A stretch of DNA of 64,000 nucleotides from Rhynchobatus australiae (Eukaryota): positions 26,479,134 through 26,543,133 of the forward strand of contig JAUZTB010000074.1 in the NCBI GenBank assembly GCA_034780895.1, written 5' to 3'. Position numbers and translations under genes: made by a program. The notes beneath the pieces are model-generated. The model had not been told where the DNA came from and did not search any database. It saw only the letters and a list, made by a program, of their open reading frames with translations. Numbering within the stretch: position 1 is the first letter of the stretch; each line of letters starts with the position of its first letter. Shown here in pieces: positions 1-64,000 of the stretch.

Positions 1-56
1 TCCCTCTCCCTCTCTCTCTCTCCCTGTCTCCCTCCCTCTCTTTCTCTTCTCTGACT
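1..56. repeat. CT-rich simple repeat
   Basis: tccctctccctctctctctc... Confidence 0.8.
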
Positions 57-224
57 GACTGCTCCAAAAACATCATTACGTCCTTATCTCCTGTTGTCAT
101 AATCACGCCACGCACATACATACTCTACTGTACGCACATACGTACTCTACATACACACACTCTACTGTGCCATGTCTTAAAGGGACATTCACCAATAGTA
201 ACCTCATCTGTAACAGCACTCACC

Positions 225-540
225 AGGGGAGTTTTGCTTCTGCGGGAAGTGCAGCCTCTGCACAGTTCTGCTGACCTGGGTTCCACTTTGGTGCTGTCTG
301 CGTGCAGTTTGCCCAATCTCCCTGTGACTGGCTTTCTCCCAGGCGTCCAGTTTCCCAAAGACATGCTGGTTGTTAAGTTATGTGGCCAGTGTAAATTATC
401 CCCATTATGTGTGTCTGCTGGGTGGGAGAATAGATGCCAGGAAAGTGGATAGAGGGATAGGATTGATGGGGTTGCTGTGATAACTGACACAAACTCGATG
501 GGCTGAATAACATCCTATGTTTTAAGGAAATATGAAATAA
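225..540 (+). mobile_element. Degraded V-domain (HE1-like) SINE
   Basis: Resembles the copies at 13290 and 41221 (ctccctgtgactggctttctcc...cccaaagacatg); CR1-like tail gatgggctgaat. Confidence 0.55.
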
Positions 541-2081
541 AAAATGAGCAGGACTCCCTTCCCACCCCAATATCACTGACAGCAATTTCAACTTGTGGGC
601 AGCAAGGACACTTGCATAAGACAACAGATTCCTCTTTGGGAAGGTAGATTGTGCTCTGATATTTCATTCTGGTTTGTCACCAGCAGAAGAGAAGTGATCT
701 GATGAGGATGTGCTCCATGTGCCCACTTAGTACACAAACAGCAAGTGAAATTCTCTTTTGCTGTGTATGTGGTAACTGGGATCAAGCAATCAACCAACCT
801 GCCCTCAAAATAAATTNNNNNNNNNNGGAGATGTGTGTGAGATAAGGTTGCTTTCTGGAAAGGCTTATAAACCTCAGATTCAATTTATAAGTGTTGTTCT
901 AACCATGTACAAGAAAAAGGAGGCAGGCTTGGGTTGCTTTACAGGACAGCACTGAATTATTTCAATCATTGACACTTCCTGGCTTTGCTGTATACAACAC
1001 TGACCTTTGCTGGCATCTGGGGAATGGCCCTATCAATCTTAATGATTCTGCCTTCGCCTGGGTGAAAATCCAGCTTTTGGCACTGGCCTTGCATTGCTTT
1101 TGGAGAATTACTTCCCTTTCAAAAATTGGAAGAGCAGGAACAAACGGAGACACAAACGCTGTAGACAAATTGTTAAAGTCGAGGAGAAGGAAGGAAAATG
1201 AAGCAAAAGTTTATAAAAATTTAAAGTGTCAGAAGATGAATGTGGAAGGGAGTGGAATATCCGGAAAGGGAGTGATGTTTATACTTTTGTCTTCAGAATG
1301 AAACAAGAACTGGTTCGCTTGCATTATTACTTCTTTTGGAGGCTCTTTCATTGCTGTGATGTTAATGTGTCCTTTGCTGCTATGTTACCTAAAAACTTTC
1401 TATTCCAGGAAGAATATTAGTTCTATAGATTTGATAGGAAACTAAAGATTCAAGGGCTGAGGCATGATAAGATGTTCTTGGGAACAGAGTGTACACATGG
1501 GGTATCGCTGGGCCACAAATCCTGAATTTTTTTCCTCTGTTCTTTCTTGAAAAGAATAGANNNNNNNNNNNNNNNNNNNNNNNNNNNNNNNNNNNNNNTG
1601 TTTGTGAACGATTCATTGGGAACAAGCCAATGAATACATTGTATTCCTATGTTCCATTTTTTCTTGAATGATTAAACCATTGTCATGCTGAGAATTTGAT
1701 TACACTGCAAATTATAACAGAAGTTCCAATCTTACTTCAAATTTAAAAGTTAATTCTTTTTAATAGAAGATCGGTTGGGACAGAATCCAGGAAAATTTAC
1801 TGCTGATGGAATTTGAGGATGTGCATTAACCTACCCTGTATTCTGACAATATTATTCTAGAGCCCATAACTAGGGAGTCTCAAGTGAGCTATTTATATTT
1901 AACTTTCTATATTAAGAACTACCAATAAAATGTTCCAAACTTGTGTGGTGATTATTGTTCAAACACAAGTGGTACAATCATATAATAATGAAGCCCTGCA
2001 ATTGCTATTAATTTTTTTGCTGTGTAATCCAGTGCTGTAGATTTGTTTTGTAGCTTTCCATGTTATTAAACGGATGACTGA

Positions 2082-2348
<267 letters not shown>

Positions 2349-3033
2349 TGACATTGTACCCATGTTCTCCTTTCACTACATCGATCTAATAACTCATCGC
2401 TTCTGATGCTTTTGGCAACAAATCCCAGTGCGCCTTAATCCTTCTGTATTTTATTTTCTCTTGGTTACTGGGCACTATTTTAAAACCCTGGAACTAACAG
2501 TCAGGAATTAGAATGCTGGAATGCCGAGGAGGTTCATCTATTAACTGATATTTTTCAATGGGAATTCTTTGCCAAAGAAAGCAGTTGTTTTTTGAGAAGC
2601 CAAGTGGCCCCCAGTGCATTTCCAGCACTATCAATCTTTATATACAATTTCCACCATTTCTTTTTTCTTCTTTCTACCAAACTGCACGTATCACCTTATT
2701 TCACCTTCCCCATCAGGTGTCCCAAGTGATCCCTGGTATGGATGGAGGATGTTACTGAGTTGGGCTATGTTCCATTTTCATGGTATACCTGCTCCTAGGA
2801 GCAGAGATTTAATTATGATTGTATTTTCTACTCAGAAATTGTCTGACTGCATCGTCGGACTCTGGCCTACACTTGTGCTTTCTTGCTACAGTGTGTGACA
2901 CAATGTCTATATTGGCAGTTAGGTTTCTTGCTTGAGAGACTCCAGTGGAGGGCAACAGGTGGGCATAAGGTCCCACGATCTATATGGTTGTTGGAGTTTC
3001 TTCTTCCCTGTCCCAGTGCAAGCATCATTTCCA

Positions 3034-3100
3034 CCCAAGCCCCATGGCCCAAGCCCCATGGCCCAATCCCCATGGCCCAATCCCCATGGCCCAAGCCCCA
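3034..3100. repeat. 14-bp tandem repeat (cccaaKccccatgg), about 4.7 copies
   Basis: Directly visible. Confidence 0.9.
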
Positions 3101-4183
3101 GTACTGTCCCAGTTCCCAGACTGAGTATGAGGGGTTGGAACTGCTAGTTTGGGAATGTGACGGGTTTTGGGAATGGTGGTGTTGGATGGAGGGATAGTTG
3201 ACTTCTATCCCCGACGGGCGGTTAGAGTGGAGGAGGAGGTGGGAGATGGAATTAGGTTCCAGCACTGTTGGGATGGGGAGCGAAGGGCAGGAGATGACAG
3301 GGACCACTGGTGATGTTTGGAGGTGTTGGAGGGGCAGTCTGGGTGAATGTAGGGAGGGGATCAACAGTGGGGCTGGGCCCTCGGGATTGTTGGCAGCAGA
3401 TCAGGAAGTTGGGTCACGGGGCCTCGTGGGTTTGTGAGGGAAACGGGGGCAGAGGTGTGGTTAGTGCAAGGCAGGAGGTGGTGAGTGCCATGGGGATGGC
3501 ACAGGGTGAGTGCAGTGTGGTATTAGTGTGGTGTAGGGTGGGGTAAATGCGGGGTGGGTTGGTGCAGTGTAGGGTGTGGGCAACATTTTGAAGCTAAGTA
3601 TTGGCGCCATGGGCCTGTTGGTCTGGCACTGTGCTGGGAGGTTTGGGTGTCCCAGGAGTATCCAGTGATGGTTCCGCCCAGGGGAACATGGTCCAAGCTC
3701 CCCTACAATGTTCTGGAAAGGACCGACCTCACGTGGAAATTGGGTGTGGCATGAGGATGAGATCATTTACTTGACAGATAAGAGCCTCGCCCTTGCTTAA
3801 GGAGCGCTCTAGTTGAGGGCAGCTGAAGTTGGTCAGATTGGGTTCACTGGGTGAGAAAACCTCATCATTTGTCCCCATTCTTCAACACCCCTCTCTCCCT
3901 GGAGGAATGTGATTGATGGGGTCATTCTGAGAGCCAGCATAGACTCAGTGGGCTGAATGGCCTCCTTCTATGCCATAAGGAAACATGAAACATGAGGAAA
4001 TACCAACTTTATATCATCTGTCTAGTTAAGCGATTGGTTTTGCTCTTCCAAATGTAATTAGTTTTCTGTTGGTATTCAAGCTGCAGCCTAGACATGTAAT
4101 TACATAGCAACAGTTGACTTGTTTAAATACGGCCTCTTCGGTGCGCTTGTTGACCTGCAGCCTGTTGTTCATCTCTCTTCAAG

Positions 4184-4318
4184 CTTATTGAGGGTGCATC
4201 CACAGAGCAAAAGTCCAACTTGGGAATCACTGATCTTGAATACTATTTTTACCTCAACCAATCCGATTCCTACAAAGTGGAAGACATTAACGATCGGAAG
4301 GATTTTCAAGAAACTCTG
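4184..4318 (+). CDS. MYO1E: Myosin IE exon 8
   Basis: tcaag|CTT...CTG|gtgaga, 135 nt; [45 protein letters not shown]. Confidence 0.95.
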
Positions 4319-4654
4319 GTGAGATTTTATTTTTAACTCTGCCATTCACATCGGCAGTCTTTTGTTTTGCATTGACATTGCTGCCCTGATTATTCAACTG
4401 GGCAGTTGCCGATTCTCTTGAGATTTCTTTATAACAAGGCCCCTTTAGTTTGCAAAGCAAGGAGTGCAACATTTTCCAGCTTTACACAGGCAACTAGTGA
4501 AAATATGAGTTCATCTCTGCACCAGGAGCTGTTGCTATTCAACAATCCATTTTTCAAAATGAATGAATTTCATTTCAGGTTGTTTATGTAAATACCGGAA
4601 TTGTAAAAAAATCAATACCTCTGGAGATTGTAAATCAGCATTTGAGCCCAACAT

Positions 4655-4908
4655 TTATAGAGCAGAACAGTACAGCCCAGGAATGGGCCTTTTGGTACAT
4701 GGTGTCTGTGCCAACGATGATGCCAATTTAAGCTGCACATCTTCCTGCACATGGTTTATATCCCTCCATGTTCATGCCTCTGTCTAAATGCCTCTCAAAC
4801 ATTGCTAGCATACCTGCTTCCACCACTTCCCCTGGCAGCGTGTTCCAGGCACTTACCACTCTCTGTGTGAAAAAAACTTGCCACGTAAATCTCCTTTAAA
4901 CTTTCCTC
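4655..4908 (-). mobile_element. CR1-like LINE 3' fragment
   Basis: Reverse complement of the CR1 tail seen at 11472-11915. Confidence 0.7.
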
Positions 4909-5010
4909 GTGAAACAGCCTCGTGAGGTGTTGGTAAACCATATTAGCAAGTTAACAAGTTTTTCTGCGTGAATGCACACCAGTTAATTTGAAACAATTGT
5001 CTGCTTGCAG

Positions 5011-5143
5011 CATGCTATGAATGTGATCGGAATCTTTGCTGAAGAACAAGCCATGGTTCTACAGATAGTGGCTGGCGTGCTTCACATGGGAAATATCACT
5101 TTTAAAGAAGTTGGCAATTACGCGGCTGTGGAAAGCGAAGAAT
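5011..5143 (+). CDS. MYO1E: Myosin IE exon 9
   Basis: tgcag|CAT...GAA T|gtaagt, 133 nt; [44 protein letters not shown]. Confidence 0.97.
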
Positions 5144-5294
5144 GTAAGTGTTTCGTTTTGGAATTATCCTGGAGTCTCCTTTATGTTACAAGTAGGGATG
5201 TGAACCTATACAACAGTGTAGTTGGCAATCATGGGCTCCACTCTCTTGGAAGGATGCAGAAGCAATGGTAATGGTACATTGTGCATTTGGATAC

Positions 5295-6970
5295 TGTCTC
5301 CAGTGAAGCAAGACCTGAAAATTTGGGAATACTTACGAGGACAGGCAGCATCCGTAGAAAGAGAAACAGAGTTAACGTTTCAGTTCGAAGACCCCCTTGT
5401 CAGAACTGGGAACGACAGAAAACAAATTAGTTTTAAGTTGGAGAGAGGGTAGAAGATGGGTGGGTAGATCAAAGGGAATATTTGTAATAGGGTGAGGTCA
5501 GGATTGTGGTCGGGATAAGTTGTAGAGGTCATTTGCTCGGTGGGTTAATGCAGGCAGTTAGAGAGAGAGAGAAAGAGAGAGAGACAGACAGACAATGGAA
5601 CAAAAGCTATGAAGTGAGGGCAGATAGTGGGTGAGAATACAGAAAAGGAAGATCTAAAGAGCAGAGTGTAAGATGTGTGTGGCAGGTCAGACTGTGCTGG
5701 TACAGAGAGAAATCTGAGCCAGTCACAGAGGATGACTGTCAGCTGATATGGCAAGGTTTGATACAGATAGAAAGCAAAAAAGTTTGTAAATTACAACATT
5801 GAGTTGGGGAAGTTGCAATGTGCCCAAACAGGTTTCTGAAGCTTCATTTGGACCCAATTATAACAATGTAGGAGGCCACAGACAGGTCGGAGGGAAGGTT
5901 GGATGGAGAATTAAAGTGGCAGGTAACTTGGAGCTCTGAGTTGCCTCTGCGGACTGAGCGTAGGTGCTTTGCGGTCACCCTCTCTGTGCTTGGTATCTCC
6001 AGCGGAGAGAAGACCAGATTGTGAAGATTGAATGCAGTTCACTAGACTGAAAGAAGTGCAAACGAATCGCTGCTTCACCTGGAAAGACTTTTTGGGTCCC
6101 TGGATGGTGGGAAGGGAAGAGGTAATAGGGGAGTTGTTGCATCTCCTGCAGCTGCACGGGACAGTGCATGGGAAGAAGAGGAGTGGTGGGCCAGACAGAG
6201 GAGCAGACCGGGAGTTGCAGTGGGAAGGTCCCACTGAAACACTGAGAGGGAATTTGTGTTTGGTGGTGGAATCTTGTTGAAGCTGGTGGAAATAGTGGAG
6301 GATGGTTCCATCGAATGTGGAGGCTGATGAGATGGAAGGTGAACTTTTTTCTTGCTCTGTCCAGGAGAAAGGTTGTGAGCAGAGGTGCAGAAAATAAGTG
6401 GGATGCAGTCAAAGGCTCTGTCCACTGTGGGGGAGAGGAAGGCATGGTTCAGGAAGAAGGAAGACATTTCAGAGGCACCTGTGTCAAAGGTCTTGTTGTC
6501 AGAGCAAATATGGTGGAGACAGAGGAACTGGGAGAACGGAATGCAGCCATCAGAGCCGGCGGGGTGGGGACAGCAGGTTTAGTCAAGGTAGCTGTGGGAG
6601 CCTGTAGGCTTGTAATGGATGTTTGTGGCTAACCCATCCCCTGAGGTTGAGCTGAAGCGATCCGGGAAGGGAAGGGAAGAGTAGGAGATGGAGCGTGTTA
6701 AGGTCAGAGCAGGGTACATATTGTAATGAAATGTTTGAGTTCTAATAAATTCGGGGGAAGGTGAATGGAGCAGAAGGAGACATGGGGACGAGTACAGCCG
6801 GCTGAAACAACGGGTTTGCCCAGACAATCCTACTTGTGGATCCTGGGCAGGAGGTGGAAGCGGGTGTGCAGGTCTGGAGCTGTGGAGGGAAGATCTCCCG
6901 AGGGATTGAGGTCCATGACTGACTGGGAGATAATGGCCGGATGATTGATGGTGGGTTCAGAATTCAGAGG
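5295..6970 (-). mobile_element. Degraded Penelope-like retroelement
   Basis: Minus-strand remnants TNIHYKPTGSHSYLD and TIQGPKKSFQVKQRFVCTSFSLVNCIQ (RT C-terminus, GIY-YIG region); similar to 46576-47907. Confidence 0.75.
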
Positions 6971-8082
6971 GAGGTAAACTCCGATAATCTGGCACCCTCG
7001 GGACCGGTGATACCAGACCTGCAGATTTTCTGGACTATTGGATATTATTCCTTTTAACACCCAAATACACTTTGAATTGAGATGTTTTAGATGATACACA
7101 ATAGTATAATAAATTTCCCAATGAATCCACCGAGTTTAAAGGGAGCAAGGGAAAAGGCTCCTGAGTGAGTCTGAAGGAAGTGCAGGAAACAGGGCCCTGT
7201 GAATTTAGAAGGACTTGACCGGTTTTATCTGTTGAAATGTTCTCTTAGCACTGAGCCCATTTCCCCATTTGATACAACTGTATTGTTACAGAGTGAGATA
7301 AACAATCCACTCAGCATCTGAAGGGATGATCCCCTTCATCTGTTCCTTCCCAAGCATTGTGGAGGGACAGTACTCCAACTATGAATTGGATCCTCTCCTG
7401 CAGACGTGGAGAGGCCGGACTTCATTTTACAGCAAACTCTCATTTCTCCATTATTTGTGTATCTGGAATTCTTGTGCAACTGGCTCAAATTTCCAAGAAT
7501 ATTGAGCAATTGCTTAATAAAACAAGCAATTTTGTTTCAAGTATTGTGCAAAAATAAGTGAAAGGACATTTTTAGTTTATTTACACTTGTACATTAGGGC
7601 AGTGCGGTTGTGGACTAATTAGCAACAATGTCCTGTTTGAAGATAAGGCTCTTCATGTGATGGGAAGGACAGTCATTCATTTGATTTACCTTTGCTTATT
7701 TTACATTAATACAGGTTTAGCCTTTAAATAAATTATTGAACTATATGTGATCCTTACCCTCTTAAATAACAATGTTTTATACTGCAATTCTACATTTCAA
7801 GTTTTATGCAAAGAACACTAGTCTGTAATGTGCAGTTATGCCTTTTTGAGCAATTCTCATGCAAACGGAATATTNNNNNNNNNNNNNNNNNNNNNNNNNN
7901 NNNNNNNNNNNNNNNNNNNNNNNNNNNNNNNNNNNNNNNNNNNNNNNNNNNNNNNNNNNNNNNNNNNNNNNNNNTTTTGAGCAATTCTCTTGCAAACGGA
8001 ATATTCATCAACCCCCCCTCCCCCATTCTCCACGGATTCCGATTGACTGAGTGTGTACTGTAATTAAAGTAAAAGCAGACAT

Positions 8083-8234
8083 TGCTGTGGATACTCAGCA
8101 GGTCAGGCAGTATCTGTGGAGAAAACAGAATTTATATTTCAAGTCGATGGCCTTTCAACCGAATGGCCCTTCATGCTGTAATCAGCTGATTCTGTCTCCA
8201 CGGATACTGCTTAACCTGCTGAGTATCCCCAGCA
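8083..8234. repeat. Short palindromic element made of two inverted Penelope-like termini
   Basis: 40-bp arms 8083-8122 and 8195-8234 are reverse complements with about 4 mismatches. Confidence 0.8.
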
Positions 8235-10734
8235 CGTTCTGTTTTAATTTTAGATTTCAAGCACCTGCAGCTTTTTTTTTCTCAGATACTGTTTCATTAA
8301 ATACAGTACCCGCAGCAATAAATGGGATTCTAGGCAGCCACTGTTGAATTCTGTTCTGAATATCCCCCCTTTCCTGCGAAATATTTTGTTTCTTTGTTCT
8401 TTTCTCCCATGTGCCTTTCTTCATGTTTCTGCGCGTGGCCGTGTTCTGTTCCATTTGGACAGTTTACAACTTTCCCTGACTGGAGAGTTTTTCCTGGGAT
8501 TTAACAGCTGCCTGTAGCAGTCTGTGTTGTGCTCTGCAACATCTGTGCCCGCCAGAACTGCCAAAACCCACCAACTCCAGTTTAATTCAAACCAGAGCTG
8601 TTCACTCCAACCATATTGTGACCATCTTTGTCACAAAAATTCAAAACCTGAAAATCTGGAGAATTTNNNNNNNNNNNNNNNNNNNNNNNNNNNNNNNNNN
8701 NNNNNNNNNNNNNNNNNNNNNNNNNNNNNNNNNNNNNNNNNNNNNNNNNNNNNNNNNNNNNNNNNNCTTTGTCACAAAAATTCAAAACCTGAAAAATTTC
8801 CGTTTGAGTTCTGAGAGCTCCTGACTGATTCCCAGAAGCTTCTGTGATTGTAATTCCAGCCACATCTTGAATGGTCACTGAGGATAAGAAGGATTTAAAT
8901 TGGATATAGTAGCATAGTAATTATGTTCGTTGGAATTCAGAGGCCTGGACTGTTCATTCAGAAGCAAGTCTTCATATTCTATTGGTTAACTTAAATTTAA
9001 TTAATTAAATCAAATGGGAAAATAAGCGAAGTAATGGTGACTGTGGAGCTATTCCATTGTTGTACAAACCGATCTGGTTCACTAATGTTCTTCAGCAGTC
9101 CAGCCTTTCAGTGAATCTAAACCCAGAGCAACGTGCTTGAAGTGTAACTGCCCTCTGAAATGGTCGTTGGTTTATTATTGTCGCAAGTACCGAGAGAGAG
9201 TGAAGAGCTTTTGTCTGCATGCCATCCAGACTGATCATTCTGTACATAAGTACATCAAGGTAGTACCAAGAGGATGAAAAAAAAACAGAACGTAGTGTCC
9301 CAGTCACAGGAAGTGCAGTGCAGGCAGACACATGACCAAGTTAGCTATTTAGTTCAGTTCAACAGTATTTAGGGATGGGCAATAACTTGGCCAGCAGTTC
9401 CCACATCTGGTGAAGGAATAAAGGGAAAAGCATACCCAAAGGGTTAACATCCTTTAGTTCACCTTTCCCTCCTACCTGAAGTACAGTAGCCCAAGTGTGA
9501 GTGGGTGTCCAGTGTTGTTTCTTCGAGCCTTCATGGACATCCCACAGTAGGCTGGCATGTTCTCTGCCAATCAGTGCCACTCCTGGGTGACGCTCTGCGA
9601 CTGGAGGGGAGAGGAGCAGCCTTGCATGGTGCCATGGCCAACACTGGGAGAACATCCCCTTCTCTGGTGTGTTTGCTGATTGCCCAGCTGTTGCAGAATC
9701 TGCCTAATTTCCATCCCATTAATTGCAGAGGGATTAAGATCAAGCAGCTCCCGCAATGGGCTGAGGATGCAATCATCCAGATCATTCACCAGGTGGTGAA
9801 AGTACAAGTGACTCCACTGAGTAGGGCATCAACATGTAGCACTGCCAGGTCTATTTGATGCATCCCCTGTGGGAGCTGAGGCAAAGTGGCCCATCACCAT
9901 GTAGAGGCTCGAGCACAGAACGGAGCGTGACACTTTGAGCTCAAAGGGCAGTGTTCTGGACAGTGTTTAACCCTCAGCTCTTATCACTACAGCAGATTAT
10001 CTGTTCGTTATCACGTTTGTGGTTTATGGGAGCTTGTTGTGTGTGAAATGGCTGTTGCGTTTTTTTTGCATTGCAATTGCGACCACACTTACAAGGCTTC
10101 AAAGAACTTTTGAGGTCTCATAAAGTGATACGAAATGTTGTATAAATGAAAATTCTTTCTCTTACTATCCATGAAAATGTTTTAACACAGAACACCAGTA
10201 CGGACCTCTCAACACACCTCTACGTTCAGTTTAATACAACTGTATTTAATTCTTAAGTGGCGACAATCCAAATCAAGCTCCTGTAATCCATTAATGAGCA
10301 TATTGTAAAGTGCTCCTTTTATAATAATGAAGTGGTGTGGTTCAGGGCAGTGGTGTTATGGCAGAAGAAAACCTGATGCTTTCATTAAGTTCCTCCACAT
10401 GTGAAAGTTAGGAATTCTGAAGGAACAGAGTTCCTGCTTTGATTCTGAAGGAATTAGAACAGAATTCCTATTCTAATCCCTCTGGGCAGGAATTGGCAAA
10501 CTCTCACCTTAAATATTGTCTCAAGAGAGCTTGCTAAACAATATCATTGTAAATCAAACCCTTGTATTTCTATATGAAGTTGTCAGTCTTGTAATATTCC
10601 CCATAATTATGGTCAATGAATAAAGCAGCATGAAAGTTCTGCATCAAATTGTAAAATGTACTTTAGCATTTTATCTAACATATGTTGAACTTTGGTGCAT
10701 TAGTCTATTAAAGAGTGAATTGTTCTGAAGCCAA

Positions 10735-10895
10735 GTCTCCCACGTTTAAGAGGCTATTAGATAGACACATGAATATGGAGGGATATGGATCATGTGCAGA
10801 CAGAAGAGGTTTAGTTTAATTTGGCATCATGTTTGATGCAGACATTGTGGGCTGAAGGGCCTCTTCCTGTGTTGTACTGTTCTACACTCTATGTT
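10735..10895 (+). mobile_element. CR1-like LINE 3' tail
   Basis: gtttaagagg...gggctgaagggcct...ctctatgttctat. Confidence 0.7.
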
Positions 10896-10959
10896 CTATC
10901 TACATCAACTGAGCAAAGTTCCCTTGCTGAGAGAATAAATAACTCTTTTCATTTGACAG

Positions 10960-11156
10960 TCCTGGCTTTCCCAGCATTCCTACTTGGTATTAACCAGGAG
11001 CGACTGAAGGAAAAACTGACCAGCAGGAAAATGGACAGCAAGTGGGGAGGAAAGTCCGAAACCATTAATGTGACGTTAAACGTGGAGCAAGCCTGCTATA
11101 CCAGGGACGCACTTTCCAAAGCTCTTCATGCACGTCTCTTTGACTATTTGGTTGAT
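10960..11156 (+). CDS. MYO1E: Myosin IE exon 10
   Basis: gacag|TC CTG...GAT|gtaagt, 197 nt; (F)[65 protein letters not shown]. Confidence 0.97.
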
Positions 11157-11471
11157 GTAAGTACTTCCAGTGGATAGCCATGGGTTGAGGTAATGACTTG
11201 GATGGATCTATGAAATGATTGGAATTGCCTTGCGACATCTGTGTTCCCAGTCAGAGAGGCTGTGGAAGCAACGGGATCATGTGAAGTGACGGTTCCCCGT
11301 TAAGCAGCAAACATTTCTTTTCAAAAGGCTAGTTGAAGTTCAAGTTTATTGATGTCACTGGCATACATAGACAGGGTATCATTACCATGAAAATTAGCTT
11401 TTCACAGCAGCAACACAGTACTATACAAGATGAGGACAAACATAAGTTAACATAAACTTAAATTAACATAA

Positions 11472-11916
11472 ATGAGTTATAGGGAGAGGTTGGCCAGGCC
11501 GGGTCTTTATTCCATGGAACGTAGGAGAATGAGGGGTGACCTTATGAAGGTTTATAAAATCATGAGGGGCATAGATAAGGTGAACGGCAACAGTCTTTTC
11601 CCCAGGGTGGGGGAGTCCAAAACCAGGGGGCATAGGTTTAGGGTGAGAGGGGAAAGATTTAAAAGNNNNNNNNNNNNNNNNNNNNNNNNNNNNNNNNNNN
11701 NNNNNNNNNNNNNNNNNNNNNNNNNNNNNNNNNNNNNNNNNNNNNNNNNNNNNNNNNNNNNNNNNNNNNNNNNNNNNNNNNNNNNNNNNNNNNNNNNNNN
11801 NNNNNNNNNNNNNNNNNNNNNNNNNNNNNNNNNNGAGTAGATGGGTGGCCACTGTGGTGGGGCCGAAGGGCCTGTATCTGTGTTGTATTGCTCTATGACT
11901 GTGACTCTATGACTCT
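11472..11916 (+). mobile_element. CR1-like LINE 3' end (gapped)
   Basis: MSYRERLARPGLYSMERRRMRGDLMKVYKIMRGIDKV, the CR1 ORF2 C-terminus; (ctatgact)n tail. Confidence 0.9.
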
Positions 11917-13289
11917 AAATTATACATAACCTACACATGTGCAAAATAAACAACAAAATAAAGATAACGACACTAGTGCAAGAGTGAAAGAAAAATATAT
12001 AGCAGCAGATCTGAGCTACTAACAGATGTGAGTGTAGTTGGTTAGCAAAGTCCCTGGAGAAGAACTTTAAACAAAGAGCAGTCCCCCACCCTCGACCCCA
12101 CCCCGCTGTTCTTTATAACGATTGCCGTGGACTAATTGTAGAGTTTTATATTTTCGCTTCCACCTGCCACTTCATTGCAGACGTTCATTCGCCACATGTG
12201 GTCCATTGTTGCAGTCACAAAGTGACTTTGTTTGACGGTGGTTTCACACAAACACTTAGTCCTTTCATTAAATGAATCCAAGCACCAAGCTCCCCGTTGA
12301 CACAGAACTTAAAAAAAACATGTTAGAGGCAAAGTTGAGTCTGCTGCACAATAATGGCCCAGCAGAGCACCTGCAACTAAACATCATCGATTTGATTGTG
12401 AATGTGATGTTTTCAGGCTTTTAAGCTGATCAGTGTTCCAGTCCTTTGGGAGCATTACTGCTGGTTGAAACTGATAAATAAGGTAATGCTTAAAAATGCG
12501 CAAAAACTTTCTTGTAAACTCATTTGCTCGAGAACAAACTTCAGTATCTAAATCTTAGTTCTGGTCGATGTGGGAGGTTTTCTACACTTCAAGAATCTCT
12601 TACAAATGGAGGATCTTCAGTGAGCAGAACTCCATTCAACATGGAGTCCCGCTCATTAGTTTGGTTCTGGGATCTGCTCTGATTGCTTCTCTTCTAACTC
12701 ATGGCCGCTGACCCTGACCATTTCCCACCCCACGTTCCTCCTCCCAGCGGTGGCACCAGCTAACTTAGGCCAACCCCTAGGGTGGGCTCTGTAACACCTC
12801 ATGGTGCCTGACCATCAGGGGAGATCCCCTTTCCCTGAAGCTGCTGAATGTGTGTTATTTTGTAGAGTTTCTTTGTATATCTAGTCATTCCTATTTCACT
12901 GTGTGTCTCTCCGGTATTGGGTGTAGCAAACAAAGGTAGAAATCGTGCCTCCTCTACTGAAGGCACTTTGGTCGAATCTGCACAGAAGATGGTAGCATTG
13001 CAGCAAAAAGTGACCACTTGTCGCCCTCTTGAAAAGCCTTCAAAGCTCAGTCAGTAAATGGCCTGTTGGTTCACACAGACTAGAAAGATTTTCAGTTTTG
13101 ATTCCAGGCACCAGCGTTGTGCATTAGCTGATCTCTGCTTGGATGACAGCGGAACACAGTGCTTCTGATCATAAAGGGAGAAGCAGTCAGTCAGGATGCT
13201 GATTCTTCTTGTTGTCCAAATCCCATCCATCCCAGCCCTGTGCCTCTCCCACATTGTCCCTTCTCCCACCTTAGGTAACATGTTGTGAT

Positions 13290-13590
13290 TGGCCTCGCAG
13301 CCCCAGACTCGAGTTTGATCCTGACGCTGCTGTATGTGTGGAGTTTGTTCCTTCTCCCTGTGACTGTGTGGGTGTTCTGGTTTCCTCCCACATCCCAAAT
13401 AGTTGGATCAATTGGTTACTGTGAGTCACCCCCTCGCATAGGTGGGTGGCATAAGAATTAGAAGTTGAAAAGTAAGTGGGAGAGAATATCACAGAGAGAG
13501 AGAAAGCCAATGGGACAAATGAAATTGCTCTTCTAGGAGTTGGCTTAGACCCAGTTAGCTGAATGGGCCCTTTCCATGTCATAATACGTA
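13290..13590 (+). mobile_element. V-domain (HE1-like) SINE
   Basis: gtgtggagtttg...ctccctgtgactgtgtggg...ggtttcctcccacatccca core; CR1-like tail. Confidence 0.7.
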
Positions 13591-14152
13591 AGGAAGTAAT
13601 CAGAGATGTCCTTTAACAGTTCGGTGTGCTGGAACTCCTTGTATGAGCTGCGATGCATGCAGTTATATAAACGGATGGGTTGGGCACTTTACATTTCTGG
13701 TACGTGTAGAATTCAACAGCAGTGGGGAGAGTAAGTGAGTGGGAGACAAGGTACTGATTGCTTCCCCATGTTTTAATCTAACTGCAGTTTGTGTGCATTA
13801 ATTAACATGCTGATATATTCCCATTCCCCATCAGCTTTAATTCACTGAATCCTTGTCAGGTTTCCATTATGTTGACCATTTCAAACAAAAATATTCTCAT
13901 CTTTCAAGAGATTGACTAAAGAATATCACTTACTTATTTACATTTTAATGGCTTCCAGTGACTAGATTCTTTTAAAGCCTTTGTTAAAATCTGTATTTGA
14001 AATCGACACATTTAATATCCTTTTGCCCTATTAATGAAGGTATTTGGTTTTTATCAACATTGGACCGAGGTGTTACACACCAGAGGTGTACCGAGGGCAG
14101 CACAGCTTTCCACAGCTCGTGTACAGACATGTTGTTCCATTCTTCTTTCTAG

Positions 14153-14242
<90 letters not shown>

Positions 14243-15246
14243 TAGGTTGCAAACTACAAATTGCTTCTGTGTCATTTTTTTTTCACGTCCTATTCATGAA
14301 AATTTAAATGTCAAATACAATATTTAAAATAGACCCGCAATAAATAGTTTTAGAATAATTTAAGAGAGATTCAGTGCAGTTGGATGTGAAGTAATCACGT
14401 CTATTAGATATTTGTAAATATTGGTGTTCCCTCTTTAAGACTATAATGGTATTTAATAGGTACGTTTGCAGCACATTATTGAAAGGCAATGACCAGCTCC
14501 AGCAAGCGGGAGTCTGCCTTCTCTTGACATTCGGTGGCATTGCTGCCACAGAGTCTACTATAGTCAATGTATTTGGGATTGCCATTGGCCAGGACATAAC
14601 AGGACCAGCCATATAAGCACTTGTGGCTATAAAAGAAGGTCAGAGATTTACCTCCTGATTCCCCAAGATTCTCGTCAGGCGCAACTCAGGAATGCCCTTG
14701 GCTGGATGAGTGCAGCTCAACAACAGTCAAGTAGCTCAGTAGCATCCAGATGGACAAAGCAACCAAATGTCCGTCCCTAAACATTCATCCTCTGCACCAG
14801 GGTAACCTGTGGCTGCAGTGTGTCACTGAACCTGATCTGGGACTCCCTAACCAACAACCCTGGACGTACCTTCAACACAAGGACAGCAGCAGTTCAGGAA
14901 GGGTAGTTCATTCCCACCTCTGTGCCCAGTTAGGAATTGGCAACAACTGTTGGCTTTGCCACCAATGCCCACATCTGTAAACAAATGAATAAATAGAAAT
15001 TAGTGGATGAACAATTACTATCTTTCTGATATCCCATTATCTTTACTACCATTATAACTCCGGTATTAAACTATTAGTTCAAAATGGGATAATAGTAGAG
15101 AAGTTCAAAATGGGTTAATAGTAGAGATATGTTAGTCAAGTGTGTTCTTTGTCCCATCAATATCACTGATACTAAATTCAAAGCTCTTGTCATGTGTAGC
15201 CACTGTCTGTGCTCTTAAGATCTTCTATTTATCTATATATTTGTAG

Positions 15247-15450
<204 letters not shown>

Positions 15451-16867
15451 TGAAACCTTCACAGAATTAAGAGCAATATATGTTTATTTTAATAATATGA
15501 CTACAAAGCTATGTGTGGAAATATTTAGTTTTGCACTTTAAGTGGAATGCTGTATTATTCTCAAGAATTACATACTCCTATTCAACATTCCCATTAATAT
15601 ATTGCTTTTAAGAGTTTCACCATTTATATCATTTTTGTTTTTCTTGGAGATTTGATTGAAATCTGAGACTAGAAGTGTGAAGTTTGATTTATTTATTAGC
15701 GTCACCTGAGCCAGGGGGTTGATTTACAGCCTTTAACTAGCTGGCAGGAGCCTCTTGCCTTCTGTAAATCCTAATTACCTATGCATCAATTATTTCCGAT
15801 TTTAAAGATTCGCAAGATAATTGAACGTCGGGTTCAAAATAATTCCTCTCTCTGTTTAAAGATTATTGGTTCCTGTCTTTTATGCAAGAAAAATCAATGT
15901 GAATTCACATCTTCACCTCTTCCCTCTGACCATGTCCTGCCTCAGCCCCAACTGGAAACTCTAAATGGAACTGACCCTGGGCCAGAGCACAGATAGAACA
16001 GCCAAAATCAAACCTTGATTCTGAAGTCTTTCCAACAAGAAACGTAATGTGGGAATGAGTGTAGGAAGAACAACAGACAAGTGCTTAATATAGTTGCACA
16101 TTGCCCACTTTACATTCACTCTGCTGACTGATTTCTTTTAAATGTGATCTGTCGATTCATATAGATGTTTAAACATTCATCCATCATCATAACAGGAATG
16201 TCTTGGACATTCAAATCTGCAGTGCTTTCCACAAACGTTATCAATGCACCATTCACCCTGACTTTAAAACAAGCTTCTCTGGTATCGAATATAAACACCA
16301 CAGTCAGAACACCCTTCAGCTTCCTCACCTCCAAGGATATAATTGAGAGGTGCCCAATCTGTCACCCGACCACAATTAAATATAGAAGCCTGGAAATCAG
16401 AGAGATTTGCACCCTACGTTTTATGCATAGATTTTTCCCAAAAGCTCCACATTTATTCCTGGGTAAAATTGTGAATGATGCAAGATTGGATGAGACATTT
16501 CAGTAACTACTCCAGTGCATTTGTCAGACGTGCATGGTTTGATGTCACTGCGCTCCTTACCTACTGGACCTCCCAGTGATGGACTACAAAACGATAGCCA
16601 CAAAACATCTGCTGAAGTCTGCAGTGCTGTGAATTAAAAGGTCTCCGTTCTGACATCGATCTGTGGCGCAGGGCATCTGCCGGCCTTATCCTGGAATGTA
16701 CAGGATGTCTGCAAGCTCATCATTGTTTGCTCCATGGATGATCACAGCCCTTTTATTTCATGCCTGTCAGTATAAAACACTGTGCATGAGTCATCTCAGC
16801 CCTGGGAGGGACCAGGGCCACCCGGCACATAGAGACACCGATGATAGGAGAAGAGGAGGCCATTCCG

Positions 16868-17120
16868 TAGAACCATAAAACAGTACAGCACAATACAGGC
16901 CCTTCGGCCCACAATGTTGTGCTGACCTTTCAACCTCACCTAAGACTATCTAACTCCTACTTCCCCCCATATCCCTCTATTTTAAATTCCTCCATATGCT
17001 TATCTAGTAATGTCTTGAACTTGACCAATGTACCTGCCTCCACCACTGCCCCAGGCAGCACATTCCATGCCCCAACCACTCTCTAGGTAAAAAACCTCCC
17101 TCTGATATCTCCCTTGAACT
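16868..17120 (-). mobile_element. CR1-like LINE 3' end
   Basis: tagaaccataaaacagtacagcac...ggcccttcggcccac; same family as 63830-63990. Confidence 0.85.
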
Positions 17121-17552
17121 NNNNNNNNNNNNNNNNNNNNNNNNNNNNNNNNNNNNNNNNNNNNNNNNNNNNNNNNNNNNNNNNNNNNNNNNNNNNNNNN
17201 NNNNNNNNNNNNNNNNNNNNCTATGTGATTCCATTTCAATGAAAAATTAAATGTGATGGAAAATTGAGAAGGTGCCTGTGATTTTCTTTTCTGATTCAGT
17301 GGTGCGTAGGGAACACAAACATGCAATATGCAACTAAATTCCAGTGCGGGGAGTGTATGTAAAAGCACGTCTGCTCGTGAGGCTCACTTGAAGGTCACCT
17401 GTTAACGTACCTGACTCCTCTCCACAGGATTCCACTCCCAACTCCACCTCGCCCAATAATCTGATGACCAAAGATTCTTTTACAACCCCCCCCACCTCCA
17501 TCATCAGCCCAAATTACCTTCTTTCTTTCTCCTTCAAGTCTCTGAGGGCTGA

Positions 17553-17942
<390 letters not shown>

Positions 17943-19979
17943 TAGGTTATATCCAATAGGGTGAACTGGTTATGTTTAGAAGGATGAGAGGTTATCTTAA
18001 GTTTCTTAGGGGACCAAACAGGTAAATACTCAGAGAATGCTTCCTTTTATGGGACAGTTCTGAACCAGAAGACAGAGTTTCAGAATATGCCATTTAAGAC
18101 CGAGATGAGGAAGAATCTCTTCTCCCAGAGGATTGAGTCATTGGTATGTGGAATCCAGCAATGATGTGTAAAGTATGCAGACCATTTAGAAACTCAGGGA
18201 AGTAAATACAAACAGTTACAAATCAATGTCCCAGTTCAGGATCCCTTAATCCGTGTGTCCTTGCTGCAGACTTTGCTCTTTGTTTTACTGGGAATGAACA
18301 ATGAAGGTGTTAGGTTGCACATTATAGCATCAATTTCTGTTGATAAGGTGGAAATGTGCGCCATGTGCATTGGTGATGTCATTGGCTGGGCAAGTGATAT
18401 CAGCTGAGCTAAAGCGAATCCTAGCCAGAAACTTCCAGTCCAATTCCACGATAGTCAGGAAGTGGTTTCCATTGTGTTAACATATGCAAAAAAATTGTTT
18501 TTATTCATGATTTGCACATAAAAGCGGATGCGTATGGGTCCAATTTCTCAGCTGTGAAATTTTGTCAAATCACTGGTTTCCTTTGTGGTGGAGACTGAAA
18601 GTGCCCCACCCCGTTAGAGGATCGCTTAATCATGGCAGGACCTTTGGGAATTCCGTGCGCGTGGAGTTCAGTGCAAGACCATGACGTTGCTGTCAGTTTG
18701 AAGGTGTAACGTCAGCAAACATTTTTCAGTATTACACAGCAGAATCTGCCCCATAAGTTTTAAACTGTACTCTCTGCCCATGAATCAATTACCAAAAAGA
18801 ACTTAAATATTTGTAACCTCCCCAAAATTATGAAGACTTCAGACTGTTCGTTCCCCCTAATCAGATCCATCATAGTATCTCTTATCAAAGTCTGTAATAC
18901 CTTAGCCATATTTGAAGTAAAGATCACAAGGCCTATAATTTATAGATGCCTCCGATTTAAGGTTGACATAGTTGCCTCTCTTCTGTGTCATCCTGTTCCA
19001 AGGAGCTTTGAAAGGTATCATGAAGAGGCCTGAGGTCTGCAAAGCCAATTCCACCCATGATCGTGCAGTCATCCTCACATTCAGCTTCTGAACTCTTCCC
19101 ATGTTTTGCCTTGTGTTGATGGGGTTTTTCAATCTGCTCCCTTCCTTATAAACCTTTCACCTTTAGAATCATCTCTTCCTTGTGAGGGTTCAGACCCAAA
19201 GTGAACCTTTGGTATTTCAGCTAGTTTGATACACACGTAGAAAGAAAGAGAGAGAGGGAGGGAGAGAGAGAGACTTCCCCACCCCAATGGTTCTGGTAAA
19301 CGGTCCTCTGTCTCTCCAGACCCTTCCCTGGTTCCGAAGAAAGTTGCCAACACCTCATAAGCTTTAGTAGTGTGTCCTGCTTTATTCTCATTTTCTCCCC
19401 TTTGTGTCTCAGACAAGGTTCTTGACCACTTGATCCCCATATAAAAATTCAAGTTTTATTATGTGGGTTGTAAGTCCCTTGAATAAATATTTCAAAACAT
19501 GGATTTTTATTTATTAAAATATTCGGCTTTTTCGCTGATCTAATGTATTTGTTCAAGGTTTGCTTTCCATTCTAAAATATTTCAAGTAGTCATTAAAAAT
19601 TATCTATTTGCTTTCCTGGTTTGCTGNNNNNNNNNNTGATTGGTTGGTCAGGCAGCTTGATGACATCACAGCTGCTGGGTGTCAGGGATGCTGTTGAACT
19701 GAAGGCTCATGGTAACCAGCATTGGAAGGGAGAGAAGTCTGTGCCACGGAGATCGCTGAATCCTACTGGGCAGCTTTTTTCACAATGGACAGCAATGATC
19801 AAAAGAAAATAGGAAATGTTGGCTTTACTTGATAAAAGGTTAAAAGAATTGTGAAATACGTTACTAAAAAAATTTTAAAAGTTGGTAGATTCATTTTTAA
19901 AACCAGAATGCCTGGATGAATTCCTGTTAACATTCCACAGTTTCATGAACAAGTTCTGCCCAATTCGGCATTGAGCTAG

Positions 19980-20360
<381 letters not shown>

Positions 20361-22019
20361 TAGAGTTAGTAATGCGGCTCTGTGGTTGGATTCACGTGCT
20401 GAGAAGTCAGAAGGTCTACGTTGGCCACCATACCACCAGGGCTGCACAACATGGAACCGAAGCCGAGAGTGACAACAGGTTTGGGCTTTCAAGCCAGTAA
20501 GAAAAATTTCAATGACTTGATAGTGATGTGTTAGAAGGGCTTTGCTGTCAATGGGCTCGGTCGAGACTTTCTAAACTCACCTCCAAAACCGATGAGGAAT
20601 ATCATACAGAGCTACAGATTCGTTTTCATCATTAGTTATACATGGAATCTGTAGCACCTGTGTCAGTGACAGAGCTAACTTCTCCTTATATGGGCCCACT
20701 GTTGCAGTAGCACTTTTCTAATTAATTTCTTTGAGCAGCTGTGAGAGCTCAACCGACCTTAATTTTAGGGATGTGGGGGTTTTAGGGAGGAGATGACCGA
20801 CAGCCCTCAAACCCCAGACAGTGCTGTCTAAGTACACGTTGTCCCCGGGTTGCAACAGGGTTCCGTCCTTGTGGACTGTTCGTGACCTGAACAGTTTGCA
20901 AATCGGAAATGTGGCCGCAAACCAAGTTCCCAGGCGGCAGGAGATGCCTGCAGCCCTGCAGCAGCTGGCAAATTCATCCCACCGGTCTCCCCAACACTCC
21001 TCCGTATGTACGGGCTGTACTTAATCTGAGGAGGACCTGTCCAATGGTTTCACTGAGAAAATAGCATCACCTGATGCAGAACTGAGCTGCTTATGAAGCA
21101 GTTGACAGTGTGAAGAGGACTGGCCTTGTGTGACCCTCCATACAGAGTGTATCAAATCGACAGTGTGCTCCATTCCAAACTCCTGTTTCCCAAGGAAACT
21201 TCCAATCTGTAGCTCCAAGAGGAGTGGAGCCCAGCCCTGTTGGCTACATGCATATGAGCTCTAACCTGATGGAGGATCCCACTTCCTTCATTTTTCCAGG
21301 ACCCCAAAATCCATGGAATTCTTTGCCTACATTCAGCAGCAGGCTTTCAAATTCCAAGCTTGTCATTGCCTACTTAATCCCTTGTTTCCAAAAGAGTTTA
21401 CAGCCTCACTGCTAATCTGCATGGAGTCTTTAGACTGCTCCCTGCATCTGTGAGTCAAAACAAAATGCAACTGAAACAATAGCTATTGACAAGTTATTCG
21501 ATGGTGTTGTTAACATTAGAAGATTTCCCTCTGGTTACTCATGGTAAGTGGCTATTGTTTTAATAGGTTGAATAGATGGTCCAATTAACTAATTAATTTG
21601 TTGACAATATGTACTGCAGAGAGTACGTTCCAGGGAAAGGTTAAAAATTGTTGAGGAAAGGTTGCATGATTTACAAAGCACTGAGGCTTGCAGGCAGAAT
21701 TCCCGAACTGTTGTGCAATTGGTTTTACAATTAGACCGATAGTGATGCCCCAATTTTTGGGAAACGTTCTCAATTTAGATTAGCCGGGCTAGAAATTGCA
21801 GCTATAAGCAGTAAATCTGTAAATATCTGTACCACAGATTGTTTCTCATTGCAATGTAAGTCCCTGATCACGTGGATAAGCTTTCTGTCCCGATCTGTCA
21901 AAATCTGTCGCTGGGCTCGGCTCCAATTGGTATCCAGTGGTGAAACCCAATTCTGCACAGACTCCCCCGCGTTACTTTGTGGAGTCTGTGACTCCAATGA
22001 GACTCCATTTACCTCAATA

Positions 22020-23236
22020 TTAATGATTTAGATGAGAATGTTGTAAACTGGATCAGCAAATTTGCTGATGACACCAAGATTGAGGGTGCAGTGAACAGCG
22101 AGGAAGGCTATCAAAGCTGATCTTGACCAGCTTGGAAAATGGCCTGAAAACTGGCGGATGGAATTTAATGCAGACAAGTGTGAGGTGTTGCACTTTGGGA
22201 AGACAAATCAGGGTAAGATGTACACAATGAATGGTAAGGCTGTTGAGGTGTGAGGTAGAAGAAAGGGGCCTGGGAATATAGATCCATAGTGCCATGAAAG
22301 TGGCATCACCAGTAGATAGGGTCAGAAAGAGCTTTTGGCACTTTGACCTTCATAAATCAGGGTATTGACCTACAGGAGTTGGGATGTTATGTTGAAGTTG
22401 TACAAGACGTTGGTGAGGCTAAATTTAGAGTATTGTGTGCATTTCTGGTCACCTACCTACAGGAAAGACATCAGTAAGCTTGAAAGAGTGCAGAGAAAAT
22501 TTACAAGGATGTTGCCGGGACTTGAGGACCTGAGTCACATGGAAAGGTTGAACAGGTTCGGACTTTATTCCCTGGGAGCTCAGGAGAATGAGNNNNNNNN
22601 NNNNNNNNNNNNNNNNNNNNNNNNNNNNNNNNNNNNNNNNNNNNNNNNNNNNNNNNNNNNNNNNNNNNNNNNNNNNNNNNNNNNNNNNNNNNNNNNNNNN
22701 NNNNNNNNNNNNNNNNNNNNNNNNNNNNNNNNNNNNNNNNNNNNNNNNNNNNNNNNNNNNNNNNNNNNNNNNNNNNNNNNNNNNNNNNNNNNNNNNNNNN
22801 NNNNNNNNNNNNNNNNNNNNNNNNNNNNNNNNNNNNNNNNNNNNNNNNNNNNNNNNNNNNNNNNNNNNNNNNNNNNNNNNNNNNNNNNNNNNNNNNNNNN
22901 NNNNNNNNNNNNNNNNNNNNNNNNNNNNNNNNNNNNNNNNNNNNNNNNNNNNNNNNNNNNNNNNNNNNNNNNNNNNNNNNNNNNNNNNNNNNNNNNNNNN
23001 NNNNNNNNNNNNNNNNNNNNNNNNNNNNNNNNNNNNNNNNNNNNNNNNNNNNNNNNNNNNNNNNNNNNNNNNNNNNCATTTAAGAGAGGTTTGGATAGGT
23101 CCATGGATGGGAGGGGTTTGGAGGGATATGGTCCGGGTGCAGGTAGATGGGACCTGGCAGAAGATCAGGTCAGCATGGACCAGATGGGACGAAGGGCCTA
23201 TTTCTGTGCTGTAGTGCTCTCTGCCTCTTATGACTC
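22020..23236 (+). mobile_element. CR1-like LINE 3' part (RT, gapped)
   Basis: ISKFADDTK motif at about 22052; YRSWDVMLKLYKTLVRLNLEYCVHFWSPTYRKDISKLERVQRKFTRMLPG. Confidence 0.92.
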
Positions 23237-23919
23237 TAATAAGAAAACTCAGCCTGCAGAATAGGGATGGTAATTTTCTAATTATTTTAGCTTAATTTGT
23301 GTCATTAATTTCAATTAGCTTTTTAATTGTGTATGTTTTTATTTTCTGAAATTATTTTATCACTTCATAGTTTATAAATATTTCTCAATATTAGAAGCAA
23401 TTAAAAGATTTTGCACATCATTGACAACTTTATCAGATGGACAATCGTAATAAGTTTCAGTGCCAATAAAAATAACTTGGGGCCTTTGGCACAATCCTTA
23501 ACATCTTAGTTTGCCCCTTCACACTTCCATTCCCCGACAGCTATCTGTGGCTCTCTGACTGAGATGACCCACATGATCAGTGCCCCTGCAGGGATCTGGT
23601 TTGGTGGGCCGGCTCCAGATGTTAACGGACCCCTCTCCTGTTGCGGAAGTTGGAAGTGCGAGGAGAGCTGGGGAATCAGGGAAGCACACAGGCTTTGGCC
23701 ATGAGTGCTGCGATAATATTGGTCACCAGACACACTCGTGTCCCTACATTGGGGCCCGGGAGGACAGTGCAAGCTCTCTCCACATCCGATGCAGGTGATC
23801 AATGCGGATATCTCCCCCTTCCAATGCAGCTGCCTAAAGAGGCAATGTGACCTTTCTGGGAGTAACATGGAGGGTGTAAGAAGTGGTTTGGTGCACTTGG
23901 TTTCTGTAGGTGACAGGAA

Positions 23920-24255
23920 TTCTCGTAGAGTCATACTGCACCAAAAGAGGCCCTTCAGCCCACTATCAACCACCCATTTATGTTAATCCTTTTTTTTTAC
24001 TGTCCCCACATTCTCACCAACTTCCCCCAGATTCTGCCACTCACTACACACTCGGGGCAATTTACTGGGGCCAATTATCCGACCAACCCACAAGTCTCTG
24101 GGGTGTGGGAGGAAGCTGGAGCACCCAAAGGAAACCCCCACTGTCAGGGAGAAGGTGCAGACTCCACACTGAAGGCACCTGAGGTCAGGATTGAACCCGG
24201 GTGGGTGTCCGGGTGCACTGTGAGGCAGTGGCCCCACTCGCTGCACCACTGTGCT
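23920..24255 (-). mobile_element. V-domain (HE1-like) SINE
   Basis: Reverse complement of the tRNA-like head (gggttcaatcc) and V core (tgtgggaggaag...ggaaacc). Confidence 0.75.
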
Positions 24256-24568
24256 GTCAGTTTTGCATTAACTGCATCAAATTCCGTTTGTCGCATTGTC
24301 TTTCTATTCACTCGGAAGGGATATGAGATGGTTTGCTTTTGTATAGAGCAGTAAATAATGGGAAACATTTGTTTTATCTGTCAGCTTCATTTTTCGAGGA
24401 GTAAGTTTGAGGAACCAGATATCTGGTTTTGTCCTTTAATCATGGATCGGGATAAGTTCTTCTGGCATGAACTCTGTTGTGACCATTAGCGGAAACACCA
24501 CTATTCCTTGCAAGACATGCGAATGGGAAAGTAGAGTTCAAATCATTCAAACTTCCCTTCCCGTCCAG

Positions 24569-24654
24569 GTGTCCTACAACGTGGAGGGATTCTGTGAGCG
24601 GAATCGAGACGTCCTTTTCACCGACCTCATCGAACTCATGCAGAGCAGTGAGCT
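24569..24654 (+). CDS. MYO1E: Myosin IE exon 15
   Basis: tccag|GTG...GAG CT|gtaagt, 86 nt; [28 protein letters not shown](L). Confidence 0.96.
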
Positions 24655-24762
24655 GTAAGTGGAAGAGAAGCTGCTTCAGAGTGACCGTGACGTGTTTTGA
24701 GCTGATTGTGTGTAAGAGTTTGCTTTGCTTGCATGTTAATTCAATTTGTTGCTGCTCCACAG

Positions 24763-24844
24763 CCCTTTTATTCGTGCACTTTTCCCTGAAAGTCTGCAAG
24801 CTGAAAAGAAAGGTCGTCCCACAACAGCCGGCAGCAAAATTAAG
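24763..24844 (+). CDS. MYO1E: Myosin IE exon 16
   Basis: cacag|C CCT...AAG|gtattt, 82 nt, after a 108-nt intron; [27 protein letters not shown]. Confidence 0.96.
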
Positions 24845-24849
24845 GTATT

Positions 24850-26120
24850 TTCAGCCTTCTCTTGGGTGGTCCCTTGGGTTGAGGATGGGTTCTGAGGTGA
24901 CTGATAAGCCCAATGTGGGACTCTGCCACAGGTGGGGAGGTTGTTGCTTCATGGGGCAAGTGGATGCTTGGGGGCACTCCTACCGCCATTTATGCTGGGC
25001 TTCTGTGTGCTTTGATAAATGGACAAGGTTCTCAATGATATCCCGAAAGCTTTCTCCACTTCGAGTGGTCAAGGACGAGAGATTCCCAGGAGTTTTGTAG
25101 AGATGTTCCACGCTTCCAAGGAGGCTTTTGGATCATCCTGGAATCATTTCCTCTCTCCACCTGGTAATATTGTGGGCAGTGGAGCTCAGAATAGTCTGGT
25201 GTTGGGCATGTGAACAATATGAGCTGCCCATCAGAGCCAACAGCATGACCAGGGTCTTGTTTCTAGACGTTTCGGTGAGGGGGAGGGTGCTGAGGTTGTT
25301 TTGCTTATCCTGCCAATAGATTTGGAGATTTTTAATTTGGAGCCAACATTGGTGTTTATCTCTTCAGTGCTTCAAGGTATCTACTGTAATTGGTCCATAT
25401 TTCAGAAAGCGATCACTGCTGCTCATAAGTTTGGTGTTGGTGTGAGGTCTTGATCTTCAGTCTTTTCTTCAGGTTGCCAAAAGCTGTCCTCATGCAGCGA
25501 AGGCAACAGTGAACTCCATTAAAGTTATCTGCTTTCAAAAAGAAATGGCTCCCGAGATATGGGAAGTGGTCCACTTTTACCAGGGCCGCATCACAGATCT
25601 GTAGTGTTGGAGCTTGGTGTTGTATGGAAGGACAGGTTGATAAAGGACCTTTGTTTTGTGGACGTTTAGTGTAAGGTTCATTCACTAAAGTTCTTCTTTG
25701 AACAAGCCAGGGATGACTTGGAGCTTGGCCTCTGACCACGCAAGTATCATCTACACACTTCAGTTCATTTATTAAGGTGGCAGTAAGATTGGTTCTGGAG
25801 TGGAGACAATATAGGTTGAACCATTTCCGATTTGTCCTGAGGATTACCTTCCACTCCAGCACGAAGCCTGTTGGAGGTGAGGTTCAACGTTGTGATCAGA
25901 AGCATTGAGAAGATTGTTGGGATCAGGAGGCAGCCTTTCCTGGGCTTAGACTTATTACTGCTCCGTTAGCTCAGATCACAGTTTTCATCCAGTCACGTAG
26001 CAGATGTAAGATAGAGGTGAGTTTCTGCAGCCACATTTGAGGAGACGGTCCACTATCCCTCCTTGGGGTTTCCGTTTTAAGGGTTAATTGGGAGCAGGTG
26101 GAGAATAGAGGTGGTGCGGA
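24850..26120 (-). mobile_element. RTE-clade LINE, 3' half (RT domain to 3' end), degraded
   Basis: Minus-strand remnants KLTSILHLLRDWM, LINELKCVDDTCV (YADD region), KVDHFPYLGSH, RTAFGNLKKR. Confidence 0.75.
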
Positions 26121-26899
26121 GGGGAANNNNNNNNNNNNNNNNNNNNNNNNNNNNNNNNNNNNNNNNNNNNNNNNNNNNNNNNNNNNNNNNNNNNNNNNNN
26201 NNNNNNNNNNNNNNNNNNNNNNNNNNNNNNNNNNNNNNNNNNNNNNNNNNNNNNNNNNNNNNNNNNNNNNNNNNNNNNNNNNNNNNNNNNNNNNNNNNNN
26301 NNNNNNNNNNNNNNNNNNNNNNNNNNNNNNNNNNNNNNNNNNNNNNNNNNNNNNNNNNNNNNNNNNNNNNNNNNNNNNNNNNNNNNNNNNNNNNNNNNNN
26401 NNNNNNNNNNNNNNNNNNNNNNNNNNNNNNNNNNNNNNNNNNNNNNNNNNNNNNNNNNNNNNNNNNNNNNNNNNNNNNNNNNNNNNNNNNNNNNNNNNNN
26501 NNNNNNNNNNNNNNNNNNNNNNNNNNNNNNNNNNNNNNNNNNNNNNNNNNNNNNNNNNNNNNNNNNNNNNNNNNNNNNNNNNNNNNNNNNNNNNNNNNNA
26601 CGGGGGGGAAGGGTATGGGGGTGAGGGGGAGGGAAAGCATGAAGGAGGCAGTGGGCGAGGACCTTTGAGCTTGTGCCAGCCCGTGTGTTTGAGTGCGTGG
26701 GTACTGACGTGGCCCCATGTGTATGTGCCAGCCCTTGGACCCAGTTCTCTTGGCCCTTTTGCCACTGGAGCAATGCCTTGCTCTGTAAAGCCTGTGTGGT
26801 AACTGATGTGTAACAGCCAGCCCACAATAAGTCATGGGCAGGCAGCTCGCAGTTCTCTGAGAAGCCTCGTGACGGTCCCAGCAGTGACAGCCCTGATCA

Positions 26900-29050
26900 T
26901 TGTTCCACCACTGCAGCCCAGGAGCTTGACACTTTGACACTGGTGTCACTGTCCTGAGTGAGACATGATGGCTGGGAGACGGCCAACTCAAAACACAAAG
27001 CAATGGGGACCTCTTCATCTGGACGATGAATGCTGTCTTGATAGGGCATGGTTTGCCATCAAGAATGAGGTTGTCTGGTATCTCAGTAACCCCCCCTCCG
27101 TGGGCCATCAGAATATCTGATGACCCTCCAGCTCACTCCCTATGTGAAGCCAGCACACTGCAGTCATCAACACAGAAGCCCTGATCCTGGAAACTCTGGA
27201 TGCGGCCACAGAAAGCCTCTGTTCTGGCTGTGGAAATTGTCCTGGCCTACTGCTTGGAGCAAAGCAAATTGATCCTCTTGAGTGTGTTCAATGCCAGCGT
27301 CGGGAAAGACCTAATCCTCTGACAAGGTTTGCTTGCCAAGAAGGGATAAGACAAAGCTAACTCCAACAGATCCATGCTAGGAGCATGGTCTTGAGATAGC
27401 TAACCTGTTTCTAAAGAGGGACAAGTACAAGACCTTCTAGCATTGTCCTCAATCAGAGCCCTGCCCCTGTTAAACTGTGTCATCACTAAGAAATGGCAAG
27501 GGTGTGCACATTCACACATCACAACTGATCCCGATGACAGTTGGACAGATCACCACCCAGTCCACCGTTATCTCCACCACGCTGGCCCAAAACACCAGTA
27601 GCAACAGAAACACCACAACAAGAAATCATTGTCGAAGGTGTCAGGAACCCCACAGGGAAATGTTTTCTCAGGTAGGCAAAGATGCTGACCTCTACCACCA
27701 GGACACGGCATCCACAGCACTGACCTACCACCAGGACACGGTGTCCACAGCACTGACCTACCACCAGGACACGGCGTCCACAGCACTGACCTACTACCAG
27801 GACACGGCGTCCACAGCCCTGACCTACCACCAGGACACGGCGTCCACAGCCCTGACCTACCACCANNNNNNNNNNNNNNNNNNNNNNNNNNNNNNNNNNN
27901 NNNNNNNNNNNNNNNNNNNNNNNNNNNNNNNNNNNNNNNNNNNNNNNNNNNNNNNNNNNNNNNNNACCTACCACCAGGACACGGCGTCCACAGCCCTGAC
28001 CTACCACCAGGACAAGGTACCCACAGCCCTGACCTACCACCAGGACACGGCGTCCACAGCCCTGACCTACCACCAGGACAAGGTACCCACAGCCCTGACC
28101 TACCACCAGGACACGGCGTCCACAGCCCTGACCTACCACCAGGACAAGGTACCCACAGCCCTGACCTACCACCACGACACTGTCCACAGCCCTGACGTCC
28201 TAACATCCTCCATAATTACCAACTGTGAAGAGGTTCTTGGCTTCTCCACCAGCAAACAACCAGGCTCATTTGATGAGAAAGACATGGAGATCCTAGAGCC
28301 GAATACCACAAATACAAGGCATTCCTGGACTGAAACCCCCACCATGCCTCAAGAGAAGAGGAACAGCTCCATATGCCCCTGAAGGCTGAGGTCCAACTGA
28401 AAGAACAGGTGGTGGGTGGATGTGGGAGATCCAGCAGCTCACAACGTGTGCAGAACTCTTCAGTGCTCTCGAGGCCATTGATGGCCCAAACACACAAGGG
28501 CCTTCCCCTTGAGAGCCAAGAACAGAGGGTGTTTTGTTGAGGCAGAGAAGTAGTCACTGCCCACAAGCAGGAGCACTTCAACAAACTCCTCAAATGTGCC
28601 TCAGCCCTTGAGCTGGTCACCATTCCACACCATTCTATCTAGTTCAGCCTTACCCTACCCCTGAACAACAAGAATTGGCAAAGGCCATCGCCAGCTGACA
28701 ACTAATAAGGCCTTGGGAGCAGACGGTATCCCAGTGGACATTGGCGGAGATGTTCTTCAGTCACAAACTCTCAGCCACCTCTCCTACATCTGTGAGGTGG
28801 AGGATGTGCCAGGAATTCTGCAAACTGCCATAATCCTGACCACCTTCAAGAAAGAGACAAGTCTGCCTACAGGAACTACAGAGGGGTCTCCCAGCCGCCT
28901 GCCAGAGGGAAAGTCATTACCTACAGCCACTGCCCAGAAGGCAATGAGCAGCTCCCCAGATGACAGCCTGGATTCCGACCATCTCGAGGACCAACGGACG
29001 TGATCTTCGCCACCCAACAACTCCAAGAGCAATGCAGGGAGCAGCAGGGG
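26900..29050 (+). mobile_element. RTE-clade LINE, 5' half (endonuclease to start of RT), degraded
   Basis: CEEVLGFSTSKQPGSFDEKDMEI, GADGIP, TAIILTTFKK, (V/M)IFATQQLQEQCREQ remnants. Confidence 0.75.
27685..28196. repeat. 33-bp minisatellite (ctgacctaccaccaggacacggcgtccacagcc), interrupted by a 100-N gap
   Basis: About 12 visible copies with no unique spacers. Confidence 0.95.
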
Positions 29051-30234
29051 GGACCAGACACGGCATTAGCAGCCTCTGTTCTTTCAGTAATCAGCATCCT
29101 GCTTTACCTTTGGGGACCACATCACAGTCCTAGACTGGCTCTCGCAAGGAGTGCACCACAGAATACTGGGGCATTGCACCACACCTACAGTGCAATTAAA
29201 CCATTGCAAGCAACAGGCAGGTGGAGGCCAAGCATGTCCTAAGCCCCAGAGGCACAACCGTCCCATTTTTATAACTCCCCTTTACCTTGCTGTCCAGAAG
29301 CTGAGGAGGTCCTACTGCTAAACTCCTTTGACTTTGAGGGGCTGGAACAAGAGAGGAAGGTGTATCACAGCGCAGTCACCCTCCTGCATTTGGGTCGACT
29401 CTGTAAGAAAATTAAGCAGCAGGTCAACCGAAGGGGAAGCTGAGAACAAATAGTCGTTGGGCTGTATAATAAGTCAATGGTGTAAACCACAGTCACACCA
29501 ATAAACAGAAGAGAGACCAGTGCAGATAAAATGTTCAAGTTTACCGCAGTTGTCAGGTGAACTCTGAATTGAGCTAAGGTTACTTAAGCTTTAAAACCGT
29601 TGCTTGTTTGCACCTTCATTCCACTTGGGTTCCCAACAAGTTTGTCTGTCATTGTTTTTGGTTGTTTCATCAGCTTGGTCTTAGTTACCCATCTGGCAGC
29701 AGTCAGCCCTGAGCGAACTGGTCTGCTGTACACTAGAGAAGTGCACCCACAGCTGTGTGCTGTTGAAACAATGGGCAGCCTTCAGTGCCGCTGTTTGCAG
29801 GCAGGCTGGCCCACAGCTGGCAACCTCTGCTTGCTTAGAGAGCCATGTTCACACTGGCCTGCCCCTTCTCTAGGTCAGAGTCAGGTCGTCCTGCAAAGAA
29901 ACGTTCTAAATAGGCAAAATGTGAGGTCACTTCAAGCTGATTGATGGGGGGGATGTTTCTAAAGATTAGACGTTGCTTGTAACCCTTTCCTTGAGCAGAA
30001 ATTGACAGAAAGGGGGCAGAGATTAAGGAGTTCCCTTTGTAATGCATTTTTGAAGCGTGATCTCCAATCAAGTGTGTTCCCATGTTATCATTTTGTTGGA
30101 TTGTGCTGTGCGCTGGTAACGTCAGCTGCACTGATGTATCCCTCACACGCAGTGACGGACATTGTTTCTCTCTGGTCCTTCAGAGACCATTGTGTATCAT
30201 GAGCTGACCGGAGTCTTGTTTTGCCTTTTTTCAG

Positions 30235-30341
30235 AGACAAGCCAATGACCTGGTGGGCACTCTGATGAAGTGTACCCCTCACTACATCCGCTGCATCAAA
30301 CCAAACGAGACCAAGAAGCCCAGAGACTGGGAGGAGAGCAG
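30235..30341 (+). CDS. MYO1E: Myosin IE exon 17
   Basis: ttcag|AGA...AGC AG|gtgaga, 107 nt; [35 protein letters not shown](R). Confidence 0.97.
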
Positions 30342-31014
30342 GTGAGAACATCCACAGTGCAGTCAAGTGGCAGACCGAACCATCCTAATCAGAAGCCCCC
30401 TCCCTTAGTCTTGAATATCTTCTCTTCACCTGTTCTGCTTTGACCACTGAATTGTGTTGGGGGGCTCCCTGTCCCAACCCCTTGTCCCAACGTCCACATG
30501 TTAATTCAGGCAATGAGGGTTACGAACCCATGGGATGGGGCTTCACTGTTAATTCTCACCCCCATTTCCACCCAGGCTCTTTCCAACAGGCCTCCAGAAG
30601 GCCAGTAGGCGCATTGTGGCCTTGAGTGTATGGACACCTTGTTGCAAACCCATTCTGGTCTCTGCAGTGACTGGCAGATATAAGAGCAGTGATGGATTGG
30701 ATCTGACACCTTCCTGAAGTGTTGCATGTTACTGAACAAATGTTACTGCCGGCTGCGTTCAGTCAGTGCAGGTGGCAGCGGCGGCTGGGAAAAGGTGCAT
30801 GAATTTTCCCCTGCCAGCAGCAGAGGCTACTGTCATATGGTGGCAGAGTGATTCCCAAAGTCGTCAAGAACACAACTGCCCAGTGCAGACTGTCTTCAAA
30901 CACTCACCGTCTCTGCATGGCCCTGCCCCCGTAACTGCCGGTGGTTTTACAGCTGAACAACCAACCACGGAGTCTGCGGGATGCTGGCCCGGTGGATCGA
31001 CCCAGAATGAAAGC

Positions 31015-31472
31015 GTGGTGGGGGTGGGGCAGTGGGGGTGGGGCAGTGGATGGAGGTGGTNNNNNNNNNNNNNNNNNNNNNNNNNNNNNNNNNNNNNNNN
31101 NNNNNNNNNNNNNNNNNNNNNNNNNNNNNNNNNNNNNNNNNNNNNNNNNNNNNNNNNNNNGGTGGGGCAGGGAGAGTGAGGGGGTGGGGCAGTGGGAGGG
31201 TGGGAGTGGAATGGTGGGAGAGTGGAGGTGTGTGGGTGAGAGTGGGGGTGGAGTGGTAAGAGTGTCGGGGTGGGGCAGTGGGAGGGTAGGAATGGGGTGG
31301 TAGGAGAGTGGAGGTGTGTGGGTGGGGGTGGGGCAGTGGGAGTGGGATTGTGGGAGGGTGGAGGTGTGCGGTGGGAGTGGGGGTCACGCAGTGAGAGGGT
31401 AGGGGTGGGGCAGGGAGAGTGAGGGGGTGGGGCACAGGGAGTAAGATTGCCATTAGGGGAGGGTGGGGGTGA
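31015..31472. repeat. G-rich low-complexity repeat (ggggtggggcagtggg-like)
   Basis: Directly visible, contains a gap. Confidence 0.85.
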
Positions 31473-31816
31473 GGTTTAAGGGCTCTGGCTGCAGTGAAAA
31501 CTATTGCCCACCCAGGATGATTGACTGGACTGCTGTTTAAAGTGGAGCGAATTCTGAATATTACCATTTGTTTTCCACACTGCTACACTCAGCAAGGTCA
31601 TCATTGTCCAGAAATGTGACAACAACCAGTGAACCTACTGCAATAAGCAGCAGGAACAGCAGATAATGTCCTCAGACTCAGTGTACTGCTGGACCATTTT
31701 GGGGCAGCCAAAAGTCAACCACATTGGTGCTGGCTTTGAATTTGCAGACGGGACCTTTGCCCAAGGGGTCCCTGAGAGTGAGATGGTTTTTAGTGAGAAT
31801 CTGGTTACTGCCACAG

Positions 31817-32185
31817 AGGTAAAACTCTGACAATCCAGCATCCAGTTGTTGGATCCAGAATCCTGATGGTCCAGCGTCAGGCCCACTCATTAGTCCGGAA
31901 TGTGAGCTGGGGGTCCAGAGTGTGAGTGGGGTGTATAGCCAGAGGACTGGGGGCTGCATGTGTGGCCAGAGCTGGGATCAGGGGTCTGGAACACCAGAGG
32001 TCAGGAACTGGGTGGGCTCCACAGGGAAGGATTGGACCTGAGGCCATATTTACCCTTTCTTTAAGTCACTAGGTTCACTGATAATACACAACTGTATGAT
32101 GGGTAAAAAGGGGAAATAAAAGTATTAATAGGAAGAACACCCAGTAGTCCAGAAAGTCCGCTGGTCCGGCACCACCGATGTCCCA
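31817..32185. mobile_element. Degraded Tc1/mariner (Tigger/pogo-like) non-autonomous element
   Basis: Terminus gtaaaactctgacaatcc matches gtaaactccgataatc (about 6975) and the reverse complement gattatcggtgttttactg (about 53615-53633). Confidence 0.45.
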
Positions 32186-32429
32186 GCTTTTTTATCCTGT
32201 TTTGAATTTATCAGCTGAAATTAAAATTCCCCTCTGCTCTGGTGAGATATTATTGCATGTCTGGGTCATAAATCCAGGTCCTGGATTGTTCATTCAGTTC
32301 TTTAACCACCTGTTACTGTGCCCCTCCTATAGAAGATGAATGCTTGACATACTTGAAGCTTCAGATAAACTGGTTAAACATTCATAAGAAAGAACTTGAA
32401 ATTTGAAAGGACTGTTCATGTCTTTGAAA

Positions 32430-32760
32430 CATCATAGAACCTGCATGATGTTAAATACCTTCAAAATGTAGTCACTGCTGTAGTGTCATTGGGGAGTTGC
32501 TCTTTGCATAACAGGATTCCACCAAAAAACAATGTTAGATAACCAGTCAGTCCATTTTGTTAACTGTGTGGTTCAAAGGTTAAATGCTGGTCGGGTCAGG
32601 GCACCCCCTTGGCCTTGCACAAATGCTATTCGGTTCCTTAGATGGAACTCTCTGCTGGATGTAGCCAGTAAGACAGTTCCTTCAACAATACAGCAGCCCC
32701 TCCATCTTGTGCTCAAGTTGGTGAAGCAGGGTCTGTGTTGTGATTTTAAAGAGACCAGCG
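32430..32760 (-). mobile_element. Degraded Deu-domain-like SINE
   Basis: tgtagtcactgctgtagtgt...acagttccttcaacaatacagca...gtgctcaagt; related to 42570-42850 and 60850-61110. Confidence 0.5.
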
Positions 32761-34981
32761 CTGTAGATGTGACAAGTCTTTATTCAGTACAAAGCAGACA
32801 GGCAGAAGAGAACTGGTGGAAGAATCTCTATGAACTTAAATTACATAAAGTTTTTATACCTTTTAAGTACAGGGATAGCAGCAGGTGATTAAATGTGTTT
32901 AATAGTTACAATTGTACAGTTCACTTCAATATTTTGGGTGTGGACAAATGGCTCCATAGGATTACATTTTTACAATGGGAGCACATCTTAACTGAGAAGA
33001 CCAATTCAGAATATTCAATCACTTTGTTGAAACAAGATAGTTCATGTCAATATTCTACAAGCTTCTGAGTACAAAACCCAGTCATCCTTCTTATACCAGA
33101 GTATTGTGAGGGGTGGCTCTTTGGACAGACAATCACCTTAAAGTATGACTGACAGAACAAACATGATCATGACCTTCCTTGATCTCATTCTAGAAGTTAC
33201 AATGCAGTCCTATTGACATTGCCCTACTGTCTGTATGTTTGGGCACAGCATATGAGAAAGAATGTCTCATGGTCATGCCAGTTTCCAAAGCATTTCTCTT
33301 ATGTATCCTCCTGCTGTGAACCACAGTCAGTGTTGTATCTTTAAGCAGCTGTCCTTGTAATTTCAAAACCTATTACTCCTTGTGGGTTACATTTGAAAGC
33401 ACTTTGAAGGCTGGTTCTTGTCTGTATTAATACCTACACTTTTATACTCAGACTACGGCTGCTGTTCCCCAGCAGCCTGAAAACCTGATTTTACAAGTGC
33501 TGACATCTGCTGATGTTCCATTGCACAATTTTGGATCTTGTTCAGGAGGTTCAGTATTAGAATTGGGAGTTTTTTAAATAAAAGGAGTACTGTTAAAACC
33601 TNNNNNNNNNNNNNNNNNNNNNNNNNNNNNNNNNNNNNNNNNNNNNNNNNNNNNNNNNNNNNNNNNNNNNNNNNNNNNNNNNNNNNNNNNNNNNNNNNNN
33701 NGGATCATTAAATCTAAATGTTACAAACATTTTTTTTTAAACCTCACTGTGCTTTAAGACCAACATGATTAAGTATTTTTCCAAGTTTCACATTGTTATC
33801 TGCTTTTGACCTCCTGGAGATCTGACCTTCACGACCTTTCTGAGCTGTCATTTGTCTGATTTGACAGGCGATTGTATCAAATGCCAAGAACACCATATGC
33901 GTGGAACTTTCAATGGGCTTAATTTTCAACAGCACTGTCAATAAACAATAACTACAACAAAATCTATGGTTGTTCCACAAAAAGAAAACAAAAAAACTTT
34001 TAATATTTTTAATATTACAAATCTTCTGATTTAATAACTGTGACTTCTATGTAAAAAATGCTACAAAATGTTTTTTAAATTCATTATTATTTTCATTCCC
34101 AGTTATAAATACAGCAAGAGCTTATATTAAGGATTTTTCACAATATTTCCTTTGTGACTACATCATATATAAATAATCTTACATTTAATATTAAAACAGA
34201 CTTATGAAAATCCTAACAATCACACAGCATCTACTCTTAGTAAAACTGTAGCAAACAAGGCAGCTATTTTTTGTCATATCATAGCTCTGACCAGTAAAAT
34301 GTTTTTGTTGTTCCAATACATTGAGCTAAGCAACATGAACATATAGTGTGAAAGTTGTCAATGAATTGGAAAACTAATCACTAGCCAGAATAGATCGCAT
34401 AAGTGCAGCATATAAAGTAATATCCTCACCACATTTTAAGAAAGCTTTCACCCAGATTGGTTTCTGAATCCACATGACAACATTATAAATTTAATAGTAT
34501 TGCATGCATGCAACATTATGACAAAATTACATTCAACTTTTCCAATCTCCTTAATTCTCTGAACAATAATGACCTTCCTTCAGGTTTTGTTACAGTGAGC
34601 ATATTTCCTAAAAAGACATTTAATAATAGGAGCTTCTGACAACCAGTTCATGCGCAACAAGCTAAGATTTCATCCTCGAAGAGTGAATAAATTTTCTTTT
34701 TATTTTTATTTGACAAGGATGAATGATTCAATGGTGACATTTTAAAAGGAACTGATCATGGTATTTTATTGCATTCCACTAATTAAATAATTAGCACTTA
34801 AAGCACAACATAGTATAATGTTGCAAGTAGGATCAGCTAAAGGAATGCTGCAGATAACCAATGAGAAATTTAGAAACAAATTTGAAAGCAATACAAGAGA
34901 TAGTGAAGTCAGTGGGGTTTTTGGATAGCTAGATGGACAGATAAATCACTTATGAAAAGTCAGTCTGGGACATATAGATAG

Positions 34982-35146
<165 letters not shown>

Positions 35147-37986
35147 TGAGACCTCGTATGAGAGAATTAATTTCACTTTCAGTTCCTTACCTTCCAGCAT
35201 TGTTTTAGACCCCTTTTCCTTTCTCACTAGTTCACCAGCTCCTCTTGCACAGATAAAGTCTAGTTACAATAAGTAAGTTTGTTTTTGCCAAGATTCGTAT
35301 TCTTGCTGCTGACTGTGGCAGAAACAGAGGAATTTTTGGTGATATCCTTGTTCAGGTTGTCCACTTTCATGTGAAATATGTGTTTGATACATATTTCACC
35401 TTCCCGGGAAAGATACCACTAGTTTGAGTTGGACCCAAAGTGTTCAACGTGTACATGTTCTTCTGGTGTTCTACAATTGGGTCATTATGCTTCCAGTAAA
35501 CTTCTTTAAATGAAAATCTGAATTTGGATCTGATTATTTTGATGTGAAAATGATGGGCGAGGCTCCTTGAAAGTTACTTCAATCCAATGCTCTTTCCTCC
35601 AACCCACTTATTTTTTCTTAAAATAGCTGTCAGCTTTGCAAGTAGACCCAGTCTCGATTAACAATGGGACAAAACCTGGCATCACTGATAACACAGCACT
35701 CATTTAATACTGCACTTAAGATCAGGATACTCTCTATATTTTAATTCATTCCAATAACACTGTGCACAACCAGTATTTGCATGCTAATAGTGAAGTCTCC
35801 TCTCATGGATTTATGTTTCCAACTGTGTGTGCACCATGGGTGTGACCATGTCTATTTCTATTAATCCCCGGAGAAATTGTATTTTGTGAAATTAAAGCTG
35901 TGTGTTTCTATTAAACCAAGTCACCAACATCATTTTTCATGCTGTGTTAGAACCCTAGGTCCTTGACTTCAGTTGAGATTGACTTCCTTTTGATTTTATG
36001 AATTAGCTAATCATGTTAAAGCACTGAGCATATATACGTAGTGTTGTACTTTGCAGGTTAATGGGATAATTATTAATTGCTCTGAAAGCAATAATTTCAG
36101 CCTTCTGCTTTTTCACAGAGAGTTTTCATTTTGCGCTCATTGTTTGTCAAAACTATAATTGGGATGGCAGTCAGTCATCAAAAGTTGCATTTATTAATGC
36201 ATTTTGCTTTTCCTAATCACATCTTTGAAATGTAATCGGTTGCCTTAAGACTTAAGCAAAGACTGTGTACGTACTTGTTCATAAAGGCTGCACATCAAGG
36301 GAAGTATTACCTAGGCATATAGTTTTTGTATTTCTTGCAATATCCCTCAAAATATCATTCTGGTATCAAAGGCAGCTGAAGAGAAGACTTTTGCCATTAA
36401 TTTTGCCTTTTTTTTGTTCTTGTGGTTTTATTCAACAGGCTGATGATATTGAGGGGATAATGTCATCTCTAAAAATACTCTTTCTAATTCTAATGGACTG
36501 TTTGAACTGCAGAAGATAATAAAACTGAAGCATTATAAACTGCATTTTTTAATCAAGTTTAAGCCTTATCCAGTGTACTTCTGAACGATCTTGTTCTTCA
36601 GAAAATTTAATTAGTTGTTTTAACTGCTAATTTATTTGGCCTGCTAAGTCTTTAGAACCAGGCTTCTACATGTGTGAGTGTAGCACAATTCTTCGTTTTG
36701 TTTGAATATCACAACAAGAATAAAATGCATAATTTATCCCTCCAACTTTCCTTGGCTACAATATTTAAACGAATGTTTAGTTTTATTCGATTATAACTAG
36801 GCTGTACAAATAGTGGATTCTGAAAGAGCAAGAAAGGTAAAGATGCAAACTAATGAAACTGTTGTTAACCGGGAGAGTGGTGTGAAAGCCGTGCCTTACA
36901 CATGTGATTGTCGCCGCAAAATCAACCTGTAAGGTTCCCAGTAAATCCACACTATGAATGGAATATTTGATTTCTCAAACTTTCTTTGGAAAAACTGATG
37001 ACTTGAATATTTTGCTTAATTCATGGCTATTAATGTACAGGTTTCGTTCTTGTGGTTTTATATACTGGAATGATTCTAATGATGAAACCAAAATGATAAT
37101 GATGTGGATGGAAATTCTTTATGGTAATGCATTCACCCCGTGACCAAAATAGTAATCACTTGAATGTGGGATAAATCTAAAGCACAGGCAATATCTATAC
37201 AGTTTCATTCTGAGAAGCTGTTGAGCACAGAGTAACTATGTTGTTGAGCTTCTGGAAGTATGGTGTAAACGCTGGTTGTGGAGAAGAGCCAGCCTGTGAA
37301 ATGAGGGCTGTGTGTGTTGTTTTTGGAAAGGCAGGAGGTTTTGAGCTGATGCTTGGCTATGTCCCAAAGGGCTGGTGAGGTTGAAGAATGAAGGGACTGA
37401 GGAGAAATGAGGAGGTTAATACAATGAGCCTCAGCAGAAGGGAGAATGGAAGGAAAGGGTGTTGGGAGAGTGCTTGTGGAGCTGTGGGTGTAAAAACCTG
37501 TTTGACTAATTCAGACAATTTACGATTGGAATCTTGACAGGCACCTATAGCTGGGATATTATTAAAGTGAGGTTTTCTTTGGCTCTAGGGTTCCTGCATG
37601 AGTTACTTAAATTGCACAAAATTACTGCTGTCATTTTACTTAGAACGTAATGATTTAGTGCTAAAATTAAATGAAAATTGGTCCAGTGAAGTTGTTGTAA
37701 CTTCGCCACGTGTGTGGGCCCTGGAGGGTTAATGACGTTTTTTATTCATCAGCTCTGCAAGGATCAATCGAGTTCTTTGTAAATACAAAAAAGTTCCCAT
37801 GTTGACCACAAAAGAAAAGTTTATAGACTTTTCATACTATTTATCCATATATCGCTCATGTTTAAAAATCTCTAACTGCTTATTTTAGCTTGAATGCAAA
37901 CTGTTAGGGAAAGTGAAACTATAGTTGGGAAGCTGTATAAAGGCATTCTCTGAGAACAACGTTGCTAATGCGCCTTATCACTGCAG

Positions 37987-38131
37987 GTATGCCATCCTGA
38001 CTAAAGAGACGTGGCCTTCCTGGAGGGGAGATGAGAAGCAAGGAGTGGTCTTTCTCCTCCGATCTGTCAACATGGATCCAGATCAATACCAGATGGGGAA
38101 AAGCAAAGTCTTCATTAAAGCTCCCGAGTCT
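37987..38131 (+). CDS. MYO1E: Myosin IE exon 19 (converter)
   Basis: tgcag|G TAT...TCT|gtacgt, 145 nt; [48 protein letters not shown]. Confidence 0.97.
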
Positions 38132-41100
38132 GTACGTGAGCTCATTTTACTTTACCTGTTCCCTCCCCATTGTCACTGCTCAGTGATATGATTGCAATGC
38201 AGAAGGAATTCACTTGAAAGGTTTGCTCCACCCATGTCATAATTGTGGGTTTTGTGGGTTGGAAGTCAAAAAGCCTTTCAAAATTGTTTTTCTCCCCTTG
38301 CCAAGCAAGTGCATTCTCCTAAGAATTGTTCTGTCTCACTGAGCGTGAAGTCTCTTTGATGTTGCAAATTCACTGGCTGTCCTTTCTCTTTCATTGTGGT
38401 AGCTGGTAAACCGGATTATTCCCTCCTCATCACCTGTTCACCTTTAAATGAAATAAATTGTCATGTCAAAACATGGGAACAGAATGAGATCAGGACTTTA
38501 TGGGCAACTCTCTGAAAGGAAAACATCAAATCGGCAGATGTTTATTCACAGAAACTCTTTGAAAAGCTGCTTTCATTTTCCTGTAGTGAGGAAGGATAGA
38601 GTTCCGGCTTGATGGACTGACCATCTGGTTTGTCCAGAATGTGGGTGGACTTTATCCTTCAGAGTAACTGAGATGGCCGAACTGGGATTCTGCAGCTGCC
38701 AACTTTGTCTAAGTTTTTCTTGGCTCTGGTCTCTGAACCAAGATTGTTGAAATGGCCAAAGGCAAAACATCTCACTGCTACGAGGAAGCTGCCTCAGTTT
38801 CACTGTGATTCTGTGTGCACTGCGTCCTCTCGTGTGTCCTGGGAACCCCCCTGTTGTGTTGGTGGTACCACAGGTCTCAAACTCCAGATCCTCAATGTCC
38901 TGATAGGTGAGTTTGAAAGGTTGGGTGTGTAGTTAATCTCAGATGGTTGTTGTCAGGAAGTTCTCCATGTATTGAAATAAAATAGAAGATGGTGGAAATG
39001 CTCAGGAGGTCAAGTAGCACCTGTGGAAACAGGAACAGTTATTGCACCAGATTGCACTGCTGGCCAATGTATAGTCTGCTGGTCAGCACGTTCCACTCCT
39101 TGCCCCAATGCACTGCAGCACAAAATGCACTGGAGCTGCATTAGCTTTTGGCAGCAGTGCCTGAGGCATCCAGTGTTGCTCCATTCCATTGGTCCTGATG
39201 AAAAATTAATTGGATATAAGTCTTTGTTTTAATTAATATTAATGATTTAAGTTAATTGATATAAATGAATGCCCTTAAATTAATTTATTATTTTAAATAA
39301 TTATTAAATTACTAACATATATTTCATCAAATTTTATCCCTGCCTGATCTAAAGAGATATTTAAAAATAGTGGAAAGGCCTTTGACAGCATACGCTGTCA
39401 GGAGGTCATCAGGGCGGAGTTCCCTGGGAACAGGGAGCCTCTCCCAGACCACTCCCCTCTGCAGACAGCCCTGGAAACACGGCCTCCAAGATATGGGGAG
39501 CCAGGCAGCTCTGCAAGTCCGACCATGGGGATCCCATCATGGGCCACATCAACCACATCTGACCCAGTGTTTCAGGTGAATGATAGTCATCCGGACTTAC
39601 TGGCCCTTGGCCCCATTCTGTTATGGATCTGAAACACTAATTCCTTTTCTCTCTCCAGATGCTGAGTATTTCCAGAATTTTCTGTGTTGTTTTCAGATTT
39701 GCAGCATCTGTCGTATTCTGCTTTTGGCTCAGTATACTGGATGTGGGCATTATTTTTTACAAGGTAGCTCAATCATTTTTGGAGGGACTTCTTGTTCCAT
39801 TGTACCAATCTCCACTTTAAAAACCTCTGCTGAAAATGTACCTGATGAAGGACTTCACACCAGGATTAATTTACTCCATCTGGACAAACTAGATACTTGC
39901 AGAAAGCCAAAGTAACCTTGCAAACCTCCAGAATATTTGATACATCCTCATATCCTGTTACTCAAGTCTTGGTCAAATGAAAACCAACCTTCCTGCAGTA
40001 GGATTTACCTGCCTGACGGCATCATTTCCCACATACATAGACTGACTGTTGTTGGGGGAAATTACAAATTAATGCTTTTGCCAAAGTTCAGCTTTGCTCA
40101 TTAGTACCTGATACATTGAAGCATGTGGTTTAGGCTCAAACCTTTAGGGTTATCAGACTTTGATCCACAAGTTTTTCCACACTACTTTAACTGTCTATCC
40201 TTAGTGATGTGTAAGATAGTTGGTAGTGATGTGTAAGATAGTTGGTGTGTGAGTTATCCCATTCCTGGTTACTGTCCCAAGCACTTTCACTGAAATTGGC
40301 TCCCACATTTTCAGAGTTGAAAGTTAGCTGGTAGGTACCAGTATAACATATCCGTAAGAAAAAGGACAAAGTAGACAGAACAACTGGGTTAAGTTGATAA
40401 TGTTAATGATGTAATTGTACCAGTAAGAAACTTAAGTTACTTTCACTCCTACAATTTCTGCTGGGAAGAAAAACTTCTCTGGTCTAATATTGCTTGTGAC
40501 TTGTGAACTTTCAACCTGCTGGTCTATGTTTCTAGGGCAGCTTATTTACAGTTACTTGAATGTCATTGCTTCACTCCATCATTAGTCACAGGGGATGTCT
40601 TGCAATTTCCTTTTTATTTCAAAGGAGTGCTAAAAATCAGACAGTATGTTTAGTCTCTTCAAAACAAGACTGAAACTGGTTGCAAGTTGACAAGAGGAAA
40701 TGACGAGCTGCTGAGAAATGCCAGCAGGGTCTGTTTATACACCAGCACTGAAAGCTCAAGGCAAACTTTGTGGCAAAGTGAGGCAGGGCAATGGATCAAG
40801 ACTGTCTGGGCTGATTACTGTAAAACAGTCTTCTTGGCATGTAATCCAACACTAAAATCCACGTTGCCAACTCTCAGGAGATTCCCCTTCCACATCCTGC
40901 TGCTTTTCCATAAAATAGAAGCCTTGTTTGAAACTGTTAATCTACCTTTGCACATCAAAGACCAAATCAGAGTATTATCTATTTGCCTGCTTTTGTTTTG
41001 AGCTTTGGGTTTTAAAAGCAGTCCCCTCACCTCCAGTGTTACTGCCTGTGACAGTGTGAGACTGAGTCAGATAATTTTAGAAGATGCCAGTACTGAATTC

Positions 41101-41220
41101 ATCTGTGCTGATCTGACCTAGGGTGATAGAAGGTGGCAAGTACTTCAGCTGCCCGAGTTCAAGGAGGGGAAAATATCTTCCAATGATCATACCATTCCTG
41201 ATTGTTGGCATGGATGAATG

Positions 41221-41518
41221 GGGCGGCACGGTAATGTAGCAGTTAGCATAACTCTATTACAGCGCCAGCGAACCAGGTTCAATTCCTGCCGCTGTCTATA
41301 AAGAGTTTGTACATTCTCCCCGTGTCTGCGTGGGTTTCCTCTGGATGCTCCGGTTTCCTCCCACGTTCCAAAGACGTACAGGTTAGGAAGTTGTGGACGT
41401 GTTATGTTGGCACCAGAAGCGTGGCGACACTTGCGGGCTGCCCCCAGCACATTCTTAGCAATGCAAAGAGACGTGTTTCACTGCGTGTTTCAATCTACAT
41501 GTGACTAATAAATATCTT
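41221..41518 (+). mobile_element. tRNA-derived V-domain SINE, well preserved
   Basis: A/B-box head (ggttcaattcc), V core ttctccccgtgtctgcgtgggtttcctc...ccggtttcctcccac, tail gactaataaa. Confidence 0.85.
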
Positions 41519-42106
41519 AGATGAGGAAGACATCAACTCAGCTACTTTCCAGTCTTTCCAGTACTCTCCCACAGTCAGAAGCAAGCATGGACACCTGCAG
41601 ACAAACGTTACACATAGAAAATGATTATTCAGACAGGATAGCGGAGGATAATCGGCATCCATAAATCAGTGCCTTCAAGAGAGTAGGGAGAAGTGTTTTA
41701 ACACATTTATGAGGACGTGCACTTAAGTGGTTGGTCAGATTCAACATCCTTTGATATTAATGAGCAGGTTGAACAGACCATCCCTTTTGCCAACAGGGAT
41801 GCAGCCAGAAGCCCAATGTGCACAGGTATCCATAAGCAAGTTCTTCTTCTGCAAACTTCCCAACAACTGTCATTGTAAATACTCGGACCTTGAAGTAAGG
41901 AAGGGTACCACCTTGCCCCAGGTCACAGTTCCGGGGCACATTCAGAGCCCGAGAGAGGTGGTTAGACCGAGAATGACCTGGGGAGAAGGGTCTGGGACAA
42001 CATCATCCCTTCCAGCCGTCCCTCACCCGACCTCAGTCTGGGTGGATAACTTGAAGCAATTAATTTGAGTAGATCTCTCAGTCTTAATCTTCTTCCTCTT
42101 CCACAG

Positions 42107-42221
42107 CTGTTTCTACTTGAGGAGATGCGGGAAAGGAAATATGATGCATACGCCCGGGCAATTCAGAAGGCATGGAGGAAGTACGCTGCAAGAAAGAAAT
42201 ATGTGCAAATGAGAGAGGAAG
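42107..42221 (+). CDS. MYO1E: Myosin IE exon 20 (IQ motif)
   Basis: cacag|CTG...GAA G|gtagag, 115 nt; [38 protein letters not shown]. Confidence 0.97.
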
Positions 42222-43236
42222 GTAGAGCAGACCTACTCCGTGTCTCTGGGGTAGTCCCAGTAACTCTTCTACTTTGCTGGTGTAAACTGTGAATAATCAA
42301 ATGCTGTGGACCAGGATGGTCCCAGCTCTGTTCTCACCATGTCCTGTTTACACGCAAACAGAACATTCTGTGCAACTGACCTCCCTTCCTTATAGAACCC
42401 TGTCAGAGACTTTCAATTGCTTCCCCTCTCCCCCCCAGCTCCCCCTTAAATCCATTTCTGCTTTTCACCCCAACCACTCTCTGACTAAAGAGGTTTCTCC
42501 TGAATTCCCCACTGGATTTATTACCGTCTGTCGTAAAGAAAGGCTTACGCAGTCATGTCCCACAGCACTTTGGAGAAAATGAAGTACCTTTTGAAGTGTA
42601 GTCACTCTCGTAACGTAGGAAAGATGACAGTCAATTTGCAAATCACACACTGCACAAACTACAATGTAATCACATCCAGATAATCTATTCTTAGTGGGGT
42701 TGCTTAAGTAATAAATTTTGGATTGTTCATAACTCCCTGGTTCTTCCGTGAAATAACGTCATGGGATCCTTTATGTCAACCCAGAAGAGTAAATGTAGCT
42801 TTAGTTTAACATCTCTTCTGAAAGTGCTACACTCCTTGCATTGGTCAGTCAGACCACATGTTTGTGTTCCAACCTCTAAAGTGCATATTGAACCTTACTT
42901 TTATATTCTCTGGTTCTGGGTCTCCTGCAAGTGGAAGCATCTTCTCTGTCACTAGACTGTCAACCAGGTTCCCAGTTCCTACCGCAATCTCCCAGTCAAG
43001 ATGTTCATCTTGCTCCATCAGGCCTACTTGTGCCTGGTTGGATCATCCGTTAACATTTGCTGACAGGGCTCACACTGGATGGCCATGTTAGAACAGACCT
43101 CCCTGTGAGAAGAATGCAGAAAACCAGAACTTGCATACTGTTACAGTTATTGTTTACTCACGACTCTCAATTGCAATCTTAACATTTTTTAGCATATTTC
43201 AGCACATTAGAAGGACTAATCTGATCTTAAATCTGA

Positions 43237-43452
<216 letters not shown>

Positions 43453-44209
43453 TGAAGAGACCGATTAATGAAATGATCTATATATCGTCACGTTTGATTC
43501 CTTATCAGTATTGGGACACACCTAGAGAGGTGGCCATACTGCAATTTGTGGTAGTCCCCCAATTTTTATTTTCCACCATTTAAAAGTTGTTCTTCATTTT
43601 GCCGAATAACCTTGAATATTAAGCACAGATAAACCTAGTGAGTAGAAATCAACATTTTGGAAAATTTAAAGTTATATATCACCATCGTGATGAGGATGAA
43701 TTGTCTGGAGAAGTCATCAAGGAAGAAATCAGTTAGGACTAGTATTATATACCACCCGTTCGAGGTCACGGGTCGTTCTAATGTACTTTGATGAAACAAT
43801 TTTGTCAAGTCGTCAGTGTTGTAATTGGGAAATAAGGCAGCCAAACTTGCACAAAGCAAGCTCCCACAAACAGCAATGTATTCATGACGGGATAATGTTT
43901 TAGTGGTGGTGCGAGCAGGCTGACTATTGGCCAGACTTGTTTCTGAACTCCCCTGACTTTCTCCACTGGAAAAGCAGCACTGATCACAACTGATGGAACA
44001 ACCTTCACAGGAGCCCCCCCTGCTGTCCAAACCAGGTGCTGCTGCATGTCAAGGCAGGTTACATTGGAATGGGAGCCAACTATTGGTGAATTGTGGCTTT
44101 TCAAAATCTTTTATTGAAAGAAACAAACTAGTGGTTTTGGAATGTTCCTAGCTACTGATAGACACTTCAAAGAATGTACTAAATATTTAATCATGGAATA
44201 TAAATTGTT

Positions 44210-44436
44210 GACACAAGAGATTCTGCAGATGCTGGAATCTGGAGCAACACACACAAAGTTCTGGAGGAACTCAGCAGGTTGGGCAGCATCTACGGAGGGA
44301 AATAAACAGTCGACGCTCTGGGCCGAGACCCCTCATCAGGACTGGAAAGGACAAGGGCAGAAGCCGGAGTAAGAAGGTGGGGGGAGGGGGAGGAGCACAG
44401 GTTGGCAGGGGATAGGTGAGTCCAGGTGAGGGGGGA
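44210..44436 (-). mobile_element. Penelope-like terminal repeat running into a gap
   Basis: ctggaggaactcagcaggttgggcagcatc...gagacccctcatcaggactgg, same family as 46576. Confidence 0.8.
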
Positions 44437-45333
44437 NNNNNNNNNNNNNNNNNNNNNNNNNNNNNNNNNNNNNNNNNNNNNNNNNNNNNNNNNNNNNNNN
44501 NNNNNNNNNNNNNNNNNNNNNNNNNNNNNNNNNNNNACNNNNNNNNNNNNNNNNNNNNNNNNNNNNNNNNNNNNNNNNNNNNNNNNNNNNNNNNNNNNNN
44601 NNNNNNNNNNNNNNNNNNNNNNNNNNNNNNNNNNNNNNNNNNNNNNNNNNNNNNNNNNNNNNNNNNNNNNNNNNNNNNNNNNNNNNNNNNNNNNNNNNNN
44701 NNNNNNNNNNNNNNNNNNNNNNNNNNNNNNNNNNNNNNNNNNNNNNNNNNNNNNNNNNNNNNNNNNNNNNNNNNNNNNNNNNNNNNNNNNNNNNNNNNNN
44801 NNNNNNNNNNNNNNNNNNNNNNNNNNNNNNNNNNNNNNNNNNNNNNAGTGATCCAGGCCTCGGTCTCAGGTGTCCAGTTGGGTTTTGTAAATTATAAAAG
44901 ACAACTTGAATCTGGAGATTACCCAGTTCCACAGCCCAGCACTGTATGTCTGAACCAAATCATTGACATTTTTGAGCAGTTCGCCCTGCTGTGAGATTTG
45001 AAACCCTTGCAGATCAACTCCTGTTTGCAATGGCAAACATGATTTTCATTGACTTTCTTCCCTGAGAGCTGGGTCAGGCTTTGGTCTTGCTCTCATAATA
45101 GATAACTTCAGCAAACCTTTCACAATATGTCCCAGGTCTAACCAGAGCCAATCAGAGACATCTGAGCAGTTTGTCAACGTCCTTCAGGAACAAATATAAA
45201 ACTCTCAGCCAATATCACTGGCATCTTTTAAGCCTAGGGACACGGACCAGTGCAAAATACTAGTCCAAAGTTTTAACATAAAAGCCCCTTCAATGCAGTG
45301 GTCTTTAGTAATTAATCAGTAAATGAAAGGAGT

Positions 45334-46074
45334 TTAGTCTGTGTCTATTTTGTCTTGCAGCCAGTGAAGGAGTGAAAGTCTGTAAAAGAGAAAAGACCAA
45401 GGACTGAAAATGAACAACTTGGCAAAAGTCTCTCTCCTTCTCTTGATATGTGCGGCCATTAATGTCCAGGAGGCCAGGATCCAGAGAAAAGGTAAGAGCA
45501 TAGAACCAAACAGCCACTCAGTCATCTCATCAACTGCAAAGTCTTTGCATATCTGGATTACACGATCGAAAGTTGCAATGGTGGTTCTTGTTGGTGGAAG
45601 TTCTGTAGAATGCAACCAGAAATTTGCCTTTGTAATTTCTGGACACACTTGCTGATTGTATTGTTTGGTAATATATGGATATCACGGAGAGTGGGTTGTG
45701 GCTGCGTGATTACTGAAACATTCTTTGCATTCTTTAACTCCAGGGCCACTGTTTCTGATAAAGTGTTTTGCTGGGTTGCTACCATTAGACTTTCAGTAGC
45801 ACTTCAGCACGAGATAAGTAGGCTGTTAGATTCAACTGCCCTCATAAATTTTAAGATTGCATTATTTAGTGACGCAAAGTGACATCAGGGTGATATATAA
45901 ACAGAGATTTTCTTAAATCTCCTGTCTTTTGAAATGTTTTATTTGCCCGGTTTTATCTCCGTTATTGTGATCTCAGAATTTTCAGTCCGTGAGACCAAAG
46001 CAATCTTTCTGTCGGTATCTGTATATAAGCCACACTCCTACTTATTTTGTGAGCTGGAACTGTTCACTTTTCAC
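45334..46074 (-). pseudogene. Possible decayed exon: Ser/Thr-rich stalk, TM helix and basic tail
   Basis: Reads across several stops and one frameshift; ends ...EWLFGSMLLPFLWILASWTLMAAHIKRRRE... Confidence 0.35.
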
Positions 46075-46575
46075 CTGCAGCAATGATATTAACATTATAA
46101 CTGAACCTTCTGCTGCTCAATAATTATTAATTTGTTGCCTGTGTTAGAATAACCTGGTAAGACCTTGATAATTGAACAATTGGAAACAATCCTTTTTAAA
46201 TAGTTGGACAAGTCACTATTATGTAGAAAATCTTACACACCAAGAGGATTTTTGTTATTTTTTCACCTAGCTGAGAGCCTCATAAAATTATCCACCATTT
46301 ATTCTTTAAATGCCATTGACAGTTTTTGCAAAAAGAATGCATTTGCTGAGGTTTGTGCTTTACATGGAATATTCAGGCAAGACCCTTAACCTGCTCAGAT
46401 TTAATTTGTGAAATTTGTGTCCAACCATTGCAAAATGAAGGAATTGCCCTCAGCAACCAACTGTGTGGGTTTTGGATGCACCCTGCTGAGTAATGAGATG
46501 GTCAGGAGTCATTCAATGAACAAACAGTGTTCTCACAACTAACCAGGCCTGTGAGAAGCAGCAATACACAGAAAC

Positions 46576-47907
46576 TGCTGGAGGAACTCAGCGGGTCAGG
46601 CAGCACCTATGGAGGGAAATGGACAGTCGACGTTTCGGGCCGAGACCCTTCATCAGGACTGGAAAGGAAGAGGGCAGAAGGAGTGGGAATGGGGGGGGCG
46701 CAGAAAAAGAAGGGATGGGGTTACCGGAAGTTAGAGAAATCGATGTTGATGCCGTCAGGTTGGAGATTCCCAAGACAGGATATGAGGTGTTGTTCCTCCA
46801 TCCTGAGCCTGGCCTCAACGTGGCGGTAGAGGAGCCCGTGGACGGACATGTCAGAGTGGGAGTGGGATGTGGGATTGAAGTGGGTGGCCACCGGGAGGTC
46901 CCGGCTGTTGGGGCGGAGGGAGCGAAGGTGCTCGACGAAGTGGTCAGCCCATCTGTGTGGGGTCTCACCGATGTAGAGGAGGCCGCACCGGGAGCACCGG
47001 ATGCAGTAAATGACCCCCTCAGACTCTCAGGGGAAGCACTGCCTCACCTGGAAGGACGGTCTGGGGCCCTGAATGGTGGTGAGGGAGGAGGTGTCGGGAC
47101 AGGTGTAGCACTTGATGCGGTTGCAGGACGGTCATCAGTGGGGAGGGACGAGTGGACAAGGGAGTCGTGGAGGGAGTGATCCCTGCAGAAGGCGGAGGGC
47201 AGGGAGGGGAAGATGTGCCTGGTGGTGGGATCCCGTTGGAGGTTGCAGAGAATGATGTGTTGGATGTGGATGCTCGTGGGGTGGTAGGTGAGGACAAAGG
47301 GAGCCCTGTCCCTGTTACATTGGTGGGGGGGGGGGGGAAGCGGGTGAGGGCAGACGTGCAGGAAGTGGAGGAGATGCGGGTGAGGGCAACATTGATGGGG
47401 CGGAAGGGAAACCCCATCTACTGAGAAAAGAGGACATCTCTGTCCTGGGGCGGAATGCCTCACCATGGGAACAGATGCAGTGGAGGCAGAGGAACTGGGA
47501 GAAGGGGACGGCGTCCTTGCACGTGACAGGGTGGGAAGAGGCGTCGTCAAGGTAACCGTGGGAGTCAGTGGGTTTGTAAAAGATGTCGGTGGTTAATCTC
47601 GGAGATGGAGACTGAGAGATCCAGAAAGGGCAGAGAGGTGTTGGAGATGGACCAAATATCTTCAAGCTATCACCTCTCAGCTTCTCACATCACTCCCTTC
47701 TGTCCCCCCTCCACCAACTACCGCCCGGCCCCCCGCGCACCTGGACTCGCCCCTCCCCTGTCAGCCTGTGCTCCTCCCCCTCCCCCCACCTTCTTATTCC
47801 AGCTTCTGCCCTCTTCCTTTCCAGTCCTGGTGAAGGGTCTCGACCCGAAACGTCGACTGTTCATTTCCCTCCGTAGATGCTGCCTGACCTGCTGAGTTCC
47901 TCCAGCA
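46576..47907 (-). mobile_element. Penelope-like retroelement with inverted terminal repeat
   Basis: TTDIFYKPTDSHGYLD..SSHPVTCKDAVPFSQFL and PFVLTYHP motifs; about 105-bp inverted repeats at 46576-46680 and 47803-47907. Confidence 0.88.
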
Positions 47908-48332
47908 CTGTGTGTGATATAAATTGTTGAAGTCTCTTTCTTACCTCCACACTTTTCCCTCCGCTGCCACTGGCTACTCGCCTCACGGGAAAGGTATAAA
48001 AATGAGTATCGTTCAACTCTTCCGCCAGCAAGCCTCACTGCACCATGTGGGTAACAGTTCTCCTCTCATTCCAGGGTACTGAGGCCAATTATAGCATAGA
48101 CAGAGCTTTGAACCGGGGGCCTTCAGTGACCATTGCATCGAATCGTTTATCCATCCATCTGGACACCTCCATAAAACGTATACCTCAGAAACATTTAATC
48201 AGGTTATTTGGTGGGATCGTTGGGCTAGATCATGCTCGACATGGCCCACTGACCTGAAATATTAGGAGTGTCTCTCTCCACAGGTACTGGCTGACCACTA
48301 ACTCTTCTTACATTCTTTGAACTCTGCCTTAC

Positions 48333-48700
48333 GCCTGCGAAGTACTGAGCAGAGGAAAAGGACTGGACACTGTATCGTGGTCTTTTGTTTCTCAGATGCT
48401 GTACCGGGGATTTTCACCGGGGAGAGGCAGAGACCTTCCCCAGTCCAGCCTTGTGAAGCAGCGCTCAGCCCAGACATGAAGTTAAACCCACTGTGACCAC
48501 ACCCAACCCAGACCCACCCAAGCCACTTCAGGTTTTCCCCACCCGTGACCCAATCCAGAGGCATTTGCAGGAAAGCAAAGGGAAAGCCCTGCCCTGCTGC
48601 ACTCACACGGTTTATGATCAAGCACAGAGGAGACGGCAAGTCAGCGTGACGCAGATAAAATACTCAGGCCCAACCCAACGCGAAGAGTTGGGTCCCCCTG
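48333..48700 (-). pseudogene. Possible decayed C-type-lectin-like exon
   Basis: Motifs in order across frames: LRHADLPS, LWIG, WVWVG, FNF, LC, C..LFLC; then C|gtaagg donor. Confidence 0.3.
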
Positions 48701-49180
48701 GGCTTAGGGCAGGGTGGGGTGAAGGCAAGAAAGAGACATGAAGTCTCCAAGTACAATTGGATCGAGGAAGGAGGCAGCAACATGCCAACTGCTTCTGTGT
48801 GTGCTGGGACCCCACACAGTTCTGACCGGCACCTGGCTGTATTCAGAGGTCAGCGCTGCACCCTTTGCAATTGATTCATCCCTCATCGTTCTCCAGAGTC
48901 AGGGAATGCCCTACCTGAATGAGGTTAAAGGGGCTGTTNNNNNNNNNNNNNNNNGAGCCCAGAATAAAGAATACTCCAGCGTTCAACCAACCATCCCCAT
49001 TCCTGAATGGGACCTTTATCTACAAGGAGCTTCTTGCCTGAACTGCTAACCTGAAAAAGACTCAGAGTCAAGAACAGTCGGATCTGTTCTCTGAACCCTG
49101 CTTTAATTTGAGTGATACCTCATTTGCCTGGTGCCTGGTGCCTGGTGGGGTAATACTAAAACGGGGCATTCTGTTTTCAG

Positions 49181-49326
49181 AGCATAAAGCGCGACCTTGT
49201 CCTCACACCCAAGTTCGTGTACCTCATTGGCCGAGAGAAAATAAAGGAAGGTTCTGCCAGGGGCCAGGTGAAGGAAGTGCTGAAGCGGAAGATGGAGTTG
49301 GAACGGATCCTTACTGTCTCTCTCAG
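49181..49326 (+). CDS. MYO1E: Myosin IE exon 22 (TH1)
   Basis: ttcag|AGC...CTC AG|gtaagt, 146 nt; [48 protein letters not shown](S). Confidence 0.96.
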
Positions 49327-49659
49327 GTAAGTCAGGGTGATGGAGGAGGCTCCAGCAATCACTGGCTGCTTCGGATTTTATATTCTGTGTTATATGTACA
49401 CGAGCCTTCACGTGGTCTGTGAAGTCTGCAGTTCGGGTTAGGGATTCTCAGTTAACCAATGGGGTTGAAGCCTGCCGTGGTCGGCTGCGTTTGTGCCTCT
49501 TCTGAGAGGATTGGCACGGTACACGTCTCCTCAAGGTGCTGAATCCAGAACTCGGGGCACAAGTATGGGATAAGGGTCAGCTGTGTGGGACAGGGATGAG
49601 GAAAAATTTATTTGAGGCATGTGGGTCTTTGGAACTCTCTTCCTCTCTGCGTGGTCAAG

Positions 49660-50290
49660 TCATTGTCAAAGTTGAGTTTATTGTCACGTGCACAAGTACA
49701 TGTATGTACAGGTGCAACGGAAAACTTGCAGCAGTATCACATGATATAAGCAGCATTTACAAGGAAAACATAAACATAAATTGTACACAATTTTTACAAG
49801 AACGAACACATTAGAACGAAAGAAGGGTCCATTTTAGTGCAAAGTGATCAAAGTGTTCACAGTGTTGCTATACTGAGGTAGTGATTAGGGTTGGTTCCAG
49901 AACCGAATAGTTGAAGGGAAGCAGGTCTTCTTGAACCTGGTGGTGTGGGACTTCAGGCTTCGGTACCTCCTGCCCGATGGGAGCTGATGGCCTGGATGGT
50001 GGGATATTTGATGATGGACGTTGCCTTCTTGAGGCAGCACCTGCTGTAGATACTCCCAATGGTGGGGAGGGATGTGCCCGTGATGTATTGGGCTGAGTCC
50101 ACTGCTACCTTACTGCGCATTCGAATTGCCATCTCAGCCTATATTGCAACCAGTCAGGAACGCTTCAACAGTACATCTGTAGAAGGTTGGTAACAAGCCG
50201 AACCTCCAACCTCCACAGAAGGTAAGGACACGAGGGTGCTTTCCATGTGATTGCATCTACGTGCAGGGCCTGTGCAAGGCTGAGATCGAT
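49660..50290 (-). mobile_element. Non-LTR retroelement 3' end (Rex1/Babar- or L2-like)
   Basis: Minus strand reads TTRFKKTCFPSTIRFWN-like; tail reverse complement aagttgagtttattgtca. Confidence 0.6.
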
Positions 50291-50805
50291 AGAATTTTGG
50301 ACACTCACAGACCAAATAAGTTGGGCTTGGGCTGGAGGGGGAGGAGGCACCAAATCTGCCAATCACTGAATGTCTGAGCAGTTTTGAGGGGCCCTGTGAA
50401 CTACCCCTACTCCTCAACTTCTTCTCTTGAAGGTGGTACATTCATGTTCCACCTTGAGAACCTAATCCAACTGGCTTTGCATGGCAGCTGTGTTGCGTTT
50501 CAGGAGACAGTATTCATTAGATGAATGAGTGAACCTGGGTTCCTGGGCCAGCACAGTGCAACAGCTGGTACAGCTACTGTGGGGAGAATAAAATGGGACC
50601 AGCGTAGGATTAAGTGATGCTCGGGTCTGAAGGGCTGTTTTCTGTGCTCCGTTGCTCTGTGACACCATCAGCTCCACAACCCTTGTTGAAGAAGAGTTCT
50701 GCTGTCGATGACAACTCTCTTCCCTTCTGATAGTGGGACTGGCTGCTGATGGTTAGCACCAGGTTTTGCACTTTGGCACTAACAGCGGATCTCGTTACTG
50801 TGCAG

Positions 50806-50952
50806 CACCATGCAAGACGACTTCTTCATCCTCCACGAGCAGGAGTACGACAGTCTGCTGGAGTCTGTCTTCAAAACCGAATTCATCAGCCTCTTATCGA
50901 AGCGCTATGAAGAACGGATGCAGAAGAAGCTGCCTCTGCGGTTCAGTAACAC
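50806..50952 (+). CDS. MYO1E: Myosin IE exon 23 (TH1)
   Basis: tgcag|C ACC...AAC AC|gtgagt, 147 nt; [48 protein letters not shown](T). Confidence 0.96.
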
Positions 50953-51067
50953 GTGAGTACTCCGCAGACTGAGGTCTGCCCTCACCCTGAAGCACCACTG
51001 GATTAACGGGACGCTGCCAGTGGATGCAACAAAAGCTGCACTGAGTCTGATCGCTTCATCTTAATCA

Positions 51068-51400
51068 TTGCAGTCCTTTGGTGTCAGCTGTGGCTCAGTG
51101 GGTGACACCGTACCCCCCTCTCCTCTGAGTCACATGGGTGTGGGTCCAAACCCTGGCTGCAGAATCGGAACCCCCTCCAGTAACCGTCCCTGGAGGTTCA
51201 CCGGCCCGTCGTTCCCTGGCTTGTCTTTGCAGTCTGACACTTCTTCACACCTGTAAGGGGTTGCTGCTCTGAGCTAATGTCAGACTGGGACTTGCAGATG
51301 AACAGAAAGTCCCGTGGCAGTGGTCTGAAGAAGATCAGCTGAGTCCGGGCCAATATTATCCTAAAATCTGCTGATTCGCGACCTACTTTGCTGCTGTCAG
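51068..51400 (+). mobile_element. Degraded Deu-domain-like SINE
   Basis: gtgtcagctgtggctcagtgggt...ctctgagtca...gtgggtccaaacc head. Confidence 0.5.
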
Positions 51401-51526
51401 TGGGACTTCCTTTCTGCAGCAACAAGGCCACACGTCTCACCCTCACGGACCCCCCGGGACTGGGAGGGCCCTGCATAAATGTTTCTTTGTTCATCCACTT
51501 TCACTTTTGTCCTTCCTGCTGCCCAG

Positions 51527-51684
51527 GCTTGAAATGAAGGTGAGGAAGGATAACTGGGGTCCCTGGAACGCCGGAAGTTCTCGACAAGTTCAGTTTATCC
51601 AAGGCAATGGACAGGTGGCTGTGCTGAAGCCCAGCAGTAAAACCCTGCAGGTCAGCATCGGGCCAGGACTGCCGAAGAACTCGA
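51527..51684 (+). CDS. MYO1E: Myosin IE exon 24 (end of TH1)
   Basis: cccag|G CTT...TCG A|gtaagt, 158 nt; [52 protein letters not shown]. Confidence 0.96.
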
Positions 51685-52201
51685 GTAAGTGACACATTCC
51701 CTTTACGTGGCTCGGTCCCAGCATGTCCATGACTATCTGGCTGTTGTACGAGGTCCTTACAGAAGCAAGTACTATCAGTCTCGTCCGCTGAGGCACATTT
51801 TGTAACAAGTATAAATGTTGTAAGAGGTTCTTCGGTACTGCATCATTATTGGTCCAGTTATCAATACTTCGTTTAATCTCCTGCTCTGTGGTGAGTTTCC
51901 CAGGTATAAGCTTATGGATAAAAACAATCCCATTAATGTCTTGCTGAAGGATTGTTGGTGTTCGGAAATCATTCTCGCCGGCTGCCAGGTGGTGTTCACA
52001 CTCCGCACCAGGGTGGTCCGGCCGTACTACAACAGTCTCACGGAATGGACATTTCAGCAGCTAGACTGAGAGGGAAGCTGTTCCTTGTTAATCCCCACAA
52101 TACCAAAAGTTCCATTACTATTCAAAGAACAAAAGGGCAGATTCACCCTGTAAACAACAGCAACCCCACACTGTACTGATGGACAGAGCTGACTCAGTCT
52201 C

Positions 52202-52374
52202 GTATGTGTGTGTACATGTGTGTGTGTGTATACATATGTGTATATTTGTATACATGTGAATGTACATGTGTGCGCATGTGTATGTGCACGTATGTATGTT
52301 TTTGTGTACGTGTGTGTCTGTGTGCATGTGTATGTGTGTGGTGGTGTTTGTATGTGTTTGTGTGCATGTGTGTA
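52202..52374. repeat. Degenerate (TG)n/(TGTA)n microsatellite
   Basis: Directly visible. Confidence 0.95.
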
Positions 52375-52565
52375 CAACAGACAACCCAGCACCGATCCCT
52401 GCAGCACATCATTGGTCACAGGCCTCCACTGCCACCCTCTGTATTCTTCCACCAGGCCAATTTTGTATCCAGTTGGCTACCTGACCCTGGATCCCATGTG
52501 ACCTCACCTTCCAGACCAGCCTAGCATGTGGGACATTCTCAAAGGCCTTGCTAAATTTCATCAAG
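52375..52565 (-). mobile_element. CR1-like RT fragment
   Basis: MKFSKAFENVPHARLVWKVRSHGIQGQVANWIQNW; RPVTNDVLQGSVLG. Confidence 0.85.
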
Positions 52566-54273
52566 TCCTGGGATGTCTGACAGTGGGGCCTGTCAGTAAC
52601 ATTTATAAAAGCCTCCACTGAGCTGGTGATTCCCCTCCATCACTGGCCCCTGACGTACCCACATCCGTGTCCTTGTGATTCTTGATGAACTCGCCCAGTT
52701 CAAAGTTACCCGCAATAATGGCAACCTGCAACAGAGACAAAGTGAAAGTTTAGGCAAGGGTCATCACCCCAGCTCCTCCCACCACACCTCAGCGCTGTCC
52801 GCCTCACCTCTGCCAGCCTATCCTGTGCTCACACTGGGCAAAGGGTTCATGGGGTCCGTCCCAAAGAAAAGCGCTCACACATCTCTCATCAACAGCTCTT
52901 GTACACATGAAACAAAACGTGCAGGAAGTACCCTGTAACGTTAGCTCAGTGTCTCTCCACAGACGCTGCCTGACCTGCTGAGTGTTTCCAGCATTGTCTG
53001 TTTTTATTTCAGATTTCCAGTACCTGCAGTGTTTTGCAGTGTTCCCCTGAGTCAGCTCCTGTACAAACATACGATGGGTCAGATGAAAGCCCATGTGTGC
53101 CTCAGATCAGCTCCTCCGAAGCAATGGCAGATTTCATCCCTGGAGGTCCTCGATGAACCAAATGGATTTATCGTGCCCTTCATTAATGATGACTAATTTT
53201 TTTCCCACTTTATTAACTAAATTTAAATTTCATAGCTGCTATCAGGGAATTTTAACCTTGGTTTATGAATTATAATTGCAGAACTGGAGATAACTAGACC
53301 AGTAGCCTAACCATGACACCACCACCATACTCAACATCAGGGGCTTTGGTGGTACTGGACTAACAGATTTTCCAGACTACTGGATCTTCCTCCTATCAAC
53401 ACATTTTTAAGTCACATTTTCAGACATTACACAGTACTGTAATAAATTTTCCAATGAACCCATTGCTTAAAGAGTGCAAGAACTGGGGTCCTGGTCAGTT
53501 TAGTGGGAGCGTGTAAAAGCTTAAAAGTGACATGGAAACGGGGGCCCAGGTGAGGAGCACAGCGAACATCTGCTGGTGTGCAGATGCCAAACCACTGGAA
53601 TTTGTGAACTGTCAGATTATCGGTGTTTTACTGAACATACGTCACTCCATAGTGCAGACTGTATATGTGGAGCTCAAATTCACTGCCCATCCCAACACTC
53701 AGAGCACGTGTCTCTTGTGATGCGTATCTTCTTTGGTTTGATGAGTACGGTGTCTGATGGAAGACCCGGTGTTCACCAGGTTCGAGACCCTGGCAAAGAA
53801 AGACCGAGTAGAGGTGGCAGTGCACCCAGTCTCAAAATTAGTTTAATAAAGAAACGAATGCCGTTTGCTGGCAGATTCATTCAAGGTTGGCGTCTCCTCT
53901 GCGGAACAGATTCACAAAAGTCTCCAGATCTCTGGCTGTGTGAAGCAGCCTTGCCTGCAGATGTAGGGCACTTGTATCCAGGGGACCTTGCAACACACGC
54001 TCAAAATAAAACTGGGCCATTTCGTTGTCTTAAAATTCAAGGGCATCAAACAACGTGGTGATAAATCCACCCCCCCCCGCCCCCCCCACATGACCTGAAA
54101 TAGGCTGGCTCCTGGTATAGGGCCGACATCCAGCACGTGCTGGAACTCCCTGCGGCATTGATCACCTCAATGGCAAATGCACCCACCGCTTGTTGTCAGT
54201 GTCCACATAGCAACAGGAGCAGGACTAGTCCGCTCGGCCCATCAATTAACAAGACCATGGTTGATCTTCCACC

Positions 54274-54775
54274 TAGAACCATAGACCACTACAGCACAGT
54301 AAACAGGCCATTCGGCCCTTCTAGTCTATTCCACAAGTCCCATTTACCTGCACCCAGTCCATAACCCTCCAGACCTCTCCCATCCATGGATCTATCCAAT
54401 TTATTCTTATAACTCAAGAGTGAGCCCGCATATGACTACATCAGATGGCAGCCCGTTCCACACTCCCACCACTCTCTGAGTGAAGAAGTTCCCCCTAATG
54501 TTCCCCCTANNNNNNNNNNNNNNNNNNNNNNNNNNNNNNNNNNNNNNNNNNNNNNNNNNNNNNNNNNNNNNNNNNNNNNNNNNNNNNNNNNNNNNNNNNN
54601 NNNNNNNNNCCCCCCCCCCCCACACCCCCCCCACAGTCTCCCACTACCTCTCCTGTGACTCAGGAAGTTAACAAAATCTCTGCCAGGGCCCCAGCAATCT
54701 CCTCCCTTGCTTCCCACAACATGTTAGGGTGCACTTGGTCAGGCCCTTGGGATTCATCCACCTTTATGTGCCTCA
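54274..54775 (-). mobile_element. CR1-like LINE fragments (gapped)
   Basis: RGNIRGNFFTQRVVGVWNGLP; tail tagaaccatagaccactacagcac. Confidence 0.8.
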
Positions 54776-54818
54776 AGACTGATCTGCTTACTGAATGTCG
54801 ATCACTCTTTTATTCTAG

Positions 54819-54911
54819 GGCCCACAAAGAGGAACCTGCTGCAGGTGAAACAACAAACTACAAGGCCACACACGACAGCCTATCCAATGAGAGCTGCTCC
54901 CCCTCCTCCAG
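54819..54911 (+). CDS. MYO1E: Myosin IE exon 25 (TH2)
   Basis: tctag|GG CCC...CCA G|gtaact, 93 nt; (R)PTKRNLLQVKQQTTRPHTTAYPMRAAPPPP. Confidence 0.93.
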
Positions 54912-56615
54912 GTAACTCGGCAAAGGCTCCAACGTCAGTCTGGACCTGTCAGCGTTGGAGACCCGAGGAATCAACTGGGGGGAAGAAAGGACAGGGGGCC
55001 AGGTTTGGCCTGGTAGCCCCAGTCATTGAAGAGCAGACCCTCGGGGTTGAGGATGACTTACTCAGATTTCAGATCAGTTTGTTGTCACATACACCAGGGC
55101 GCAATGAAATTCCTTGCTCGCGAGAAGCTCACAGTGTAATGGCTGTAGGTGGCAATAATACACACAACAGTGGGTGCAGTGACGAGCACAAAACAACAGA
55201 AGGGGCAGAGGTGGTGCAGCAGAACAAAATACTAAAGTGGCAATGACGGAGTAACCGGAAGAGGTAGAATTAAGCATCTGAGAATGTGGCAGAGTCACCG
55301 GGAAGAGGGTGTGGAAGTACGTGGACCCATCCCCGCGCAGCTGATGAGCGACAGGAGCTGCTGCCTGACCTGCTTAGTTTTTCCAGCATTTTCCATTTTC
55401 TGTTTCTTATATAACTGAGTTGGCTCAGTGTTTTCTTATCCTACAAGACCAGCCTGTCAGGCAGGTCCCACCACCTTACCGTTAACAACTCGTTACGCAG
55501 ACCTAGAATCTGAAGGCACTGATAACTGTCCCCATGCTCTTTGCTCTGCACACCCCTTCCGCCAGCTTCTCTCCTACTGAGGCATAACTTGCGCCCCTCT
55601 CCCAGTTCCGATGGAGGGTTGACTGTTTCCCCCTCCACAGGCACTGCCTGACCTGCTGAGTGTTTCCAGCGTTCTCTCTTTTTGTTTCGGATGTCCAGTG
55701 TCCGCATTTTTTTTTTGATTTTCAAGGCAGGTATTGGTCTGTTCACCTCAGCATTAGTCATGAGTGAACCTTAATCCTGAGGGTTGCTGGGGATCTTGGA
55801 CGTGCCACAGAGAAGGTCAATTCTGGCCCACACGGGATGTCCAATCACAACCGCCTCCAGTAGTGTATGCTCTAGAGTGACCAGTGCTATCACACCATAC
55901 CATTTCTTCCATGGGCCTGGAGCTCTGGGTTTTTGCTGTACCTCTGCACCCATCCCAATGGCATCGGTTGACTCAAAACAACCTTGGAATCAAGCTCCTC
56001 GCTGGATAAACTGGCTGAGATTGATTGAAAACCTACTGAAGCTTAATGTGGGGGAAGAACAGCTCTGGGTGTTGAGTGGTAGTGACAAAAACATAATTGC
56101 TCTTAGTGATAGGAGTGAAGTCGACAGGAGTGAAGACCGGGGTTTAGAGTGGCAGTGTGACGGACTGTGGAACCAAGATGAATATCTCAGTCCAAGTGAC
56201 TGGGTTCCAGAGTCTAACTTATCCGTCGAGGCCACGTGTGGAGAGGGGAAGGGTGAATGTCTGAAGTTGACGACTTTCCGTCAGCACCGGAAGGTGTTCG
56301 ATACAAGCAGGTGCTGAAGAATGACAGAGCCCTGGAAAACGGAGTGGGCCAGAGTGTCGACGTGATACAGTGAAGTGTTTTGTGTGATCCTGGCCCGTGT
56401 CATTGCTGTATGTCGATTCATAGGGTCATACAGCATGACATGCCGACCAGGATGTCTATCTGAGTTAGTCCCGTTTGCCCCATATCCCTCTAAACCTCTC
56501 CTACCCATGTACCTGTCTCTTAAATGTTGTTTGTCTCAAAGGGATACAGAGTGACAGCCACTTCAGCTTTTCAAACATGACGATAACTGGTTCCTCTCAT
56601 TGTTTTTTGTTCAAG

Positions 56616-56823
56616 GTCTCCACCAGAATGGAGTCCTCAAGGGTCCACAGAACAATTCCCAACGGCCATCCGTAAACAACCGGGCCAACCAGCGAGCCCC
56701 CCACCAGAGCGCGGCCACCGGTCGACCAGCTTTGCCAAGACCCGGCACCCAGCTCCGTGACAGGAATGCCCGGGTCCAAAACAATCTGGATTTCTTGAAA
56801 GTGCCGGAGCAGGGAGCTGCAGG
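56616..56823 (+). CDS. MYO1E: Myosin IE exon 26 (TH2)
   Basis: tcaag|GT CTC...GCA GG|gtaagt, 208 nt; (G)LHQNGVLKGPQNNSQRP...LDFLKVPEQGAA(G). Confidence 0.94.
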
Positions 56824-57329
56824 GTAAGTGTTAGCTGTGGGGGTTCTTGGCTGCTGCCACCACGTTCCATCTCCGGGGAAATAGGCAGCATCTGATGACG
56901 TCCCACTTCACTGTTGGATGTATTGGGATCCCATTTAGGGGACAGACTCAGGCTGGTTTAGAAACCTCTGCACACCAAGTGCACTGTCATGTGCTCTTCC
57001 ATCCTGCAGTATAACAGGCTCTCTGCGAATGGTGGCAGGCTCTCTTGATACTGTCTTCTGTCAGCAGCAGTATCTTTGTGTAACTGTCCTGTCCAATGAG
57101 GTGTACCGTGTCCCGTTATCTCTGCTTGGAGGTACAGGACACCTTGTGCTTTGAGATCTGTGATACAGATGAGAGCTTTTCCAACGTGGAAATGTGACAG
57201 GTGTTATAAAACTTAGCAAAGCACTGACTCACTTCCCGGTCCACACCCTAAAATTCTCTTGTGAAGGAAATGAGCACCAGTGAACAATGTCAGCATTCAT
57301 ACAACCAGGCCTACTCCTGGTGTCAGGGA

Positions 57330-57840
57330 CATCGAAAAGCACAGTACAGGCCCTTCAGCCCACAATGTTGTGCTGACGTTTTATCCTGCTCTAAGATCTA
57401 TCTAACCCTTCCCTCACACATAGCCCTCCATTTCTCTGTCATTCATGTATCTATCTGTCAAGTCACCTCTCATCCTCCTTCTCTCTGAAGGGAAAAGCCC
57501 TAACTCACTCAACCTATCCTCATAAGACACGCTCTCCAATCCAGTCAGCCTCCCGGTATATCTCCTCTGTACCCTCTCTAAAGCTTCCATATCCTTCCTA
57601 TAATGAGGAGACCAGAACTGAACACATTACTCCAAGTGTAGTCTAACCAGAGTTCTATGGAGCTGCAACATCACCTCGTGGCTCTTGAACTCAATACCCC
57701 ANNNNNNNNNNNNNNNNNNNNNNNNNNNNNNNNNNNNNNNNNNNNNNNNNNNNNNNNNGGCAACATCCTGGTAAATCTCCTCTGCACCCTCTCTAAAGCT
57801 TCCACATCCTTCCTATAGTGAGGCGACCAGAACTGGACAC
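57330..57840 (-). mobile_element. CR1-like LINE 3' fragments
   Basis: Reverse complement of the QFWSPHYRKDVEALERVQRRFTRML-coding segment, present twice around a gap. Confidence 0.85.
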
Positions 57841-58221
57841 TCCGGCACAGACTCCATCCAGCCTTTTCCCCTCATCCTGTCCTGCAAACTCTTAAACTGA
57901 CTTTTACCAATGTCACCAGCAGCAAGTTCTGAGCATCAGTGCAGACCAATAATCTACTTCACTGGGTCCCGTAACATGACACTGTCCAGCCGGCCTCCCC
58001 TCTTAACCCCCAGGGATCTGGACTGCACCAGCCACAAATGAAGGAAATGCTCCCCCTGCTGGTGTGCTCCATTGATACCTCTCACAGACTGAAAAGTGGT
58101 GAAAATATGCTCAAGATATTGTAAAAAAACTGTGTTAAGTTAATCCAATTATTAATAATGATGAGAAATACTTTAACAGAAGGAATATTTGTCTCGTCTG
58201 TTTTGCTGTATTAACTTACAG

Positions 58222-58230
58222 CAATTACAA
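58222..58230 (+). CDS. MYO1E: Candidate 9-nt alternative microexon in intron 26
   Basis: ttttgctgtattaacttacag|CAATTACAA|gtgagtgcatg; symmetric phase 2, adds N-Y-K with no stop. Confidence 0.4.
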
Positions 58231-58270
58231 GTGAGTGCATGTGTGTATTAAAATCTCTTCCTTTTTATAG

Positions 58271-58306
58271 CAACCGTACTGGAATGACACGACCAAGTGA
58301 AGGAAA
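58271..58306 (+). CDS. MYO1E: Candidate 36-nt alternative exon in intron 26
   Basis: tctcttcctttttatag|CAACCGTACTGGAATGACACGACCAAGTGAAGGAAA|gtgagt; phase 2/2, adds NRTGMTRPSEGK with no stop. Confidence 0.6.
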
Positions 58307-60195
58307 GTGAGTCAAGAACGATACTGTTGGGTGGTGGCTTGGGTGCTGTGCTTCGAGAATAAATTCTGCTGATTTGTTTTAAATTAATATTTTAAACTAT
58401 GCAATAGGTTTGGTAGTTGATCATTGGTTGCATTTCTAATGGTGACATAGATTTTGATGCTAACCGAACCAATCATGGGAATGAGAGAGTGATATTTCTG
58501 ATGTTAATGAAATACTAATATCATTAAAAGCAATCATCATCAATATGATCACTTTAAGCAGTTATAAAGGAGATGGAGAATGTGTGAACTTAGTTTACAG
58601 TACCTTTCCGGTTCTGTCTAGGCTCCTTTTAAAAGAAAACATGAAGTTTTAAACAGGAACATGTTGCAGGATTGGCGGATATACATCATTATACACAATC
58701 AATGCACTTCCAAGGACTGAAATCTAGTCGTAAACCTGAGGGGTGCTGATGAGGGGCTGGGAGAACCAGCTTCTCCTGAGAGGCCTGTTGATCAAAGGAC
58801 TCAGGTGCACGATATTTAACAGCAAAAGGCCTGGGGGAAAATGAGATATCATTTTCTTTTAACCAGGGGGATTGTTCTCTGTCAGCAAAGAGGATAGTGG
58901 AAGCATGTTCGATCAATGTTAAACAAAAATGGATATCCCCTTGACCGCTCAGGATTTGGAGGAAATCTGTAGGAACTGGGACTAATTAGATGGCTCTGTA
59001 ACAGGACGTTTGTCTGGCCTGTTTTGCTGTGGTATTGCAATATTTATTTGTGTGTGTGTGTGAGATGCATCAGACATGGAAGGCCAAAGGTCTCTGTGTT
59101 GGATGGTTCTGCGTAAACGCCATTCGCAGTCAGGCTTCCTGTGAAGCTGAGGGTTAAGGTGGATGGGAACAGACTGTATACTTTTACTTTGCATGGGATG
59201 GAGGGCACCATTTCTCCCGCAGAACTCTAGGTCAGTCACTAGATTGCACTGTGCTTGGGTGCACTTGTTGACAAAATAGAACGTAGACGATGTTGAGGAA
59301 ACGGATGTGNNNNNNNNNNNNNNNNNNNNNNNNNNNNNNNNNNNNNNNNNNNNNNNNNNNNNNNNNNNNNNNNNNNNNNNNNNNNNNNNNNNNNNNNNNN
59401 NNNNNNNNNGTAGACGATGTTGAGGAAACGGATGTGGATGTGTGAGGAAAACCCTGTATCAATTTGCAGAAAAAACACTGATTAATGTAAGTTGTAAACA
59501 AGTCAGTAGAACTTCCATTTACCAATTTAAGAAAAGTTAAGATGTCATGTTTAGAGACGACATTAACAATTCAACAGGAAAGTGTTGATGTTAGGAGTAA
59601 GAAAATGGAAGATTTTGGGAGGTTTAAATTAGGTGTCAGAGCAGGCTTGGGGGAGGATTTGAAGGGAAGAGCACAAGTTCCAGATGTCCTTCCTTGAAGG
59701 AAGGATTCGGGGAGTGGTGAGACAAGGACGAGCTGGGGTTGAGATCAGTCAAAAACAATACAGTGTCCAAAGACACCTTTATTCAAAGGTTTCATGCTTT
59801 GCGGCTTGTTTATGTTGGAGAGTCGCTTTCTGTGTAGATTGTTGCTGATTATACAATGGAGTGTCCCAGCCATTTGCCACAATCGTATGCAGCCCAGTAA
59901 ACAATACCGCCAAACTCAAACAGTTCTGTTCACAGCTTGCTGGCTCACTCTAAATTCAGGTCACCTCCACCACGTTGCTCCGAGGTGTGCCTCACGGATG
60001 GATAATTCCAGGGGTTGGAAATTATTGGGCATGTTATGTCGATCTTATAGGGGGCATGGGTGGACAAAGAGCTTGGACACTCTGCATCTGTAATTTTTCC
60101 TTCCCTAGTCTTTCCCTTGTTAGAAGTAGGAAACTAGAAGTGGAGGCTCTGGGGGAGAGCAGCTGTCTCACTACTTCAGTTTTGTTTTGCTCTAG

Positions 60196-60365
60196 GGCGC
60201 ACAGGCAAATGTCAAGTCGGCCACCCCCGGCAGGAGGTCGACCAAAGCCCCAGCCCAAGCCTAAGCCTCAGGTACCACAGTGCAAAGCGCTCTATGCGTA
60301 CGATGCTCAGGACACAGATGAACTTAGCTTTAATGCTGATGACGTTATAGAAATTGTAAAAGAAG
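60196..60365 (+). CDS. MYO1E: Myosin IE exon 27 (end of TH2, start of SH3)
   Basis: tctag|G GCG...GAA G|gtaagt, 170 nt; [56 protein letters not shown]. Confidence 0.97.
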
Positions 60366-61651
60366 GTAAGTCTCTAAACACATTCTCCTGACTTGCGGTT
60401 TAACTATTGTTGCAAAGTTTTAAAAAACACTCTGCTCCCTTTTTAAGTGACCACTATCTGTAGACTGTACCCTGGTGCCAGCCCCAGGAATAATGATTGG
60501 CAGTCCTTAACCAACTCTAAAAATGAGCATTATTTAAATTTCCAATAAAGGAACACAGCTGGCCAGTGTCTTTGTAACTTATTTAGCGTGTTTTTCTACT
60601 GTTTCTGCTGATTTCAGGTATGCTCCATATTTGGTCCAGTGGAGCAGTACTTAACAATATCTTCACTTGTCTCAATTTTAACCTCATGAAATGTCTTCTA
60701 AATACCACGTGTACAATTGGCATTGATACTCCTCAAAGACCGCAAAAGAAATTTGTCATCATAGTTGTGTGTAGTTTGGTGAAAGTGTTATTGTGGGCTA
60801 TTACACAGAGGGTGAAGCCAAGCTGTCCTTCAACATGATGCAGATTGATGAAGAAAGAACTCGCAATTTCCTCTGTCGTGCCCAAAGTACTTTAAAGGTG
60901 ATTAATCAGCAAATGTAGTTAGTTATATAAAAAAGCAGCTGCCAAATGTGCAAGATCTGACAGATGTGAGATGTCACAAATCAACCAATATTTTAATAGC
61001 CTTAATTGAAGGATAGGTTTTGGCCGGGACACCAGGTAACCCTTCCTGCTGGTGTTGTGAGAAGATATCCGTCCGAGAGGACCAATGAAACATGACTCAA
61101 ACATCGCACCTAAAAGTAAACCTTATTTGCTTTCGGGGATGGGAGACGGGTAGCAATGGAAATACCTCACGCTTCTTGTTCTTTTTACACCATGGATCCC
61201 CTTTCAACACGTAACCTTGGGTGCAGTACTGAGAGAGTACTGCACTGTCTTTCTAATGCTATGTTAGAAATAGGCTCCACCTATTCTCCAAGGGAAATGT
61301 AGACCGTTCCCTGGCATTAAAGAACAGGACAGTCCCTGTAACCTGGCTAACATTTATCGCTCACCTAATCACACAGAGACGCTTACTAGTTATCTAATAG
61401 GGGAAAGTTTGTGGGATCTTGCTGTGCAAGTTGGTTGGTCACTGAAGCGCATGCTTCAGTGCAGATACAATGATAGTACTGGGAAAGCTCAGCCCTACAG
61501 AGTGCAACTTTGTGCAGCAGGTAACAACTCTCTCTTGTCGGGGTCAAATGAATCACCACTGGAGCCCAGGAGAACTGTAACATAAGGGGATAAGCACCGA
61601 GCTCGAATACACACACACACACTGACTTCACGACAGACCTGTTCTCATTGA

Positions 61652-61813
<162 letters not shown>

Positions 61814-62665
61814 AACTGCTATTATTAGAATATATGGACAAACCAAAAGGAAGCACGGCACAGACAGCAATCCTACAGTGATAAGGACACACTGTATATG
61901 TTTGTAAATGCATGAATCTGCACAAACCTGTAGTCTGGAGCTACATCCGTGATGGACTGAAGGAACTGTAATTTATTGTATTTATACTTTTTCCCTCTAC
62001 AAGATGTATAGCTGGTAGTTTAGAAGAATGTTGCATAACATACCTGTGTAAAGGATTCTTATTTTTGCTGTTTTTCATCAAATATAGCTTTACTCTTTAT
62101 AATTTTAGTAATCTGCTATTTCTTCAGAAATACTAGTGATGGAATCTAAAACTTCCCTTTTGAAGTAAGTTCTGAGTTGGGACAGACACTGAACTTTGCT
62201 GCTGACTCATGTACGAGGAATGTTTGCTGCACTTAATGCCCAATGGAATGGGATGTTCTGTTTTGAAAATAATTTAAAACTATCAAACTTTCTACCAGGG
62301 TCCACGGGAGTACTGTAGACTGCATTGGTGACCAGTCTACCCAGTACTGTAGAAATGAAGCAAATTGCATTTTAGTGCCTTATTGCATAAATGTGGCTGG
62401 TCCATATTAAATGCTGTATTTGATGTAAAGTTGAGGTTAGAGAACTATTTCACTTTCCCCTTTAACTGTATTAGATACTGGATTCTACAACTTGTGTCTA
62501 AATGCATAGTCTACTTTTTTGTCCCCCCTACTAGAACCCAGAAACATTGTCAGATCTTTACTGTGCATTTTCTCTTTGGCCAATGTGTTGAATTTTATAA
62601 ATTTATATGAACAAACTCTTAATGTAGGACTGATTAAATAAACAATTCAATATATCCAAAAAAGT
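61814..62665 (+). other. MYO1E: MYO1E 3' UTR (end approximate)
   Basis: AT-rich, repeat-free sequence from the stop codon to the poly(A) signal. Confidence 0.7.
62633..62642 (+). terminator. Polyadenylation signal (overlapping ATTAAA and AATAAA)
   Basis: attaaataaa; GT/T-rich tract downstream at about 62727-62750. Confidence 0.65.
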
Positions 62666-62877
62666 CTTTTGATCTGAGATTTGACTAATGCTAATTAGCT
62701 AGTGGGTTACAAGTTCAGCTTTGACAGTGGGTTTGTTTGATTGTTCATTTTCTGCATTTCCATTATAGAAGAGAAAATTCTGCAACAAAAGCACACTGCC
62801 AGTTCCCAACCAAAGTTCATTTTAACTCCCAAGATTACACCACAAGCACATTCAGTAGTCAAAGGAATTGTCTTGCG

Positions 62878-63470
62878 AACAGGAGCCGGGAGGTATTGCT
62901 GCAGCTATATAGGTCCCTGGACAGACCCCACTTGGAGCACTGTGCTCAGTTCTGGTCACTTCACTACAGGAAGGATGTGGAAGCCATAGAGAGGGTGCAG
63001 AGGAGATTTACGAGGATGCTGCCTGGAATGCGGAGCATGCCTTATGANNNNNNNNNNNNNNNNNNNNNNNNNNNNNNNNNNNNNNNNNNNNNNNNNNNNN
63101 NNNNNNNNNNNNNNNNNNNNNNNNNNNNNNNNNNNNNNNNNNNNNNNNNNNNNNNNNNNNNNNNNNNNNNNNNNNNNNNNNNNNNNNNNNNNNNNNNNNN
63201 NNNNNNNNNNNNNNNNNNNNNNNNNNNNNNNNNNNNNNNNNNNNNNNNNNNNNNNNNNNNCAGAGAGCGGTGAGTGCGTGGAATGGGCTGCCGGCAACGG
63301 TGGTGGAGGTGGATACGATGGGGTCTTTTAAGAGACTTTTGGATAGGTACATGGAGCTGAGTAAAATAGAGGGCTATGGGTAATCCTAGTAATTTCTAAG
63401 GTAGGAACATGTTCGGCACAGCTTTGTGGGCCGAAGGACCTGAATTGTGCTGTAGGTTTTCTATGTTCTA
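62878..63470 (+). mobile_element. CR1-like LINE 3' end (gapped)
   Basis: RSREVLLQLYRSLDRPHLEHCAQFWSLHYRKDVEAIERVQRRFTRMLPG; tail ctatgttcta. Confidence 0.92.
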
Positions 63471-63831
63471 ACTTGTGATCATGAATGAAATAGAAGAAAC
63501 ACGTGGCTTTGTGGCGAGACTTGTTTCAAGAAAGCAAGAATGACACACTTCTGGTACACAAGCCAAGCACACGACCTATGACTAAACAGTTGGACAAACT
63601 GAACAATACAGTAATAGAGAGGTTAACTGCTATTATGTGGCAGCCATAAAAACCATCAAATGGAGACTTCTCATGAAGTAGGAATTGAGATTCTAATTGC
63701 CTATTGTTGAACCTTAACTAGAAGAGTGTCTAGCTGGGTACATGTGCCTGTGCAGGAGAAGGTCAGAGTCCCTTTGAGATCCATGAGCACATGGCTTTGG
63801 ATCAAAAGTAGAACCAAACCTCAGATTATTA

Positions 63832-63992
63832 CAGTGGTGCTGGAGGCAGGTACATTGGTCAAATCCAAGAGGTTGCTAGATAAGCATATGGAGGAATTTA
63901 AAACAGAGGGATATGGGGTTAGATAGTCTCAGGTGAGGTTTAAAGGTCGGCACAACATTGTGGGCCGAAGGGCCTGTGTTGTGCTATGATAT
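63832..63992 (+). mobile_element. CR1-like LINE 3' tail
   Basis: gtggtgctggaggcaggtacattgg...gtgggccgaagggcctg. Confidence 0.8.
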
Positions 63993-64000
63993 GAAAACTC

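Follow-up and report, generated by a model that had tools for sequence, protein, structure and literature searches.

The DNA analysed here (the window) is a stretch of 64,000 nt that holds most of a MYO1E gene of ray type, a long-tailed class I myosin, on its plus strand between about 2.1 and 61.8 kb, as mapped by an exon scan, a list of open reading frames and tblastn. MYO1E is a motor of podocytes and endocytosis and is usually treated as one protein of 1108 residues. Its exons are numbered here by what we take to be the human numbering (26 and 27). Exon 26 matches ray and skate proteins named unconventional myosin-Ie, the closest of those tested being that of Pristis pectinata (64 of 68 residues). 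The intron between exons 26 and 27 contains a short optional exon, and this region is single-copy and unique in its own genome. The features of the region are collected in Table 1.

Table 1. Features in and around the intron between MYO1E exons 26 and 27, in positions of the window.
Feature	Position	Strand	Basis and remarks
MYO1E constitutive exon 26, upstream of the cassette	56616..56823	+	Ends in phase 2 (...VPEQGAAG); tblastn map; contig joints 54911>56616 and 56823>58271
Predicted RNA hairpin	58185-58244	+	Fold calculation; perfect 8-bp core 58203-58210/58217-58224, 6-nt loop
TGC of the 9-nt candidate, in SRRM3/4-type position between U-rich tract and AG	58204-58206	+	Sequence; paired in the predicted hairpin stem
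Branch-point-like TATTAAC, putative	58209-58215	+	6/7 match to consensus; the hairpin loop contains A58214, which lies 8 nt upstream of the 9-nt candidate and 57 nt upstream of the 36-nt exon
Candidate 9-nt microexon CAATTACAA, unconfirmed	58222-58230	+	Would add NYK; CAG before, GTGAGT after; splice-site look only
40-nt spacer, the acceptor region of the 36-nt exon	58231-58270	+	Branch-like TATTAAA with A58251, pyrimidine tract, TAG; acceptor 58270 used in contigs
TGCATG, RBFOX consensus motif	58236-58241	+	35-30 nt ahead of the 36-nt exon, at +6 to +11 from the 9-nt donor
Optional 36-nt exon; inserts NRTGMTRPSEGK in the TH2 tail	58271-58306	+	TAG before, GTGAGT after; contig joints; 41 +12 proteins
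GU-rich element (GGTGGTGG, TGGGTG), ESRP-like position	58325-58353	+	19-47 nt past the end of the 36-nt exon
MYO1E exon 27, coding for the basic end of TH2 and the first part of SH3	60196..60365	+	tblastn map; contig joints

Several observations concern the wider setting. High-copy repeat fragments, with thousand-fold contig depth, lie in both introns flanking exon 26 (57338-57840 and about 55100-55700). In contigs of a close relative (organism A), exon 25 lacks 3 nt at window position 54849 in four of four runs. A third long-tailed myosin-I-like locus in the same genome (G000:C86:2722949-2723107, minus strand; L003, L005) is 69% identical to exon 27 and may be an additional paralogue that cartilaginous fish have retained, its flanks being mostly N. 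A further locus, G000:C70:32339694, presumably MYO1F-like, is 60% identical to exon 27. No candidate short exon turned up in the introns of the paralogues (L005, L006), a result that is uninformative because 7444 and 3267 of 9901 bases are N.

A first-pass annotation of this DNA had placed two candidate exons in the intron, one of 9 nt and one of 36 nt, and its coordinates, the 40-nt spacer between the pieces, the TGCATG within it and the frameshift on reading through were all reproduced when the sequence was re-checked. Read as one exon, the two pieces and their spacer amount to 85 nt (85 mod 3 = 1), with an in-frame stop directly after NYK. Either candidate alone keeps the phase-2 frame between exons 26 and 27, adding NYK or NRTGMTRPSEGK, as would a +45 form. 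Since +9, +36 and +45 are all in frame, the joint form could be excluded by geometry only. The original observation was one of sequence, and the exon status of both pieces was an interpretation; for the 36-nt piece alone it is now confirmed.

The 36-nt exon is a real optional exon, spliced in at GT-AG on both sides. Contigs from all four runs of one study on a close relative (region 54700-62000) carry the joints 56823>58271 and 58306>60196, both GT..AG; these runs are presumably RNA, their contigs are spliced, and the record gives no tissue. Within each run a single contig spans both joints with exactly 36 nt between exons 26 and 27, and this one +36 contig fully explains the depth of the bins concerned. 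The exon was also covered in the comparison of 57880-58880, with zero base differences and with loose ends that are exon 26 and exon 27 sequence; the zero differences in organism A are not significant alone (p 0.13). The skipped 26-27 junction was unseen in the four runs, and the evidence for skipping comes from predicted proteins.

For these, 287 proteins were fetched, 253 of which could be scored at the exon 26/27 junction, 34 without an anchor being left out. No insert is present in 210 of the 253 scorable MYO1E proteins, while 41 carry +12 residues, one +10 and one -3. The +10 belongs to a fish-like protein fragment (P0164), and one swallow model (P0248) has 3 residues missing at this junction. 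The 52 cartilaginous-fish proteins comprise 32 with +12 and 20 with +0, with no other length (the batoid-cluster count leaves out seven members), and of the 22 shark and ray species represented, 21 (8 ray or skate, 13 shark) have a named predicted +12 isoform, 18 of them together with the +0 form. Beyond sharks and rays, +12 proteins are predicted in lungfish, coelacanth and two turtles, and both +0 and +12 forms in lungfish, coelacanth and Emydura. Identity of the insert to that of the window is 7-12 of 12 residues in sharks and rays (12/12 in Pristis and Narcine); coelacanth and lungfish match it at 4/12 positions and turtles, whose inserts share SNG(G/I)I with coelacanth, at 1-2 of 12. No +12 insert was found in any bird or mammal record examined, the large bird and mammal clusters being sampled at 15 members each; together with its presence in turtles, this suggests that the exon was lost.

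The exon is already present in RefSeq gene models. Predicted MYO1E X1/X2 pairs (for example XP_051896308.1, XP_069767360.1, XP_064421935.1) have the same insert at the same junction as the window. The RefSeq pairs of sharks, rays, coelacanth, lungfish and turtles are predictions that come without tissue or regulation, and they include no 3-residue form. Literature searches returned no paper text describing the MYO1E 36-nt exon, only rows of zebrafish supplementary tables.

The insert enters a Pro-rich linker between the human-equivalent residues G1027 and V1028, directly before R1029/R1030, the first residues of a basic cluster in TH2 that is described as required for SH3P2 binding (PMC4987290). 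From this position, the 12 residues would change how the partners of TH2/SH3 are spaced or how tightly they bind, with no folded domain touched. An optional exon that runs from sharks to turtles offers a natural test of how the surface of the TH2 tail is tuned, of modest interest given that the exon already stands in gene models, and its apparent loss on the way to birds and mammals offers a natural test of exon loss.

The 9-nt candidate is the sole frame-keeping candidate of 3-27 nt on the plus strand of the window at its own scores in a simple splice-site matrix, for which the splice-site frequencies are those we assume and the thresholds were set post hoc at the candidate's own scores. The minus strand, scanned as a control, gave 1 candidate, or 0 if a TGC was required, and a looser pattern (YAG, 3n bases, GTRAGT) gave 20 matches on the plus and 4 on the minus strand of the window. 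The candidate falls within the 3-27 nt of SRRM3/4 microexons and has a UGC between pyrimidine tract and AG, the architecture reported for SRRM3/4 targets (10.1101/2024.09.17.613571). The succession of UGC, GTGAGT donor and TGCATG behind it is the textbook one, which speaks for an exon. Its best branch-like heptamer lies at -8, with weaker ones at -46 (TTAAC), -64 and -67. In the close relative's DNA, the block that includes the candidate differs at 1 of 182 nt, compared with 20 of 727 in the surrounding sequence (Poisson p 0.04). This is accounted for by the conservation reported for the flanks of any frame-keeping alternative micro-exon, which extends over >75 bp (PMC4317164). The idea that the 9-nt piece is a duplicate of the 36-nt exon was rejected, as an alignment that gave p 0.024 against plain shuffles gave 0.16 with the splice signals fixed.

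Use of the 9-nt piece left no trace in the material searched. Proteins with +3 or +15 numbered 0 of 52 in cartilaginous fish and 0 of 253 among all scorable MYO1E proteins, the absence of +15 being uninformative without any +3. The short protein fragments, 13 of 29 of them scorable, showed no +3 form, and the 9-nt joint was found in the contigs of 0 of 4 runs (one study, tissues unrecorded). A zebrafish table with dedicated microexon calling lists one event only, of 33 nt, among the IDs running from myo1b to myo3a, which cover myo1ea; supplements on retina microexons contain no myo1e exon, and literature searches gave no 9-nt MYO1E event, although microexon tables beyond those searched could contain one. 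Contigs drop minor isoforms, and gene predictors can miss 9-nt exons. For these reasons, and because tissues were unrecorded and the exon may have been lost in zebrafish, these negatives are weak with regard to a rare neural microexon. We consider it improbable that the 9-nt exon is used. One of the two proposed exons is thus real and optional, on the evidence of contigs and proteins, while use of the other finds no support in any +3 protein or contig joint. The switch between three tail states (0, +3 or +12 residues) that had been built on the pair is accordingly left without support.

As to the control of the 36-nt exon, the GU-rich element behind it is the first candidate. The stretch 58313-58362 contains 7 TGG/GGT triplets, a number reached by 1.9% of 12080 windows; the form of the ESRP motif applied to the element is the one we assume. 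For Esrp-enhanced exons, GU-rich motifs are reported to fall within 250 nt of the start of the downstream intron (PMC5703972), a range that includes the element. The second candidate is TGCATG, a hexamer that occurs 28 times on the transcribed (+) strand of the window and 9 times on the other and is expected here by chance in about 1.6% of 40-nt stretches. The copy at 58236 is one of 3 of the 28 plus-strand copies that lie in TG-rich sequence, it is unchanged in the DNA of one very close relative, and 3 of 37 GTRAGT sites have a TGCATG within 40 nt. On sequence, this UGCAUG in the flanking intron would make the exon a potential RBFOX target.

A zebrafish exon supplied the only regulator data that the searches found on the same question. 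Rows of published tables (PMC5703972; PMC12626424) list a 33-nt exon of myo1ea, DreEX0048646, whose PSI falls, in the supplements of the former, from 66-73 in wild type to 36-41 in esrp1/2 double mutants, and which is classed there as Esrp-enhanced. A 3-nt alternative-acceptor event is listed at the same coordinates, and the cluster of the exon in that source includes no other species (PMC5703972). A published table also gives a fall of 33 PSI points on loss of srrm3/4 (the lowest of three comparisons) for this exon, which is not classed as neural; ESRP is therefore not the only candidate regulator. DreEX0048646 is likely the orthologue of the ray 36-nt exon, judging by gene, size and the +10 of fragment P0164. 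Both are short, frame-keeping optional exons of the same gene, and a +10 fragment fits 33 minus 3 nt. The zebrafish exon differs in having 33 rather than 36 nt and an alternative acceptor.

On this evidence, the locus is probably a two-state cassette, in which the 36-nt MYO1E exon is likely enhanced by ESRP in epithelia and the 9-nt look-alike is likely part of a conserved upstream control region and not an exon. Its inclusion is seen with both junctions, and the +0 and +12 isoforms are predicted across jawed vertebrates. The exon would be spliced in or, as predicted, skipped, giving a TH2 tail with +12 or 0 residues; ESRP would act on the downstream GU-rich element to promote epithelial inclusion. 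The TGCATG, the hairpin and the branch-like heptamers may tune the 36-nt acceptor, where RBFOX bound upstream would repress.

A rather unlikely variant keeps the single cassette and changes its main control, from ESRP to RBFOX repression through the upstream TGCATG or to SRRM3/4 acting through its TGC; under RBFOX repression, the exon would be skipped in muscle and neurons. The motif stands 10-15 nt before the branch candidate, and upstream-intron repression by RBFOX has been described for egl-15 exon 5B (PMC3585155), while the fall of the zebrafish exon in srrm3/4 mutants would suit the SRRM3/4 form. Yet the surroundings of the motif are TG-rich, one very close relative is the only place where it was seen conserved, its TGC lies upstream of the branch candidate and not between tract and AG, and the zebrafish exon's table does not class it as neural.

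A second reading, which we also hold to be unlikely, concerns the predicted hairpin, and would make the 9-nt look-alike the 3' arm of a branch-point hairpin that serves the 36-nt exon, with A58214 displayed in the loop and AGs hidden in the stem. The whole 9-nt candidate lies in the 3' arm, its acceptor and donor included, with TGCATG at the hairpin base, and pairing with the U/C-rich 5' arm would be what creates false CAG and GTGAG signals. The fold has a calculated energy of -16.6 kcal/mol (z -2.98), and 0 of 200 shuffles were as good. Its perfect 8-bp stem carries TATTAAC across the loop, matched against what we take to be the branch-point consensus, and the 3' arm takes in each of the three AGs (58220, 58230 and 58234) that separate A58214 from the acceptor in use. 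Distant branch points in the loops of 8-9-bp hairpins have a described precedent in OGDH (PMC7969005). Against this, the fold ranks no higher than about the top 2% among 2416 51-nt windows, the window has 13 listed perfect hairpins of at least 8 bp (two counted twice), and the 36-nt exon has a branch candidate at canonical position, A58251 at -20. The hairpin may create look-alike exon signals or, alternatively, hold a real microexon closed until some factor unfolds it. The branch-point-hairpin reading is compatible with the two-state cassette, which it refines and does not replace.

The other role for the hairpin leads to a less likely account still, an extension of the model in the first-pass annotation, that the 9-nt piece is a rare, probably neural microexon shut in the hairpin, opened by SRRM3/4 and RBFOX and unjoinable to the 36-nt exon, so that the tail would take 0, +3 or +12 residues. 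The piece's standing as sole plus-strand candidate at its own score in the window, the UGC between tract and AG, the kept frame free of stops, the GTGAGT donor and the block unchanged in the close relative all suit it. RBFOX at the hairpin base would, we infer, compete with pairing, and a downstream TGCATG is the motif reported as enriched behind alternative micro-exons (PMC4317164). The 21 nt from the donor to the branch-like A are also under the steric limit given below. The protein counts and the contigs, with bin depths that the +36 contig fully explains, argue against it, as do the one 33-nt event of the zebrafish table and the retina supplements. So do the best branch-like sequence, a mere 8 nt before the AG with the weaker TTAAC at -46 as the next, and human MYO1E mRNA, which is listed as decreasing in neuronal differentiation. 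If the 9-nt exon were real, the locus would be a very compact case of mutual exclusion between a microexon and a mini-exon under two tissue programmes. The fullest form of the idea, a three-state switch of sharks and rays in which a hairpin-locked 9-nt microexon, opened by SRRM3/4 through the UGC and by RBFOX through the base of the stem, excludes an epithelial, ESRP-driven 36-nt exon, would set neural and epithelial splicing programmes in competition over 85 bases, and is very unlikely.

Steric exclusion is a published mechanism, with a limit of <50 nt between donor and branch point (PMC5740500). The sole plausible branch point in the spacer, the predicted A58251, is 21 nt from the 9-nt donor, below that limit. 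Were the 9-nt piece an exon, steric hindrance would therefore keep it from being included together with the 36-nt exon; to that conditional extent, the mutual exclusion that had been proposed is sound. As a mutually exclusive pair, the locus has the steric geometry and fails on the key feature, use of both exons. Inclusion of each exon alone was not found, the 9-nt form being absent from 253 proteins and four runs (material of low sensitivity for a rare microexon), and the similar length and sequence that are usual, though not obligatory, in such pairs are lacking too (9 against 36 nt, alignment p 0.16).

The proposal of an undescribed regulatory system was too strong, as steric exclusion and RBFOX-steered exon pairs are both described in published work (PMC5740500; PMC3585155; PMC7969005), and the model, even if true, would be a variant of known systems and not a new one. 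Sterically exclusive exons, with 57 human clusters reported (PMC5740500) and OGDH 4a/4b as an example (PMC7969005), share the donor-branch distance of <50 nt, and the branch-point-displaying hairpin of OGDH resembles the one predicted here (PMC7969005). In the known exclusive exons both members are shown to be used and are usually similar, whereas here a single member is shown to be used, the two measure 9 and 36 nt and no homology survives the control; unlike such pairs, the MYO1E locus also commonly skips both in predicted proteins. Pairs steered by RBFOX, namely egl-15 5A/5B and unc-32 7a/7b in C. elegans and FGFR2 with ESRP1/2, have UGCAUG near the alternative exons, as here, and an FGFR2-type co-action of RBFOX and ESRP is a possible likeness at MYO1E (PMC3585155). 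The egl-15, unc-32 and FGFR2 cases were tested by mutation and in mutants, whereas at MYO1E the motif is a candidate site. With SRRM3/4 neural microexons, the 9-nt candidate shares size, UGC position and a strong intronic donor (10.1101/2024.09.17.613571); it differs from them in that no inclusion was found, its acceptor is paired in the predicted stem and its best branch-like site is too close. The 36-nt exon, for its part, is a multiple of three, free of stops and conserved, with a skipped form among predicted proteins, and in behaviour as in features it is an ordinary conserved frame-keeping cassette exon.
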